From an uncultured Rikenellaceae bacterium (GTDB lineage: Bacteria > Bacteroidota > Bacteroidia > Bacteroidales > VadinHA17): 64,000 bases of DNA. A model generated the notes under the pieces. It was not told the DNA's origin. It was given only the letters and a program-made list of their open reading frames with translations, and searched no databases. The translations under genes and the position numbers were made by a program. Below are positions 1-64,000 of the stretch, piece after piece (the stretch's first letter is position 1; every line of letters begins with the position of its first letter). The stretch is taken from NCBI GenBank assembly GCA_963802145.1, contig CAWDHN010000012.1, forward strand, positions 291,567-355,566, in the 5' to 3' direction.

Positions 1-3000
1 CCTCTCCGTCTCCCTTAAGGAAAACCCCGATGCTTCCGTCGTTTCTGGGGGTTACCACCTCAACATTAAACAAATTGCCTGCCGCAAGAATATCCTGATG
101 CCCGTCGCCGTCAAAATCATCGATGATCATATCATTTACAGATGATAACTGGGCCTCAACCGGCAATTTACGCATGGCAAACTCACCATTTCCCATGTTT
201 TCAAAATAGCAGCTGGCAAAGGTCTGGGCTTGCAGGTGAAGAGATTCTTTCAGCACCTCCTTTGTATAGACATCCGAAATCGTTGCTTCGGCGAAGCTTT
301 TAACCGTGGGGAACCTGAGGCTGAGCCCCGGATTCTGGGTCAGAAAACATGATCTGGTTCTCACCGGATATTGTTTGTTCCCCTGGTAATAGCTAAGTGC
401 TATATCTGATTTACCGTCCTGGTCAAAATCTGCAGCATAGACATCAAAAGTTTTTTCGGCACTTGCCTTATACCTGAAGTTTAATCCAAGGTTACCTGCA
501 ACCAGGTCAATGTCGCCGTCTTTATCGAAATCGGCACCCTCAATGCTGAACCACCAGCCTTTGGTCCCGGCTATCTCAGTCCTGCTGAATTTCCCGTTGC
601 TGTTTCTATAATAGCAAACGGGCATCCATTCCCCTGCCACGATCAGATCGGGCCATGAATCATTGTCAATATCAGCACATAAGGCATCTGTGATCATTCC
701 TGCTTTGCCAAGCTCAGGTGCAACTTTATCGGTAACATCCTCAAATTTCACAATCCCTTTTTCCGATTTGTTTTCGAGAATGTAGCTTTGAGCCGGGAAG
801 GGATATTGTCGTGGCACCTGTCTTCCGCCCACGAACAAATCCATGTCACCGTCTCTGTCAAAATCAAATGCCTTAACGCATGACCCGCTTGAAGTGGTTA
901 CCGGCAAAGCATTTTCATCCGTGATGAAGTTGCCCTTGCCATCATTGATGTAAAGCTGGTCCTGGTATTCTTTTGAACCTTCCGGAAATTCATAGCCACC
1001 GCTTACCACGTACAGATCGGGATCCCCGTCGTTGTCAGCATCAAACAGCAGGGAGCCCGTTTCTTCAAGCCTGTTGCCTTCTTTTTCCCAGGGTCCCTGT
1101 TGAACGCTGAATGTTCCATCAATGCCCTGAATGAATAATTGACCAGCGCTGTTGGATGCGTTTCCGACATAGAAATCTTCGAGCTGATCGCTGTTGACAT
1201 CTCCCACCGTAATGCCGGGACCGGTCATAGATAGTTTGTGAGGCAGAAGGGGCTGGTAATCGAAGTCGATAAAGCTATTCTCCTTATGGCTGAATCCGGG
1301 TTGTACCTGGTCAGTAATTTCCCGGAACAGTCTTTCCCTGGCAGCCGGAACTGACGGGGACATCGTTGCATCGGTGTAATGCAGCGTCAGCTTTTGATTG
1401 GTACTTACCTGCGTAAGGATTTGTACCTTCCCGTCGGGCCATTTTACACACAGGGAGTCTATCTTCTCATGACCGGCAAGGCCAAAATAGAGTATTGGTT
1501 CCACAGAAGACTGATACCCCCTTGACAGGGTCAGCTCTGCCATTTGCATTTTCCCATCATTCCATATGGTAACTCTTGAGCCTATTCCCATCATGTTTTT
1601 CGGAGTTCCTTCAAAATCAATTTTCAGGTAATTGCCCATCTGTTTTTCACGGGCAACATTTCTGTAAACCAGGGCTTCCCCGTCAACATCGTTAACGATA
1701 AGATCGAGGTCTCCGTCATTATCCAGATCGGCACAGGCAACGCTGTTTGAATAGCTTTCTTCCTTTATTCCCCATTCCCTGCCCCGATTCGAGAAAGTGA
1801 GGTCTCCGTTATTTTTATACAGGTAATTTACAAGTGGTTCATAAGGCATTTGCCGGACCCATTTCAATAACTCGCTATTGTTTACTTCCTTGTCAAAATA
1901 GGTTGATTCGTTCATTTTGTTGAAGTAATCAATATTATTGATATCCCTTCGGATGCCGTTAGTTATATACAGATCTTTCCATCCGTCAAGGTCAAAATCG
2001 GCAAACAGCGAAGCCCAGCTCCAGTCGGTTGATGTCACACCTGCAATCCATGCAGTATTGGTGAAGAATGGCAGGCCGTTATCCCTGATTCCCCTGTTCA
2101 GTTGCAGTGTACTGTACCGGTACTGATGGTGAAGTCCCTCCCTGATCATATCATCAAAATCTTCCCGGCTCATGCTGCTCATGTTTTCCTTGGCTCTCTG
2201 ATTATCTTCAGGAGCCATGTCAATTTGCATGACATCAGGCAGACCGTCATTATTATAGTCTGCAATATCATTTCCCATGCCGTAAAACGAGGTCTGGCCA
2301 ACTACATCTTTTGTCCTGTCGGTAAATGTACCATCGCCGTTATTGAAGAAATAGAAGTCCGGGCTGGTGAAATCATTTGAAATATAAAGGTCGTCATATC
2401 CGTCCTGGTTCAGGTCGCTGACCGTTGCGCTCAACGACAGGCCAAAAGTCAACAGACCTGCTTCAACCGTGACATCCGTATATGTGGCATCTCCGTTGTT
2501 TCTGTATAAATGTCCAGATTCATCCAGTCTGGCATTGTTCATCATTTGCCGGTAAAAGAATGGAGGCGCCTTGAACTGGGTGATAGGGTAATTTGCAACG
2601 TACAAATCGAGATCCCCGTCCTTATCGTAGTCGAAGAATGTTGTCTGTGAGCTTTTCCCGTTATCATCAATGCCATATCTGGCTGCTTCTTCCCTGAACA
2701 GGGGTATCCCTCCGGCATTGTTTCCCTGGTTTACAAACAGCAGGTTCCTGCAATTGTCATCTATTCCGGAAACACTCACATAAATGTCGGGCAGTCCGTC
2801 CTCATTTATATCACATATGGTTGAACCCAGCATCCAGCGGTTGTCGCCACCTGTGCCGGATATTTCGGTAACGTCTTTAAACTTCAGATTTCCCATATTG
2901 AGATACAGGCGGTTGCTGACCATGTTACCTGTAAAATAGATATCCGTCAGGCTGTCGTTATTGAAGTCTCCAACGGAGACTCCGCCACCCATATACATGT

Positions 3001-3205
3001 AGGGGTAAAGAAAATAGTTAAAAGTATCGGTTTCCGTAAGCGTATTCCTGAAAGTAATATTTGTTTCCCGGGAGGATAATTTAGTGAAGAGACGATCTTC
3101 CCCGGTTTTTCCGGGATTGCATGAGATACAGCTGGCAAGAACAGCAACCAATGCAACTATGGGATAAACTCTTTTACCGTACTCAAGTACCAAAAGCTTA
3201 ATCAT
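1..3205 (-). CDS. FG-GAP/VCBS-repeat, ASPIC/UnbV-type (CRTAC1-family) lipoprotein; the 3' end runs off the window
   Basis: Absent from the ORF track because it has no in-window stop. Hand translation from the ATG at 3205 gives MIKLLVLEYGKRVYPIVALVAVLASCISCNPGK (lipoprotein-like signal). Repeated FG-GAP Ca-binding-type motifs follow: GDFNNDSLTDIY, CDINEDGLPDIY, FDYDKDGDLDLY, SDLNQDGYDDLY, ADYNNDGLPDV, ADFDLDGWKDLY. The same frame is still open at nt 2-133 (DMIIDDFDGDGHQDILAAGNLFNVEVVTPRNDGS). No listed ORF terminates in this frame, which fits one continuous frame of about 1068 codons. Confidence 0.8.
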   Translation of the reverse strand, partial: MIKLLVLEYGKRVYPIVALVAVLASCISCNPGKTGEDRLFTKLSSRETNITFRNTLTETDTFNYFLYPYMYMGGGVSVGDFNNDSLTDIYFTGNMVSNRLYLNMGNLKFKDVTEISGTGGDNRWMLGSTICDINEDGLPDIYVSVSGIDDNCRNLLFVNQGNNAGGIPLFREEAARYGIDDNGKSSQTTFFDYDKDGDLDLYVANYPITQFKAPPFFYRQMMNNARLDESGHLYRNNGDATYTDVTVEAGLLTFGLSLSATVSDLNQDGYDDLYISNDFTSPDFYFFNNGDGTFTDRTKDVVGQTSFYGMGNDIADYNNDGLPDVMQIDMAPEDNQRAKENMSSMSREDFDDMIREGLHHQYRYSTLQLNRGIRDNGLPFFTNTAWIAGVTSTDWSWASLFADFDLDGWKDLYITNGIRRDINNIDYFNKMNESTYFDKEVNNSELLKWVRQMPYEPLVNYLYKNNGDLTFSNRGREWGIKEESYSNSVACADLDNDGDLDLIVNDVDGEALVYRNVAREKQMGNYLKIDFEGTPKNMMGIGSRVTIWNDGKMQMAELTLSRGYQSSVEPILYFGLAGHEKIDSLCVKWPDGKVQILTQVSTNQKLTLHYTDATMSPSVPAARERLFREITDQVQPGFSHKENSFIDFDYQPLLPHKLSMTGPGITVGDVNSDQLEDFYVGNASNSAGQLFIQGIDGTFSVQQGPWEKEGNRLEETGSLLFDADNDGDPDLYVVSGGYEFPEGSKEYQDQLYINDGKGNFITDENALPVTTSSGSCVKAFDFDRDGDMDLFVGGRQVPRQYPFPAQSYILENKSEKGIVKFEDVTDKVAPELGKAGMITDALCADIDNDSWPDLIVAGEWMPVCYYRNSNGKFSRTEIAGTKGWWFSIEGADFDKDGDIDLVAGNLGLNFRYKASAEKTFDVYAADFDQDGKSDIALSYYQGNKQYPVRTRSCFLTQNPGLSLRFPTVKSFAEATISDVYTKEVLKESLHLQAQTFASCYFENMGNGEFAMRKLPVEAQLSSVNDMIIDDFDGDGHQDILAAGNLFNVEVVTPRNDGSIGVFLKGDGE

Positions 3206-3252
3206 AAGGTTGAAATTATAAGCAAGAAGGGCTGAATGTACATAATTTAACC

Positions 3253-3286
3253 AAAAAAATGGTCCTGTTTTGCAGGACCATTTTTT
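3253..3286 (-). terminator. Rho-independent terminator hairpin between the SusD-like gene and the FG-GAP/ASPIC gene
   Basis: Perfect 9-bp inverted repeat atggtcctg (3259-3267) / caggaccat (3273-3281) with a 5-nt loop. It is flanked by A7 (3253-3259) and a T-run (3281-3286), so it reads as stem plus U-run on either strand. Confidence 0.6.
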
Positions 3287-3309
3287 CAAATCATAACATT
3301 TGATATGTT

Positions 3310-4938
3310 TTACCAACCCGGATTCTGATCTGTCTGCTCAATATTAGGGTTAACATCGATTTCCTTCTGAGGAATAGGCCAGAGATAATGTTTGGCGGGA
3401 TTGAAAACCAAAGCAGCCTGGTCGGCCTTGGGAGTAGTGGGCTTGCATTCGTTCTGGATGAAGTCGGCAAGTCTGCCCCATCTTACAAGGTCTCCGTAGC
3501 GAACCTGTTCACCGCATAATTCAACCTTGCGTTCATGTTCCAGAGCAACCATGAACTGAGCCAGATTGGAAACCGGATATGAGGTATTCATTGCGGCTGT
3601 GCCATATAACGGAAGATTAACATCTGCTCTTGCCCTTACCTGGTTCATTAATGCGACAGCGGCTGTAAGGCTTCCACCCGGGCGGTTAGCTTCTGCTTCG
3701 GCCTTCATCAGCAATACATCGGCATACCTGATAACCTTCATGTTGATGCCTGACTGGTTTCCGGCAACAGCTCCTTCAGTAGCAGCCTTGTAGTAGTTCT
3801 GGTATTTTCTCCAGCCTCTTCTCTGGTAAAAATCGATCTGATTCCCGTCCTTATCAAGTACGGTAACCGGATCAACTGTAATGGTCATTGTATTGTTATT
3901 ATACAGATCACCAGTCTGGTAAGCGCAATAACCGCGCCTCGGATCGATTTTTGACCCATTGTCGGCGGCAGTTTCGAATTCGTTCCACAGATCTTCTGAG
4001 ACGAATACGTTGAACCAGTTTAAGCAACCATATTCCTGTGCCCTGAAAGTAGATTCGTTTTTACCTTCGTCCGTTCTGTCAGAATTCCACTGCTGGGAAT
4101 AACCGGCTTCGATGTTAAACTGGACTTCGAAGAGCGATTCCGGACCATTTTCGGTTTCTTCCATGAAATTCCTGAAATATTCAGGTTCGAGTGAATAGCC
4201 GGTAATATTATTAAAGGCTTCCAGAGCTCCCGAGTAGTTTTCCTGATACAACCGTGCTTTGCCCAGCAGCGCCCATGCGGCTCCTGAGGTAACCCTTCCG
4301 GGTTCTTCAGCAGCTTTGGAGAGACATTTTGCAGCAGCGTCTGCACAGTCGGCTTCTATCTGAGCCCAGACAGCTTCTTTGGGCGATTTGGCAAGACCAT
4401 CTTTCTCTGCGGGATCAGTTCCCAGATAGAGGGGAATATCACCATATCTGGTAACCAGGTTGAAATAATATAACGCCCTGAGGAATTTTGCCTCACCGAT
4501 ATACTTATCTCTTGTGGCCGCAGGTAAAATACTGGTGGGGATATTATCAGTCATTGCCTGCTCATTGTTGATTACAAAATTGGCTTTGTTGATGCCCCTG
4601 TAGCAAGAACTCCAGTAAGCTTCCATCAAACCATGATTCGGACCGAATGAGAAATTCAGCCACTCTCGTTTATCGGCCTCCTGCTGTGAGTTACATGTAT
4701 TTTCATGAGCCATGTTTTCACTGCTGTACCACATGCCACGGTTGTACATACCTGTTGTCTGCAAGCTTCCGTAAACAGCATTCACAGCTGACTGCACCTG
4801 GGAAGGAGTAGTAAAATAGGTGTCAGGTGAAAGTTGGTTCGGATTCGTAAGTTCCAGTTTATTTGCATCACAGGAGAAAAACAGAACCAACGCACTTAAA
4901 ATCAGTGCAGGAGTAAAATATTTTATAAATCTTTTCAT
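3310..4938 (-). CDS. susD: SusD/RagB-family nutrient-binding outer-membrane lipoprotein
   Basis: 542 aa with a lipoprotein signal (ALVLFFSCD). Helical SusD-like sequence (KFLRALYYFNLVTRYGDIPL, ADVLLMKAEA). It starts 19 nt downstream of the SusC-like gene, the canonical pairing. Confidence 0.88.
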   Translation of the reverse strand: MKRFIKYFTPALILSALVLFFSCDANKLELTNPNQLSPDTYFTTPSQVQSAVNAVYGSLQTTGMYNRGMWYSSENMAHENTCNSQQEADKREWLNFSFGPNHGLMEAYWSSCYRGINKANFVINNEQAMTDNIPTSILPAATRDKYIGEAKFLRALYYFNLVTRYGDIPLYLGTDPAEKDGLAKSPKEAVWAQIEADCADAAAKCLSKAAEEPGRVTSGAAWALLGKARLYQENYSGALEAFNNITGYSLEPEYFRNFMEETENGPESLFEVQFNIEAGYSQQWNSDRTDEGKNESTFRAQEYGCLNWFNVFVSEDLWNEFETAADNGSKIDPRRGYCAYQTGDLYNNNTMTITVDPVTVLDKDGNQIDFYQRRGWRKYQNYYKAATEGAVAGNQSGINMKVIRYADVLLMKAEAEANRPGGSLTAAVALMNQVRARADVNLPLYGTAAMNTSYPVSNLAQFMVALEHERKVELCGEQVRYGDLVRWGRLADFIQNECKPTTPKADQAALVFNPAKHYLWPIPQKEIDVNPNIEQTDQNPGW

Positions 4939-4957
4939 AATAATTCTGTTTTATAGG

Positions 4958-7900
4958 TTAGAATGTTATTTGGAAACCACCAATAACTGATTTTGGTATA
5001 GGATAATTACCTACATCAATTCCATTGGAATAGTTGGTTGTAGATGTCTGAGGAGCCCCAATTAGTCCTAATGTAGTTCCACTTATACCGGCGTTATATC
5101 TGCCAACCTCAGGATCCAAACCGGAGTAGTTTGTTACAGTAATCATGTTCTGTGCACTGATATAAACCCTGAACCTGGTAAGTTTGTTTTTCGTCAGATT
5201 TGCTGGTATGTTATAACCAAGCGTTATGTTTTTCAGTTTTGTATAGGCACCATCCTCGACAAAACGGTCGGATGCTTCGACGTTTACAGAAACATCACCG
5301 GCCCTTGGAATGGTATTTGATGGATTATCGGGTGTCCATCTGTCAAGAACCTCAACACCGGCATTGAATAACCTGGGCATACCCTGCAGGTCGTAGATGT
5401 TGGTGTTATAAAGCTTGTTGCCATAGACACCGCTGATGAAGATATTCAGGTCAAAGCCTTTGTATGAAGCATTGAGGTCAAGACCAACTGTGGCTTTGGG
5501 GAAGGGGTTACCGATATTCGTTCTGTCATCCACGGTGATTTTGCCATCACCATTGGTGTCTGAAATACGGAAGTCACCTGCGGTTGAAGAATAAAGAGCT
5601 TTCTGCGTACCTCCCATATAGGTATTGGCTTCATCAGCTGTCTGGAAGATACCGTCGAAATCCCATCCGTAGAAGAAGAAAGCTTGTTCTCCTACCTGGC
5701 ATCTGTTCAGGTCTTCACCTTCAAAACCAAATCCTGAAATATAGGTGGCACCACCAAGTGATTTGACTTCATTCTTGAAAGTACCAAGGTTTAAACTGGC
5801 CGACCATTGAAATTCTCCTTCAAAATCGTTGTATCCCAGCTGCAATTCAAACCCGCTTGTTTCCATGGAGCCTGCATTCTTGCTGATCGTGCCCCTGAAG
5901 TCACCCGTGGAGAGGGTCAGTGGAACCTGCATCAGAAGGTCATCGCTCGCGTTCATATAATATTCGGCCGACAAGGTAAACTGGTTATTGAATAAACCCA
6001 GATCCAATCCGATGTTGGTCATGGTTGTTTCCTCCCATTTCAGATCGGGATTTGCGGCACCACCGGGGGTAGTTCCAACGACAGGCAAATCGTCTATTAC
6101 ATAATACATATTTGAGGTAAGCGAAGAAGAATAGGCATAATCAGGGATCTTGTCATTACCTGCCATACCCCAGCTTGCTCTGAGTTTTAAGTTGTTGATA
6201 GCAGAAACGTTGCTCATGAAAGCTTCCCTGGCAATGTTCCAGCCCACTGAAACCGAGGGGAAGGTACCCCATCTGTTGTTGGCACCAAACCTTGAAGAAG
6301 CATCAGTTCTGATTGAAGCCGAAAACAGGTACTTCCCGTCATAATTATAGTTTAATCTGCCCAGGTAACTAATTCTGTAATAATTAAATGACGATGAGCT
6401 TAATGAAGCACTGGAGGAACTCAATTCCTGAATCTCGTTTGTAATATTGTTCTGTGAACTGGCATTCTGCACCTTTGAGAGAACATCGCTGTATTCAGTC
6501 AGTGCCAAAGCCTCAAAATTATGTTTATCAGCAACTGTAAGACCATAATTCAGGCTGTTTGTAAATATCAGTGCACTGTAGTTGGCCTGGTTTTTCGTAA
6601 TGGTGGCAAAAGTTGCCTGGTGAGTAGCGCCACCCAGGTTATCATCATTAAATGTGGGGGCGAACTGTTCGTCACGTAAGCTTTGACCTTCAATACCGAC
6701 ATTGGACCTGAATTTAAGGCCTTTAACAATATCCAGTTCACCGTAGATATTACCCAGGATGGTCACTGAATTCCGTACGCGGCTGTTCAGTTCCATGATT
6801 CTGACGGGGTTTTCAGCATCCTGTCCGTCGATGGAGGTCGTCGGACCCTGATATCCGCCCAGGTTGTTTTCATTGTAAACCGGCAGATAGGGGGCCATTT
6901 TAATGGCATGTTCCAGAAGGGAACGTCCGCCGTTATCAGCCAGAGGATCCTGTGAGCCGTATGTTAAGCTGAAGTTCTCCCCGATTTTCAGAATGCCCTT
7001 TTTAAAATCACTGTTGGCCCTGAAGTTGTATCTTTCCATACCGGTATAGATAACAATACCCCTTTGATTCTGATATCCGGTTGACAACCTGAAGGTACTG
7101 TTTTCATTACCCCCGGAGAGAGAAAGGTCATAATTCTGCATTGGACCAGTCTGATATATCTCTTCCTGCCAATCGGTTTCACCGCCTTCAGGCCGGCTCG
7201 GACCTATACCGGCCAAACGATCTGCATATGTAGGATTTACATAGACCGTAGGTGTGGTAAATGCCCCACCTGTGGCATATTCCCGATATTCCGCAGCATC
7301 CAGCAAATCATATCTTTTCGTTGTGTACTGAACCCCGAAATAGCTCTCGAAATCAACTGTAACCTTACCGGCCTGGCCTTTCTTGGTGGTGATCAGTATA
7401 ACGCCGTTCGACCCCAGTGAACCATAAATAGCAGCTGTGGAGGCGTCTTTCAGAACTTCAATTCTTTCAATGTCGGAAGGATTGAGGTTATTGATGGTGG
7501 TTGACACAACGCCGTCAATAACGTACAGGGGATTAGCGTCGTTAACCGTACTTATACCCCTGACCCTGACTGTAGCTGCAACACCCGGAGAACCATTGCT
7601 GATAACTACCAGGCCAGCTGCACGTCCCTGCAATGCCTGGTCAAAGTTTCCCACAGGCACTGCGTTAAGTTTTTCGGATGAAACCGATGATATGGCACCG
7701 GTCACATCGGCCCTTCTCTGAGTACCATATCCTACAACAACAATTTCACCTAAAGCAAGTGATTCTGTCTGAAGGGTCACATTCAGAACCGAGCTGGTTC
7801 CGACAGGTACCTCCTGCGTTGTGAATCCAATAAAGCTGATAACAAGTGTTCCTCCGGGCGAGGGAACATTTATGGTAAACTTACCATCGTTATCTGTCAG

Positions 7901-8059
7901 TACTCCTATCTGGGTGCCTTTCACGACAACGTTGGCACTTGCAACAGGTTGCTGCTTGTCGTCAAGCACAGTTCCGGTTACAGTTCTCTGCGCATATATG
8001 CCAGCGGCACTGCAGACAGAGAATAAAAGCAACAGGATGACTTTAAGTAGTTTTTTCAT
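4958..8059 (-). CDS. susC: SusC/RagA-family TonB-dependent outer-membrane receptor
   Basis: 1033 aa with a signal peptide. It has a carboxypeptidase-regulatory-like N-domain (TVTGTVLDDKQQPVASANVVVKGT), a plug region (VVVGYGTQRRADVTGAIS; RVRGISTVNDANPLYVIDGV) and a beta-barrel ending in a terminal Phe (GGFQITF). There is no N-terminal STN/anti-sigma extension. Confidence 0.93.
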   Translation of the reverse strand: MKKLLKVILLLLFSVCSAAGIYAQRTVTGTVLDDKQQPVASANVVVKGTQIGVLTDNDGKFTINVPSPGGTLVISFIGFTTQEVPVGTSSVLNVTLQTESLALGEIVVVGYGTQRRADVTGAISSVSSEKLNAVPVGNFDQALQGRAAGLVVISNGSPGVAATVRVRGISTVNDANPLYVIDGVVSTTINNLNPSDIERIEVLKDASTAAIYGSLGSNGVILITTKKGQAGKVTVDFESYFGVQYTTKRYDLLDAAEYREYATGGAFTTPTVYVNPTYADRLAGIGPSRPEGGETDWQEEIYQTGPMQNYDLSLSGGNENSTFRLSTGYQNQRGIVIYTGMERYNFRANSDFKKGILKIGENFSLTYGSQDPLADNGGRSLLEHAIKMAPYLPVYNENNLGGYQGPTTSIDGQDAENPVRIMELNSRVRNSVTILGNIYGELDIVKGLKFRSNVGIEGQSLRDEQFAPTFNDDNLGGATHQATFATITKNQANYSALIFTNSLNYGLTVADKHNFEALALTEYSDVLSKVQNASSQNNITNEIQELSSSSASLSSSSFNYYRISYLGRLNYNYDGKYLFSASIRTDASSRFGANNRWGTFPSVSVGWNIAREAFMSNVSAINNLKLRASWGMAGNDKIPDYAYSSSLTSNMYYVIDDLPVVGTTPGGAANPDLKWEETTMTNIGLDLGLFNNQFTLSAEYYMNASDDLLMQVPLTLSTGDFRGTISKNAGSMETSGFELQLGYNDFEGEFQWSASLNLGTFKNEVKSLGGATYISGFGFEGEDLNRCQVGEQAFFFYGWDFDGIFQTADEANTYMGGTQKALYSSTAGDFRISDTNGDGKITVDDRTNIGNPFPKATVGLDLNASYKGFDLNIFISGVYGNKLYNTNIYDLQGMPRLFNAGVEVLDRWTPDNPSNTIPRAGDVSVNVEASDRFVEDGAYTKLKNITLGYNIPANLTKNKLTRFRVYISAQNMITVTNYSGLDPEVGRYNAGISGTTLGLIGAPQTSTTNYSNGIDVGNYPIPKSVIGGFQITF

Positions 8060-8515
8060 GCCTAATTCGGGTTAGATTATAGTTTAAAAGAATACTTGAA
8101 ACTCGTGTTCGGGGTGGCTTGTAAAATTCTGTCAGGGTTGTTCATTATATATAGGTGCAATTTGCAATACCAGATCAAGAATAAGTGTAAATAGAACACT
8201 AAAACACAAATATAAACAAATTAAAATAACATTAAAACAATTTTTAATATTTTTTTACGAAAAATTAAAAAAAATATATTGCCTGCCCCGTAACTGCCTT
8301 AAAAACTCAAACAACCTGTCCTGTTCGGCCAGGGAGGCACACAAAGTCCATGAACCTTATATAACAGGATATCAGTGGCTAACAGGGGTCTCAATGTAAA
8401 TAATCTACTTCTCCTGGAGATACCTTACCTTTCGGGTGGGAGTACGATTTTGCGATTAAAAACTTGTTAAAAAGGACCGGAAATTGCTATATTGCCAAAA
8501 AGTTACTCTAAATCA

Positions 8516-9193
8516 ATGAAGATCCTGATTGTCGAGGATGAGACCAAGGTGGCGTCATTTATTAAAAGAGGCCTTGAGGAGAACCATTATGAGGTTGATC
8601 TGGCTTACGACAGCGAGTTTGCTGAAAAACTTGCCATACAGTATAAATATAATCTCTTCATCCTTGATGTCATCATTCCCGGTACCGGAGGCCTTAAATT
8701 ATGCAAAAAGTTCAAGACGGACTTTCCGGATGTCCCGGTTCTTATGCTCACCGCCCTGGGAACCACTGATGACAAGCTCGCCGGTTTTGACGCCGGAGCC
8801 AATGATTACCTCGTAAAGCCATTTGAATTCCGGGAATTGCTTGCGAGAGTGAAAGTTCTTCTGAAAACATCCGGTCCGGCACGTGAAACATCCGACACTC
8901 TCAGGTTTGACGACCTTGAACTTGACCTTGACAGGAAAGCGGTTCGGAGGGGAAACAAATATATCAGTTTGACAGCCAAGGAGTTCTCCCTTCTCGAATA
9001 TTTCATGAGAAATGCAGGCAGGGTACTTTCAAGAAATGATATTGCCGAAAAGGTATGGAATGCCAGTTTCGATTTCAGCACAAATGTTGTGGATGTTTAT
9101 GTCAATTTCCTGCGGAAGAAAATTGATAAGGGACATAATAAAAAACTGATCCAGACCAAGGTGGGTTTCGGTTATATTTTCGGAGACCGATAG
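8516..9193 (+). CDS. OmpR/PhoB-family response regulator
   Basis: Receiver domain (MKILIVEDE, FILDVIIPG, LMLTALG, DDYLVKPF) plus a winged-helix output domain (LTAKEFSLLEYFMRNAGRVLSR, VDVYVNFLRKKID). The track ORF starts at TTG 8492. The in-frame ATG at 8516 gives the canonical MKILIVEDE N-terminus. Confidence 0.9.
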   Translation: MKILIVEDETKVASFIKRGLEENHYEVDLAYDSEFAEKLAIQYKYNLFILDVIIPGTGGLKLCKKFKTDFPDVPVLMLTALGTTDDKLAGFDAGANDYLVKPFEFRELLARVKVLLKTSGPARETSDTLRFDDLELDLDRKAVRRGNKYISLTAKEFSLLEYFMRNAGRVLSRNDIAEKVWNASFDFSTNVVDVYVNFLRKKIDKGHNKKLIQTKVGFGYIFGDR

Positions 9194-9212
9194 GATAAGA
9201 ATTCAGGCCAGA

Positions 9213-10589
9213 ATGCAGATAAGAACCCGGTTGACGCTTCAGTTTCTCCTGCTGGGAGGATTGATAATGCTGATTGCTTCGCTTGCCATTTACTATTTTT
9301 CGGCTAACCTCAGGAGGAACGACTTTAACCATCTCCTTAAATCGAGGACCGAAAGCGTAGCAAGGCTTGTGCTCGACAGCTATGAATACAATACAAACCT
9401 TATCCTGAGGAGTGGGTCCGGAAACCCTGACAGACTCCTGGGTGAAAAATTCCTGATTGTCACCCTGGACACGAATATTCTGTTCACAAACGACAAAAAC
9501 TGGAAATTAGAAGAAATCAATACCATCATCGGGCAGGTAAGAGCCGGCAAGGATGTGTTTTATAGGGACTATCCCTATGATATCCTGGGGACGACGCATA
9601 ATGCAGGATCATCCGAATTTGTCGTAATTGGTGCAGCTATCGACAATGACGGCCAATTGCACCTGAAAAAACTGAGAATCATTCTCATGGTGGTTTGCCT
9701 TACCAGCCTTGTCTCATTCTTTTTCGCGGGGTGGTTCTTTTCGGGGAAAGCCCTTAAACCAATCTCAAAGGTGGTGAAGAAGGTCGAGGATATATCAATA
9801 ACCAGTCTGAACTTAAGAGTTCCCGAAGGCAATGGCACTGACGAGATCGGAAGGCTGGCCAAAACCTTCAATAAAATGCTCGGGCGTCTTGAGACATCAT
9901 TTGGCATGCAGAAGAGTTTTATTGCAAATGCATCGCATGAGCTCCGAACACCTCTTACCTCAATCAACGGACAGATTGAGGTCCTGATGATGGAGGACCG
10001 GACAACGGAAGACTATAAAAATACACTTGGCTCAGTACTCGAAGACATCAAATCACTTATCTCCCTCTCAAACAGATTGATCCTGATTGCCAGGACCGCC
10101 TCGGAAGGCCCGACTGGTTATAATAATAAAATCAGTATGGACGAGATCATCTGGCAGGCCCTTGAAGAGATGAAAAGATACAATCCCTCCTATAATATTG
10201 ATATTTCACTTGATGATTCTGTTACCGATTCTGAAAAGTTAACAGTCGCCGGAGATGAATACCTTCTTAAAACAGCAGTTTCCAACCTGATCGAAAATGC
10301 ATGCAAATATTCTTCGGACCATTCTGTCAATATCGCGATCGGATGTGAGGAGCAGTATGTAAAGGTGATTTTCGAAGACAAGGGTATCGGCATACATGAG
10401 GAAGATATACAGAAAATCATTGAGCCTTTTTACAGAGGTACAAATACCGCAGGAATTCCGGGAACGGGCATTGGCCTGTCACTTGTGGATCAGATCATTA
10501 AAAACCATAACGGAACAATCAGCATCAACTCAAAGCCAGGCGAGGGTACACGGATTACCCTCCTGCTTCCGGCACTCTCATCAGATTAA
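9213..10589 (+). CDS. Sensor histidine kinase (two TM segments, HAMP, HisKA, HATPase_c)
   Basis: Two TM helices flank a periplasmic segment of about 130 aa. H-box ANASHELRTPLTSI; N/G boxes NLIENACKYS, FEDKGIGI, GTGIGLSLV. It starts 19 nt after the response regulator. Confidence 0.9.
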   Translation: MQIRTRLTLQFLLLGGLIMLIASLAIYYFSANLRRNDFNHLLKSRTESVARLVLDSYEYNTNLILRSGSGNPDRLLGEKFLIVTLDTNILFTNDKNWKLEEINTIIGQVRAGKDVFYRDYPYDILGTTHNAGSSEFVVIGAAIDNDGQLHLKKLRIILMVVCLTSLVSFFFAGWFFSGKALKPISKVVKKVEDISITSLNLRVPEGNGTDEIGRLAKTFNKMLGRLETSFGMQKSFIANASHELRTPLTSINGQIEVLMMEDRTTEDYKNTLGSVLEDIKSLISLSNRLILIARTASEGPTGYNNKISMDEIIWQALEEMKRYNPSYNIDISLDDSVTDSEKLTVAGDEYLLKTAVSNLIENACKYSSDHSVNIAIGCEEQYVKVIFEDKGIGIHEEDIQKIIEPFYRGTNTAGIPGTGIGLSLVDQIIKNHNGTISINSKPGEGTRITLLLPALSSD

Positions 10590-10739
10590 ATTTTTTTTAA
10601 TTTTATTTTAATTGCGGTTTAATTTCAGCCTGATAAATTTAGGCTGGTTAATCTCTTCGGTAAACAGGTTAGACAGTACTTGCTTGAACATTATTTGTAT
10701 GCATTCTATATATCTGGAACCCTTTAACTCAGACCTGTT

Positions 10740-12410
10740 ATGCGAAAAAATCCCTTTTGCACCCTTGTATTAATATTTCTGTTGTTATTCGCCGGCTGCC
10801 GTCAGGGGAGCAACCCGGCCTCAGGACCGGGGAAGAAATCCGGGACTCCAATTACAGCCGCAACTGATGATTTCTACCAGGAGACAAGTCAGGAGGCAGG
10901 ACTCGATTTTGTTCACTCCATCGGCGATGACGACCTCACCAATATTATCCAGTCAGACGGCGGAGGCGCTGCCTTTTTCGACTTTGACCAGGATGGCTTC
11001 ATAGATATTTATGTGTGCAGCGGTACATGGCTTGAAGGATTCAGCAAGAGCGAAAAGCCATCTGAAATGCCCGGGAATCGCCTTTACAGGAACAGGGGCA
11101 ACGGATCATTTGAAGATGTTACGAAGAAGGCAGGTGCCAGCGGGCCATGGTACACCATGGGAGTGGTAGCCGGTGATTTCAACAATGACGGCTACCCTGA
11201 TCTTTTTCTCAGCAATTACGGAGCTAATGTCCTGCTGAGGAATGACCGCAACGGAACATTCACTGATGTAACAAAAAAAGCAAATGTTGCCGGCGGGAAT
11301 GAGTGCAGCGTCGGTGCCGCATGGGCGGATTATGACAATGACAGCTTTCTCGATCTCTATGTGGGCAATTATCTTGCCTTTGATCCGGATTACAAGTATT
11401 ACTATGCACCTGACGGATTTCCGGGACCAATGGCCTACGATGCCCAGAAGGATGTCCTTTACCATAACAACGGCGACGGTACCTTTGAAGATGTAACTGA
11501 GAAAATGGGAATCAGGGACATTGACGGAAGGGCAATGGGAGTCGGTGCAGCTGATTATGACGATGACGGGTTCATCGATATCTTCGTTGCCAACGATCAC
11601 ACATTGAACTATCTGTGGCACAACGATGGCGGCAAGGGATTTACAGATAAGGGAACCATGTCGGGAACCGGCTTCAGTCAGGGTGGAGAAGCCACCGTAA
11701 GCATGTCAGTCGACTTTGCCGATTATAATAACGACGGACTGCTTGACCTGTTTGTTTCGGATGACACCTATTGCTCCCTTTATGAGAATCTGGGCAACGG
11801 GGTATTCTCTGACAGGGGAGTCTCATCTAATATCTCAATGCAGGCTGCACAGTTCGTAGGATGGTCGTCTTCGTTCATGGATTTTGATAATGACGGTGAT
11901 CAGGACATATTCAAAACCAACGGCGCACTGAAACATCTGTATGGCCAGGAAGATCAGATTTTTGAAAATCAGGGGAACGGATTATTCAAGGATATTTCTC
12001 TGGAGCTCGGCAGGTATTTCAGCGAGGAACATGTTGGAAGAGGTGCATGCATCGGGGATTACGACAATGATGGCGATCTCGATATCTTCATAGTCAATCT
12101 TAACAGCAGGGCAGTTTTTCTCAGGAATAACAAGGGGAATCAGAACAACTGGCTTATGCTTGGACTGGAAGGTACTGTAAGCAACAGGGAAGGGATAGGG
12201 GCAAGGGTGAAGATAACATCCGGAGGCAAGACACAGATAGCACAGAGAAAAACAACCACCGGCTACCTTTCCCAGAATGATCCGAGAATTCATTTCGGCC
12301 TGGCAGGCAATAATATGGTCGAAAGGATCGAGATAAAATGGCCCTCGGGAAAGGTACAGATCCTTGAAAATGTAAAAGCCAACCAGATACTCGAAGTAAA
12401 GGAACCTTAA
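10740..12410 (+). CDS. CRTAC1-family FG-GAP/VCBS-repeat lipoprotein with a C-terminal ASPIC/UnbV domain
   Basis: Lipobox (LLLFAGC). Repeated FDFDQDGFIDIY, GDFNNDGYPDLF, ADYDNDSFLDLY, ADYDDDGFIDIF, ADYNNDGLLDLF, MDFDNDGDQDIF, GDYDNDGDLDIF. UnbV/ASPIC-type C-terminus (GIGARVKITSGGKTQIAQRKTTTGYLSQNDPRIHFGL..IEIKWPSG). Confidence 0.85.
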   Translation: MRKNPFCTLVLIFLLLFAGCRQGSNPASGPGKKSGTPITAATDDFYQETSQEAGLDFVHSIGDDDLTNIIQSDGGGAAFFDFDQDGFIDIYVCSGTWLEGFSKSEKPSEMPGNRLYRNRGNGSFEDVTKKAGASGPWYTMGVVAGDFNNDGYPDLFLSNYGANVLLRNDRNGTFTDVTKKANVAGGNECSVGAAWADYDNDSFLDLYVGNYLAFDPDYKYYYAPDGFPGPMAYDAQKDVLYHNNGDGTFEDVTEKMGIRDIDGRAMGVGAADYDDDGFIDIFVANDHTLNYLWHNDGGKGFTDKGTMSGTGFSQGGEATVSMSVDFADYNNDGLLDLFVSDDTYCSLYENLGNGVFSDRGVSSNISMQAAQFVGWSSSFMDFDNDGDQDIFKTNGALKHLYGQEDQIFENQGNGLFKDISLELGRYFSEEHVGRGACIGDYDNDGDLDIFIVNLNSRAVFLRNNKGNQNNWLMLGLEGTVSNREGIGARVKITSGGKTQIAQRKTTTGYLSQNDPRIHFGLAGNNMVERIEIKWPSGKVQILENVKANQILEVKEP

Positions 12411-12425
12411 AGCCACTGGCCCTCT

Positions 12426-13856
12426 ATGATTAAGCGGATACTCATTTTGAGTGAAATTATTTTGGTGGGGCTGGCTTGTACGATAAGTATATCGTGCGGT
12501 AAACATGCCTCAGATGATAATAAACTGATCCTTACGGAAGCTCCCGGAAATGTAAACCCGCCTGATTATTCAGGCGGGGCATCATGGCGTAATTTGCCCG
12601 GTGCAAGGATCAGTTCAATCGATTTAAAAAGATCCGGTTCACAAAAAACACTGACAGGGGATTTTTATTCAGCCTGCTTCCCTGAAATTTCTTATGACGG
12701 AAAGTTCATGCTCTTTACAGGTCAGCATAATGAAAGTGATCCATGGCAGATATGGGAAATGAACCTGAAGACTCTTAAATACAGGCAGGTTACTTCAGGC
12801 ACGGAAGATTGTGCTGACCCCGTCTATCTGCCGGGTGAGCGAATTGTATTCAGCAGACTGACTGTCAATGATACGGTTAAGTCGGCACGCTGCCTTTATA
12901 CCTGCAATGCCGATGGCTCGGACCTCACACAGATAACATTCAGCCCTGATGACAATCTTGCCACAACGGTATTAAAAGATGGCCGCCTGCTTACAGTCAG
13001 ACACAGGTTACTGCCGGATCAGGGAGGACCAATGCTGGCAGTTATGCGACCTGACGGCACAAAAGCTGAAAAGTTCTACTCTGGTCCGGGAAATAACATA
13101 CACCTGAACCGCGCACATGAAACTGATGATGGCACTGTCATATTTGCTGAATCGTACGGTGAAAGCCCTGCCAGATACAGACTGGTTTCAATACTATATA
13201 ACAGACCATTGCATTCAAGAACTGACCTGACATCATCGGTCCCCGGGGATTTTTATAATGTACTTCCGCTCAGGCCCGACAAATATCTTGTCTCCTACCG
13301 TAAATCAGATTCAGATCGTTTTGCGCTTTATGAGTTTAATCCTGAAAAGGGATCACTCGGACCGGAAGTCTTTATTGAAAATGATTATCACATACTTGAT
13401 ATCGTCAGCGTCAAACCGCATGAGAGACCAAAAAAACTTCCAAGCGAAGTGGATGTGCAGGTGAAAACAGGGTTGCTTTTATGCCAGGATATTAACTTCA
13501 AGGATCCTTTTCTTCCGGAGAATTCCTCCTTAATGAAAAAAGCCCTGAAGATTGAGGTGCTGGGCGTTGATACAACCTATGGAGTAGTAGATGTGGAAAA
13601 CGACGGTTCATTTCAGCTGAAAGTGATGGCAGATAAGCCTTTCCGTATACGAACACTTGATAAGGACGGCAATGTTGTCGGCGGTCCGGGTTCATGGTTA
13701 TGGTTGCGACCGAATGAACGGCGGGGATGTATAGGATGCCACGAGAATCCTGAGCTGGCTCCTGAAAACATAGTGTCACTTGCAGTTAAAAAATCACCTG
13801 TTATAATACCTGTTCATATAACAGATGTCAAAGAGAAGATTGTTGAACTTGAATAG
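12426..13856 (+). CDS. Exported lipoprotein with a TolB/PD40-like beta-propeller region and one C-terminal haem c motif (CXXCH); resembles hydrazine-synthase-alpha middle-domain proteins
   Basis: Lipoprotein signal (LACTISISCGK). PD40-like segments (PEISYDGKFMLFTG, YTCNADGSDLTQITFSP, MRPDGTKAEKF). Single CXXCH, CIGCH, at nt 13728-13742 in the context WLWLRPNERRGCIGCHENPELAPE. The HzsA-middle-domain resemblance is from memory of that family, not from a search. Confidence 0.55.
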   Translation: MIKRILILSEIILVGLACTISISCGKHASDDNKLILTEAPGNVNPPDYSGGASWRNLPGARISSIDLKRSGSQKTLTGDFYSACFPEISYDGKFMLFTGQHNESDPWQIWEMNLKTLKYRQVTSGTEDCADPVYLPGERIVFSRLTVNDTVKSARCLYTCNADGSDLTQITFSPDDNLATTVLKDGRLLTVRHRLLPDQGGPMLAVMRPDGTKAEKFYSGPGNNIHLNRAHETDDGTVIFAESYGESPARYRLVSILYNRPLHSRTDLTSSVPGDFYNVLPLRPDKYLVSYRKSDSDRFALYEFNPEKGSLGPEVFIENDYHILDIVSVKPHERPKKLPSEVDVQVKTGLLLCQDINFKDPFLPENSSLMKKALKIEVLGVDTTYGVVDVENDGSFQLKVMADKPFRIRTLDKDGNVVGGPGSWLWLRPNERRGCIGCHENPELAPENIVSLAVKKSPVIIPVHITDVKEKIVELE

Positions 13857-13857
13857 T

Positions 13858-15903
13858 ATGGGAAGATTCGTAAAAATTATTATACCTGCGGCAATCCTTG
13901 TTATTCTTGGTTTTGTAATCTATAAGCCTTATCACAGGTGGGCCAGGGAACATGTCAATAATCTGACTGCTACAACTGACCACCCGCTGAAATGCGCATC
14001 GTGCCACCTTTATATTCAAAAAACAGGGCCTGTTTCAAAGATTGTCAATGCGAAATACTATTCGCCGTTTAATCTGGCATCGTCACCTGATGGAAAATTC
14101 CTTTATGTGGTTGCAGAGGAAGGCGATGCATTGCTGGTTGTAAACACTGAAAAGAACAAAGTCACGAAGGAGATTAAGGTAGGTGTCCGTCCGCACACAG
14201 TTGTCGTGAGCAGCGACGGGAAGACTGCCTATGTAAGCAACCAGTGGTCAGATAATGTGTCGGTAATTGATCTTGAAGAATACATCGTCACAGAGACACT
14301 TAAGACGGGGGGAGGACCGGCCGGCCTTACCCTCAGCGCTGACGGGAATTGGCTTTATGCAGCCAATTCATTTTCATCCGACCTGTCAATAATCGACCTT
14401 GCTTCAGGTGTTGAGCGGAACAGGCTGCTTACAGGGAATAATCCCACCGGAGTACAATTAAGTCCTGATGGAAACCTGGTGATGGTCACCAGCCGCCGGA
14501 CACTTGGGTTACCATATGGGGATTCTTTAAGGTGCGAGCTTACGGTGGTGAATGACAAAAAGCAGAGGGTTGCTGAACGCCTCGATATTAAACAGGCCTA
14601 TATGATGGAGAATATTGCCTTTACTCCTTCGGGCGACCTGGCAATAATTCCCCTTATAAGGCCTAAAAACAATGTCCCGACACTGCAGATCGAAAGAGGA
14701 TGGATGATGACAAACGGTATAGGGATCATTGAACAGAAACCTCCGGGAAGGACCATACAGTTGCTTCTTGACGAACCCAATGCCTATTATGCCGATCCCT
14801 TTGATATTGAAATAACTCCGGACGGGAAAAAAGCTTTTGTTTCACATGCGGGGGTCGATCGTATATCTGTAATTGATATAGACGCAATACGGAAACTTAT
14901 TTCTGAGTCGGACGACAGGATGCTTACTGCATATTCCAACTACCTGGGCATAAGCAGCAGAATAGTTCTCAGACGTATTCCCACGGGAGCAAACCCCAAG
15001 GGAATGGCCTTGTCACCAGATGGGAACAAGCTTTATGTTGCTGAGCATCTTGAGGACAGAATAGCCGTAATCAGCACTGAAAGCCTTGAGACAATCGGTA
15101 ACATACCCCTCGGCGGACCACGCAGGATAACAGTAGCCCGTGAAGGCCGCCGTCTGCTCAACAATGCCGGAGGCACATTCCAGAATCAGTATTCATGTTA
15201 TACATGTCATCCTGATGTACATGAAGACGGGCTGGTCTACAACATGGCATCGAAAGATATGGGTCGCAATGTGACAAATACGCAATCGCTCAGAAACATC
15301 GGGGAGACTCCTCCTTATAAATGGAACGGGAAAAACCAGAGTATCTACAAGCAGGACGGAATGCGATTTTCGACAGTTCTTACAAGAACCGAGGCTTTCA
15401 GTTATAAGGAACTTGACGCTCTTACGGCATACGTAATGGCAGGAATACCCAATCCGCCAAATCTGCAATACAATCCTGATGGAGAACTTACTGATTCTCA
15501 AAGACGCGGTAAGGAGATTTTTGAAAGAACACATGATTTCAACGGAGTAGAAATACCGGTTTTCAACCGCTGTGTCACCTGCCATCCTGCTCCCTTTTAT
15601 ACCAATAAGAAAATGGTGGATGTCGGCACCCTTGCGGCCAGTGACGATTCAATCTTTTTTGACACGCCGCATCTTAACAATATAGTCTATTCGCCGCCTT
15701 ACCTTCATGATGGCCGTGCTGCTACCCTCGAAGAGATATGGACCATCTATGGGAAAACCGAAGAACATGGGGCGGTCAATGACCTCACAAAAACCAATCT
15801 TAACGATCTGGTGGAATATCTGAAATCTCTCAGGGATGAGGAGTATGATAAAAAACCCGCTTCAATAAACCAGGCCTCTTTTGCTCAAAAAAAGGTGAAA
15901 TAA
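13858..15903 (+). CDS. Membrane-anchored tri-haem protein: N-terminal CXXCH, YVTN-type beta-propeller, and a C-terminal di-haem cytochrome c peroxidase/MauG-like domain
   Basis: N-terminal TM helix (FVKIIIPAAILVILGFVIY). CXXCH motifs: CASCH 13993-14007, CYTCH 15196-15210, CVTCH 15571-15585. YVTN-like repeats (SPDGKFLYVVAEEGDALLVVN, SSDGKTAYVSNQWSDNVSVID, SADGNWLYAANSFSSDLSIID, SPDGNKLYVAEHLEDRIAVIS). CCP signature context (TPHLNNIVYSPPYLHDGRAATLEEIW). I prefer the ATG at 13858, 1 nt after the upstream stop, over the track start at 13825. Confidence 0.75.
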   Translation: MGRFVKIIIPAAILVILGFVIYKPYHRWAREHVNNLTATTDHPLKCASCHLYIQKTGPVSKIVNAKYYSPFNLASSPDGKFLYVVAEEGDALLVVNTEKNKVTKEIKVGVRPHTVVVSSDGKTAYVSNQWSDNVSVIDLEEYIVTETLKTGGGPAGLTLSADGNWLYAANSFSSDLSIIDLASGVERNRLLTGNNPTGVQLSPDGNLVMVTSRRTLGLPYGDSLRCELTVVNDKKQRVAERLDIKQAYMMENIAFTPSGDLAIIPLIRPKNNVPTLQIERGWMMTNGIGIIEQKPPGRTIQLLLDEPNAYYADPFDIEITPDGKKAFVSHAGVDRISVIDIDAIRKLISESDDRMLTAYSNYLGISSRIVLRRIPTGANPKGMALSPDGNKLYVAEHLEDRIAVISTESLETIGNIPLGGPRRITVAREGRRLLNNAGGTFQNQYSCYTCHPDVHEDGLVYNMASKDMGRNVTNTQSLRNIGETPPYKWNGKNQSIYKQDGMRFSTVLTRTEAFSYKELDALTAYVMAGIPNPPNLQYNPDGELTDSQRRGKEIFERTHDFNGVEIPVFNRCVTCHPAPFYTNKKMVDVGTLAASDDSIFFDTPHLNNIVYSPPYLHDGRAATLEEIWTIYGKTEEHGAVNDLTKTNLNDLVEYLKSLRDEEYDKKPASINQASFAQKKVK

Positions 15904-15915
15904 AATCATAAAAAA

Positions 15916-17109
15916 ATGTCTCACAAATATTTAATTAAGTACTCAGCTTTTACAATCATCCTGGCAGCAATTGTACTGGCTGGCATAATGCTTTTAAAAA
16001 GAGCGGATAAATCTGAAAAGCCGGTGAAGAGTGAACATATGTCCGTTTCAGGTACCTATACAAACAGTTCAGACAAAGATCTTCCGGGCAGTTCGGGTTT
16101 TATAAAAGAAGCAAAGGAAATGCCTGTCTATGGCAACTGGCGTAACTTCACAACAAAAGACGGACTGCTTTCCGATCATGCCTATACGGTGCGCATCATC
16201 GGAGACAGCGTGCTTGTTGGCACTCACGAGGGTCTTGCAGTCTACTCCGGGGGGAAATGGCGTAATTATACCACTAATGACGGATTGGCTCATAATGGTG
16301 TGGTGTCAATCGATTACAGCAAACTGACAGGCGATATCTGGATTGGAACCCTGGGGGGCCTGAACCGTTGGTCATCCGGTAAATTTGAAACTTTCAACCA
16401 GTTTAACAGCGGCATGCCTAACGATCTGGTCTATTGCGTTTATTGTGACGGGAAAGACGTGTGGGTTGCAACCGGAGGCGGAGCAGGACATTATGACACC
16501 TTTACAAGGGTGTGGGAAATATTCACTGAACAGAATGCCCCGATGCATGAGCCCTGGACCTATGGCGTTTCAACCGGCGATGGCAAGGCATTTATCGCTG
16601 CCTGGGGAGGAGGAGTGATAGAGTATAATATGGCAACCAGGCACTTCAGGGATTATGTCGACCCTGACGGCTTTATGGAAATAGATCTTCAGCCTGATGA
16701 TGGTATTATCCACGACATTACCACAGCTACAGCTTATGCAGAGGGTATCCTGTGGGTTTCAACTTACTTCGGGATGAGCCGGTATGACGGCAAAAACTGG
16801 AAGGGCTATTTTGATCACGACAGCGGCCTGGCAAGCAATTTTATCAACTTCCTCAGGGCTGAAGGCCGGAAGGTATTTGTTTGCAGCGATAACGGATTAA
16901 GCAGCACAGACGGGACCACATGGGTTACATATAAAAAGGACGATAACAGTGAAAACGGGAAGGCCATAATTACAAACGGAACAGAAAAAAAGGAGATCCC
17001 CTTATCACCTTCAATAGCACACAATTTTATTATCGGCGTGGATGCCGATGAAAATTACCTGTGGGTTGCTACCTCAAAAGGGGTCAGCCGTGGAGAACTT
17101 ATGAGATAA
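15916..17109 (+). CDS. Membrane-anchored beta-propeller protein with two-component-regulator propeller (Reg_prop) repeats and no kinase or output domain
   Basis: N-terminal TM helix (AFTIILAAIVLAGIMLL). Repeats of the Reg_prop type (TTKDGLLSDHAYTVRI..VLVGTHEGLAVY; TTNDGLAHNGVVSIDY..IWIGTLGGLNRW; SGMPNDLVYCVYCDGKDVWVATGGG). Confidence 0.65.
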   Translation: MSHKYLIKYSAFTIILAAIVLAGIMLLKRADKSEKPVKSEHMSVSGTYTNSSDKDLPGSSGFIKEAKEMPVYGNWRNFTTKDGLLSDHAYTVRIIGDSVLVGTHEGLAVYSGGKWRNYTTNDGLAHNGVVSIDYSKLTGDIWIGTLGGLNRWSSGKFETFNQFNSGMPNDLVYCVYCDGKDVWVATGGGAGHYDTFTRVWEIFTEQNAPMHEPWTYGVSTGDGKAFIAAWGGGVIEYNMATRHFRDYVDPDGFMEIDLQPDDGIIHDITTATAYAEGILWVSTYFGMSRYDGKNWKGYFDHDSGLASNFINFLRAEGRKVFVCSDNGLSSTDGTTWVTYKKDDNSENGKAIITNGTEKKEIPLSPSIAHNFIIGVDADENYLWVATSKGVSRGELMR

Positions 17110-17156
17110 ATAGAGATGACTATAACAGAAACAAAATTAAAATCACAATAACTGAT

Positions 17157-17732
17157 ATGGAGAACAGGCAGCTACTTATAGATCCGTCAAGAATCACGGA
17201 TGGAGAACGGGAAGAAATGATAAAATTAGGGATACTTTCTGAAGATAACCGTATACGTGAATACATATATCCTGAGCTTCACAGGGAGCGCCCGCCGATT
17301 GAGAAACATGTGGTTCATGCCCCGCAGGTTCTTAATGAGGCTTATAATTATCAAAAACCATCCTCCTTCTCCAGGGCATTAAGGCTTGAATTCGGAGGCT
17401 ATAAGATCTTGCTTATATCTGGCACTGCCAGTGTTAATGAAGAGGGCAAAGCCGAACACATCGGTGATTTCAAAGCACAGGCCTGGAGGACTTACAGGAA
17501 TATCACCACCCTGTTGTCTGCTGAGGATATGACGTGGCATGATGTAGTAAGGACCACCAACTATCTGAGGGACATTGAACGTGACTATGAGGAGTTTAAT
17601 AAGATCCGGACTTCCTTCTTCCGATGGCTGAATCTTGACCCGCTGCCTGCCAGCACCGGAATCCAGGCAAGGCTTTGCTGGGAAACCCTCCTTGTGGAGA
17701 TCGAGGCTTATGCAGTTTGTAAAATCAAATAA
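17157..17732 (+). CDS. YjgF/RidA-fold (endoribonuclease L-PSP superfamily) protein with an N-terminal extension of about 70 aa; no signal peptide
   Basis: Core ILLISGTASVNEEGKAEHIGDFKAQAWRTYRNITTLLSAEDMTWHDVVRTTNYLRDI...STGIQARL...LVEIEAYA. The SGTAS motif (canonical RidA has SGQ) is what I recall from the chorismatase (FkbO/Hyg5/XanB2) branch, which is unverified. I prefer the ATG at 17157 (MENRQLL). The track start at 17061 overlaps the upstream gene. Confidence 0.65.
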   Translation: MENRQLLIDPSRITDGEREEMIKLGILSEDNRIREYIYPELHRERPPIEKHVVHAPQVLNEAYNYQKPSSFSRALRLEFGGYKILLISGTASVNEEGKAEHIGDFKAQAWRTYRNITTLLSAEDMTWHDVVRTTNYLRDIERDYEEFNKIRTSFFRWLNLDPLPASTGIQARLCWETLLVEIEAYAVCKIK

Positions 17733-17742
17733 TTTACCTTAT

Positions 17743-19065
17743 ATGAAGCATCATAACAGGCTTTTACTTATTGCCCTCCTTTTTGCCATTCAGCCGCTTT
17801 CATGTCTGACAGGGCAGGAGAAACCCGCTAACTATGGGAACATCCCGGATGAACTGGTTGCTTATGATAAATACATGAAAGCCTATAAGTATCATTTTCT
17901 GACGCCTACACAGTTTTATGGCGCAGGACGTGAAATTCCTCCTCCTGCGAATCTGGAAGAGGTCAGAATTGGTTTCCTTGGGCCATTGGAAGGATCACCT
18001 ATCGTATCGCTTGGAAAGCAGATGCTCCAGGGTTCCCAGCTTGCAATTGAAGAAGCCAATAAAAAAGGAGGCTACAATGGCATACCTTACAGGCTGATGA
18101 TCCACACTGACGTAGGCTTGTGGGGTGCTGCTGCCAACGAAGTTGTCAAAATGGATGATGAGAAGGTCTGGGCCTGGCTCGGTACGATCGATGATAACAA
18201 TTCACATGTGGCAATCAGGGCCACCCTGAAACTGGAGATTCCCAACATGAATACAGGGGATCCGGATCCCACGTTTACTGAAACCAACATCCCGTGGGTT
18301 GTACGTGTAATCCCTGATGACCGGCAAAGCGGCTATGTCCTGGTTGACCGGATTTACAGAACCGACAAGCACTCACGTGTGGCGGTAATGAGAGCAAACA
18401 ACCGTTACGGCCGGGTCGGGATCCTTCATTTCAGCCGCTCAGCCACCCGTCTCGGATTCCCGGTTATAATTGAAGAACGTTTCAGTGACGGGGAGACGGA
18501 TTTTAAGGAACGTCTTGAAAGGATAAAGAAGATTTCACCAGATGCCATCGTAATCTGGGGAAATGCTAAGGAATCCGCACTTATTCTCAGGCAGATTCGG
18601 GAACTTGGCATGAAACAGCCTGTTTATGGTTCTGACAGGATGGTCAATCCCGAATTCCTGGAGATAGCAGGTAAGCTGGCTGATGGTGTAGTGACCACCT
18701 GTCAGTATAACCCTGACTCGGATAATCCCAAATTGAAGGCATTTAAGTCCAGCTATATCAAAAGGTTTGGTCAGGAACCTGATGTTTTTGCCGCCCACGC
18801 TTATGACGGCATGAATATTCTCATTGCAGCCATTGAGAAGGCCGGATTGAACCGGGTATTAATACGTGATGTGCTGACTGATCTGAAAACCTTCCAGGGG
18901 TATCAGGGGGTCACCGGTGTAATGAATTTTGACGCAACCTGGAATAACGTCAGACCTATTTTCCTGGCTGAGTGCGTTAACGGCAAATTCAAATTTTCGC
19001 CCGCTCCTCCTTTTGATAAAGGCGACCAGATATATAAGAAACCTAAAACAGGATATCAATATTAA
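17743..19065 (+). CDS. Periplasmic substrate-binding protein, LivK/Peripla_BP_6 type (orphan: no permease or ATPase nearby)
   Basis: Signal peptide ([21 protein letters not shown]). Type I SBP features ([75 protein letters not shown]). I prefer the ATG at 17743. Confidence 0.78.
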
Positions 19066-19076
19066 CACATTTAGAA

Positions 19077-19955
19077 ATGGAGTCAGATAATTACAACGAT
19101 CCTGCAGTGATCGGAGGATGTTCAGTTCACGTCAGGGTGGACAGAAAGTCAAAACCTGATCCGACAATTGTTGATGTAAAGGGAATAAAGTTCGGATCTG
19201 CAGAGGTTGTCATTATTGCCGGACCCTGTTCGGTTGAAAGCCGCGAACAAATGATGGAGACAGCTAAGGCTGTCAGGTCAGCAGGAGGAGTGATTTTAAG
19301 GGGAGGTGCCTTCAAACCCCGTTCGTCTCCCTATAATTTCCAGGGACTGGGAGAGGAAGGACTGAAATTGCTTCAGGAGACCAGAAGTGAAACAGGGTTG
19401 CCAATTGTCACAGAAGTTATGGATACCCGGATGGTTGAACTGGTTGCCGGATATGCTGATATGCTGCAGATAGGCTCACGGAATATGCAGAACTATCCAT
19501 TGCTGAAGGAGGTCGGGATGCTCCGCAAACCGGTATTGCTGAAACGCGGAATGATGGCAACAATAGAGGAGTTTTTGCTGGCTGCAGAATACATTCTTAA
19601 CCAGGGAAACGAACAGGTAATCCTGTGCGAAAGGGGGATACGCACTTTTGAAACCGCCACCAGAAATACCCTTGATCTTGGCGCTGTGCCTATGCTTAAG
19701 CATCTGAGCCATCTTCCGGTGATTGTTGATCCGAGTCACGGAACCGGACACCGGTGGATGGTGCCTTCAATGGCCAAAGCAGCTGTTGCTGCCGGAGCCG
19801 ACGGACTCATAATGGAAGTACATTATAAACCCCATGAGGCCCTGTGCGACGGACATCAATCGCTGAGCCCCGATGAATTTACACTTCTGATGACTGATCT
19901 GAGGAAGATTGCACAAGCTGTCGGCAGGGATATTTATCCTCATGAGATTAAGTAA
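19077..19955 (+). CDS. 3-deoxy-7-phosphoheptulonate (DAHP) synthase, type I-beta
   Basis: [152 protein letters not shown]. This is the I-beta DAHPS pattern, not the KdsA pattern. Confidence 0.88.
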
Positions 19956-21069
19956 GGCCATCTGTCAGGCATGCCTGATTGCAACGGTTATAATTTTCGC
20001 TTCAGGGATAGCTTTTGCCCAGGATTCCTCACATCCGGGACAATCTGTCAAAATCGGATTGCTTATACAGGATAGCAGCTGGACTTCAGCAGTTCATGGA
20101 GCTGAGCTTGCCATCAGTGATGCAAACAGAAACGGCAGCTCAAACGGCAGTATGTTTCAGCTTGTTGTCAGGTCAATGGAAGGCCCGTGGGGAACCGGAT
20201 CAAAACAGGCGGTCAGCCTTATTTTTGAAGAGAGAGTGGGGGCTCTTGTTGGCATTCATGACGGACGAAATGCCCACCTGGTTGAACAGGCGGCCACAAA
20301 ATCGCAGGTGGTTTTCCTTTCGGCATGGCCTGGTGACCCTACCCTGTCGCAGGCATTCGTTCCCTGGTTCTTTAACTGTGTCCCGAATGACAACCAGCAG
20401 GCAGCTGCAATATTTAAAGAAATATATGAAATAAGGAGATATCGGAATATAGTTGTTGTTCATGATAAGGAATACGATTCCGAGAAGAGCTTTTCCAGCT
20501 TCATTAATATCATCAAAACGTCAGGAAAACCTGAACCGTTGCAATTCAATACTGAAGATTATGACCAGAAGACAGATGCTCTGGCTGATAAAATAGGCGA
20601 TTCAGATGCGGACTGTCTTATACTCTTTTGCGGGCCTCCGGTTTCATTAGAATTAACCAGGCAAATAAAAAAGAAAAATTATCTCCTTCCGGTTTTTGGT
20701 CCGATAGCCCTGCTGAATGAGAATATACTTTCATCCGGGGAATTGAAGGAGTTCGACAATGTGTTTTCAGTTCCTGCAGATAAATGGCCGGATGCGGAAA
20801 ACCGGAAATTCAGGAGGGAATTCGAAACAAAATATGGATACGTGCCAGGAATGGTTGCTACATATTCATATGACTGCGTGAGAGTACTTATTGAGGCTAT
20901 AAATCAATCAGGAAATTCCGATCGCGAGATGATACAGAATTCTCTGAAGAATATCCGCTTCAACGGTTTAACCGGGCCAGTTCAGTTTGATGATAAAGGC
21001 AACAGAATGGGAAAATTCGAAATGATGAAAACAAGGAACGGCCTTCCCGTCACCTTCAAAACTGATTAA
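19942..21069 (+). CDS. Second periplasmic substrate-binding protein, LivK/Peripla_BP_6 type (orphan)
   Basis: Signal peptide ([27 protein letters not shown]). SBP features ([52 protein letters not shown]). The ATG at 19942 overlaps the DAHPS stop by 14 nt. Confidence 0.72.
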
Positions 21070-21092
21070 GTTTAATTTGCTAATTTGGTGGC

Positions 21093-24000
21093 ATGAAAAA
21101 GTATTGTCTCTTTGTAGTGACCACTCTCCTCATCACATTATTTACGGGATGCAGGAACAGTGGTGAAAAATCCACGCAAAAATCGACGGATCTGATTACA
21201 GCCAGAACACTTGGGCTGGCATATCTTGAGGAGTTTAAGCTGGAAGAGGCTGAAAAGGAATTCCTGAAGTTCATTGATCTGGCCCCCGATGATAAGTTTG
21301 GCTATGCAAATCTCGGTCTTACTTACTTAAGGATGGCTAATTATCCGGATGCAGAAAAAGCACTCGCCAAAGCAATAAAGATCGATCCCAAAGATCCGGA
21401 TGTCAGGCTTATCCTGGCCACTGTATATAAAATGAACAATGAGCGTGAAAAGGCTATTAAAGAACTGTTAAGTGCACTTGAGTTTGCTCCTGATCATAAA
21501 AAAATACTTTACGAGATTTCCGAGTTGTATTCCACCCAGCCTGACGAAGATTCATGGAAACAACGCGAGAACTATATTGAAATACTTGTCCGGAATGCAC
21601 CCGATAATCTTGTCCCGCGCCTCAACCTTACAGATATCCTCATCAGGAAAGGTGAATTCGATAAGGCAGTTGAGCAGATGGAGATAATCAATAAGCAGTT
21701 TCCGGAATTCCCCAGGGAGGCTGTTGAATACTTTGACAAGACGCTCTCCTTACTGAGAAAAAAGGATAGGGAAAATGCAATTATCCAGTTTACTATTTTT
21801 CATAATTATCTGAAAGTTACCCCCCCTTACCAGGCCGGGATCATGGATCTGAAGGGCCCCGGAGGATCCCTTATCGGATTTCCGGTCATAACTTTCGACA
21901 GACGGGGTCCTTCATCCGGTAATGAAGAAAACAGGTCGCTGCTCGATATTATCAGATTTACCAATGTGGCTGCGGGAGCCGGTCTGGACATAATTCCGCG
22001 AACCGAAGAGGGTACCAATGCGGAATTCAGGTTTTCGTCCCACGTCGTAACATGCGATTATGACGGCGACGGAGATATTGATATCTATGCCGGCAGCTAT
22101 GATCCGGCATCCTCATCATATAAGCATTTTTTGCTCAGAAACGACATGGGCAAATATGCTGATGTGACCCGGGAAGCAGGCCTGAATCATTCCGGAATTG
22201 AAGCATCTGCAGCTTTTGCCGACTTTGATAATGACGGTTTCCCCGATCTGTTTGTTATGAAGGAGGGGGGCGACATGCTCTACAGAAATACAGGAAAGGG
22301 CACCTTTGAAGATATAACAGCCAGATCAAAGGCAGGCAGCAGGACCGGGGGTAAAAAGGCTCTTTTCTTCGATATGGATCACGACGGTGATCTGGATCTT
22401 TTTGAGATACTTCCGCAGTCGAATCTCTATCTGAGAAATAATTCAGACGGGACATTTGAGGATCAGTCTGCAAAACTTGGCCCGCAGACCGCAGGAATTA
22501 TTTCCACAGCCGCAGCTTTCGGAGATTTTGATGATGACGAGGATATCGACTTCATTGTTGTCAGTAAAAACTCAGATGTCTGCCTGTATTCAAATCAGAG
22601 ACAGGGCGTTTTCAGGGATATTGCTGCCGAAAGCGGACTGAAAGGGTATGAAGGAGCCGGGGCGGTTGCTGTAGGTGATTATAATAACGACGGATATCTT
22701 GACCTCTTTATCGGTTCTCTCACCGGAGAAAATCATGCGCTGTTAAGGAACCTGCGAAACGGCACTTTTGAGAAGGAGAAGAATAATTCAGAAATGCTCC
22801 GGTCACTTGAAAAGGTAAATGTCTTCGATGCTTCATTCATAGATTTCAATAATGACGGATTCCTGGATATTCTCGCGGCAGGAGAAGCACAGGGGATGGA
22901 TGGTCGCGGGATCAATCTCATTTACAATGACGGAAAAGGAAATTTCAGGAATGTTTCAGAATTATTGCCGTCTGAAGTAAAATCAGGAAAACAGACAGCA
23001 ATTTTCGATTATAACGATGACGGTGACCTCGATGCGCTGATTGCCGGAATAAATGGCGGAGTTGCCCTGCTAAGGAATGACGGCGGGAATAACAACCATT
23101 TTATAACAATGAAGCTGGTGGGACTGAGAGCAGGCAGCGCAAAAAATAACTACTTCGGCATCGGAGCGAAAGTCGAAATGCGTGCCGGCGATCTCTATGA
23201 AACAATGGTTGTAACCAATCCCAATATCCACTTTGGGATAGGCAGCAATTCGAGAGCCGATATCATCAGGATCAGATGGACTAACGGAGTGCCTCAGAAC
23301 ATTTTCATGCCGGTATCAGACCAGTCACTGGTAGAGCAGCAGACCCTCAAGGGTTCATGTCCTTTCCTCTATGGATGGAACGGGGAGGAATATGTTTTTG
23401 TGAAGGATATCTTATGGAGAAGCGCTCTCGGGATGCCGACCGGAATAATGGGCGGCACCACCTCATATGCCTTTGCTGATGCCTCGGATGATTATCTGAA
23501 AATTCCGGGCGAGATGCTGAAGCAGAACAATGGGAATTATATTATCCAGGTCACATCCGAACTCTGGGAAACCATTTACATTGACGAACTTGAACTTGTT
23601 GCAGTGGACCACCCCGATTCACTTGATATATTTGTTCCTGAACAATTTGGTCCTCCTCCCTTCCCGGGACCGAAAATCCTTACCGTTAAAGAGAAACATG
23701 CACCGGTATCAGCCGTGGATTCGGAAGGGAATGACGTGCTTTCCTTTATATCCCGGAAAGATGACATCTATCTTGCAGGTTTCAAACCGGGCAAATACCA
23801 GGGAATAACTGAAATGAGGGACCTTATAATTGATCCCGGGCAAATTGATGTGTCAGGAAGATTTTATCTTTTTATGAATGGATGGATCTTCCCGACCGAT
23901 GCAAGCATAAACGTGGCAATATCACAATCAGATGACATCAAAGTGACTCCTCCTTTAATCCAGGTTTTGAATAAAAAGGGTGAGTGGGTGACAGTGACCG

Positions 24001-24665
24001 GCAGTGTTGGGTTTCCGATGGGGAAAGATAAAACCGTAATAGCCGATCTTTCGGGCAAATTCCTGTCAGAAGACCACCGGGTAAGGATCAGGACAAATAT
24101 GGAAATATACTGGGACCAGATCTTTTTCGCTGAAGATCTGCCCGATGCTCCTGTTGTAAATAATGCTCTCAGTCCTTCATCTGCTGATCTTCACTTCAGG
24201 GGATTCTCTGAGCCATTCAGAAAAGGAAGCCGTTACGGACCTCACTGGTTCGATTATTCTGTTGTTGAAAAGGGACCGAAATGGAGAGACCTGACAGGAA
24301 ATTATACGCGGTTCGGTGATGTCCTGCCACTTCTGTCAGAGTCGGATAACAAATATATTATAACAAATGCCGGCGATGAGACTACTGTAAGCTTCTCTGC
24401 TGCGGAATTACCTCCCTTACCGGAAGGATGGAAGCGGGACTTCCTTATCCGAAGCGTCGGATGGGTTAAAGACGGAGACCTGAACACCGCTTTCGGCAGC
24501 ACGGTTCTGCCTCTGCCGTTCCATGGAATGAAAAGCTACCCTCCGTCAGAAAGCGATACTTACCCGGATACTCCTGATTTGCAGAAATATAACCGGGAGT
24601 ATAATACAAGGGTGGTAACAGCGGATGAATATTTAAATGCGTTAAGAGTAAATGATAAAAAATAG
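21093..24665 (+). CDS. Large lipoprotein: TPR repeats, FG-GAP/VCBS repeats, an ASPIC/UnbV domain and a C-terminal region of about 480 aa with unknown function (CRTAC1 family)
   Basis: Lipobox (LFTGC). TPR-like N-terminus (YANLGLTYLRMANYPDAEKALAKAIKIDPKD). FG-GAP motifs (CDYDGDGDIDIY, ADFDNDGFPDLF, FDMDHDGDLDLF, GDFDDDEDIDFI, GDYNNDGYLDLF, IDFNNDGFLDIL, FDYNDDGDLDAL). UnbV-type segment (GIGAKVEMRAGDLYETMVV..IRIRWTNG). Confidence 0.85.
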   Translation: MKKYCLFVVTTLLITLFTGCRNSGEKSTQKSTDLITARTLGLAYLEEFKLEEAEKEFLKFIDLAPDDKFGYANLGLTYLRMANYPDAEKALAKAIKIDPKDPDVRLILATVYKMNNEREKAIKELLSALEFAPDHKKILYEISELYSTQPDEDSWKQRENYIEILVRNAPDNLVPRLNLTDILIRKGEFDKAVEQMEIINKQFPEFPREAVEYFDKTLSLLRKKDRENAIIQFTIFHNYLKVTPPYQAGIMDLKGPGGSLIGFPVITFDRRGPSSGNEENRSLLDIIRFTNVAAGAGLDIIPRTEEGTNAEFRFSSHVVTCDYDGDGDIDIYAGSYDPASSSYKHFLLRNDMGKYADVTREAGLNHSGIEASAAFADFDNDGFPDLFVMKEGGDMLYRNTGKGTFEDITARSKAGSRTGGKKALFFDMDHDGDLDLFEILPQSNLYLRNNSDGTFEDQSAKLGPQTAGIISTAAAFGDFDDDEDIDFIVVSKNSDVCLYSNQRQGVFRDIAAESGLKGYEGAGAVAVGDYNNDGYLDLFIGSLTGENHALLRNLRNGTFEKEKNNSEMLRSLEKVNVFDASFIDFNNDGFLDILAAGEAQGMDGRGINLIYNDGKGNFRNVSELLPSEVKSGKQTAIFDYNDDGDLDALIAGINGGVALLRNDGGNNNHFITMKLVGLRAGSAKNNYFGIGAKVEMRAGDLYETMVVTNPNIHFGIGSNSRADIIRIRWTNGVPQNIFMPVSDQSLVEQQTLKGSCPFLYGWNGEEYVFVKDILWRSALGMPTGIMGGTTSYAFADASDDYLKIPGEMLKQNNGNYIIQVTSELWETIYIDELELVAVDHPDSLDIFVPEQFGPPPFPGPKILTVKEKHAPVSAVDSEGNDVLSFISRKDDIYLAGFKPGKYQGITEMRDLIIDPGQIDVSGRFYLFMNGWIFPTDASINVAISQSDDIKVTPPLIQVLNKKGEWVTVTGSVGFPMGKDKTVIADLSGKFLSEDHRVRIRTNMEIYWDQIFFAEDLPDAPVVNNALSPSSADLHFRGFSEPFRKGSRYGPHWFDYSVVEKGPKWRDLTGNYTRFGDVLPLLSESDNKYIITNAGDETTVSFSAAELPPLPEGWKRDFLIRSVGWVKDGDLNTAFGSTVLPLPFHGMKSYPPSESDTYPDTPDLQKYNREYNTRVVTADEYLNALRVNDKK

Positions 24666-26349
24666 CTTTGCGAACTCTGCGACTTTGTTGCGGACTTTCA
24701 GGTTAAAATGGATCTTCTGTATCAGCCTGGTATTTGTCTCTTATTCCATGACAGCCCAGAAGCGGGTAATCAGATTCACTGATGTCACAAAACGGTCCGG
24801 CATAGATTTCATATATACATTCGGAGATCTCTCCTATAAAAACATTATTGAAAGCAGCGGGTCTGGAATCACAGTATTCGATTACAACAACGACAATCTG
24901 ATGGATCTGTTCATGATGAACGGAACCTGGCTTGAAGGCATATCTGATCCGGACGGGAAGAAATTCATCAACACTCCCGACAGGCTCTACAGAAACAATG
25001 GCAACGGAACATTTACCGAGGTCGCTGAAAAGGCAGGAGTCAATGATACCAACTGGAGCATGGCTGCCGGAGCAATAGATTATGATAATGACGGAGACCA
25101 GGATCTCTACCTGCTTAATTATGGTCCGAATGTTTTCTTCAGGAATAATGGCAACGGAACATTTACTGACATTACAAAGCTTACAGGCCTCCGTGGTCCG
25201 GACAAGTTAAACGGATTTGTAAAATGGAGCATCGGAGTCTCCTTCTGGGACTATAACCTCGACGGCAGGCTTGACGCCATGGTCGGGAATTTCCTCGCGT
25301 TCGATCCGGATTACTTTACACCCACGACCCCCGATCTGATGCCTCAACCATCAGAATATAAAGGTCAGGCTTCGATGCTGTATGAACAACAGCCTGACGG
25401 AACATTCAAAGATGTCACCGAAAAGAACGGATTGTATTATCCCGATTCAAAATGCATGGGCCTTACTGTATTTGATTATGATGATGACGGGGACCTTGAT
25501 ATTTTTCAGGCCAATGATCACCATCTGAACTACATGTTCAGGAACGATAATGGTGTCTACAGGGAGGTTGGCGTTGAAATAGGCGTGGCTGCCAACAGCC
25601 ATGGCATAGGGACCGGTTCAATGCATGGAACAATAGGTGATGTTGACGGTGACGGATTAATTGACATCCTTGTCGTTGATCTTTCATACGGAGCCCTTTA
25701 CAGGAACAAAGGCAATGGATTCTTTGAAGACATTACCGCATCAAGCGGTATCCAGGTGCCTCTGGCAGGGAAGGGAGGTTGGGCTTCCGCCTTCATTGAT
25801 TTTGACAATGACGGTGACCTCGATATAGTATCGGCAAACGGCACGGCAGAGGAGCTCATTCTGCAATACCCGCTCCTGCTTGAGAATGACGGGAAAGGAC
25901 ATTTCAGGGATACGGGAAAGGAGTATGGAGAATATTTCAGAACGAAACGTTCGGGCAGGGGACTTGCCGTGTGGGATTATGATAATGACGGAGATATGGA
26001 TATCATTGTATCGCATGTCGATCTTAACGGAACTGCAGCGCTTCTCCGAAACGACGGAGGGAATTCGAATCACTGGCTTGGCCTTACATTGAAAGGCAGC
26101 AAGGGACCGGCCTCAGCAATAGCCGCCAAGGTGGTCGCAACAGCCGGGGGGAAGAGACAGGTACTTGTCAATCAATGGACAACAGGCTATCTGAGCAATA
26201 ATGATCCCAGGCTGCATATAGGGCTGGGAAGTGCAAAATCAATCGATACTCTTGAAATATTCTGGACAGGAGGCAAGAAAGAGGTTTTTTACAATGTACC
26301 TGCTGACAGATATATTACAATAATGGAAGGAAAGGGAATTTTAAAGTAA
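24652..26349 (+). CDS. CRTAC1-family FG-GAP/VCBS-repeat protein with an ASPIC/UnbV C-terminus
   Basis: Signal-like N-terminus. Motifs FDYNNDNLMDLF, IDYDNDGDQDLY, WDYNLDGRLDAM, FDYDDDGDLDIF, GDVDGDGLIDIL, IDFDNDGDLDIV, WDYDNDGDMDII. C-terminus AAKVVATAGGKRQVLVNQWTTGYLSNNDPRLHIGL..LEIFWTGG. It overlaps the upstream gene by 14 nt. Confidence 0.85.
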   Translation: MIKNSFANSATLLRTFRLKWIFCISLVFVSYSMTAQKRVIRFTDVTKRSGIDFIYTFGDLSYKNIIESSGSGITVFDYNNDNLMDLFMMNGTWLEGISDPDGKKFINTPDRLYRNNGNGTFTEVAEKAGVNDTNWSMAAGAIDYDNDGDQDLYLLNYGPNVFFRNNGNGTFTDITKLTGLRGPDKLNGFVKWSIGVSFWDYNLDGRLDAMVGNFLAFDPDYFTPTTPDLMPQPSEYKGQASMLYEQQPDGTFKDVTEKNGLYYPDSKCMGLTVFDYDDDGDLDIFQANDHHLNYMFRNDNGVYREVGVEIGVAANSHGIGTGSMHGTIGDVDGDGLIDILVVDLSYGALYRNKGNGFFEDITASSGIQVPLAGKGGWASAFIDFDNDGDLDIVSANGTAEELILQYPLLLENDGKGHFRDTGKEYGEYFRTKRSGRGLAVWDYDNDGDMDIIVSHVDLNGTAALLRNDGGNSNHWLGLTLKGSKGPASAIAAKVVATAGGKRQVLVNQWTTGYLSNNDPRLHIGLGSAKSIDTLEIFWTGGKKEVFYNVPADRYITIMEGKGILK

Positions 26350-26361
26350 AACCCATAAAGT

Positions 26362-27690
26362 ATGAATAATCAATACATAAACAAGGTGGTCGATCTGACC
26401 AATCCAGCAAAGAATACAATTTATAACATGACGCATGAGGAAGCCGTTGAAGCTGTCAGGTCAGGAAACACAGAAGCGGTCAGGAAGATAGATGGTCAGT
26501 TTTCACTTGTCTCCGTCGATGGGAAAACTATCCGGATGGCAAGGTCTATTGGCCGTCCGATCCGTTATTTCATCGCTAAAGTACCGGCCGGACCACAACT
26601 GGTGATTGCCGAACGGATTGATGTCATTTACGAGTATCTTAAGCAGGAAGGTCTTGATCACCAGTTCCATCCCTCTTATACAAGGATGGCCCCTGCGCAC
26701 TATATAACAAAAATAGAACTCCTGGGCTGTCCCGATCCCAACCCGGTATATGAAAGGTTCTTTAAACCGGAGAGAAACAAATACTCTTCTTCAGATATTT
26801 CCCGGTTAGGTGAACTTTACATAAGAACACTTTATAATGAAATAAAGAAATGGCTGAGGTTCCGTGCCAGTGCCGGACCCGTTGGCATTACCTTTTCAGC
26901 CGGAGTTGACAGCGGGGCTCTTTTCCTCCTGACTTACCAGGCTCTCAGGGAACTTGGCGAAAGCCCGTCGAGGCTTAAAGCCTTTACACTTAGTATCGAC
27001 GGAGGGGGCGAGGATCTGGCACAGGCCAGGAAATTCCTCGATGACCTGGATCTGGGATTTTTCCTTGAAGTAATTGAAGCAGATTATTCAAGTCTCGACT
27101 GGAAGAAAACCGTAAAAGTTGTTGAGGATTACAAACCTCTTGACATACAGTCAGCTACAATGAACATGGCGCTTTTGCGAGGCATACGTTCCCGGTATCC
27201 GGACTGGAAATATATGATTGACGGCGACGGTGGGAATGAAAACCTGAAGGATTATCCCATCGAAGAGAATCCGGAACTTACGATCCGGAGTGTGCTGAAC
27301 AACCTGATGCTTTACCATGAAGGATGGGGAGTCGATTCAATAAAACACTCACTCACCTACTCCGGAGGACTCAGCAGGGGATTTATGAGGACATATACCA
27401 CAGGCGAAAGCCTTGGCTTTGAATCTTTCAGTCCCTATACGTTGCCAAATGTAATTGAAGTCTCGGAAGGCATTCCATTCATAGATATCACTGACTGGGA
27501 TCATAATAAGCTGTATGATCTTAAGGGACAGATTGTTTCTGACGGAGTGAAAGCAGTCACGGGAATGGCCATGCCTGTATTTCCCAAGAGGCGTTTTCAG
27601 CATGGGGCAGCTTCGGGAGATGCCTTCAGAAACCATTTTCCTGAAAAGGAGATAGCCTACCGGAAAGAGTTTCTTTCACAATATGAATGA
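26362..27690 (+). CDS. Asparagine-synthetase-B-like PP-loop ATP-dependent amidoligase lacking the N-terminal Cys nucleophile
   Basis: PP-loop-like SAGVDS at nt 26896-26913 (GITFSAGVDSGALFLLT). The N-terminal region resembles a degenerate AsnB glutaminase fold (IDGQFSLVSVDGKTIRMARSIGRPIRYF). The protein starts MNNQY, so it has no Cys2. No signal peptide. Confidence 0.55.
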   Translation: MNNQYINKVVDLTNPAKNTIYNMTHEEAVEAVRSGNTEAVRKIDGQFSLVSVDGKTIRMARSIGRPIRYFIAKVPAGPQLVIAERIDVIYEYLKQEGLDHQFHPSYTRMAPAHYITKIELLGCPDPNPVYERFFKPERNKYSSSDISRLGELYIRTLYNEIKKWLRFRASAGPVGITFSAGVDSGALFLLTYQALRELGESPSRLKAFTLSIDGGGEDLAQARKFLDDLDLGFFLEVIEADYSSLDWKKTVKVVEDYKPLDIQSATMNMALLRGIRSRYPDWKYMIDGDGGNENLKDYPIEENPELTIRSVLNNLMLYHEGWGVDSIKHSLTYSGGLSRGFMRTYTTGESLGFESFSPYTLPNVIEVSEGIPFIDITDWDHNKLYDLKGQIVSDGVKAVTGMAMPVFPKRRFQHGAASGDAFRNHFPEKEIAYRKEFLSQYE

Positions 27691-28630
27691 CGATCCCGGG
27701 TTCGTTATCGATGACCGGTGGATATTGTCCATACGGGGGGAGAAGAACGCCGTTGACCCGCGCAAACCATATGCATGGCTGGTTGAGAAAGAACGCACCG
27801 CGTCAGGAATAATAGAGGATACAGCGATTATTTTTCTCACAAACAGGGAATGTCCGTTCCGTTGCCTGATGTGTGATCTGTGGAAAAACACCACCGATGA
27901 TTCTGTGCCGGGAGGGGCTATCCCTGAGCAGATTGAATGGGCTTTAAAACAACTGCCTGCAGCAAGGAACCTTAAACTATATAACAGCGGAAGCTTTTTT
28001 GATGAGAGAGCCATACCTGCAGAGGATTATAAAAGCATTGCATCACTTGTCAGCGATTTTGAGACAGTTATTGTAGAAAGCCATCCCAGGCTGATCAATG
28101 AAAAATGTCTGAATTTCAGAAAAATGCTTAAACCTGATTTACAGGTTGCTCTTGGTCTCGAAACCGTACATGCCGGGGTGCTCAGGAAACTCAATAAACA
28201 AATGACCCCGGAGGATTTCAGTAAAGCGGTCAGTTATCTTAAGCAGCATGACATACTGTCAAGGGCGTTTATTCTGCTGAGACCTCCCTTCCTTTCGGAA
28301 TCAGAAGGCATCTTCTGGGCAGAAAGGTCAATCGATTTTGCCTTCAGTGCCGGAGTGGAATGCTGCACGGTTATTCCTGTGCGGGCAGGTAACGGGGCAA
28401 TGGATCTGTTAATGGAAAAAAACTGCTTTGAACAGCCAGATATCCGCTCCCTGGAAACAGTCCTGGAATATGGTATCAGGCTCAATGCAGGTCGTGTTTT
28501 TGCAGATGTGTGGGATTTGGAAATGTTTTCCGGTTGTAAGAAATGTCTCGATGAAAGGACCAACCGGTTAATTGCCTTAAATCTGAACCAGGAAATAACC
28601 GGTCCGGTAAGATGTACATGCAGCTCGTAA
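27683..28630 (+). CDS. Radical SAM enzyme
   Basis: CX3CX2C at nt 27851-27874 (NRECPFRCLMCDLW). TIM-barrel-type continuation (LKLYNSGSFFD, VIVESHP, LGLETVHAGVLRKLNK). It overlaps the AsnB-like gene by 8 nt. I cannot assign a subfamily by eye. Confidence 0.8.
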   Translation: MNDDPGFVIDDRWILSIRGEKNAVDPRKPYAWLVEKERTASGIIEDTAIIFLTNRECPFRCLMCDLWKNTTDDSVPGGAIPEQIEWALKQLPAARNLKLYNSGSFFDERAIPAEDYKSIASLVSDFETVIVESHPRLINEKCLNFRKMLKPDLQVALGLETVHAGVLRKLNKQMTPEDFSKAVSYLKQHDILSRAFILLRPPFLSESEGIFWAERSIDFAFSAGVECCTVIPVRAGNGAMDLLMEKNCFEQPDIRSLETVLEYGIRLNAGRVFADVWDLEMFSGCKKCLDERTNRLIALNLNQEITGPVRCTCSS

Positions 28631-28642
28631 TGGCGAGAACAA

Positions 28643-31612
28643 CTATTGGCTCATGTCACCTCTGAAAAAGCTTTCCGGCGGCCCCAGATAGGATGGTTTT
28701 GCTCCTCCCGTATTAATTACGATCTTTTCAAGGACAATGCCCGGATCGATCATCCATATCTTAAGGGTGTGATATCCGGCTTCGCTGACTGAGAGGTCTG
28801 CCTTTACATACCTGGTGTTGTCCATCACGGTCTTTTCCCACTCCCTGTTTCCGTTCTGCGCGTTGAACTCTTTCGGCACGACAGTGATAACCTGAGGAGT
28901 CTCATCATCGAATGATATGCCTATTCTGAAATCCCTGTCAGGAAGAAAATTCAGGGAAGGGGCGACGTGCAGCAGGGTTTGAAACTTACCGGTCGAGAAA
29001 AGATACATCTGATATTCGAGACAGGGAGAATCCATGCCAGGTATTGCCGGTGGCGCATCTGTCACAGCTGTTGCGCGCATGGCTGAAAGAGTGCGGCCAT
29101 AATCTTCGATCAGTTCCCAGTATCTGTCTACTCTGTTTATCAGAGCCGTATAATGTTCTGCTTCGATGGAGACGTATCCTTCGGCCTCAACAAATCCCTT
29201 CAGGGTGGCAACCTGCGGTACGGCAGGATTGAATGCCGAAAGGGCTACAGTAACCTCGCTGCCGGCGCCGCTCACCTTTATGGCGCCCTGATGAGTGCCA
29301 TAGGTAAGCAAACCCCAGTCTATCCCTATGTTGATACGATGCTCTCCCGAAACAGAACCTGTGTGATTACTTATTATTATCCAGGGATTATCCGTGGTCA
29401 CTGAGAACTCAAATGTCTCCGTGCCTCTGTTAAACACCTCTATATAACGTTCCTGCCTGTTGAATACATCAAACGGGGGCAGGGCAGGAGGCGTAATCTC
29501 TCCCGGCCACGATTTGTCGGAGCCCTCGACGGCCACACCCATTGAGGAGGTCTGAGGCACTTCGATACGGCTGAGTTTTATTGCCCTCAGGCTGTTGAAG
29601 GGAGGGTCAGCCCAGTTAGTGTATCCCAGGTGAGCCTGGTCCATGAAGTGCTTCCATTTTCCTCCGGCGAAAGAGCGGTTGTAGTATCCCATCAGGGCAG
29701 TGTCAGCCTGAAACAGAGCCTCTGTTCTTTCGGCCATCTCATTGGTCATCGATCTTGCCTGCGATGCATAGAGCGCATTCTTTCCGGCTGTGACATACAG
29801 CTCATTGACCAGTGCGCTGGCTTTTACCGGGAAGAGAACCAGGTCATAGAAAGCGTCATGCACCTCTTCCGGAAGCTCCTTTTGTATCTCTTCGGCCCTG
29901 GCGGCCAGAGCATTATACTCATTGACTATCCACTCCGCCTCTCGGTAGTCCGTAAGGCTGTATGTAAAGGGGCTGAGCAGCTCAGGCTTGCGGCGTCCGT
30001 TGAATTTTGTGTACAGTGATATGATGCCGGCAATCTCAACGGCATGGTCAGGTCCGAACTCACGGGCGCACCATTGTGAAGTATATTCCCGCAGGTCTTT
30101 GCTGCCATGTGCCTCAGTGTCCCGGGCGAGAGAGAGAAAATATTCCATCGGGAATTCATAGCCCTTGAAGTGCCCGACATTTACGATCCATATCCTGTCG
30201 GCTCCGTATTGTTTTGCAAGCGACAACTGGTCCCATATTTTCGGGATAGGATTTGTATTTATCCACTGGTAGCTGCGGGGTCCGCCGTGGTAGTCGAAGT
30301 GGTAGTAAACACCTGCCCCGCCGCTGCGCAGGCGCTCATCAGCTGAAGGCAGCCTTCTTACGTTACCCCAGTTATCCTCCGCCCACAACAGGGTTACGTC
30401 ATCAGGCACCCGCAAACCTGCATTGTAGTAATCCTGCACCTCCTTATAGAGGCACCACAGCTGAGGCACTTTTGTCACATCGGGATTAATCTCTTCAGAT
30501 ATAAGCCGGCGCTGGATGTCAACTATCTTTTCAAGTTTGGCTATATTGGCTTCGGGTCCTCCCGGTCCCATCTCAGTGTCGTCGGCACCGCGCAGTCCAA
30601 TTGTGATAATGCTTTCATAGTTCTTGTTCCGTCTGATTCCATCACGCCAGAATTTTACAAGGGTGTCAGCATGGCTGGTCCAGCTCCAGCTGCCAAGGGT
30701 CTTCTGATACCGGCGGTCCCACTCTTTCTGTGCCCTCAGCATCGGCTCCTGATGGCTGTTGCCCATGACGATTCCATACTCATCGGCCAACCTGGCATTA
30801 AGGGTGTCATCCTCGTTAAAGGCATTGTTCCACATTGCCGGCCAGAGGTAATTCGCCTTCAGCCTGAGCAGCACCTCGAAGATTCTCGCATAGAACTCGC
30901 TGCCGTAGTTGGCCACACCCGGGGGTACTGGCGGATTAACAGAAGGTGTCACCTCACCGTATGTGTGCTGAACCCACCTCGTCAGCGCAGGGTATTCATC
31001 ATTCAGAAATATACCCCTGTATCTGACCGAAGGTTCACCGGATACAAGGCGGCCGGGGTTAATGTAAAGCTCATCGGTTTTCCGGACCGGCACGCCAGCC
31101 CACCAGTACCACGGTGAGACTCCGATCTGTTTTGATATTTCATATATACCGAAAATTGTTCCCCGCTTGTCGCTCCCCGCGATGACCAGGGCTTTCCTAA
31201 CACCCGGGAATGGCCTGTCGACAGTTTCAATGAGATATGACTCCCATTTGCCGTTTATTTCGCTTACATCAATCCTCCCTTTTCTTATGAGCCTGTCGAT
31301 CAGCTGACTCCTGCCAATCGTACCGGCCACTATCAGCATATCAGAACGCGGAGCTTTTGCACTTGCCCCGAGTGTCGGCTTTGTCCCCGTGACACGGTAA
31401 AGGTCACTCTGCAGATCAGTGACTGCTCTTATGACTCCGGGCCAGTCATCGGGGCTTACGCTGAGCGGAGCACACAGACCGGGAGAGGCAAGGGTCAGTG
31501 ACCCTTCACTTCTGACCGTGGTGACTGCCGGGGTCTCAACAGCTTCCTGGCCGCTTGCCGGCATGCCGGAAAAGGGAATGATCAGAAGTAATGATGCAAC
31601 TACCTTATACAT
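28643..31612 (-). CDS. GH115-family xylan alpha-glucuronidase
   Basis: 989 aa with a signal peptide. Motifs I associate with GH115: AGSDKRGTIFGIYEISKQIGVSPWYWWAGVPV, YRGIFLNDE, LKANYLWPAMW. Confidence 0.78.
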   Translation of the reverse strand: MYKVVASLLLIIPFSGMPASGQEAVETPAVTTVRSEGSLTLASPGLCAPLSVSPDDWPGVIRAVTDLQSDLYRVTGTKPTLGASAKAPRSDMLIVAGTIGRSQLIDRLIRKGRIDVSEINGKWESYLIETVDRPFPGVRKALVIAGSDKRGTIFGIYEISKQIGVSPWYWWAGVPVRKTDELYINPGRLVSGEPSVRYRGIFLNDEYPALTRWVQHTYGEVTPSVNPPVPPGVANYGSEFYARIFEVLLRLKANYLWPAMWNNAFNEDDTLNARLADEYGIVMGNSHQEPMLRAQKEWDRRYQKTLGSWSWTSHADTLVKFWRDGIRRNKNYESIITIGLRGADDTEMGPGGPEANIAKLEKIVDIQRRLISEEINPDVTKVPQLWCLYKEVQDYYNAGLRVPDDVTLLWAEDNWGNVRRLPSADERLRSGGAGVYYHFDYHGGPRSYQWINTNPIPKIWDQLSLAKQYGADRIWIVNVGHFKGYEFPMEYFLSLARDTEAHGSKDLREYTSQWCAREFGPDHAVEIAGIISLYTKFNGRRKPELLSPFTYSLTDYREAEWIVNEYNALAARAEEIQKELPEEVHDAFYDLVLFPVKASALVNELYVTAGKNALYASQARSMTNEMAERTEALFQADTALMGYYNRSFAGGKWKHFMDQAHLGYTNWADPPFNSLRAIKLSRIEVPQTSSMGVAVEGSDKSWPGEITPPALPPFDVFNRQERYIEVFNRGTETFEFSVTTDNPWIIISNHTGSVSGEHRINIGIDWGLLTYGTHQGAIKVSGAGSEVTVALSAFNPAVPQVATLKGFVEAEGYVSIEAEHYTALINRVDRYWELIEDYGRTLSAMRATAVTDAPPAIPGMDSPCLEYQMYLFSTGKFQTLLHVAPSLNFLPDRDFRIGISFDDETPQVITVVPKEFNAQNGNREWEKTVMDNTRYVKADLSVSEAGYHTLKIWMIDPGIVLEKIVINTGGAKPSYLGPPESFFRGDMSQ

Positions 31613-31635
31613 TTCAGATGGGTTGGTTTAATGCT

Positions 31636-33015
31636 TCATATTTCAAGAACGACTGTTGTTACGGACTTCGCTTTAAGAATGATATTCTGATCGGAACTGA
31701 CCGGCTCAATCTCCTTGTAAGACGAAACCGCATCGGTTTGCCAGGCACGGATTGATTTTACGGTCTTGCCGATAACCTCGAAATCATACCAGGCTTCGTC
31801 TGCATTTGGATTAACCGCCACAACGGTGATCTTTTTTCCCGAAGGATCGATGAAGGCAGACATCGGCATAAAGGGTGAAAGGACACTGATACGGACATAT
31901 CCCCTGTCAATCTCTTTTGAGAAGTGTTTCATCATATAATAGAAGGGAGTGAGAGAGTAGGCCCCTGAAGTGCTTAATTTGATCATCGCCTCCTGGCTGT
32001 CGTTGTGCCAGGCCATCAGCCAGTACAGATAACCTGATGCATTTGCCTCATTGATGTTCTGGATTATGAACCATGCTGTGTTGAGCCACGTAAAGTTGGA
32101 GTACTCAGTCATGATGCAGGGCTTGTTTCCGTAACTGTCACGGATCATGTTGAGGTTCTCCTTGGTCTGTGAAACAGGCGTTGACGCTGAAAAATTATAT
32201 GTATGATAAGCATAGGCAGCCAGTTGAGGCTTGTTCTTTACCGGGTCTGAGAAGAGGGCGAAGGTATTTCCTCCCAGCTTGCTGCTGTAGCCTATGTTCT
32301 CAGCCTCGGGCCCGAGCATTTTCGGCGGATCCGGCCTTGTGCTGATCTTGTTATAGACAGCGTCAAAGGCATTTGCAAATCCCGCGAACTCACCTGTCTC
32401 AGTGGGGCGCCATTCACATGTCTCCCAGTCGGGAGTGACCCATGCCGGTTCATTCTGGATGCTTATATAATCAGGCTTGAAGGAGAGATGCTCAAGCACA
32501 TCATTCCAGTATTCGGCGAAAGCCTCGTACATGAAAGCTCCGTTCTCCTTCTTCAGGGTCCCTTCGCGCAGGTTATTATTGCTTTTCAATGAAGAAGGGG
32601 GTGTCCAGGAACTTACCATAATACCGATCCCGGGGTTTAGCTGCCTGGCGATGGTACTGAGCTCATTGGTGACTGTAAAGAGTGTTTTGATTGAGGTGTT
32701 CTCCATCACATCAGTTGACTTGACGGCGGGATACCCCATCGGATAATAGTTATTCTTGAACCGGATCATGTCAGTGCCAAGATCTTCGAAAAGGAGCTGG
32801 CATATCTGGTTCTTCTGAGGGCTGGTGATGATCCTGTCAGAGTACCATGTCAGTGACCCTCCGAAGCCTATCATCTCCTGGTAGGTCACTGACGGATCAA
32901 TGAAGGCATTGGTAATGACAGGTTCAATTTCAGGCTCAGGGGGCCCGGGATCCTTGCACGACTGGCCCAGCACCATAAGACCGGTAATAATTACCAGGGA
33001 AAGAATACTTCTCAT
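31636..33015 (-). CDS. GH30-family glycoside hydrolase (glucuronoxylanase/xylosidase-like)
   Basis: Lipoprotein-type signal (VLGQSC). IGFGGSLTWY, YISIQNEPAW (acid/base Glu context), CIMTEYS (nucleophile context), and a C-terminal beta-sandwich-like tail. The subfamily is not resolvable by eye. Confidence 0.6.
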   Translation of the reverse strand: MRSILSLVIITGLMVLGQSCKDPGPPEPEIEPVITNAFIDPSVTYQEMIGFGGSLTWYSDRIITSPQKNQICQLLFEDLGTDMIRFKNNYYPMGYPAVKSTDVMENTSIKTLFTVTNELSTIARQLNPGIGIMVSSWTPPSSLKSNNNLREGTLKKENGAFMYEAFAEYWNDVLEHLSFKPDYISIQNEPAWVTPDWETCEWRPTETGEFAGFANAFDAVYNKISTRPDPPKMLGPEAENIGYSSKLGGNTFALFSDPVKNKPQLAAYAYHTYNFSASTPVSQTKENLNMIRDSYGNKPCIMTEYSNFTWLNTAWFIIQNINEANASGYLYWLMAWHNDSQEAMIKLSTSGAYSLTPFYYMMKHFSKEIDRGYVRISVLSPFMPMSAFIDPSGKKITVVAVNPNADEAWYDFEVIGKTVKSIRAWQTDAVSSYKEIEPVSSDQNIILKAKSVTTVVLEI

Positions 33016-33087
33016 TGAGTTGAAATTTAATCAGTTACTCTGTATAATCTTCCTGTGGCGACAGACATAATGGCACATGTGCCGGGA

Positions 33088-35361
33088 TTATACGACAGTT
33101 AGTATCGTCTTCTGAAGGTCTGCATCACGTGACGAGGAACCTGTCATGATCTCAAATGAGCCCGGTTCAACCACAAATTTCATATCGATATTATGAAATG
33201 CCAGCTTATCCGGGGTTATATCAAATGACACCTTCCGTGTTTCACCGGGCTTGAGTGAGATGCGGGCGAACCCGCGCAACTCCTTCACGGGCCTGGTCAC
33301 GGTACTTACCACATCCCTTATGTAGAGCTGCACTATCTCATCTCCCTGAATCTTCCCGGCATTTTTCACCTCTACGGTTACCCTGGCTGTCTCACCTTTT
33401 TTAATTGTTTTTTTCTTCAGTACAGGTGGTCCGTATGTGAACCTTGTATAGCTCAGGCCATAACCGAAAGAAAAGAGCGGTTTGACATCCTGTGATATGT
33501 AGTCCTGCCACTGTGCGCTGGGTTTATGGTTGTAATACATAGGCAGCTGCCCGGCCGACTTGGGGAAAGTGATGGTCAGTTTTCCTGAGGGATTGACCTC
33601 TCCGAAGATGATGTCGGCAGCAGCAGTGCCGGTCTCCTGTCCCATGTACCAGCCTTCAAGGATAGCAGGCACTTTCTCCGCAAGAGTATTGATGGAGAGC
33701 GGACGACCATTCATCAGGTAGAGCACCACGGGTTTGCCGAGGGCTGTGATGGCATCCGCCAGTTCCCCCTGCTCGCCGAAGAGATCCAGTGTCATGTTAT
33801 CCCCGATATGGTTCTGTGCCCATGCCTCGCGGCAGAGATGTTCATTCTCACCAAGGGCGAGGATGACAAGGTCAGCTCCGGAGGCCACCCTGACGGCCTC
33901 CCTGATGAGCTTCAGGTTTTCATCACGTGATGCAAACTTGATCTCGTCATATTTCCAGTTAAAGTAACTCACAGTGGTGTTGATGGTCAGTCTGCATCCC
34001 TGTGCGAAGAGCACCTCTGTGCCGTTGCCGGCCCTGGCTCTGATGCCGTCAATGAGGCTCACTTTTTCATAAGGTTCACCGGAGTAGCCTCCGAACCACA
34101 GATCCTTTGCACATGGCCCTATGACTGCAATCTTTTTGTATTTGCCCTTCTTCAGAGGCAGCAAGCCGTCGTTCTTAAGCAGTACGACAGATTCATGAGC
34201 TGCCTTCAATGCTGTTTTCTTGTGCATCAGTGATTTGCTTACACTGATGGCCTGCTTCTCATCGACGTAGGGATTTTCGAAGAGTCCCAGGTTGAACTTG
34301 AAAGTCAGCACCTGCTCCACGGCTTTGTCGATATCTTCTCTCTTTATCTTCTTCTTTCTGAGAAGCTCCGGCAGAACCCTGTACATATTGGCCTGCGGGA
34401 ATTCATACTGTACGCCGCAGTTGAACGCTGTCATTGCAGCCTCGGTGGCATCATTGCAGACGAAGTGCTTGTTGAACAGATGGTCCACGCCATAGTAATC
34501 AGATACCACCATCCCCTTGTAGCCCCACTCCCCGCGAAGGAGATCCTGCAGCAGCCACCTGTTGGCATGCGAAGGTACGCCGTCAACCTCGTTGTATGAG
34601 GGCATGACCGACACTGGCTTTGCATGGTCGATGCACATCTTAAATGGAGGCATATGGTAATCACGCAGCACCCTCATGGAGTAGTTGGCCGGACCCTGGT
34701 TCAGTCCGCCTTCTGACTCCCCGTGACCTACAAGATGTTTGAGTGTGGCGGCAACATTATCCTTGCCCACCTTACCCGTATCTCCTCCCTGCAGTCCTTT
34801 CACAGCTGCTATCGAAAGCATGCCGTTGAGGTAGGGATCTTCGCCATATGTCTCTTCCGTTCTTCCCCAGCGAGGATCACGGCAAACGTCAATGACAGGG
34901 GTGAGGGCATGATGTGTGCCCCTTGAGCGCATCTCATGAGCGACGATGCCGTAAACCTTCTCAAAAAGGAGGGTATCCCATGAACATGCAAGCCCGATAG
35001 CCTGTGGGAAGACAGTGGCTTCCGGCCGCATCATGCCGTGCTGACCCTCATCGACAAAGACGGCAGGAATTCCCAGCCTTGTCTCATCGACAAGGTATTT
35101 CTGGATCTTGTTGCGCATCCTGACTGTCTCCTTTATTCCAAAGGGGGCCGGGTGTACCGAATTACATCCCTTGCCGAAAATCTCCTTCATCTTTGCCGGA
35201 TCGTCGAAGATCTCCGGCTTGAAATCCTCCACGCCACCGTTCCACAGCCCCATGAGCTGAGCCGTCTTCTCTTCAATTGTCATCCTGCCCAGAAGGTCCT
35301 GCACTCTCTTGCTGACAGGCAACGCGGCATCTTTATATGGTAATGTAACTTTTGGTTTCAT
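33088..35361 (-). CDS. GH3-family beta-glucosidase/beta-xylosidase
   Basis: 757 aa. LGIPAVFVDEGQHG, TPVIDVCRDPRWGRTEETYGEDP, KHLVGHGESEGG, GMVVSDYYG (nucleophile Asp context), and a C-terminal fibronectin-III-like domain (VTVEVKNAGKIQGDEIVQLY). Confidence 0.9.
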   Translation of the reverse strand: MKPKVTLPYKDAALPVSKRVQDLLGRMTIEEKTAQLMGLWNGGVEDFKPEIFDDPAKMKEIFGKGCNSVHPAPFGIKETVRMRNKIQKYLVDETRLGIPAVFVDEGQHGMMRPEATVFPQAIGLACSWDTLLFEKVYGIVAHEMRSRGTHHALTPVIDVCRDPRWGRTEETYGEDPYLNGMLSIAAVKGLQGGDTGKVGKDNVAATLKHLVGHGESEGGLNQGPANYSMRVLRDYHMPPFKMCIDHAKPVSVMPSYNEVDGVPSHANRWLLQDLLRGEWGYKGMVVSDYYGVDHLFNKHFVCNDATEAAMTAFNCGVQYEFPQANMYRVLPELLRKKKIKREDIDKAVEQVLTFKFNLGLFENPYVDEKQAISVSKSLMHKKTALKAAHESVVLLKNDGLLPLKKGKYKKIAVIGPCAKDLWFGGYSGEPYEKVSLIDGIRARAGNGTEVLFAQGCRLTINTTVSYFNWKYDEIKFASRDENLKLIREAVRVASGADLVILALGENEHLCREAWAQNHIGDNMTLDLFGEQGELADAITALGKPVVLYLMNGRPLSINTLAEKVPAILEGWYMGQETGTAAADIIFGEVNPSGKLTITFPKSAGQLPMYYNHKPSAQWQDYISQDVKPLFSFGYGLSYTRFTYGPPVLKKKTIKKGETARVTVEVKNAGKIQGDEIVQLYIRDVVSTVTRPVKELRGFARISLKPGETRKVSFDITPDKLAFHNIDMKFVVEPGSFEIMTGSSSRDADLQKTILTVV

Positions 35362-35382
35362 GGTCTATTAAGTATTATCTGG

Positions 35383-36504
35383 TTATTTGATTTTTTTTGC
35401 TTCTTCAATGACGGCATAGTAGGAGGGTTTGGGCTGATAGTTGCGGTCAAACAGAAGAGGATAGTTGGTGCGCCCCGGTATTGGCCAGTTGTTTTTCCAT
35501 GAGTAACCGTCATGAACGCCCCAGAAGGTGACCCTGCTGACGTTCTCCCTGTGCTTCAGCAGAAGCCTGAAGAGTCCTGCATAACGGTCAGTGAGCATAG
35601 TCTGGACAGAATCGGGCAGGCCGGCAACATACGGATTAAGCGAATCTTTGTATTCAGCCATCTTTGATATTTCTGCACCGTAAAGCCATGCAGGGGTTGG
35701 CAGGACATTTATCTCCATCTCGGTGATCATAACCGTCATCCCGAGAGCGGCATATTCGACTATGCTCTCCTCAACCACCTGAAAGTCCGGCGAGTCGAGA
35801 TGCCAGTGACCCTGGATGCCGACACCGTCTATACGGATCCCTTTGTCCTGAAGTTTTTTGACAAGAGCTATAACCCCTTCTCTCTTGGCTCTTTCCTCAT
35901 TGTTGTAATCATTGTAGTAGAGCTCTGCGTCCGGATCTGCCTCATGTGCAAATTCAAATGCCTTTTCGATATAGTCTTCACCTATTATCTCAAGCCATTT
36001 TGTCTTCCGCATGGAACCGTCCTCATCCACTGCTTCATTCACAACGTCCCAGCCTTTAATCTGACCCTTGTAGTGTCCGACGACAGTGAAAATATGATCC
36101 TTCAGTCTTTCGAGAAGGGCGTCCCGAGTCAGAGGATTGCCCAGCGAATCCTGAAAAACCCATGCGGGTGTCTGTGAATGCCATACCAGGCAGTGTCCGA
36201 TGACAGCTATGCCGTGTTTCTGAGAGAATGACACAATGCTGTCAGCCATTTTGAATTCATACCTGCCCGGCTCAGGGTTTATTCTTTCCCATTTCATCTC
36301 ATTCTCAGGAGTGATTGAACTGAAATGAGTGGCAATAAAGGGCAGAACCTTTTCATCTTCACCCATTACCTGACGGTAATTCATTGCTGTGCCTATGAGG
36401 AAGTCGCCCTCAAAGGCATCTTTCAGACCCTGTTCCTCTTTCCTGCATGATGATGCAACGACCATCATAAGTATCAGTACTGCGGTAATAAATCTGTTTT
36501 TCAT
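35383..36504 (-). CDS. GH10 endo-1,4-beta-xylanase
   Basis: Lipoprotein signal (VVASSC). HCLVWHSQTP, WDVVNEAVDEDG (acid/base), YYNDYN, ITEMEINV (nucleophile), VTFWGVHDGYSW. Confidence 0.9.
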   Translation of the reverse strand: MKNRFITAVLILMMVVASSCRKEEQGLKDAFEGDFLIGTAMNYRQVMGEDEKVLPFIATHFSSITPENEMKWERINPEPGRYEFKMADSIVSFSQKHGIAVIGHCLVWHSQTPAWVFQDSLGNPLTRDALLERLKDHIFTVVGHYKGQIKGWDVVNEAVDEDGSMRKTKWLEIIGEDYIEKAFEFAHEADPDAELYYNDYNNEERAKREGVIALVKKLQDKGIRIDGVGIQGHWHLDSPDFQVVEESIVEYAALGMTVMITEMEINVLPTPAWLYGAEISKMAEYKDSLNPYVAGLPDSVQTMLTDRYAGLFRLLLKHRENVSRVTFWGVHDGYSWKNNWPIPGRTNYPLLFDRNYQPKPSYYAVIEEAKKIK

Positions 36505-36519
36505 ATTACGGGTTCTGTT

Positions 36520-37980
36520 TTATTGATTAGCTACTGCCTTGCGTCTTGATGCCAGCTCATCCTGCATTTGATCTTCGGTTTTCTTGCCTATGGCATAGAT
36601 AAAGAGTGCTATAACACAGATAATAATAGTTATGGCAGGATAAATACTCACTGTGAGCCTTATACCCATCAGAGCGGAGGGTGTCTGTTCCGCATTTGGC
36701 ACGTATCCGTATCCCTTGAGCAGCCAGCCGGCCAGTGCACCTCCTACCGCCAGACCCACTTTAAGGCCGACAACAATGGCGGCAAATGTTATTCCCGTGG
36801 CGCGCCTGTTGTTCTTCCACTCGCCATAATCAGCCACATCGGCCATCATAGCCCATGGCAGAGGCATTGTCACCCCCCATGAGAAGTTGAAGAGAACAGA
36901 CAGGATAAATGTAAGCATCACCGCGGAAGGAGGAATGACGAAGAACAGCGCTGCCGCAACTGCTGCAACCGCCAGCCAGGTACGGAACACATTCCTCTTG
37001 CCGAATCTCTTCGCCAGTGCGCTTGAAAGAGCTATACCGGCAATTGCCGTCAGCTGGCTGATGATGTTTATAACGCTGAAGGTGTTGTCTGCAAAACTGG
37101 CACCGGCATTTGTCATTCCCAGGCTATTCAGCAATCCGAAGAGCACCTTGTCGACATTGACGAGGAACCCTCTCATGCTTTCCGGATCAAGATAATACCT
37201 GAAATAATATAGGAGGATGCTGTTGCGCATCGCAAGGAAGATGAACATGAAGAGGAAAACGATGAACATCAGCACAAACTGACGGTTATGGACGAGGTCC
37301 AGCAGATCCTGTTTCAGTGAAGACTTCTGCTGTGGCGGAGGCTTAATCCTCTCTTTGGTCGTAAGGAAGGTAATCAGGAAGAATATCACCGCCAGGGCCG
37401 CGAAGATGCCCATGGTGATCTGATACCCCTTGCTGCTGCTCCCCTGTCCGAAGTGGTTGACCATGGGCAGGGTGAAGCCCTGTATGGCTATTGTGGCCAG
37501 TGTGACGACAACGAACCGGAAAGATGAGAGGCTCGCGCGCTCTTTCATGTTGCCCGTTATGACGCCGCTGAGCGCTGAGTAGGGGTTATTGTTTGCAGAA
37601 TAGATTGTCAGGAGAAGGAAATAGGTGATGTAGGCATACAGCAGTTTCCCTGACTCGCTCAGTTCAGGCGTCTTGAAGGCCAGATAGCCCAGTACGCCGA
37701 AAGGCAGGGCGGTCCAGAGTATCCATGGCCTGAACTTGCCCCAGCGGGTGTTGGTACGGTCTGCCAGTGCCCCGAAGACAGGGTCGCAGACAGCGCCCCA
37801 TAGACGCGCTATGAGAAAGAGGGTGGCTGCGGAACCGGCCGAAAGGCCAAAGGTGTCAGTGTAAAAGCTGAGCTGCAGCAGCATCATAGTCTGAAAAATG
37901 AAGTTGGCTGCACCGTCACCAAGGCTGTAGCCAATCTTCTCCTTAACCGATAATTTTCCTGTTTCCGGTTGCATAATCAT
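36520..37980 (-). CDS. Glycoside-pentoside-hexuronide (GPH) family cation symporter, probable xyloside/oligosaccharide importer
   Basis: 486 aa and about 12 TM segments. GPH N-terminal signature (KIGYSLGDGAANFIFQ, GALADRTNTRWGKFRPWILW). Confidence 0.85.
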   Translation of the reverse strand: MIMQPETGKLSVKEKIGYSLGDGAANFIFQTMMLLQLSFYTDTFGLSAGSAATLFLIARLWGAVCDPVFGALADRTNTRWGKFRPWILWTALPFGVLGYLAFKTPELSESGKLLYAYITYFLLLTIYSANNNPYSALSGVITGNMKERASLSSFRFVVVTLATIAIQGFTLPMVNHFGQGSSSKGYQITMGIFAALAVIFFLITFLTTKERIKPPPQQKSSLKQDLLDLVHNRQFVLMFIVFLFMFIFLAMRNSILLYYFRYYLDPESMRGFLVNVDKVLFGLLNSLGMTNAGASFADNTFSVINIISQLTAIAGIALSSALAKRFGKRNVFRTWLAVAAVAAALFFVIPPSAVMLTFILSVLFNFSWGVTMPLPWAMMADVADYGEWKNNRRATGITFAAIVVGLKVGLAVGGALAGWLLKGYGYVPNAEQTPSALMGIRLTVSIYPAITIIICVIALFIYAIGKKTEDQMQDELASRRKAVANQ

Positions 37981-38086
37981 TTAATTATAAGAGGTTTATT
38001 ATTGTACACAAGCTGCGCATTCCATTGCAGGCAACGTCCATGAACAGTTTTAAGCGTAAATAAAAGTATGCAATAAGATTTAAATG

Positions 38087-38100
38087 TGCAACCGATTGCA
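38087..38100. promoter_or_regulatory. Candidate LacI-family operator
   Basis: TGCAACCGATTGCA fits the generic LacI/GalR/CcpA operator pattern TGnAAnCGnTTnCA, with perfect TGCAA/TTGCA arms. It lies in the divergent intergenic region between the GPH-GH10-GH3-GH30-GH115 operon and the LacI gene. Confidence 0.5.
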
Positions 38101-38156
38101 AAAAATATTTGATTTTGTTTCAATTATTTATGTTTTATTACTTATTTTGAAGAATT

Positions 38157-39206
38157 ATGGCCGGAATGAAGAAAAAAGCCGAGGTCACCATTTATGACAT
38201 CTCCAAGGCGCTGAATATTTCAGCCTCAACAGTCTCCCGCGGCCTGAACAACAATCCGCAGGTACGCAAAGAGCTTCGGAAAAAGATCCTGCATAAAGCC
38301 CAGGAGATGGGTTATCAGCATAATAAGTTCGCTGCAAACCTCAGGCAAAAGAGAACCAGGACCATAGGCGTGGTAATACCCAGGATAGACAGCCACTTCA
38401 TGTCGTCAGTCATCTCGGGAATGGAAAAGGTGGCAAACCACTCCGGTTACCAGCTGCTGATAAGCCAGAGTGAGGAGTCGGCCTCCCTCGAGGAGGTAAA
38501 TATCCAGGCACTCTTTAACAGCCGTGTAGACGGATTTCTTATTTCACTCTCTTATGAGACAAAGAACATAGATTCCTTCCAGAATATCTTCCGGAAAGAT
38601 ATTCCTATTGTCTTCTTTGACAGAGTCTTTGAGTGCGGCAACTGTGTAAGCGTGGTCATTGATAATTTTAAGGCCGGCTATGAGGCGACAAAGCATCTTA
38701 TTGATCAGGGCTGCAGAAAGATAATTCATGTGGGGGGAAGCATGAACCGCAATGTGTACAGCGACAGGTTCCGGGGATTCAGGCAGGCCCTTGCCGAACA
38801 TTCCCTGGAGTTTAACGATAACTCCCACATTATTACTGACCTTATGGACAGCTCGGGTGAAGTGATAATCAGGAGGCTGATCAGCAGGGGATCGATGCCC
38901 GACGGCATCTTCACGGCAAATGACACCTCGGCCGTGTCAATAATATGCGAGCTGAAAAGGAAAGGCTACCGTATTCCCGACGATGTGGCTGTTGTGGGGT
39001 TCAATGACGATCCGGTATCACGTATTATAGAGCCCAACCTGACGACGGTCCATTACCCGGGAAGGGCTATGGGTGATGTGGCAGCATCAACAATGATCCG
39101 GATACTTGAAGGAACCCAGTTTGAAAAAGTCAACTCTATTATACTCAGCCATGAACTTATTATCAGACAGTCGTCGCTGAAATCCGTTAATATGTCAGAA
39201 GCATGA
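38157..39206 (+). CDS. LacI-family transcriptional regulator
   Basis: N-terminal HTH (TIYDISKALNISASTVSRGLNN) plus a periplasmic-binding-protein-like sugar-binding core (DGFLISLSY, VVGFNDDP). Confidence 0.9.
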   Translation: MAGMKKKAEVTIYDISKALNISASTVSRGLNNNPQVRKELRKKILHKAQEMGYQHNKFAANLRQKRTRTIGVVIPRIDSHFMSSVISGMEKVANHSGYQLLISQSEESASLEEVNIQALFNSRVDGFLISLSYETKNIDSFQNIFRKDIPIVFFDRVFECGNCVSVVIDNFKAGYEATKHLIDQGCRKIIHVGGSMNRNVYSDRFRGFRQALAEHSLEFNDNSHIITDLMDSSGEVIIRRLISRGSMPDGIFTANDTSAVSIICELKRKGYRIPDDVAVVGFNDDPVSRIIEPNLTTVHYPGRAMGDVAASTMIRILEGTQFEKVNSIILSHELIIRQSSLKSVNMSEA

Positions 39207-41359
39207 GAGGAAGGGGCGTAATGGTAGTGTTATTATTGCTGCTCGGCTCCGTGATGCCTGCCAGCGGCGATGACGGATACCGGCTGTGGCTGAAATATGA
39301 TCAGATCAGCGACAAAGCCTATCTTAAGGAATGCGGCAAAGCACTGAACAGTGTGATGGTCACGGGAGACTCCCCGGTAATGAGGGCTGCCCGTGAGGAG
39401 CTTCTCGCCGGCCTGGCTGGCATGACAGGCCGCGATATAGCTGATGTGAAAAGTATAACCCGCGGGGGCACAGTTGTGGCAGGTACCTTTGAATCGTCAC
39501 CCCTGATCGCCGCCCTGCTGCCGGATGTACTGCCGGGAACGACGGGCGAGGAGGGTTATCTCATCAGGTCAGTCACGCAAAAAGGAAAAAGGATCATCGT
39601 GATAGCCTCGGAGGGCGACAGGGGAGTGCTCTACGGCACTTTTCACCTTCTGCGGCTCGTCAGCATGAGGGTTTCCCTGAAGGATCTGTCGGTCACGGAG
39701 AAGCCTGCCGTTGCACTCAGGCTCCTGAACCACTGGGACAATCTTGACCGGACCGTAGAGCGCGGTTATGCCGGCTTCTCAATATGGAACTGGCACCTGC
39801 TTCCTGATTATATATCACCACTGTATAAGGATTATGCCAGGGCCAATGCCTCGATTGGGATCAACGGAGCCGTTATCACCAACGTCAACGCCAATGCACT
39901 GGTGCTTACAGAACCTTATCTCCGCAAGGTGGCAGCGATCGCTGATGTGATGCGCCCCTACGGGATAAAAATTTACCTCACCGCCCGCTTCAGCGCCCCG
40001 TCAGAGGCAGGCGGACTGAGCACTTCTGACCCTCTTGACCCGGGGGTCGTCAGATGGTGGAGAGACAAGGCGGCTGAGATTTATTCTCTCATTCCCGACT
40101 TCGGCGGGTTTCTTGTCAAGGCAAACTCCGAGGGTCAGCCAGGCCCGCAGAACTATGGCCGGACACACGCCGACGGAGCGAACATGCTTGCTGATGCCGT
40201 CGCACCATTTGGGGGAGTGGTCATGTGGCGAGCCTTTGTTTATGACAACAATGTGCCGGTTGACAGGGCAAAACAGGCATACAACGAGTTTGTGCCTCTC
40301 GACGGCAGCTTCAGAAGCAATGTGCTGGTGCAGGTCAAGAACGGACCTGTGGATTTCCAGCCCCGCGAGCCATTTCATCCGCTGTTTGGCTCCATGCCAT
40401 CAACGCCTCTGATGATGGAGTTCCAGATAACCCAGGAATACCTTGGATGTGCCACTCACCTCGTCTTTCTTGCCCCGCTCTTTGAAGAGTGTCTAAGGAG
40501 TGACACTTACGCCCGCGGAGAGGGTTCGGCTGTCTCTGACGTGATTGACGGGTCACTTTACGGACACAGCCTTACCGGCATGGCCGGGGTGGCTAACATA
40601 GGTACGGAGAGAAACTGGACCGGACATCTCTTCGGACAGGCGAACTGGTACGCCTTCGGGCGCCTGGCCTGGGCGCCTGCACTCACCTCCGCCACCATAG
40701 CAGATGAATGGATCAGGATGACAATCAGTCATGATCCTGAGGTAGTGGAAGGCATCAGCAGCATGATGCTTTCATCGCGCGAGACGGCTGTAAATTACAT
40801 GACACCGCTTGGCCTCCACCATATCATGGCCGAAGGGCACCACTGGGGCCCAGGACCATGGGTTGACCGGGGGCGGCCCGACTGGACCTCGGTCTATTAC
40901 CACCGTGCTGACACGGCCGGGATCGGATTTGACCGTTCAGAAAATGGCAGCAACGCAGTTGGCCAGTACTTCCCGCCGCTGAATGAAATCTTCAATGACC
41001 CGCAGCAATGCCCTGAAAACCTGCTGCTATGGTTCCATCACCTTCCGTGGCACCACCCGATGAAGTCGGGGAGAACGCTGTGGGATGAGATGTGCATCCT
41101 GTACCAGCAGGGTGTCACCGGGGCAGAGGCTTACGTTACATACTGGGAGACCCTCAGCGGGAGGATCGATGACGAACAGTTCGGGCATGTGAGACAGTTG
41201 CTTAAGATACAGGCGCAGGAGGCACGATGGTGGAAGGATGCCTGCCTGCTCTATTTCCAGACTTACTCCCGCAGACCCTTCCCGGAAGGGGTGGAGAAGC
41301 CTGAACATGATCTCGATTATTACAGGGGGTTGAAATTTTATTATGTCCCGGGCATATGA
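39203..41359 (+). CDS. aguA: GH67 alpha-glucuronidase
   Basis: 718 aa. N-terminus DDGYRLWLKYD, RLLNHWDNLDRTVERGYAGFSIWNW, GFLVKANSEGQPGP, EFQITQEYLG. It overlaps the lacI-family stop by 4 nt. Confidence 0.88.
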   Translation: MRGRGVMVVLLLLLGSVMPASGDDGYRLWLKYDQISDKAYLKECGKALNSVMVTGDSPVMRAAREELLAGLAGMTGRDIADVKSITRGGTVVAGTFESSPLIAALLPDVLPGTTGEEGYLIRSVTQKGKRIIVIASEGDRGVLYGTFHLLRLVSMRVSLKDLSVTEKPAVALRLLNHWDNLDRTVERGYAGFSIWNWHLLPDYISPLYKDYARANASIGINGAVITNVNANALVLTEPYLRKVAAIADVMRPYGIKIYLTARFSAPSEAGGLSTSDPLDPGVVRWWRDKAAEIYSLIPDFGGFLVKANSEGQPGPQNYGRTHADGANMLADAVAPFGGVVMWRAFVYDNNVPVDRAKQAYNEFVPLDGSFRSNVLVQVKNGPVDFQPREPFHPLFGSMPSTPLMMEFQITQEYLGCATHLVFLAPLFEECLRSDTYARGEGSAVSDVIDGSLYGHSLTGMAGVANIGTERNWTGHLFGQANWYAFGRLAWAPALTSATIADEWIRMTISHDPEVVEGISSMMLSSRETAVNYMTPLGLHHIMAEGHHWGPGPWVDRGRPDWTSVYYHRADTAGIGFDRSENGSNAVGQYFPPLNEIFNDPQQCPENLLLWFHHLPWHHPMKSGRTLWDEMCILYQQGVTGAEAYVTYWETLSGRIDDEQFGHVRQLLKIQAQEARWWKDACLLYFQTYSRRPFPEGVEKPEHDLDYYRGLKFYYVPGI

Positions 41360-41389
41360 GCATCGGTATAAATCATCAGATGAGACTAT

Positions 41390-42424
41390 ATGAATGACAA
41401 ACACTGGGAGACCCTTCTGAGGGTCATCGACGGGGAGGTCCTGAAAGAAAAACCTGTGGGATTTATTATTGACAGCCCATGGCTGCCGGGCTGGCACGGA
41501 ACAACGATCCTTGACTATTTTACAGACCCCGGAATATGGTTTGATGCAAATGTCAGTGCCGGAAAGACCTTTCCTGAGGTGCTCTTCCTGCCGGGGTACT
41601 GGTCAGAATACGGGATGTGCACTGAACCGTCGGCCTTCGGAACAAAGCTGGTGTGGACCGTGAATGACTTCCCGCATCCGGTCAAGCTGCCCCTGACAGC
41701 TGAGGCGATCTCAACCCTGGCGAAGCCCAACGTGGAAACAGACGGTCTACTGCCCTTCGTGATAAGAAGGATGGCCAGGTATGAGGACAAACTGAAGGAA
41801 AACGGATGTCATTACAGGTTCGCCACGAGCCGGGGACCGTTGAACATCGCCTCTTTCCTCTTCGGAACCACTGATTTCATGCTGGCGCTGGCAATCACTC
41901 CGGATGAGGCACAGAAGGCTCTGACTGTGATCACCGATTTTGTGATCGACTGGCTGTCACTGCAGTATGAGAAATTCCCGGGTATCGATGGTGTATTTCT
42001 CCTTGACGATATCGTCGGGTTCCTGGGACAGCCCGATTTCGAGACCTTTGTTCTGCCGCACCTGAAGAGAGTCTATCACACATTCAACCCTAAGGTGGGC
42101 TTCTTCCACAACGACGCACCGGGATTAATAACCGCCGCTTACCTGAAGGAGATAGGCATCAACCTGTTCAACTTCAGCTTCAGTCACCCCATAGATGAGA
42201 TGAGGAGGCTCGCCGGCGACAGTGTAACCCTGCTCGGCAACCTGCCTCCGAGGGATGTGCTTGCCATGGGCACACCGGCCGATGTCGAAGCCGGAGTAAT
42301 CAGCATGATGCGTTCAGTATCTGACGGGAAAAGGATCATCTGGTCATGCGGAGGAGGCATGCCGCCGGATGCTTCTACAGAAAATTTACGTACATTTATC
42401 ACGACAGTGAGAAATTATTCGTAA
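41390..42424 (+). CDS. Uroporphyrinogen-decarboxylase (URO-D/MtaA-like) family protein of unknown role
   Basis: 344 aa with no signal peptide. URO-D-like layout (PVGFIIDSPWLPGW, TEPSAFGTKLVW, VFLLDDIVGFLG, LLGNLPPRDVLAMGTPADVEA). This is the weakest family call in the xylan locus. Confidence 0.55.
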   Translation: MNDKHWETLLRVIDGEVLKEKPVGFIIDSPWLPGWHGTTILDYFTDPGIWFDANVSAGKTFPEVLFLPGYWSEYGMCTEPSAFGTKLVWTVNDFPHPVKLPLTAEAISTLAKPNVETDGLLPFVIRRMARYEDKLKENGCHYRFATSRGPLNIASFLFGTTDFMLALAITPDEAQKALTVITDFVIDWLSLQYEKFPGIDGVFLLDDIVGFLGQPDFETFVLPHLKRVYHTFNPKVGFFHNDAPGLITAAYLKEIGINLFNFSFSHPIDEMRRLAGDSVTLLGNLPPRDVLAMGTPADVEAGVISMMRSVSDGKRIIWSCGGGMPPDASTENLRTFITTVRNYS

Positions 42425-42436
42425 AAAAAGAACCTT

Positions 42437-43924
42437 ATGCTATTACTGGGTATTGACCTCGGCAGCTCGTCGGTAAAGGTCTCCGTAGTTGACGGAGTGA
42501 CTGGCAGGGCTATATCATCCGCCTCCCATCCACCCTCCGAAATGGAGATATCCGCCCCCGTGCCCGGGTGGGCTGAACAGGACCCAGGGGTATGGTGGAA
42601 GAACTTTACTCTCGCTCTGGGGGCATGCCTTAAAAAACTGGGGCCGAAGAGCAAAGACATCGGTGCAATAGGTATTGCCTACCAGATGCACGGACTGGTT
42701 ACCGTTGACAGCAACAGGAAAGTATTGCGCCCTTCCATCATATGGTGTGACAGCAGGGCTGTGGAGATCGGAGAAAGGGCTTTCGAGAAGATGGGTAAGG
42801 ACTTCTGCCTGCATCATCTTCTCAACTCCCCAGGCAACTTCACAGCATCGAAGCTGGCATGGGTCCGGGAGAATGAACCAGGCCTCTTTAAGCGCATTTA
42901 CAAGATCATGCTTCCGGGCGATTATCTTGCCATGAGGCTTACAGATGAGATCAGGACCTCATATACAGGACTCTCGGAGGGTATCTTCTGGGATTTCATA
43001 AGGAATGAGATCTCCGAAGAGATACTTGATTATTACGGAATAGCTCCGGAGCTCCTGGCTGAACCCCTGGAGTCATTCTCAGTGCAGGGCCAGCTTACCC
43101 CGGCCATGGCGGAGGAGCTCGGACTGCCGGCAGGAATACCGGTCTCGTACAGGGCAGGAGACCAGCCCAACAATGCACTTTCACTCAATGTGATGCAACC
43201 GGGTGAGGTGGCAACCACCGCCGGCACCTCCGGCGTGATCTACGGAGTCACTGACATAACGCAGTTCGACCCGCAGTCGCGCATAAACACCTTCCTTCAT
43301 GTCAACCATACTGAACGTGCCCCCCGCCTCGGTGTCCTTCTCTGCATAAACGGCACTGGCATACTGAACTCGTGGCTCAAGAGAAATACAGGGACCGGAC
43401 TGTCATACCCTGAAATGAATGACCTGGCTGCCGCCGTGGAGCCCGGCAGCGAAGGACTGACCATCCTTCCCTTTGGCAACGGTGCGGAACGTATGTTCCA
43501 GAACAGAGATATCGAAGCCTCGGTGCAGGGACTGAACTTCAACATTCACCGCCAGGGCCATCTCTACCGTGCGGCACAGGAGTCAATAGCATACTCCTTC
43601 CGCTTCGGCCTCGAGATAATGAAGGAGACAGGCATAAACCCATCGGTCATCAGGGCAGGCGAGTCAAACATGTTCCTGAGCAGGGTCTTCAGAGGTATTC
43701 TCTCCAGCCTCACATCGACGGTAATTACCCTCTACAATACCGACGGTTCGATAGGCGCGGCACTCGGCGCGGGGATAGGCTGCGGTTATTACAAGTCGGA
43801 GGAGGAGGCCTTCAACGGACTGGAGATAACGGGAACGAATGAACCGGACAGCAAACTGGCCCGGATCTACGATGAAAAGTACATGGAGTGGCTTGATTTA
43901 CTGGAAGATAAGTTATATAAATAA
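42437..43924 (+). CDS. xylB: Xylulokinase (FGGY carbohydrate kinase)
   Basis: [55 protein letters not shown]. Located directly upstream of xylA. Confidence 0.85.
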
Positions 43925-43935
43925 ACATTAATACT

Positions 43936-45255
43936 ATGGTAAAAAAGAGTAAAAGTGAGGTCTTCCCGGGCATCGGGAAAATCAAGTATGAAGGCAGGGA
44001 TTCGAAAAACCCGCTTGCATTCAAATGGTATGATCCCGAAGCTAAGGTGGGAGGCAAAAAGATGAAGGACCTACTGCGGTTTGCAATTGCATACTGGCAC
44101 TCATTCTGCGGCGACGGCGCTGACACCTTCGGGGCCAAGACAAGGGATTTCCCGTATGACGGGCTGGAGGGCGACGAGAGGATCAAAGTCAAGCTTGACA
44201 TGGCCTTCGAGTTCTTTGACAAGATAGGAGCTCCTTACTATTGCTTCCACGATACTGACCTGGTCGGAGACGGCTCTGTCTTCGAGATTGAAAAACGGCT
44301 TGAGAAGTTCGTCCCGGTAATAAAGGCAAGGCAGAAGGAGACCGGCATGAAGCTGCTGTGGGGTACAGCTAACCTGTTCAGCAATCCCCGTTATATGAAC
44401 GGCGCTGCCACCAATCCCGATTTCAACGTCTTAACCAATGCTGCCGTGCAGCTGAAGAACGCCATTGATGCAACCATCGCACTCGGCGGGCAGGGTTATG
44501 TATTCTGGGGCGGACGCGAAGGCTATCTGTCGCTGCATAACACAGACATGAAACGTGAGCTTGAACACCTGGCCATGATGCTGACCCTGGCGCGCGACTA
44601 CGGACGGAAAAAAGGGTTCAGGGGGACCTTCTACATCGAGCCCAAGCCGATGGAGCCCACCAAGCACCAGTATGATTTCGATGCTGCAACTGTCATCGGG
44701 TTTCTCCGCCACTACGGTCTTGACAAGGACTTCAAGCTCAATGTGGAGGTCAACCATGCCACTCTTGCCGGACATTCGTTCCAGCATGACCTGCAGACGG
44801 CAGCTGACGCCGACATGCTTGGCAGCATAGATGCCAACAGGGGCGATTACCAGAACGGATGGGATACCGATGAGTTCCCGACGAACATCAATGAGATCAC
44901 GGAAGCCATGCTCGTCATTCTGCAGGCCGGAGGCTTCAGGACCGGAGGCATCAATTTCGATGCCCATGTGAGACGCAACTCAACCGATCCCGAAGATCTC
45001 TTCATAGCACATATCAACGGCATGGATACTTTTGCCAGAGGACTGGTGATAGCTGACCGGATCCTGAAGGAGTCTGATTATCTCAAGCTGCGCAAGGCAA
45101 GGTATGCTTCGTTTGACAAGGGTAACGGGGCCCTCTATGAGAAGGGCAAGCTTACTATTGAAGACCTTCATGCACTGGCCTCGAAGGCTGGCGAGCCGAA
45201 GAAGATCAGCGGCAGGCAGGAGCTCTATGAGCAGCTGATCAACATGTACATCTGA
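43936..45255 (+). CDS. xylA: Xylose isomerase
   Basis: 439 aa. [62 protein letters not shown]. Confidence 0.95.
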
Positions 45256-45262
45256 TATTCAG

Positions 45263-46684
45263 ATGGCCCTTTTCACTCCCGTGCGCCGGTGGCAGCCTGC
45301 TTTTCGTCCGTTCAGGAGGCTGCCTGCCGGGGGGCGGTTGCTTGCATTTACCGAAAGGGTGGTCAAGGGACCGCTCTTCGGATGCAGGATGTGCGGTAAC
45401 TGCCTCCTGCAGGAGACAGCTTTCATCTGTCACATGGAGTGCCCCAAGGGAATAAGAAACGGTCCCTGCGGCGGAGTGAACAACGGTTACTGTTATGTCG
45501 ACCCCACCAGGCGATGTGCATGGCACCTTATCTATGAGCGGTCACGGAGAATGCATCGTGAACAGAGGCTGCTTGAGGTGCTTCCGCCGGTAGACTGGGA
45601 CAGGGCGGGCACAGAGACCTGGGGTGAGGTGGTGAGAAAGGTGAGGGAGACCGGACTGCGCAATATCATTCTCCCCTCAGGAAGAAAAGGCAGGAGTGCG
45701 GGCGCTGTCCTCGAGGAGAAGGTCTTCAGACCGATACGGCAACCCGACTGGTGGAAGGGTGATTCGGAATACCACCCTCCGGCTGTCACGGAGCCGCAGT
45801 CGCGCCTTGAGAGTGAGCTCCGCAGCGGCAGGTTCGTCATCACCGCCGAGGTACAGCCGCCGCTCACCGCGGCCACGGCCAGGCTTGAAGAGAAGATCAG
45901 CCTGGTCAAGCCTTATGTTACCGCAATAAACTTCACCGACGGCTCATCAGCCATACCAAGGATGTCAAGCGCCGCCTGCTCAGCCGTGGCCGCATCACTG
46001 GGCGCTGAGCCGGTGATGCAGATCTCTGCGCGCGACAATAACCGCAACAGCCTGCAGTCACAGGCCATCGGGGCCAACGCCCTCGGGGTGCATAACATCC
46101 TGTGTCTCTCCGGCGACAGCCCCCGCGTGGGACCGCAACCAAGAGGGAACCTGAACATCATCGACATCGATTCGGTGCAGATGCTATGGATCCTGAGACG
46201 GATGAGGGATGAAGGCATCTATCTCGACGGAAGGGAGATAAAGAACAGACCCGGGCTCTTCCTGGGTGCGGCCGCATCTCCTTTTGCCCAGGATCCTGCG
46301 ATGCAGGTCATCCGCAACAGGAAGAAGATCAATGCAGGGGCACAGTTCCTGCAGACAAACCTGGTCTTTGACCCTGACAGTCTTGACCCGTGGCTGGAAC
46401 TCCTCTATAAGGAGGGGCTGCTTGACAAGGTATACATACTTGTGGGCATAAGCCCGCTCAGGACAATGAACCTGGCACTCTATCTCAATAAAAACATACC
46501 GGGAGTGACCATCCCGGATGCCGTAATGAAGAGGCTTGCCGGTGCCGGAGAGAGGTTCGCCGAAGAGAGCATCGCCATAACCGCCGGGAATATTCGGCGT
46601 CTCAGAGACAAACCCGGGGTGAGCGGCGTTCACATCATGCCTCTTGGCTGGGAGGCAGCGGTGCCGCTGCTCCTTCACCAGTAG
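45263..46684 (+). CDS. Fusion of an MTHFR_C (MetV-like Cys-rich) domain to a MetF-type methylenetetrahydrofolate reductase domain
   Basis: N-terminus GPLFGCRMCGNCLLQETAFICHMECPKGIRNGPCGG (MetV/MTHFR_C pattern). A MetF-like TIM barrel follows (FVITAEVQPP, VTAINFTDG, MQISARD, NILCLSGD, AGAQFLQTNLVFD, VYILVGISPL). It starts 7 nt after the xylA stop. Confidence 0.78.
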   Translation: MALFTPVRRWQPAFRPFRRLPAGGRLLAFTERVVKGPLFGCRMCGNCLLQETAFICHMECPKGIRNGPCGGVNNGYCYVDPTRRCAWHLIYERSRRMHREQRLLEVLPPVDWDRAGTETWGEVVRKVRETGLRNIILPSGRKGRSAGAVLEEKVFRPIRQPDWWKGDSEYHPPAVTEPQSRLESELRSGRFVITAEVQPPLTAATARLEEKISLVKPYVTAINFTDGSSAIPRMSSAACSAVAASLGAEPVMQISARDNNRNSLQSQAIGANALGVHNILCLSGDSPRVGPQPRGNLNIIDIDSVQMLWILRRMRDEGIYLDGREIKNRPGLFLGAAASPFAQDPAMQVIRNRKKINAGAQFLQTNLVFDPDSLDPWLELLYKEGLLDKVYILVGISPLRTMNLALYLNKNIPGVTIPDAVMKRLAGAGERFAEESIAITAGNIRRLRDKPGVSGVHIMPLGWEAAVPLLLHQ

Positions 46685-46822
46685 TGTCAGACAATCACCC
46701 CGGAGAGACTGAAGCGCTGCTCCGGCTGAATTTGTCAATGCCCTGTCCAGGGACCAGAGCGAGGAGGAGGTCAGCAGGAGATCCAGGGGTAAGGAGAGTT
46801 GAGGCATTGATCTCCTGTAAAC

Positions 46823-46849
46823 AAAAAAGACCCTCCTGACGGAAGGCCT
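46823..46849 (-). terminator. Rho-independent terminator for the PpiD-like gene
   Basis: The minus-strand RNA reads AGGCCUUC-CGUCAG-GAGGGUCU: an 8-bp stem including two G-U pairs, with a 6-nt loop, followed by U6. The stem is poorer on the plus strand. Confidence 0.55.
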
Positions 46850-46876
46850 TTTTATTATTTATGTGATTTTCGGTTA

Positions 46877-48997
46877 CTAGTAGAACTTATACCTCAAATC
46901 TTCCACCTCTTTCTTGTCGCGGATGGCCTGGTATGCCTCATAGGAGGCCCGTATCTGGTAGTTGGAATTCAGTCTCTCACGCACCATGGCCAGCTCTTCA
47001 GCCACTGACGGGGTGGCAGTATTTACCACGAACAGATAGACGCCGTTGTTACCTTCCACGGGTTTTGAGAGAACGCCGGTTCCTGATGTCGATGCGGCAG
47101 AGATGAGGCCGGGCTCTATTCCTGCTCCCGGTATTGAATATGACCTGAAGTTGATGCCGCTTGCATCCTGTACTGTCGTATTGTAATGAGAAGCGATGTC
47201 ATAAATTGTTTTCCCCTCGGCGGCCAGCTTCATCATCTCTGCAGAGATGATCTCCGCCTTCTTCTTCTTGGCCAGGATGAACTTTATGTCGGAAGTAACA
47301 TCCTCCAACGGAGCCGGTCCCTCTTCCTGCACCCTGGTGCAGTAGGCCACCACATACATATTCGGAAGCTCAAACACTGCCTGGCTGCTGTTGTCAAGAA
47401 CAATGGCTCCCTGCTTGCTGTTCTGGAAGAGTGCCATAACCAGCCCTCTTCCCTGCTCGAGTCCCGGAAGCTCTTTCTGATCAGGTGTGACATTCATGGC
47501 CAGTTTCTTGTTCAGGTTGCCTTCCGCCACTGCCTTGTTGAACTTCTCATAGGTGTCATTGGTGCCGGCAAACTGTGATGCCTCGGCATAGATGCGCTGG
47601 TTGGTGGCATTGCTCGGAATCACCAGCCGGTCAACGATACCGATATCATATTTTTTTACCCTGCGGCTCTGGTCAAGTATATTGATAATATGGAGCCCGA
47701 ATGTGGTCTCAACCGTCACCAGGTCACCCTTTTTGCCACTGAAGCATGCGTTATTGAAAGGAACGATCATCATACCCTCGCTGAACCATCCGAGATCACC
47801 CCCAACCTGAGCTGACCCCTGGTCGTCGGAGTTGGCCATTGCCAGGACCTCGAAGTCAATACCTGACCTGACAAGCCTGATCAGACTGTCTGCCTCAACC
47901 CTGGCCTGGGCCATGGTTCTGCCGGCGTTGGGAGAAAGGAGTATGTGGGCAGCCCTGACTGAGTCAGGACGCTCGGCGATGTCAACTATTCGTGCCAGCT
48001 TATAATGGCCGTTTTCAAAATAAGGTCCTGCCACAACTGACCTGTCACCTGACTCAGCCAGCCCGCGAAGGTTCTCGGGAAGGGCTGAGAGTGTACTGTA
48101 AAAGCCTGTGTGACGCGTGTCGGCCGTGAGGTTGATGTACTGGACGATGTCTGTTGCGGCAGCAAAGTTCTCCTTCTCATTGGTAGCCCATGTCTCAGTC
48201 TCTTTCATGTCCGATTCCGAGGGAGCGATGTCAAATACCATGTATTCCATGTCTCTCTGGGCAGTACGCTTGAAGTTATCCTTATGGCTTTCATAATAGT
48301 CCTTTATCTCAGCCTGGCTCACCGTTATTGTGCTGTCAGGCACCGCGGCGAAGTTGCGTGCGATGAAGCTGAAACTGACAGTGTTGGCTGCCAGGCTGGC
48401 TTCATATTCCGACTGTTTGCCGGTCACGTACAACCCCTTTGACATGAGATTCACAAGCTTTGTGTTCAGCCTGTCATTGATGATCTGGTCCTCAAAGAAG
48501 AGCCAGTATCTTTTGGTGGCCTCATCTGTCTCAGTGGCCTTCAGGAAATTGACCAGGAACGATTGGTTGAACGCACCGGTGGCGGGGTCCGTGAAAAGCT
48601 GCCTCACTATCGGATGAGGGTTATCCCCGAAAACGAGCATCTCCACCTCATCAGGACTGACTCCCAGTCCGGTTTTCCTGTAAGTCTTGTCCATCAGCTT
48701 TTCGGAAAGCATCTGCTGCCATACCTGCTCCCTGACGCTCTGCATCATCTCTTCATTGACCTCATTGGTGCCGGTCATTTTGTAAATATCCACAAGGTCC
48801 TGCACCCTTAATTCAAAATCCTGGTATGAGACGCTCTCGCCGTCAATGCGGGCAAGCTCGTAATATTTATCTGCCTTACGGCGCTGTGAATTATTGTTAC
48901 CGAAAAAATCGCTTACAACAAAGAGAAGCAGTGAAACTCCGATCACACCCGCTACAAGTGGTCCCGCCTTCTCTCTTAAAGTCTGAAGTATTGCCAT
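46877..48997 (-). CDS. ppiD: PpiD-like periplasmic chaperone/peptidyl-prolyl isomerase
   Basis: 706 aa. N-terminal membrane anchor (LVAGVIGVSLLLFVVSDFF), SurA_N-like region, and a parvulin rotamase domain (VRAAHILL, GGDLGWFSEGMMIVPFNNACF, FGLHIINI). Confidence 0.8.
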   Translation of the reverse strand: MAILQTLREKAGPLVAGVIGVSLLLFVVSDFFGNNNSQRRKADKYYELARIDGESVSYQDFELRVQDLVDIYKMTGTNEVNEEMMQSVREQVWQQMLSEKLMDKTYRKTGLGVSPDEVEMLVFGDNPHPIVRQLFTDPATGAFNQSFLVNFLKATETDEATKRYWLFFEDQIINDRLNTKLVNLMSKGLYVTGKQSEYEASLAANTVSFSFIARNFAAVPDSTITVSQAEIKDYYESHKDNFKRTAQRDMEYMVFDIAPSESDMKETETWATNEKENFAAATDIVQYINLTADTRHTGFYSTLSALPENLRGLAESGDRSVVAGPYFENGHYKLARIVDIAERPDSVRAAHILLSPNAGRTMAQARVEADSLIRLVRSGIDFEVLAMANSDDQGSAQVGGDLGWFSEGMMIVPFNNACFSGKKGDLVTVETTFGLHIINILDQSRRVKKYDIGIVDRLVIPSNATNQRIYAEASQFAGTNDTYEKFNKAVAEGNLNKKLAMNVTPDQKELPGLEQGRGLVMALFQNSKQGAIVLDNSSQAVFELPNMYVVAYCTRVQEEGPAPLEDVTSDIKFILAKKKKAEIISAEMMKLAAEGKTIYDIASHYNTTVQDASGINFRSYSIPGAGIEPGLISAASTSGTGVLSKPVEGNNGVYLFVVNTATPSVAEELAMVRERLNSNYQIRASYEAYQAIRDKKEVEDLRYKFY

Positions 48998-49185
48998 CTG
49001 AAAACTAGTTAAATAATTGAATTTACCTCTTGAAAAATACAGGCGACAAATATAACAAAATTCAGTTAAACAAAAGGATGGGGTCTCTTCTCATTTAATA
49101 AACTGTCCGTGAAATATGATAATTCTCATGTTTACTATATATCTTGCAGTCAGATAATATATTGTGACTCTAAAAATATAAAGGT

Positions 49186-50817
49186 ATGTCAAGAAACCTG
49201 AGAGGACTGTCTGCCAGGAAGGGTGTGGCGGACGGTCTGTATGACGAGGTTGTCAGGGCTGCGGGCACCGGGGAAGCGTCCACGGACGAGAGGCTTATTT
49301 CAGTGGCCGGGGACTTTATGACAGGCCATGCCGCCGTTTTGGGAACCAGCTCTTTCTATGATTTTCTGAGGAAGGATCACCTTGGTAAGAAGGTCTTCGT
49401 ATGTGATGGCACGGCCTGTCTTACATCGGGAAGGCAGGAGGGTCTCAGACGCAGCCTGGCGGAAAACTACGCCGATCATGAGATTGGGGTTGTGACCTGC
49501 CTGGGCCACTGCCACTCCAACGATGCCTTCATGGTCAACGGTGAGATACGCGTCTCCGGCGGTGATGGCACCCCCCCTGCGATGCGGACCGGCTCCAATG
49601 CTGACAGGCCTGCCCTGCTGGTGCCCACCGGTGATCTGAAGGAATACTATTCTCTTGCGGAAAAATGGCGTTCCGATACCGGATCCGCCCTGAAGGAGCT
49701 GGAGCTGTCGGGCCTCAGGGGGCGCGGCGGTGCCGGGTTCCCGTACCATCTGAAGGTCAGGTCGTCACGTGACGCCAGGGCTGACCGCAAGTACATTGTG
49801 TGCAATGCTGACGAGGGTGACCCCGGAGCCTTCTCTGACAAGTGGCTCCTTGAGGAGCGCCCTCACTCCGTCCTCTTCGGGATGCTTATGACTGGCATAA
49901 TCACCGGGGCCGACACAGGGGTGGTGTATATCAGGGGTGAATATCCCCTTGCCGTGAGAAAAACGAGGGAGGCCGTAAGGCAGCTTGAAGAAGCCGGCAT
50001 CACTGAGGGCTCCTCCGGCGAGGCATCGTTCAGCTTCCGCTTTCATGTGGTGGAAGGATCGGGAGCATATATCTGCGGAGAGGAGACCTCGCTGCTCAAC
50101 TCCCTTGAGGGACTGAGGCCCGAGGTGCGTACCCGTCCGCCCTTTCCTGCAGTATATGGCCTCTTTGGAATGCCCACGGTGCTGAGCAATGTTGAGACAT
50201 TCGCAAACATACATTATATATTAAAGGAAAGCGGCAGCGTCTATGCCGCCCTCGGCACGGAGAAGTCGCCCGGCACCAAGCTGGTGTCACTCGACGGCGC
50301 CTTTAACAGGCCCGGACTGCTCGAGGTGAGGATGGGCACACCGCTCAGGACGGTGATAGACGAGATGGGAGGAGGAACACGATACCCCGTCAAGGCGTTC
50401 CAGATAGGGGGACCGCTGGGAGGACTGGTGCCGGCAACAAAGGTCGGTGACCTGACCCTCGATTTTGAGTCGTTCAGCAGGGAGGGGTTCCTGCTGGGCC
50501 ATGCCGGAATTGTATCAGTGCCGGTCGACTTTCCCGTCATTAAACTGCTGGAGCATCTCTTTGAGTTTACCAAAAAGGAGTCATGCGGGAAATGCTTCCC
50601 ATGCCGTATCGGGTCGGTACGCGGCCATGAACTTCTGAGTGAAGCGGCAGAGAAGGGTGAAAAGATCGACAGGCAGCTCTTTGACGATCTCCTGGAGACG
50701 ATGCAGCTTGGATCGCTCTGCGCCCTGGGTGGGGGATTGCCGCTGCCGGTAAGAAATGCGTTGCAGTGGTTCAGCGATGAACTTGAAGGTTACTTCACAT
50801 CAAAGGAGGCAAAGTGA
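49186..50817 (+). CDS. NAD-dependent formate dehydrogenase beta-type subunit (NuoE-like 2Fe-2S domain fused to a NuoF-like FMN/NAD/4Fe-4S domain)
   Basis: Thioredoxin-like 2Fe-2S cysteines (VCDGTACL..CLGHCH). NuoF signatures (GLRGRGGAGFPYHLK, YIVCNADEGDPGAF, YICGEETSLLNSLEG). 4Fe-4S motif (ESCGKCFPCRIG..SLCALG). Confidence 0.85.
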   Translation: MSRNLRGLSARKGVADGLYDEVVRAAGTGEASTDERLISVAGDFMTGHAAVLGTSSFYDFLRKDHLGKKVFVCDGTACLTSGRQEGLRRSLAENYADHEIGVVTCLGHCHSNDAFMVNGEIRVSGGDGTPPAMRTGSNADRPALLVPTGDLKEYYSLAEKWRSDTGSALKELELSGLRGRGGAGFPYHLKVRSSRDARADRKYIVCNADEGDPGAFSDKWLLEERPHSVLFGMLMTGIITGADTGVVYIRGEYPLAVRKTREAVRQLEEAGITEGSSGEASFSFRFHVVEGSGAYICGEETSLLNSLEGLRPEVRTRPPFPAVYGLFGMPTVLSNVETFANIHYILKESGSVYAALGTEKSPGTKLVSLDGAFNRPGLLEVRMGTPLRTVIDEMGGGTRYPVKAFQIGGPLGGLVPATKVGDLTLDFESFSREGFLLGHAGIVSVPVDFPVIKLLEHLFEFTKKESCGKCFPCRIGSVRGHELLSEAAEKGEKIDRQLFDDLLETMQLGSLCALGGGLPLPVRNALQWFSDELEGYFTSKEAK

Positions 50818-53565
50818 TGGAAAACACAGCATATATCGATAACAAGCCATACCCGGTGGTTGCGGGTGAGACAATACTTGAGTTTGTACGGAGGATCAGG
50901 GGCCGGGAGGTCATCCCCACGCTATGCCAGGCTGATAACCTTGAAAACTACGGGTCATGCAGGATCTGCTCCGTAGAGGTGGCTCTGAAGGAGGATGGTC
51001 CCGGCAGGGTGATGGCATCATGCCATACGCCGGTGGCACCGGGATACTATATCTACCCCTCCACGGAAAAAATCAGGAGGCTGAGACGGAATATCCTCGA
51101 GCTCGTCCTCTCGGAATACCCGGCTGACAAGCTCAGGCCGGACCCCGGCATGCTCCCGACGGAGTTTCAGGAGGTGGTGGCCGCCGCCGGCACTCCCGAG
51201 GTGAGATACCCCCGTTCGGTTGCTCAATATGAGAACGACAGGAGCCATCCATATATATGGTCCGACCTCACGGAATGCATTAAATGCTACAGGTGCGTCA
51301 GGGCCTGTGATGAGTTGCAGGCAGAGCACGTGCTGGGAATAAATGGCAGGGGCCATGAGAGCCGCATAATCAAGGGCTTTGACCGCTCTTTCCGCGAATC
51401 GCCGTGCGTTTCATGCGGCGCATGCGTTCAGACCTGTCCCACCAATGCCCTGTCAGACAGGTATTCGACGAAGACACTCGCTGCAGACAGCATTGTACGG
51501 ACCACATGTACCTATTGCGGCGTGGGATGCAACCTGGAGGTCAAGGTGATCGACGGCCGGGTGAGGGGTATCCAGGCCCCGCTTGACGGTGCAACAAACA
51601 GAGGTCATACCTGCGTCAAGGGGAGGTTCGCATTTGAATTCTATAACCATCCTGAAAGACTGCGCTCACCCCTGGTAAGGAAGAACGGGATACTCACGGA
51701 GGTGACATGGGATGAAGCGTATGACTATACGGCACAGGAGGTTCAGGGAGATAAAGGAGAAGCACGGACCGGATGCCCTGGCGGGGATCTCCTCGGCACG
51801 ATGCACCAATGAAGAGAACTACCTGATGCAGAAGTTTTTCAGGATCGTGATCGGGACAAACAACATCGACGGCTGCGCGCGGGTATGCCATGCGCCCACG
51901 GCGATGGGCATGCAGTGGGCCTACGGCACAGGTGCGGCAACCAATTCAATCGACGAGTTATATAAGACCGGCTGCATACTGATTATCGGAGCCAACCCGT
52001 CGGCGGCACACCCTGTCACCGGGGCGCGCATAAGGGCGCTGGTTGAGTCAGGGATACCACTTATCGTTATTGACCCCCTGAAGATCGAACTCGCCAGGCT
52101 GGCAAAATACCATCTGCAGATCAACCCGGGCACCAACGTTGCTGTACTGAACATGTTCGCTTACTATATCCTCACCGAAGGTCTCCTTGACGAGGAGTTC
52201 ATCAAGTCGCGTACCGAGGGGTGGGAGGAGTTCAGGCGATACCTGCAGGCACTTGATCTGGATGACCTTGAAAGGGTGTGCGGCGTAGACCGTGAGCTGG
52301 TGAGGGCTGCTGCCACAGAGTACGGCACGGCACATGCGGCAATGGAGTTTCATGGCCTGGGTGTGACGGAACACTGGCAGGCCACCAAGGCGATAACACT
52401 CATCTCGAATATTGCCATGATGACCGGCAATATAGGCAGGGAGGGAGCCGGCGTTAACCCGCTGCGCGGACAGAATAATGTGCAGGGAGCAGCAGACATG
52501 GGCGTACAGCCACACCAGGGAGCAGGTTACCTTGATGTCACTGATCCGGCAAACATAGCAACCTATAATGCCTATTACGGGGCAGAGCATCCATCCGTGC
52601 CGGGTTACAGGATCCCGGAGATGTTCGCTGCCGCCGGCAGGGGAGACCTGAAGGCTCTGTGGATCATGGGAGAGGATATAGTGCAGACTGACCCTAACAC
52701 CTGTCATGTGAAGAGCTCTCTCCAGGAGCTTGATTTCCTTGTGGTACAGGAGCTTTTCATGACCGAGACGGCCCGGATAGCAGACGTGATATTCCCTGCA
52801 TCGTCGTTCCTTGAGAAGGAGGGGACCTTCACCAACGGTGAGCGCCGGATACAGAAAGTCCAGAAGGTGGTGGAGCCGCTCGCGGGAACCAAACCCGACG
52901 GGCAGATAGTGGTTGACATGATGAACCGTATGGGATACCGGCAGGAGGGATATTCGGCAGATGTAATACTTAAGGAGATAGCAGGCATCGTGCCATTCTT
53001 CAGGGGAGTGAAATGGGATGAGCTGGGCGATAACGGCAAACAGTGGCCTGTCAGGGAAGACGGCACAGACACGAAGATACTACACACTGAGACATTCAAG
53101 AGGGGCAGGGGAAAATTCCATTCATGGGACTTTGACCTTTCGCCGGAGCTCAATGAGAATGCCGGAGTTTACCCTTATATACTAACGACGGGCAGGATCC
53201 TGGAGCATTACAACAGCGGAACAATGACCCGGCGTACCCCGAACAGAGAGCTCGTCACGGAAGACATACTGTTCGTGCATCCGCATGATGCCGGGCTGAA
53301 GGGACTGGTGAGCGGCGACTTTGCAAGGATCTTCTCGGCACGCGGCCTCACCACCATGAAGGTGAAGGTGACTGATGTCGTCAAGCCGGGGGTGATCTAT
53401 ACCACATTCCACTTCCCCGAGGCGGCAATCAACTACCTCACCAGCGGCGTGGGTGATGAGTACACCCTTACTCCCGAGTACAAGGTTGTCGCAGTCGATT
53501 TTGAGAAATCATTATACGGCATATTCAATCGCGCTGAATGCCGTACTGACCTGAAAAATGAATAA
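50814..53565 (+). pseudogene. fdhA: Formate dehydrogenase alpha subunit (2Fe-2S, 4Fe-4S clusters, molybdopterin domains), interrupted by a +1 frameshift near 51735-51741
   Basis: ORFs 50814-51812 and 51712-53565 are the N- and C-parts of one protein. The first carries CQADNLENYGSCRICSV, CIKCYRCVRAC, CVSCGACVQTCP and TCTYCGVGC, and ends ..VTWDEAYDYTAQ before running into out-of-frame sequence. The second frame continues RFREIKEKHGPDALAGISSARCTNEENYLMQKFFR, GCARVCHAPT (Cys, not Sec), then the molybdopterin and C-terminal barrel domains. Removing one nucleotide in caGGagg (about 51738) restores ..DYTAQRFREIKEKHG... The start is GTG 50814 or ATG 50817, the latter sharing one base (50817) with the fdhB-type stop TGA (50815-50817). 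Confidence 0.8.
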
Positions 53566-53688
53566 ATATTGAATGTACCCCCTCAAAAAAGGGGGGTTGA
53601 TATCCAAAAAACATATAAAAGTCAAAAAATACCTCAAAAAATAGGGGGTGTATTCTAAAATGATCTATTTTTACAAAAAAAACAGATC

Positions 53689-55878
53689 ATGGCAGAATTA
53701 CGTTTCAGTGCATTGAAGGAACTCTTCTCAAGAGATACGGTTGAGGTATCAGTACCCAGGGAGACAGTCTCCTCCTATTTTTCAGAGAATGTTTTTGACA
53801 AGGTAAAGATGGAGCGCTATCTGAGCCGGGAGGCTTACAGGGCGGTGATGACGGCGATAGATGAAGGCACTCCCATAAACAGGCAGATAGCAGACCAGGT
53901 GGCAACCGGAATGCAGGCCTGGTCGATGGAGCATGGTGTAACACATTTCACTCACTGGTTCCATCCCCTGACAGACGCCACAGCCGAAAAGCATGATTCT
54001 TTTGTGGGCAGGGGAGAGCGCGGAGCGATCATCGAGATTTTCTCAGGCGAGGTGCTGGTGCAGCAGGAGCCCGATGCCTCAAGCTTCCCCAGCGGCGGAA
54101 TCAGGAACACCTTCGAAGCAAGAGGATATACCGCATGGGACGTATCGTCACCGGCATTCATCGTTGGCAATACCCTCTGTATCCCTACAGTCTTTGTCTC
54201 CTACACCGGTGAGGCTCTCGACTACAAGACGCCGCTGCTGAGGTCCCTGGCTGCACTCGACCATGCTGCCACTGAGGTCTGTCATCTCTTTGACAAGGAT
54301 GTCAAAAAGGTCATTGCAACACTTGGATGGGAGCAGGAATATTTCCTTATCGACGAGGCTCTCTACTACGCTCGTCCTGACCTCATGCTTGCCGACCGGA
54401 CGCTCATGGGGCATCCCTCGTCGAAGGACCAGCAGCTCTCCGACCACTACTTCGGGTCTATCCCGGAAAGGGTGAAGGCCTTCATGAAGGAGTTCGAGTA
54501 TGAAGCATACAAGCTTGGCATACCGGTAAAGACACGACACAATGAGGTTGCACCAAACCAGTTCGAGTGTGCACCGGTATATGAGGAGGCCAATCTTGCC
54601 GTTGACCATAACCAGCTTATCATGGATGTGATGCGCAGGGTGGCGCGGAGGCATAAGTTCAGGGTGCTTTTCCATGAGAAGCCTTTCGCGGAGGTCAACG
54701 GATCAGGCAAGCACAGCAACTGGTCGATGGCAACAGACACAGGTGTCAACCTGCTGTCACCGGGCAAGAACCCGAAGACGAACATGCAGTTCCTCACCTT
54801 CCTGGTGAATGTGGTGAAGGCAGTGAATGACAACCAGGAACTGCTGAGAGCCAGCGTCACCAATGAGAACAACTCATACAGGCTTGGCGGACATGAAGCA
54901 CCTCCCTCAATCATCTCAGTCTTCCTTGGAAGTTATCTCTCCGAAATCCTTGACAACATAGCAAGCAAGGTGAAGGACAAGAAGATGACCCCTCAGGAAA
55001 AAACAGAGATCAAGCTTGGCCTTGGCAAGATACCGGGGATCTTCCTTGACAACACCGACCGCAACCGCACTTCGCCATTTGCCTTCACCGGCAACAGGTT
55101 TGAGTTCAGGGCCGTGGGGTCATCAGCCAACTGCAGCTCCGCCATGATCGTTCTGAATGCGGCAGTGGCCCGACAGCTGAAGGTCTTCACCAGCGAGGTG
55201 AATGCCCTGGTTGACAAGGGAAACAAGAAGGATGATGCAATATTCCAGGTTCTTAAGAAGTGTATCATAGCTTCAAAAAGGATCAGGTTTGAGGGTGACG
55301 GATACAGCGAAGAGTGGCACCGTGAGGCAGCCAGGAGAGGACTCTCCTCCGAGTCGAGCGTGCCAAAGACCCTGAAGTCATATGTCACTGCCTTTTCACG
55401 CGAGACACTCGTTGGCACAGGGGTGCTGAGCGACCGCGAGCTGGAGAGCAGGGTAGAGGTGGAACTGGAAAAATTTACCAAGAAGCTGCAGATCGAATCC
55501 CGGGTACTTGGTGATCTGGCAATCAATCATATCGTCCCTACTGCCGTAAACTACATGACTTCACTGGTCGATAATGTCAGAGGGTTGCGTGAGATATTTG
55601 ACGACAATGAATACATGAGGCTGGCCGGTGCGCGCAAGGAGCTTATTGTCACCATCTCTGATCATATTTCCATGATAAAGAAACTTGTTGCCGAGATGAT
55701 TGAAGAGCGGAGAAAGGCCAATTTAATCGATGACCTTTACAAAAAGTCACTTGCCTACGAGAGCAAGGTAAAGCCCTATCTGGATGAGATCAGGACCCAT
55801 ATCGACAAGCTCGAGCTGGTGGTTGACAACGAATTGTGGCCCCTGCCCAAGTATCGTGAGCTTCTTTTTACGAGGTAA
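53689..55878 (+). CDS. glnN: Glutamine synthetase type III
   Basis: 729 aa, the typical GSIII length. HFTHWFHPLT, SSFPSGGIR, GWEQEYFLID, RHNEVAPNQFE, LFHEKPFAEVNGSGKHSNWS, NRTSPFAFTGNRFEFRAVGSS. Confidence 0.92.
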   Translation: MAELRFSALKELFSRDTVEVSVPRETVSSYFSENVFDKVKMERYLSREAYRAVMTAIDEGTPINRQIADQVATGMQAWSMEHGVTHFTHWFHPLTDATAEKHDSFVGRGERGAIIEIFSGEVLVQQEPDASSFPSGGIRNTFEARGYTAWDVSSPAFIVGNTLCIPTVFVSYTGEALDYKTPLLRSLAALDHAATEVCHLFDKDVKKVIATLGWEQEYFLIDEALYYARPDLMLADRTLMGHPSSKDQQLSDHYFGSIPERVKAFMKEFEYEAYKLGIPVKTRHNEVAPNQFECAPVYEEANLAVDHNQLIMDVMRRVARRHKFRVLFHEKPFAEVNGSGKHSNWSMATDTGVNLLSPGKNPKTNMQFLTFLVNVVKAVNDNQELLRASVTNENNSYRLGGHEAPPSIISVFLGSYLSEILDNIASKVKDKKMTPQEKTEIKLGLGKIPGIFLDNTDRNRTSPFAFTGNRFEFRAVGSSANCSSAMIVLNAAVARQLKVFTSEVNALVDKGNKKDDAIFQVLKKCIIASKRIRFEGDGYSEEWHREAARRGLSSESSVPKTLKSYVTAFSRETLVGTGVLSDRELESRVEVELEKFTKKLQIESRVLGDLAINHIVPTAVNYMTSLVDNVRGLREIFDDNEYMRLAGARKELIVTISDHISMIKKLVAEMIEERRKANLIDDLYKKSLAYESKVKPYLDEIRTHIDKLELVVDNELWPLPKYRELLFTR

Positions 55879-55907
55879 TGATTTGTCATAAATTTTGAGG
55901 TTTATGG

Positions 55908-55935
55908 TGCCCTCCTCCGGGAGGGCATTATTTTT
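55908..55935 (+). terminator. Rho-independent terminator after glnN
   Basis: Perfect 8-bp stem tgccctcc (55908-55915) / ggagggca (55920-55927) with a 4-nt loop, followed by ttattttt. Confidence 0.7.
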
Positions 55936-56026
55936 GCTGTAAGCTCTGCGGTAAGGTAATTATTGGAATGGTGGTACGTTAACATTAATAACAATCATTA
56001 CTTTTGCATAAATTAAGGTATTCAGC

Positions 56027-58003
56027 ATGAATAAACTGTTAATCCTCATATTCTCACTGATCGTATTACTTCCTGCTGCTCTCAGCGCGCAGAAACAAAA
56101 AACGGAGCGTGCTTATTCAGCCTATGAGGCAGGCAGTTACTATGAAGCCATAGACCTCTTCAAGGATGTCTACTCGAAGACGCGTGATAAGCAGGTAAAG
56201 GCTGAGATGGTGTTCATGGTATCAGAATGCTACCGCCTGATCAATGATCCCAAGAATGCCGAGTTGTGGTACAAGAGAGCCGTGAAGTCGGCATTCCCCA
56301 AACCGGAGGCTCAGTACTGGCTTGCCGAGAGTACCAAGAAGCTGGGCCGTTATCCGCAGGCTATCGAGGAGTTCAGAAAATACCGGCAGCTTGTCCCTGG
56401 TGACCCGCGTACCGAACAGCAGATAAGAGCCTGTGAGCTGGCCATGGAATGGCAGGCCTCTCCTGAATCATACAATGTTGAAGAGCTGAAAGATGTCAAC
56501 TCCAGGGACTCTGACTTCAGTCCCTCCTTCGGCCGCGATGACTATGGCCTCTTGTGGTTCACCTCATCGCGTGACGACGCCCAGGGCAATAAGGAGCACG
56601 GAGCCACCGGACAGAGTTTTACTGATATATTCGAGACCCGGCTTGACAAGAAGGGCAAGTGGAGCACCCCCGTGCCGGTTGATTACCTGAACAGTGAGTT
56701 TGAAGACGGTACCCCTTCGTTCTCCTCTGATTTCACCGAAGTATATTTCACCCGCTGTGAGGCAGGCAAGCGCGAGAAAAAGGGATGTGTGATAATGTAT
56801 TCGTCACGCGAGGGCACGCGCTGGTCAGAACCGCAAAAGCTGGAATTGCTTGCAGACTCGCTGGTAGCTGCTCACCCAGCCCTCTCTCCAGACGGACAGA
56901 CACTCTATTTTGTCTCCGATATTCCAGGCGGACTGGGTGGAAAAGACATTTACAGGGCCAGCCGCACCTCTCCGGGCAGCCCGTGGTCACGCCCAGAGAA
57001 CCTCGGAACGGACATCAACACAAGGGGTAATGAGCTCTTTCCCTTCGTCCGTCATGACGGAACCCTCTATTTTGCGTCTGACGGTCACATAGGCATGGGA
57101 GGACTTGACCTGTTCAGGGCGGTACCACAGTCGGGCAGCGGATGGATAGTTCAGAATATGAGACCACCGATAAACAGCCCGTCGGACGACTTCGGCATCA
57201 CCTTCGAACGGGATGCCGAGAAGGGCATCTTCAGCTCATCACGCAAGGGCAGAGGTGTTGATGACATGTATACCTTCGAGATGCCTCCGCTGCTGTTCAG
57301 CATAACGGGCCTCGTCAAGGATGAAAAAAGCGGACAGCCCGTCCAGGGCGCCACCGTTCAGCTCATTGCCAGTGACGGCGCCAACATGCAGACTGAGACA
57401 GGCAATGCCGGCGACTTTAAATTCAGCCTGAGGCCGGAAGTTGATTATATCTTCCTGGCATCCAGGAAGGGATTCCTGAACGGGAAAGAGAAAGAGACAA
57501 CCAGGGGGCAGGACAAGAGCCGCGAATTCATGGCTACCATCCTGCTGACACCGATTGACAGACCCATCGAGCTGCCGAATATCTTCTACGACTTCGGCAA
57601 GTGGGACCTGCGTCCGGAATCGATGGTCTCGCTTGACAAGCTGGTGGAGACACTGAATGACAACCCGAACGTGACCATCGAGCTGATGTCGCACACCGAC
57701 TCGCGTGACACGGAGGAGTTTAACCTCGATCTTTCCCAGAAGAGGGCACAGTCGGTTGTTGACTACCTTATCGGCAAAGGAATCGCCGCTGACAGGCTGA
57801 CAGCCAGGGGATACGGTGAGACCAGCCCGAAGATTGTGGATGCGGCAATCATGCAGGACGCACCCTTCCTGCGCTCCGGAGCCACACTCAGCGAGCAATA
57901 CATCAATTCTCTCGCCAGCGACGAACAGAAGGAGATAGCCCACCAGATCAACCGCCGCACTGAGTTCAGGGTCATGAGAACTGACTATGTTCCCGCACAA
58001 TAG
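56027..58003 (+). CDS. OmpA-family outer-membrane/peptidoglycan-associated protein (TPR, PD40-like repeats, carboxypeptidase-regulatory-like domain, OmpA C-terminal domain)
   Basis: Signal peptide. TPR-like N-terminus. PD40-like segments (PALSPDGQTLYFVSD, VRHDGTLYFASDG). OmpA_C domain (NIFYDFGKWDLRPES, LMSHTDSRDT, LSQKRAQSVVDYL, NRRTEFRV). Confidence 0.85.
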   Translation: MNKLLILIFSLIVLLPAALSAQKQKTERAYSAYEAGSYYEAIDLFKDVYSKTRDKQVKAEMVFMVSECYRLINDPKNAELWYKRAVKSAFPKPEAQYWLAESTKKLGRYPQAIEEFRKYRQLVPGDPRTEQQIRACELAMEWQASPESYNVEELKDVNSRDSDFSPSFGRDDYGLLWFTSSRDDAQGNKEHGATGQSFTDIFETRLDKKGKWSTPVPVDYLNSEFEDGTPSFSSDFTEVYFTRCEAGKREKKGCVIMYSSREGTRWSEPQKLELLADSLVAAHPALSPDGQTLYFVSDIPGGLGGKDIYRASRTSPGSPWSRPENLGTDINTRGNELFPFVRHDGTLYFASDGHIGMGGLDLFRAVPQSGSGWIVQNMRPPINSPSDDFGITFERDAEKGIFSSSRKGRGVDDMYTFEMPPLLFSITGLVKDEKSGQPVQGATVQLIASDGANMQTETGNAGDFKFSLRPEVDYIFLASRKGFLNGKEKETTRGQDKSREFMATILLTPIDRPIELPNIFYDFGKWDLRPESMVSLDKLVETLNDNPNVTIELMSHTDSRDTEEFNLDLSQKRAQSVVDYLIGKGIAADRLTARGYGETSPKIVDAAIMQDAPFLRSGATLSEQYINSLASDEQKEIAHQINRRTEFRVMRTDYVPAQ

Positions 58004-58030
58004 CAGCGGAGGAAGATCTTCATAACCATC

Positions 58031-59200
58031 ATGACTGACAGGTCACGTTACGCAAAAAGAGGTGTCTCATCCGGCAAGGAGGAGGTGCACGCCGCCATCA
58101 GCAGTGTTGATAAGGGACTCTTCCCTCGGGCATTCTGCCGGATCAATCCGGATTTGCTGGGCGGAGACCCCGCGTGGTGCAATATCATGCATGCTGACGG
58201 CGCAGGTACCAAGTCATCACTGGCATATGTATACTGGAAGGAGACGGGAGACATATCCGTATGGAAGGGTATAGCCCAGGATGCCGTGGTGATGAACCTC
58301 GATGACCTACTCTGCGTCGGGGTAACGGATAACATCCTCCTGTCATCTACCATTGGAAGGAATAAAAACCTTATCCCCGGCGAGGTTGTCAAAGCCCTCA
58401 TTGAGGGTACCGAAGAGTTCCTCAGCCGGATGAGGGATGAGGGGATAGGAATATGGTCCACCGGAGGAGAGACGGCTGATGTGGGCGACCTGGTCAGGAG
58501 TGTCATTGTCGATTCCACGGTCACTGCCCGCATGCGGAGAGCCGATGTCATTGACAATGCGAATATCAGGCCGGGTGATGTGATCGTAGGGCTGGCCTCC
58601 TTCGGCCGGACAAGCTACGAGAAGAGTTATAACGGAGGCATGGGCAGCAACGGGCTCACCTCGGCACGGCATGATGTCTTTCATAAATATCTGGCAGCAC
58701 TTTATCCTGAGAGTTTTGACCCGGCTGTGCCAGGATCACTGGTTTATTCCGGCAGCATGAAGCTCACTGACCCGACATCTGTGCCGGGCGTGAATGCCGG
58801 GATGCTGGTACTGTCACCAACACGCACCTACGCCCCGGTGATAAGAAAGGTGCTTGAGGCGATGAGACCTGCCGTGCACGGTATGGTGCACTGCTCCGGA
58901 GGAGGGCAGACCAAGGTCCTTCACTTCATTGACAGGATGCACGTCATCAAGGACAACCTCTTCCCCGTTCCTCCGCTGTTCGATCTCATCCAGAAGAGCT
59001 CCGGCACACCCTGGGAGGAGATGTACCGTGTCTTCAACATGGGTCACCGTATGGAACTGTATGTTGATGAAGCGGATGCTGCGGCAATCATTGAAATTGC
59101 CTCCGGTTTTAATCTTGAAGCACAGATCATCGGTCGTTGCGAATCTTCCCCTTCCGCTAAACTTACAATACGAAGCGGGGTTGGGGAATTCCGCTACTAG
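58031..59200 (+). CDS. purM: Phosphoribosylformylglycinamidine cyclo-ligase (AIR synthase), Bacteroidota long form
   Basis: 389 aa. YAKRGVSSGKEEVHAAI, IMHADGAGTKSSLAYVYWKETGD, DDLLCVG, STGGETADVGDLVR. Closely resembles the Bacteroides PurM as I recall it. Confidence 0.85.
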   Translation: MTDRSRYAKRGVSSGKEEVHAAISSVDKGLFPRAFCRINPDLLGGDPAWCNIMHADGAGTKSSLAYVYWKETGDISVWKGIAQDAVVMNLDDLLCVGVTDNILLSSTIGRNKNLIPGEVVKALIEGTEEFLSRMRDEGIGIWSTGGETADVGDLVRSVIVDSTVTARMRRADVIDNANIRPGDVIVGLASFGRTSYEKSYNGGMGSNGLTSARHDVFHKYLAALYPESFDPAVPGSLVYSGSMKLTDPTSVPGVNAGMLVLSPTRTYAPVIRKVLEAMRPAVHGMVHCSGGGQTKVLHFIDRMHVIKDNLFPVPPLFDLIQKSSGTPWEEMYRVFNMGHRMELYVDEADAAAIIEIASGFNLEAQIIGRCESSPSAKLTIRSGVGEFRY

Positions 59201-59283
59201 TCCTCAGTCTTCAGTCTTCAGTCTTCAGTCCTCAGTCAATCAGCATGTTACGACTGGTGACTGCCGATTGCCGACTGCCGACT
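59199..59283. repeat. Heptad-periodic interrupted hairpin element, copy 1
   Basis: Left arm 59199-59237 is (AGTCYTC)x5.5. The loop is about 59238-59249 (aatcagcatgtt). Right arm 59250-59283 is (CGACTGS-like)x5. Each heptad offers CAGTC/GACTG pairing (5 bp) separated by 2-nt mismatches. It starts at the purM stop codon. Confidence 0.85.
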
Positions 59284-59404
59284 TATCCTCCCCTGCAATC
59301 TGGCTGCTCGCGGCCATGACCCACTGGGTCATTGCTCTCCGCTCGCCCCTCTATTGACTATTGCCTTAGAATAATTACCTTTGCAGCCTGAAATTTGGCA
59401 AGTA

Positions 59405-60490
59405 ATGGCAAATAATCTTATTCTTGAAAGGCTCCTGGGAGTGAAGAAGCGCTTTGTCGAAGTCGGCGAACAGCTGAACTCACCTGAAGTGATGTCTGAC
59501 ATGAAACGTTATATCAGGCTGAACAAGGAGTACAAGGAGCTTAAGCCCGTGGTGGAGTCTTATGAGAGATACAAGAGCGCTATTGACAACCTCGAGAGCG
59601 CAAGGGCGCTGCTGGCAACAGAGAAGGACGAGGAGATGCGCGATATGGCAAAGGCAGAGATAGATCAGCTTGTCAACGCCATCCCCGACATGGAGGAGGA
59701 GATCAGGTATCTGCTGCTGCCGGCCGACCCGGAGGACGACAAGAATGCAGTGATAGAAATACGTGCCGGCACCGGAGGCGATGAGGCCAGCATATTCGCC
59801 GGGGACCTCTTCAGAATGTATTCCAAGTACATTGAAGCGCGGGGTTGGAAGCTTGACCTGAACTATTTCACCGAAGGCACTGCAGGCGGTTACAAGGAGA
59901 TAGTCTTTGCCGTCCTGGGCGATGGCGTATACGGGATAATGAAATATGAATCGGGTGTGCACCGTGTTCAGAGGGTACCCCAGACCGAGACCCAGGGACG
60001 CATACACACCTCCGCCGCCACCGTGGCCGTGCTGCCCGAGGCAGGCGAGTTTGACATTGAGGTGCGCAGTGAGGATATCCGGAAGGATACTTACTGTTCT
60101 TCAGGACCGGGCGGACAGAGCGTAAACACCACCTATTCAGCAATAAGGCTGACACATGTACCAACAGGCATCGTTGTTACATGCCAGGATGAGAAGTCGC
60201 AGATCAAGAACCTCGAGAAGGCGATGAAGGAGCTGCGCACGCGTCTTTATAACCTCGAGTACCAGAAGTACCTCGATGAGATCTCGCAGAAGCGCAAGAC
60301 GATGGTCTCCACAGGCGACCGGTCGGCCAAGATAAGAACCTACAACTATCCCCAGGGAAGGGTGACCGACCACCGCGTAAACGTGACCATCTATAACCTG
60401 CCGGTGGTGCTCGACGGTAACATCCAGGAACTGCTCGACAAACTGCAGATGGCAGAGAATGCCGAGCGTCTGAAGGCAAGCGATTATTAA
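59405..60490 (+). CDS. prfA: Peptide chain release factor 1
   Basis: GGQ motif ([11 protein letters not shown]). RF1-type codon-recognition region ([23 protein letters not shown]). I prefer the ATG at 59405 ([10 protein letters not shown]) over the TTG at 59381. Confidence 0.95.
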
Positions 60491-60500
60491 TAACCCCCTT

Positions 60501-61328
60501 ATGCTCTCAAAAGAAATCTTTCAGCACATACTGGAAAAAAAGTCCTTCCTCTGTGTGGGGCTTGATCCTGAAATATCCAGACTGCCTGCTTGCATTGCCG
60601 GTGCAGATGATCCCATATTTGAGTTCAACAGGCGGATAATCGATGCCACTCATAAATATACCGTGGCATACAAACCCAACTTTGCCTTTTATGAGTCTTA
60701 TGGTCCCAGGGGGATGGCGGCACTTGACAAGACTGCGAGATATATTAACAAGCTGGATACCAATATATTCATCATCGCTGACGCAAAGCGTGGCGACATT
60801 GGCAACACGTCGAAGATGTATGCCAGGGCAGTTTTCGGCGAGATGCCGTTTGATGCCGTCACTGTAGCTCCTTATATGGGAGAGGATTCAATAACGCCAT
60901 TCCTTTCGTACCCCGGAAAATGGGCGGTAATCCTGGCCCTCACCTCCAACAGGGGCGCCGATGACTTTCAGTACCACACCGACAAGGGTCAGAGGCTGTT
61001 TGAGAGGGTGCTTACAATAACCCAGAGATGGGGAACCCCGGACAATATGATGTATGTTGTCGGAGCCACCCGTGCGGAGATGCTCGCCGATATCCGCAAG
61101 ATAGTTCCGGATCACTTCCTCCTGGTGCCGGGAGTTGGCGCGCAGGGCGGCAGCCTGGAGGAGGTAGCCCGTTACGGCATGAACAAAACCTGCGGATTGC
61201 TTGTGAATTCCTCACGCGGGATCATCTACGCTGACAGTACCGAACGGTTTGCGGAAGTCGCCGGGCAGAAGGCCCGCGAGATGCAGGAGGAGATGGCGGT
61301 CTACCTGGCAGAGAGGTTCAAAATCTGA
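60501..61328 (+). CDS. pyrF: Orotidine-5'-phosphate decarboxylase (type 2, long form)
   Basis: 275 aa. [52 protein letters not shown]. Confidence 0.9.
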
Positions 61329-61338
61329 AGGTCTATAA

Positions 61339-61481
61339 AGTCCTCAGTCTTCAGTCTTCAGTCTTCAGTCTTCAGTCCACAGTCTTCAGTCCTCAGTCTT
61401 CAGTCTCAGTTAATCAATTAGTTACGACTGCCGACTGCCGACTGCCGACTGGTTTTGACTGCCGGCTGCTGACTGCCGACT
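61339..61481. repeat. Heptad-periodic interrupted hairpin element, copy 2 (longer)
   Basis: Left arm 61339-61409 has about 10 heptads of AGTCYTC. The loop is about 61410-61424 (ttaatcaattagtta). Right arm 61425-61481 has about 8 heptads of CGACTGC-like sequence. The architecture and the loop-flanking sequence (..cagtc..aatca..gttacgactg..) match copy 1. The right arm and loop overlap the last 20 codons, including the stop codon, of the minus-strand MFS ORF. Confidence 0.85.
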
Positions 61482-62723
61482 AACCTCCACCGCCACCATC
61501 CTTCTTATCGGAGGAATCAGAAGAAATGCAGCGATGCCCAGTGAGGCAATACCGCTGCCCGAGATGATGAAGGCGTTTCCTATCCCTATCGTGTCAGCAA
61601 TATACCCTGTTGCCAGAAGTCCGATCATGGAGGGGAGCAGAGTCACGCTCGAATAAAGGGAGAATACCCTTCCCAGAGCTGCCGGTTCAACCATTGTCTG
61701 CAACACAACCGTGAATGAACCTGAATAGAGCGTCATCGTGATACCCCCTATGGCAGTGATTCCCGCGAAAATGGCGAAACCTGACGGAGGCAGCAGTCCG
61801 GAAAAGATAAAAGTGAGGCCCAGGATCAGGTAGGTCATATTGATGAGAACAACCTTGTAGTTATTAAGACGTCGGTGACCGATTATCGCACCTCCGATGA
61901 GCATTCCTATTCCCCAGGCTATCTCGACAATGCTCATCATGTATGTTGTGCCGCTGAAGTGGTCAAGTGTCATCAGCGGGAAGAGCGCTGCAACAGGCAT
62001 TATAAAGAACATGGCTGAAAGGGCCAGGATGAAGAGCCACAGCAATCCCGGCTTGCTGTATATCTCCCTCAGTCCCTCCATCAGTTCCCTGACAAGATGC
62101 GGTTTGGCAGATTCGGCTCTCTCCGGGTCGGGGATGTGAACCATAAGCAGTGTTGTAACCGCAATAAGTGCCCCGGCGACGTCAATCAGCAGGATCCACT
62201 GGAGCTCGAAGAGGCTTATCAGCAAGGCAGCCAGGGCAGGGCTGGCTATAGTGCTGACCGACTGTATCATGTTGTTGATCCCTGCTATCCGCATCAGCTT
62301 GTCCTGCGGAGCAAGCAGGGGCACCGAAGCCTGCATGGCGGGGACATGGAATGCCATCCCGGCAGAGCGCATCATCAGAAGAAGGTAAACATAGAAGATC
62401 TTCGGTTCTGTAATCCAGAAAAGCGAGGCAAGCACCAGGGTGCACAGTGCAATGAAGAGATCTGCGAATATCATTGTCCGCTTGCGGTTCCAGCGGTCGA
62501 CAAACACACCGGTGAATAGTCCCAGCACCATCTGCGGCAGGAGGGATGCTATGGTGGCATAGGCCAGTACCTCAGCCGACCTGGTCTCAACGCTCAGCCA
62601 GAATATGACGGCATAAGCCACCACATAGCTGCTCAGTGTCGAGAACAGCTGACCGGTGAAGATTATTGCAAATACCTTTTTCCAGTCAGACATGCTGCTT
62701 TTCAATTTATATCGCACTGTCAA
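61422..62723 (-). CDS. MFS transporter (efflux-type, 12 TM)
   Basis: 433 aa and highly hydrophobic. MFS loop motif (GVFVDRWNRKRTM). The C-terminal tail VSRQSAAGSQNQSAVGSRQS is encoded by the heptad repeat. Confidence 0.78.
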   Translation of the reverse strand: MTVRYKLKSSMSDWKKVFAIIFTGQLFSTLSSYVVAYAVIFWLSVETRSAEVLAYATIASLLPQMVLGLFTGVFVDRWNRKRTMIFADLFIALCTLVLASLFWITEPKIFYVYLLLMMRSAGMAFHVPAMQASVPLLAPQDKLMRIAGINNMIQSVSTIASPALAALLISLFELQWILLIDVAGALIAVTTLLMVHIPDPERAESAKPHLVRELMEGLREIYSKPGLLWLFILALSAMFFIMPVAALFPLMTLDHFSGTTYMMSIVEIAWGIGMLIGGAIIGHRRLNNYKVVLINMTYLILGLTFIFSGLLPPSGFAIFAGITAIGGITMTLYSGSFTVVLQTMVEPAALGRVFSLYSSVTLLPSMIGLLATGYIADTIGIGNAFIISGSGIASLGIAAFLLIPPIRRMVAVEVSRQSAAGSQNQSAVGSRQS

Positions 62724-62851
62724 TGCAAATAAGAGAACACAAATATAGTCTCTTTTGTTCCCGGCAGGTCAGGCTGCGCTGCAAAGCAGCAATATCAAAT
62801 CCGTCGTTCCGGCCTCCGGATTTCGCATTTTTTTTCGATAATTCGGGGTAA

Positions 62852-63889
62852 TTAACGGGAAATGACTGACTGAAGTGATCTGATCTCCAGTTCATCAAGC
62901 AACCTGTATATATAATAATAGCCATCACCCCCCCTGTAACAATTTTCCATCTTGTTCTTTACTGTTGCGTCATCAGGGGTTTCAAAAACCATTATCTGAA
63001 TAGCTGAGCGAGGCAGGTTCATGTTCCAGTATTCGGGAGAAGACCGCATTACAGGAGTTCCGTTTTTAACCGGAACAATTCTGTAAACACTCTCAGGATT
63101 ACCGAAATAGGCATAACTATCCTTCTCCTCTTCCGTAAAGCCGGACAATTCTTTGTTCAGCATGGGTACAAATACATCTGACTGACTCTTATCGGGCACA
63201 CATTTCCAGTAATTGATCAGAAGCCGGTATGCTTCACGGATGGTCACCTGTTCCCAGTAGGGAGGCCGGTCAGGGTTATATATGACATAAGTGTCACCGT
63301 AACGGTCTATGCCCGGTGTGATAGTCTCCCTGATACCCGGCTGGTAAAAGAGCTCATTCACCTCAACGACAGCACTTCTCATCGCCTCTTCGCTGAAGTC
63401 CTGATTTGTCGGATTATATGCATTGCTGAAATCAGACTCATTGAACCCGTTGTCGCGGTACTTGTCAGTCATGTTAATCTCCATCCTCCATTGCGGAGGT
63501 TCAATAATCCATTGCGCCTCCTTCCCCTTGTAAAGGCTCCATGTGCGAAGGTAAAAGGTGAGTGTCGAAGGCACTCCGAATCCATATTTCGAGCTGTAAC
63601 GGCCCGCACCGAGGTCGCAATCTGCATCAAAGCCTTTTATCTCCTTCAGTACCGGGCACTGCCGGAAAATATGCACAAGCTCTTCAAGCTCATTCATTGC
63701 TGCCTCCGCCTCAGAAGCACTGAAATTGCTCTCCTTCCCGTAAAGATCCATTGACAGCCCATTGAGAATCCCCTGCCTGATCCTGAATGTCCCGGGCTTT
63801 TCAGTGAGAAGAACTTTGTCCTGGGCCCTGACAGGCTGAATAAGAACAACCAGCAGGATGACAAAAACGGTTCGGCTGATACTGCTCAT
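62852..63889 (-). CDS. Secreted hypothetical protein
   Basis: 345 aa with a Sec signal peptide (VFVILLVVLIQPVRAQ). I recognise no family. The start ATG overlaps the stop of an upstream partial ORF (ATGA). Confidence 0.45.
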   Translation of the reverse strand: MSSISRTVFVILLVVLIQPVRAQDKVLLTEKPGTFRIRQGILNGLSMDLYGKESNFSASEAEAAMNELEELVHIFRQCPVLKEIKGFDADCDLGAGRYSSKYGFGVPSTLTFYLRTWSLYKGKEAQWIIEPPQWRMEINMTDKYRDNGFNESDFSNAYNPTNQDFSEEAMRSAVVEVNELFYQPGIRETITPGIDRYGDTYVIYNPDRPPYWEQVTIREAYRLLINYWKCVPDKSQSDVFVPMLNKELSGFTEEEKDSYAYFGNPESVYRIVPVKNGTPVMRSSPEYWNMNLPRSAIQIMVFETPDDATVKNKMENCYRGGDGYYYIYRLLDELEIRSLQSVISR

Positions 63890-64000
63890 TTCCCAATCTC
63901 ATTTGCAAGGTTGCGTATATCTGTCATCCCGAAGGCCAATTCAAACCGCCGGTTGTCGCAACCGCTTCCGCTCCCTTTCTTCCAGTAATCCCTGCATTCT
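63886..64000 (-). CDS. C-terminal fragment of an unidentified ORF entering from the right edge
   Basis: Hand translation of the minus strand gives ..ECRDYWKKGSGSGCDNRRFELAFGMTDIRNLANEIGK-stop with no internal stop. The TGA at 63886-63888 overlaps the ATG of the next gene (ATGA). The fragment is too short to identify. Confidence 0.3.
   Translation of the reverse strand, partial: ECRDYWKKGSGSGCDNRRFELAFGMTDIRNLANEIGK

Follow-up and report, generated by a model that had tools for sequence, protein, structure and literature searches.

A dispersed foldback repeat family of paired heptamer arrays at gene ends in an uncultured Bacteroidales genus

Two similar stretches at the ends of purM and pyrF in the genome of an uncultured Bacteroidales bacterium raise the question of which kind of element occupies these sites. 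They are located at 59199-59283 and 61339-61481 of the window, the whole 64-kb stretch of DNA that was analysed. Both are real copies of one family. The best explanation, with a probability of roughly 60%, is a dispersed non-coding foldback repeat family of one genus of uncultured Bacteroidales, named Rikenellaceae in some records, that is mainly selfish or neutral. The family is undescribed until now and belongs, as a new form, with the intergenic repeats of the REP/BIME type; it does not constitute a separate system. This agrees with the initial annotation, which had not recognised a described family: Rfam gave no match at E≤1 in 58000-63000, and the arm sequences did not occur in the literature searched.

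Both copies share the layout (CAGTCYT)n, a 14-nt tip and (GACTGCC)n on the plus strand. Tandem-repeat finding (TRF) bore out the design described before, a heptad run, an A/T-rich loop and an opposing heptad run, at both sites, and the position at gene 3' ends was also confirmed. The left arm of copy 1, (AGTCYTC) ×5.6 at 59199-59237, overlaps the purM stop codon TAG (59198-59200). It is followed by the tip AATCAGCATGTTAC at 59238-59251 and a right arm of 4.7 GACTG-type heptads at 59252-59283 (GACTGGT, GACTGCC, GATTGCC, GACTGCC, GACT). Copy 2 begins 11 nt past the pyrF stop codon TGA (61326-61328) with a left arm of (AGTCYTC) ×10.4 at 61339-61411. Its tip is AATCAATTAGTTAC at 61412-61425. The right arm at 61426-61481 consists of three GACTGCC units, GACTGG, TTTT and then GACTGCC, GGCTGCT, GACTGCC and GACT; TRF located the interrupting GGTTTT at 61451-61456. 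The two arm patterns had 12 and 9 matches in the window, with 0.15 and 0.40 expected from shuffles, and were absent from the window outside the two copies. A minus-strand MFS reading frame runs into copy 2: its last ~19 residues are encoded by the right arm, and its TAA stop (61422-61424) is supplied by the complement of the tip.

Copy 1 has a second repeat module beside it, at 59287-59366 on the plus strand, with the hairpin ATGACCCAcTGGGTCAT followed by CTATTGA/CTATTGC units. This module is a separate dispersed family and a frequent neighbour of heptamer arrays. The sequence TACCTTTG upstream of prfA (59376-59383, plus strand) is conserved in all orthologous spacers of the genus and forms the right-hand boundary of the variable purM-prfA slot. 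It fits the Bacteroidetes -7 promoter box, TAnnTTTG.

The family comprises ~40 loci in the 3.7-Mb genome (G000), 25 of them two-armed, with element lengths of 50-240 nt. Each unit combines a slippage-prone (CAGTCYT)n microsatellite, the conserved 14-nt apex AATCAA-N4-TTAC and (GACTGCC)n, and the arms keep one order and one orientation relative to the tip. The (GACTGCC)n arm is the more degenerate of the two and punctuated by frequent GGTTTT/GATTTT insertions held in the 7-nt register. At least 56 copies, from nine species, carry a 24-nt tip-plus-core motif; the reversed control matched once or not at all. Tips with up to two mismatches numbered 16 in G000, 19 in G012, 8 in G042, 5 in G005 and none in most congeners. 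Among 185,579 species genomes, the tip with its flanking cores was restricted to this genus group, apart from one stray match. The tip was absent from the viral contigs searched, which leaves phage carriage unsupported. Arrays of period 7 are frequent in the genome (190, compared with 28 for period 6 and 24 for period 8). The same intergenic slots are filled by several heptamer foldback families, of which the CAGTCYT family is one. Several contigs end inside such arrays. The arm unit itself, (CAGTCYT) ×3.7 or longer, occurred in at least 120 contigs of many phyla. Its reversed control heptamer also reached at least 120, so that the cross-phylum spread is uninformative and was rejected as a signal.

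Elements are confined to a limited set of spacers adjoining stop codons. The stop codon upstream lies at a median of 11 nt from the element, and the start codon downstream at a median of 64.5 nt. Convergent spacers, 18.7% of the spacer length, hold 16 of the 42 intergenic copies (P=0.0025), and divergent spacers are depleted with 3/42 (P=0.010); these context statistics rest on gene calls from a crude custom ORF caller. In G000 alone, 6 copies were co-oriented with transcription and 15 anti-oriented (P=0.078). With relatives added, the counts were 14 co and 20 anti (P=0.39), no significant preference, and a strand-specific RNA role was therefore dropped. Element orientation did not agree with local GC skew, and a replication-strand bias was likewise rejected.

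Strains differ in the length of the left arm. The CAGTCYT arm of copy 1 has 3 or 5 units. Five versions span copy 2, and their CAGTCYT arms count 8, 9, 10, 10 and 13 units, with CCT, CTT and CCA units shuffled. The right arm is invariant in the strains compared for copy 1 and constant in length for copy 2. Slippage, proposed in the initial annotation, is supported by a comparison of strains with identical PyrF, where the length changes are whole heptads and confined to the CAGTCYT arm. The short arrays at the gpsA and pgi slots showed no length variation. Between sister species the turnover of slots is very fast, as seen at 6-12% flanking divergence. In orthologous spacers the element can be absent, inverted, nested, decayed or swapped for another heptamer foldback. 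The purM-prfA spacer measures 207 nt here and 36-43 nt in G005, G012, G046 and G009. At the gpsA slot, the element has the opposite orientation in G005 and G019. Three element slots of G012 hold foldbacks of the AAATCGC family in G000, and the pyrF slot of relatives contains related AAAGTCNN units, the first of which aligns with the start of copy 2. Two unlinked loci, C9:134905 and C12:548789, have ~80 near-identical nt in common, including a derived tip variant, and unrelated flanks. No target duplication was found at these loci or at the filled versus empty purM-prfA site. Whole units are thus copied between loci, and the arms then lengthen or shorten by slippage.

The apex provides the argument for an architectural DNA site, in which an HU/IHF-family protein would bend the duplex apex and the arrays would serve as wrap or partner sites, a counterpart of RIB/RIP (BIME-1). 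The 'A/T-rich loop' of the earlier description is a conserved motif. Its pattern AATCAA-N4-TTAC, in a Bacteroidales host, matches the proteobacterial IHF consensus WATCAANNNNTTR as stated in PMC10380432. The match is perfect in 40 of 56 tips, among them that of copy 2; copy 1 has one mismatch, and its tip in other strains, AATCAACATGTTAC, has none. The four positions with the lowest information content over the 56 tips are exactly the N4 of WATCAANNNNTTR. The one tip position left free in the search pattern was an A in 52/56, and a search with the arms only reproduced the conservation pattern. The tip thus reads like a putative site for a DNA-bending protein and recalls BIME-1/RIB of E. coli, whose linker carries an IHF site at the 3' ends of transcription units according to the account in PMC3333891. 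The lack of an orientation preference is expected at the DNA level, two HU/IHF-family genes are present, and for Geobacter, too, paired heptamer/octamer arrays have been suggested to be IHF/HU sites (PMC2700814). Several points count against this reading. Neither HU-family gene reaches the NCBIfam equivalog cut-offs for IHF and HU, both are also present in congeners without the tip, and no candidate binder of the Bacteroidetes HU_rel type (TIGR01201) was above the cut-off. No sequence-specific IHF is known from Bacteroidota. The match was recognised post hoc, with an estimated chance of ~4e-4 for an AT-rich 14-mer before correction for the many motifs that could have been matched. Tips decay at orthologous sites. 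The abundant foldbacks of the AAATCGC family contain ATCAA centrally but not the full motif. A genome-wide IHF-type regulon was rejected: of 131 consensus matches, 72 were intergenic (~28 expected from composition), but most lay in AT-rich DNA and only ~10 in array tips. An architectural role of the apex is possible, if doubtful, and is compatible with a copied foldback family.

Host-selected RNA structures are another candidate. The elements would act as bidirectional terminators and/or exonuclease-protective 3'-end hairpins, and the periodic loops would block RNase III and palindrome instability. Predicted folds had 5 paired and 2 unpaired bases in every heptad, and the mismatches, U/C on one strand, are G/A on the opposite one, as previously claimed. 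The RNA of copy 1 has minimum free energies of -31.3 (plus) and -34.9 (minus) kcal/mol with z-scores of -3.9 and -3.8 versus shuffles; copy 2 has -53.1 and -62.0 kcal/mol with z-scores of -5.6 and -6.5. All 25 two-armed genomic copies gave strong predicted RNA folds (mean z -4.7/-4.9). Neither of the refuting conditions set in the initial annotation came true: there are many further genomic copies, and folding exceeds that of shuffled sequence. Its expectation of a stronger structure in the minus orientation was weakly supported. In copies 1 and 2, minus-strand RNA is modestly more stable by energy and not clearly so by z-score. Over the 25 two-armed copies, the G/A strand had the lower energy in 18 (mean -45.2 versus -40.4 kcal/mol), but the z-scores are equal. 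As single-stranded DNA, copy 1 reached a z-score of only -1.8, and weak DNA hairpins beside strong RNA hairpins suit an RNA function. So do the proximity to stop codons, the convergent enrichment and the lack of canonical terminators at the purM and pyrF ends, where no terminator-like site was found in 58800-61900. Neither copy has a GC-rich uninterrupted stem with a U tract; only copy 2 has U4 after its interrupted stem, where an inner hairpin (-26.4 kcal/mol, z -4.9) precedes GGUUUU. Orthologous slots usually keep some foldback despite a change of family. However, in the closest relatives the purM-prfA spacer is empty and spans just 36-43 nt. The two arms do not match in length, and strains vary freely in this respect. 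Around the same tip, the arms of locus L043 in the relative G044 pair only 4/7, and the family occupies only ~40 of ~2000 gene ends. A hairpin apex with two A-U pairs closing an N4 loop would account for the variability of N4. It leaves the conserved AATC and AC, which are unpaired, unaccounted for and was rejected as an explanation of the tip. Selection of the RNA structure by the host is unlikely as the main cause.

Mobilisation in trans would make the elements REPINs or MITEs, driven by a RAYT (Y1) transposase or by an IS with ends that match the arms. Whole-unit copies at unlinked loci, the patchy presence among congeners and an orthologous site that is empty in the nearest relatives fit this idea. 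REPINs and IS200/605 relatives insert without target duplications, as seen here. The only PF01797 gene of G000 (Y1_Tnp, RAYT; C8:32904-33248) is flanked by a different REP, CCGTAGGCCATTAAGTATTGTAG / CTACAATACTTTAAC, and a link to this RAYT was rejected. Y1_Tnp was undetected in the family-rich G012, G042 and G007, whose genomes are 75-94% complete. G000 has no autonomous or split-tip master copy and none with an internal gene. Terminal inverted repeats beyond the arrays and target-site duplications were also not found, and a non-exhaustive IS screen revealed no related autonomous IS. Mobilisation by such a transposase is improbable. Independent microsatellites born in place by slippage, with coincidental hairpin potential and a coincidental common loop, are hardly credible: the genome-wide period-7 excess from several unit families, the arm unit in many phyla and the AAAGTCNN units aligned with the start of copy 2 point that way, but the phylum spread says nothing either way given the equally widespread control, and the 24-nt motif in nine species, the fixed arm arrangement and the near-identical 80-nt copies contradict it.

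The copied, mainly selfish or neutral foldback family thus remains the preferred reading. Its members would be tolerated where promoters are undisturbed. The periodic 2-nt mismatch was probably inherited from the founder, with the two arms homogenised separately, and may persist because it combines a weak DNA hairpin with a strong RNA hairpin. The apex may be conserved because copying, or a host bender of the HU/IHF type, requires it, by analogy with BIME-1/RIB. Any effect of the 3'-end hairpin on transcripts would be a side benefit that works in either orientation. Candidates for the copying route are transposition and ectopic gene conversion; no mobilising enzyme for the family was found. 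As a counterpoint, slots that keep interchangeable foldbacks could mean that the host needs a 3'-end hairpin, which would be function and not junk.

A more far-reaching combination joins three statements: a genuine HU/IHF-family bending site at the apex, elements as RIB/RIP counterparts and 5+2 arms as a selected design. Together these are unlikely to hold. If true, a phylum with no characterised IHF would have an IHF-like sequence-specific activity, and the 5+2 arms would give a strong RNA hairpin in either orientation and a DNA palindrome too weak for instability. In practice, the elements break metagenome assemblies, give rise to protein tails encoded by the repeat, as at the MFS C-terminus, and are easily taken for structured RNAs.

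Among the long simple repeats of bacteria, those with heptamer units are the most common and are still unexplained; the STRR of cyanobacteria are heptanucleotide simple-sequence repeats. Bacterial heptanucleotide arrays also include LSSR (Mrazek et al. 2007, as summarised in PMC4679880), TAACTGA repeats (PMC4679880) and GGGAATC/GGGGAYT repeats (PMC4692102). Like these, the present arrays have tandem 7-nt units in excess over other periods, are intergenic, near stop codons and rare between divergent genes, and show strain-variable unit numbers and a patchy phylogenetic distribution. Those repeats are described as direct arrays, and for TAACTGA a single indirect repeat is on record. In the present family, two different units invariably face each other in inverted orientation around a conserved non-repetitive apex, the whole unit is copied and there is no G-quadruplex potential. 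The Geobacter metallireducens arrays of classes 1-3, termed 'putative global regulator (IHF/HU) binding sites' (Aklujkar et al. 2009, PMC2700814), are closer: 4-5 tandem 7-/8-nt units are paired on opposite strands, multicopy and species-specific. Heptamer arrays paired on opposite strands therefore have precedents in the literature. The Geobacter units (GTTGCTYN, MTYCTGA and others) belong to a different phylum, the distance between halves is variable and no conserved apex was reported. IHF/HU binding was proposed there without a test, from extra ihf/hup genes and not from a motif match.

MITEs are likewise small, non-autonomous foldback DNA, intergenic and strain-variable, and may alter 3' UTRs or gene ends. 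One of them, the Correia element of Neisseria, carries an IHF site. Unlike MITEs, the present family has no IS terminal inverted repeats, no target-site duplication and no autonomous relative found. To our knowledge, REP/BIME-type elements are well studied only in Proteobacteria. The family shares their extragenic position and the preference for 3' ends and convergent spacers, but its unit is not a single imperfect palindrome of 20-40 nt in hundreds of copies. In the REPIN-RAYT system, REP doublets are mobilised by a domesticated Y1 transposase (PMC3333891, PMC2817692). Short hairpin doublets, duplicative spread without target duplication, lineage restriction and intergenic position are common to both; unlike in that system, the RAYT of this genome resides in its own REPtron with an unrelated REP, and the family is abundant where Y1_Tnp is undetected.

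In BIME-1/RIB-RIP of E. coli and other enterobacteria, an L linker that carries an IHF site separates two inverted REPs (Boccard & Prentki 1993, cited after PMC3333891). The present family has no sequence homology to it, and the arms here are tandem heptamer microsatellites with 5/7 complementarity instead of single 35-nt REP palindromes. Copies number ~40 and not hundreds, and the family has no link to the RAYT of the genome. The IHF site is putative, read from the motif in a host phylum without a characterised IHF. Like BIME-1, the elements are extragenic at 3' ends of transcription units, their inverted arms flank a conserved centre that fits the IHF consensus at the level of a sequence match, and they are mosaic with other modules, strain-variable and capable of forming RNA hairpins. 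In this family, heptamer microsatellites form the arms of an oriented unit that is copied as a whole and has a conserved apex; its dynamics are measurable at the strain level, and the apex fits the consensus of a known DNA-bending protein.

We consider the heptad hairpin elements to be a genus-restricted variant of the intergenic mosaic repeats of the REP/BIME kind, built of slippage-prone heptamers and copied as units. Copy 1, after purM, has a left arm of 5.6 AGTCYTC units (59199-59237), with the first heptad overlapping the purM TAG stop (59198-59200), a 14-nt tip AATCAGCATGTTAC (59238-59251) and a right arm GACTGGT GACTGCC GATTGCC GACTGCC GACT (59252-59283). Copy 2 begins 11 nt past the pyrF stop with 10.4 units (61339-61411), followed by the tip AATCAATTAGTTAC (61412-61425) and a GACTGCC arm to 61481 with a GGTTTT interruption at 61451-61456 (TRF). 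Within the 64-kb window, arm patterns were confined to these copies; 12 and 9 matches were counted, where shuffled sequence would give 0.15 and 0.40. Re-reading of arms, tip and coordinates bore out the sequence description of the initial annotation. Rfam had no match to the copies. An MFS transporter ORF on the minus strand extends into copy 2 (61422-61481). The GACTGCC arm encodes its last ~19 residues, and the tip contributes its TAA stop (61422-61424, minus strand). In the congener G005, the final five residues of the MFS protein are encoded instead by another heptamer array, (AAGAATT)n. Repeats thus supply the C-terminal tail, which is species-specific.

The genome containing the window (G000; 3.72 Mb, 13 contigs) was scanned for clustered CAGTC/GACTG pentamers. 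The search for further copies was positive, with about 40 loci, 25 of them two-armed. The arms keep a fixed order of (CAGTCYT)n, tip and (GACTGCC)n, in either chromosomal orientation. The GACTGCC arm is frequently the longer one, and GGTTTT/GATTTT punctuation keeps the 7-nt register. Tandem arrays of period 7 are in striking excess in G000, numbering 190, compared to 28 and 24 arrays of periods 6 and 8. AAATCGC and AAAATCG top the list of units (88 arrays), and the two units of the CAGTCYT/GACTGCC family come next (46 arrays). The AAATCGC family likewise forms foldbacks with one homogeneous and one degenerate arm, complementary at 6/7 positions; one or two mismatches per heptad are therefore a recurring design in this genome. 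These foldbacks (e.g., C10:163538-163608 and C6:156371-156456) span ~60-85 nt, with homogeneous (GATTTGC)n opposite a fixed degenerate AATCGAC AATCGAA AATCTGA AATCGAA and ATCAA in the centre. A second dispersed repeat, cctgcaatctggctgctcgcggccATGACCCAcTGGGTCATtgctctccgctcgcccctc, lies directly 3' of copy 1 (59287-59366). Copies at 89-96% identity are located at C10:94206, C10:463387 and C6:141867 of G000, and many congeners have it as well; its RNA fold reached a z of just -1.6 to -2.0. CAGTCYT or GACTGCC arms contain an in-phase, nested 52-nt module of two hairpins, TTTGAGGCTCCGACTCAGGAGGAGACTCAA TCCCGTACACGCAGTGTCGGGAC, at the extracted loci L040, L054, L057, L059, L063 and L067 (G012/G005) and at G005 C1:~210700. 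Its presence at the pgi slot differs between G000 and G005.

The arm pattern was found in 13 of the 24 other congeneric species genomes sampled (0 to 78 matches per genome) and is nearly absent outside the genus. The tip was searched together with flanking cores (CAGTCAATCA-N4-GTTACGACTG, at most two mismatches). G000 has 16 matches, G012 19, G042 8 and G005 5; five other congeners have one to three each, the remaining congeners none, and a reversed control gave one match. Among one genome per species (185,579 species), the exact tip form was restricted to Bacteroidales MAGs of the group of G000, some labelled Rikenellaceae, and one Zooshikella contig. It matched 15 metagenome contigs and no viral contig. 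The arm unit alone occurred in many phyla among the matches listed, and this spread is uninformative because a reversed control heptamer was as widespread among the matches listed.

Genomic context was evaluated with a crude in-house gene caller (2972 genes in G000, 89% coding). Convergent spacers hold 16 of the 42 intergenic copies, compared to 18.7% of the spacer length (P=0.0025), and divergent spacers are depleted, with 3/42 (P=0.010). Copies in tandem spacers lie a median of 11 nt from the stop upstream and 64.5 nt from the start downstream. Convergent enrichment and stop proximity agree with the location at gene 3' ends first proposed from the two copies. Elements would be tolerated beside stop codons, where no promoter would be disrupted.

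Predicted RNA folds of both copies form, on both strands, a ladder of 5-bp steps with 2x2 internal loops in between, as proposed before with five base pairs and a 2-nt mismatch per heptad. The simplest source of the periodic mismatch would be a founder with two separately homogenised arms. Copy 1 folds at -31.3 kcal/mol on the plus and -34.9 kcal/mol on the minus strand (z -3.9 and -3.8), copy 2 at -53.1 and -62.0 kcal/mol (z -5.6 and -6.5). As RNA, all 25 two-armed genomic copies fold better than their shuffled versions (mean z -4.7 and -4.9). The initial annotation had expected a stronger structure on the strand with G/A mismatches; agreement is modest, with this strand stronger in 18/25 copies (mean -45.2 vs. 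-40.4 kcal/mol) at the mean z values just mentioned. As single-stranded DNA the hairpins are marginal: -11.6 and -13.4 kcal/mol for copy 1 (z ~ -1.8, centroid mostly open) and z -2.7 and -2.9 for copy 2. A weak DNA hairpin combined with a strong RNA hairpin may explain the survival of the arms. A host function as a putative bidirectional 3'-end hairpin is possible. A strand-specific RNA role is disfavoured. Compared with the direction in which the upstream gene is transcribed, 6 elements in G000 are co-oriented and 15 anti-oriented; with the loci of relatives added, 14 vs. 20 showed no significant preference (P=0.39). The gpsA slot also argues against such a role, with the element in G000 oriented opposite to that in G005 and G019. 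Element orientation showed no correspondence to local GC skew in G000.

Orthologous spacer positions (slots) differ in their element state between species; slots persist and their contents are swapped. A conserved TAcCTTTG (59376-59383), which we take to be a -7 promoter box of the Bacteroidetes type, is located ~20 nt 5' of the prfA ATG and, across the 29 spacers compared, is kept in almost all congeners. The purM stop is 207 nt away from this box in G000, compared to 36-43 nt in the closest relatives G005 (93% identity), G012 (88%) and G046 and also in G009. Farther congeners fill the slot with other foldbacks, (GGCAGTA)n...(TATTGCC)n among them, and with the hairpin module of 59287-59366; in G012 this module sits in the pyrF-MFS slot. 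Most species have a (CTATTGC)n array directly next to the prfA -7 box, at the position expected for the -33 element, so heptamer arrays may supply part of a promoter. The pyrF-MFS spacer carries the CAGTCYT/GACTGCC family in G019 and G041 and AAAGTCNN arrays in G005, G012 and G046. In a syntenic comparison of G000 and G005 over 60 kb (~94% identity), one G005 slot is empty, a second holds the element inverted, a third has an 8-nt tip insertion, and in a fourth the arms around a conserved centre are replaced. Another slot holds a decayed or different foldback, and one the arm-nested 52-nt module. AAATCGC-family foldbacks in G000 occupy three slots of G012 elements. Tips decay at orthologous sites: a perfect G000 tip is present at 1 of 14 tip-bearing loci of relatives that have an identifiable G000 orthologue.

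The loci C9:134905 and C12:548789 share ~80 near-identical nt of arm-tip-arm, including the derived tip variant AGTCAATAAGTTAC. They are located on different contigs in opposite orientations, with unrelated flanks and no target-site duplication. Therefore, whole units have been copied, via transposition or ectopic conversion. In two copies (G000 C10:1093145-1093253 and G012 C24:6390-6427) the tip is reversed relative to the arm types, the expected product of recombination between inverted arms (loop flip). Mobilisation by a RAYT was rejected for the heptamer family: the sole Y1 transposase gene of G000 (C8:32904-33248; locus L076 1000-2100) is flanked in a REPtron arrangement by arrays of a different, classical REP, CCCTTGGCCGTAGGCCATTAAGTATTGTAG, and Y1_Tnp was not detected in the family-rich G012, G042 and G007. 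Blocks of this REP adjoin heptamer foldbacks elsewhere, including a 440-nt block at C12:170520-170960 that is missing from G005. No split tip or master copy was found in G000.

A PyrF identical to that of the window is encoded on eight contigs from other assemblies (ENA ERZ781235-43, SRR5468105-7, JGI 3300045961). The left arm of copy 1 in these strains comprises 3 or 5 heptads with differing C/T patterns, and the tip is AATCAACATGTTAC; from the right arm onwards the sequences are identical. The strain of the window thus carries an A-to-G change in the copy 1 tip. The left arm of copy 2 has 8, 9, 10, 10 and 13 heptads in five element-spanning versions with shuffled CCT/CTT/CCA units, and its right arm is constant in length. 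Several strain contigs terminate within arrays. Where the arrays are shorter, at the slots of gpsA and pgi, strains differ only in the 2-nt spacers. Heptad counts that vary beside an identical PyrF confirm the slippage suggested from the unequal arm lengths, and slippage acts mainly on the long homogeneous CAGTCYT arm.

Loop position 6, free in the search, is an A in 52 of 56 tips, and position 10, specified in the search, is the least conserved. Low information is limited to the four positions 7-10. A search with arms only found a tip-like loop at 13/19 sites, with a conserved AATCAA, four variable bases and a conserved TTAC. A stem-loop in which an N4 loop is closed by two A-U pairs would account for the variable centre, not for the conserved unpaired AATC and AC. 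The tip pattern is that of the IHF consensus WATCAANNNNTTR (PMC10380432), a proteobacterial consensus. This match was recognised post hoc. Perfect matches to the proteobacterial consensus were found for 40/56 tips, including copy 2; copy 1 deviates at a single base. Other intergenic matches in G000 are mostly in AT-rich DNA. G000 encodes two HU-family proteins (C5:189049-189312 and C12:541665-541931), which scored equally, under the cut-off, against IHF and HU models; no protein exceeded the cut-off for HU_rel. The C12 protein has RNI in place of the RNP motif, which usually carries the intercalating proline in HU and IHF proteins. HU-family proteins are not restricted to tip-bearing species. 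The tip at the apex is probably either required for copying or bound by an HU/IHF-type protein.

The element sequences were absent from the literature searched. Heptamer LSSRs (Mrazek 2007, as cited in PMC4679880), TAACTGA repeats, some in Bacteroidetes (PMC4679880), GGGAATC repeats close to stop codons (PMC4692102) and paired heptamer/octamer arrays of Geobacter, for which a role as IHF/HU sites was a guess (PMC2700814), are known. The CAGTCYT/GACTGCC unit is not described in these works, the first as far as covered by the citing article. Our analysis adds the motif at the apex, heptad counts for individual strains, the turnover of slots, evidence that units are copied and a negative RAYT test. 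The tip, a centre with the IHF-consensus pattern between inverted arms, resembles the L linker of E. coli BIME-1 (RIB/RIP), which, as summarised in PMC3333891 citing Boccard & Prentki 1993, has an IHF site between two inverted REPs and is located at 3' ends of transcription units.
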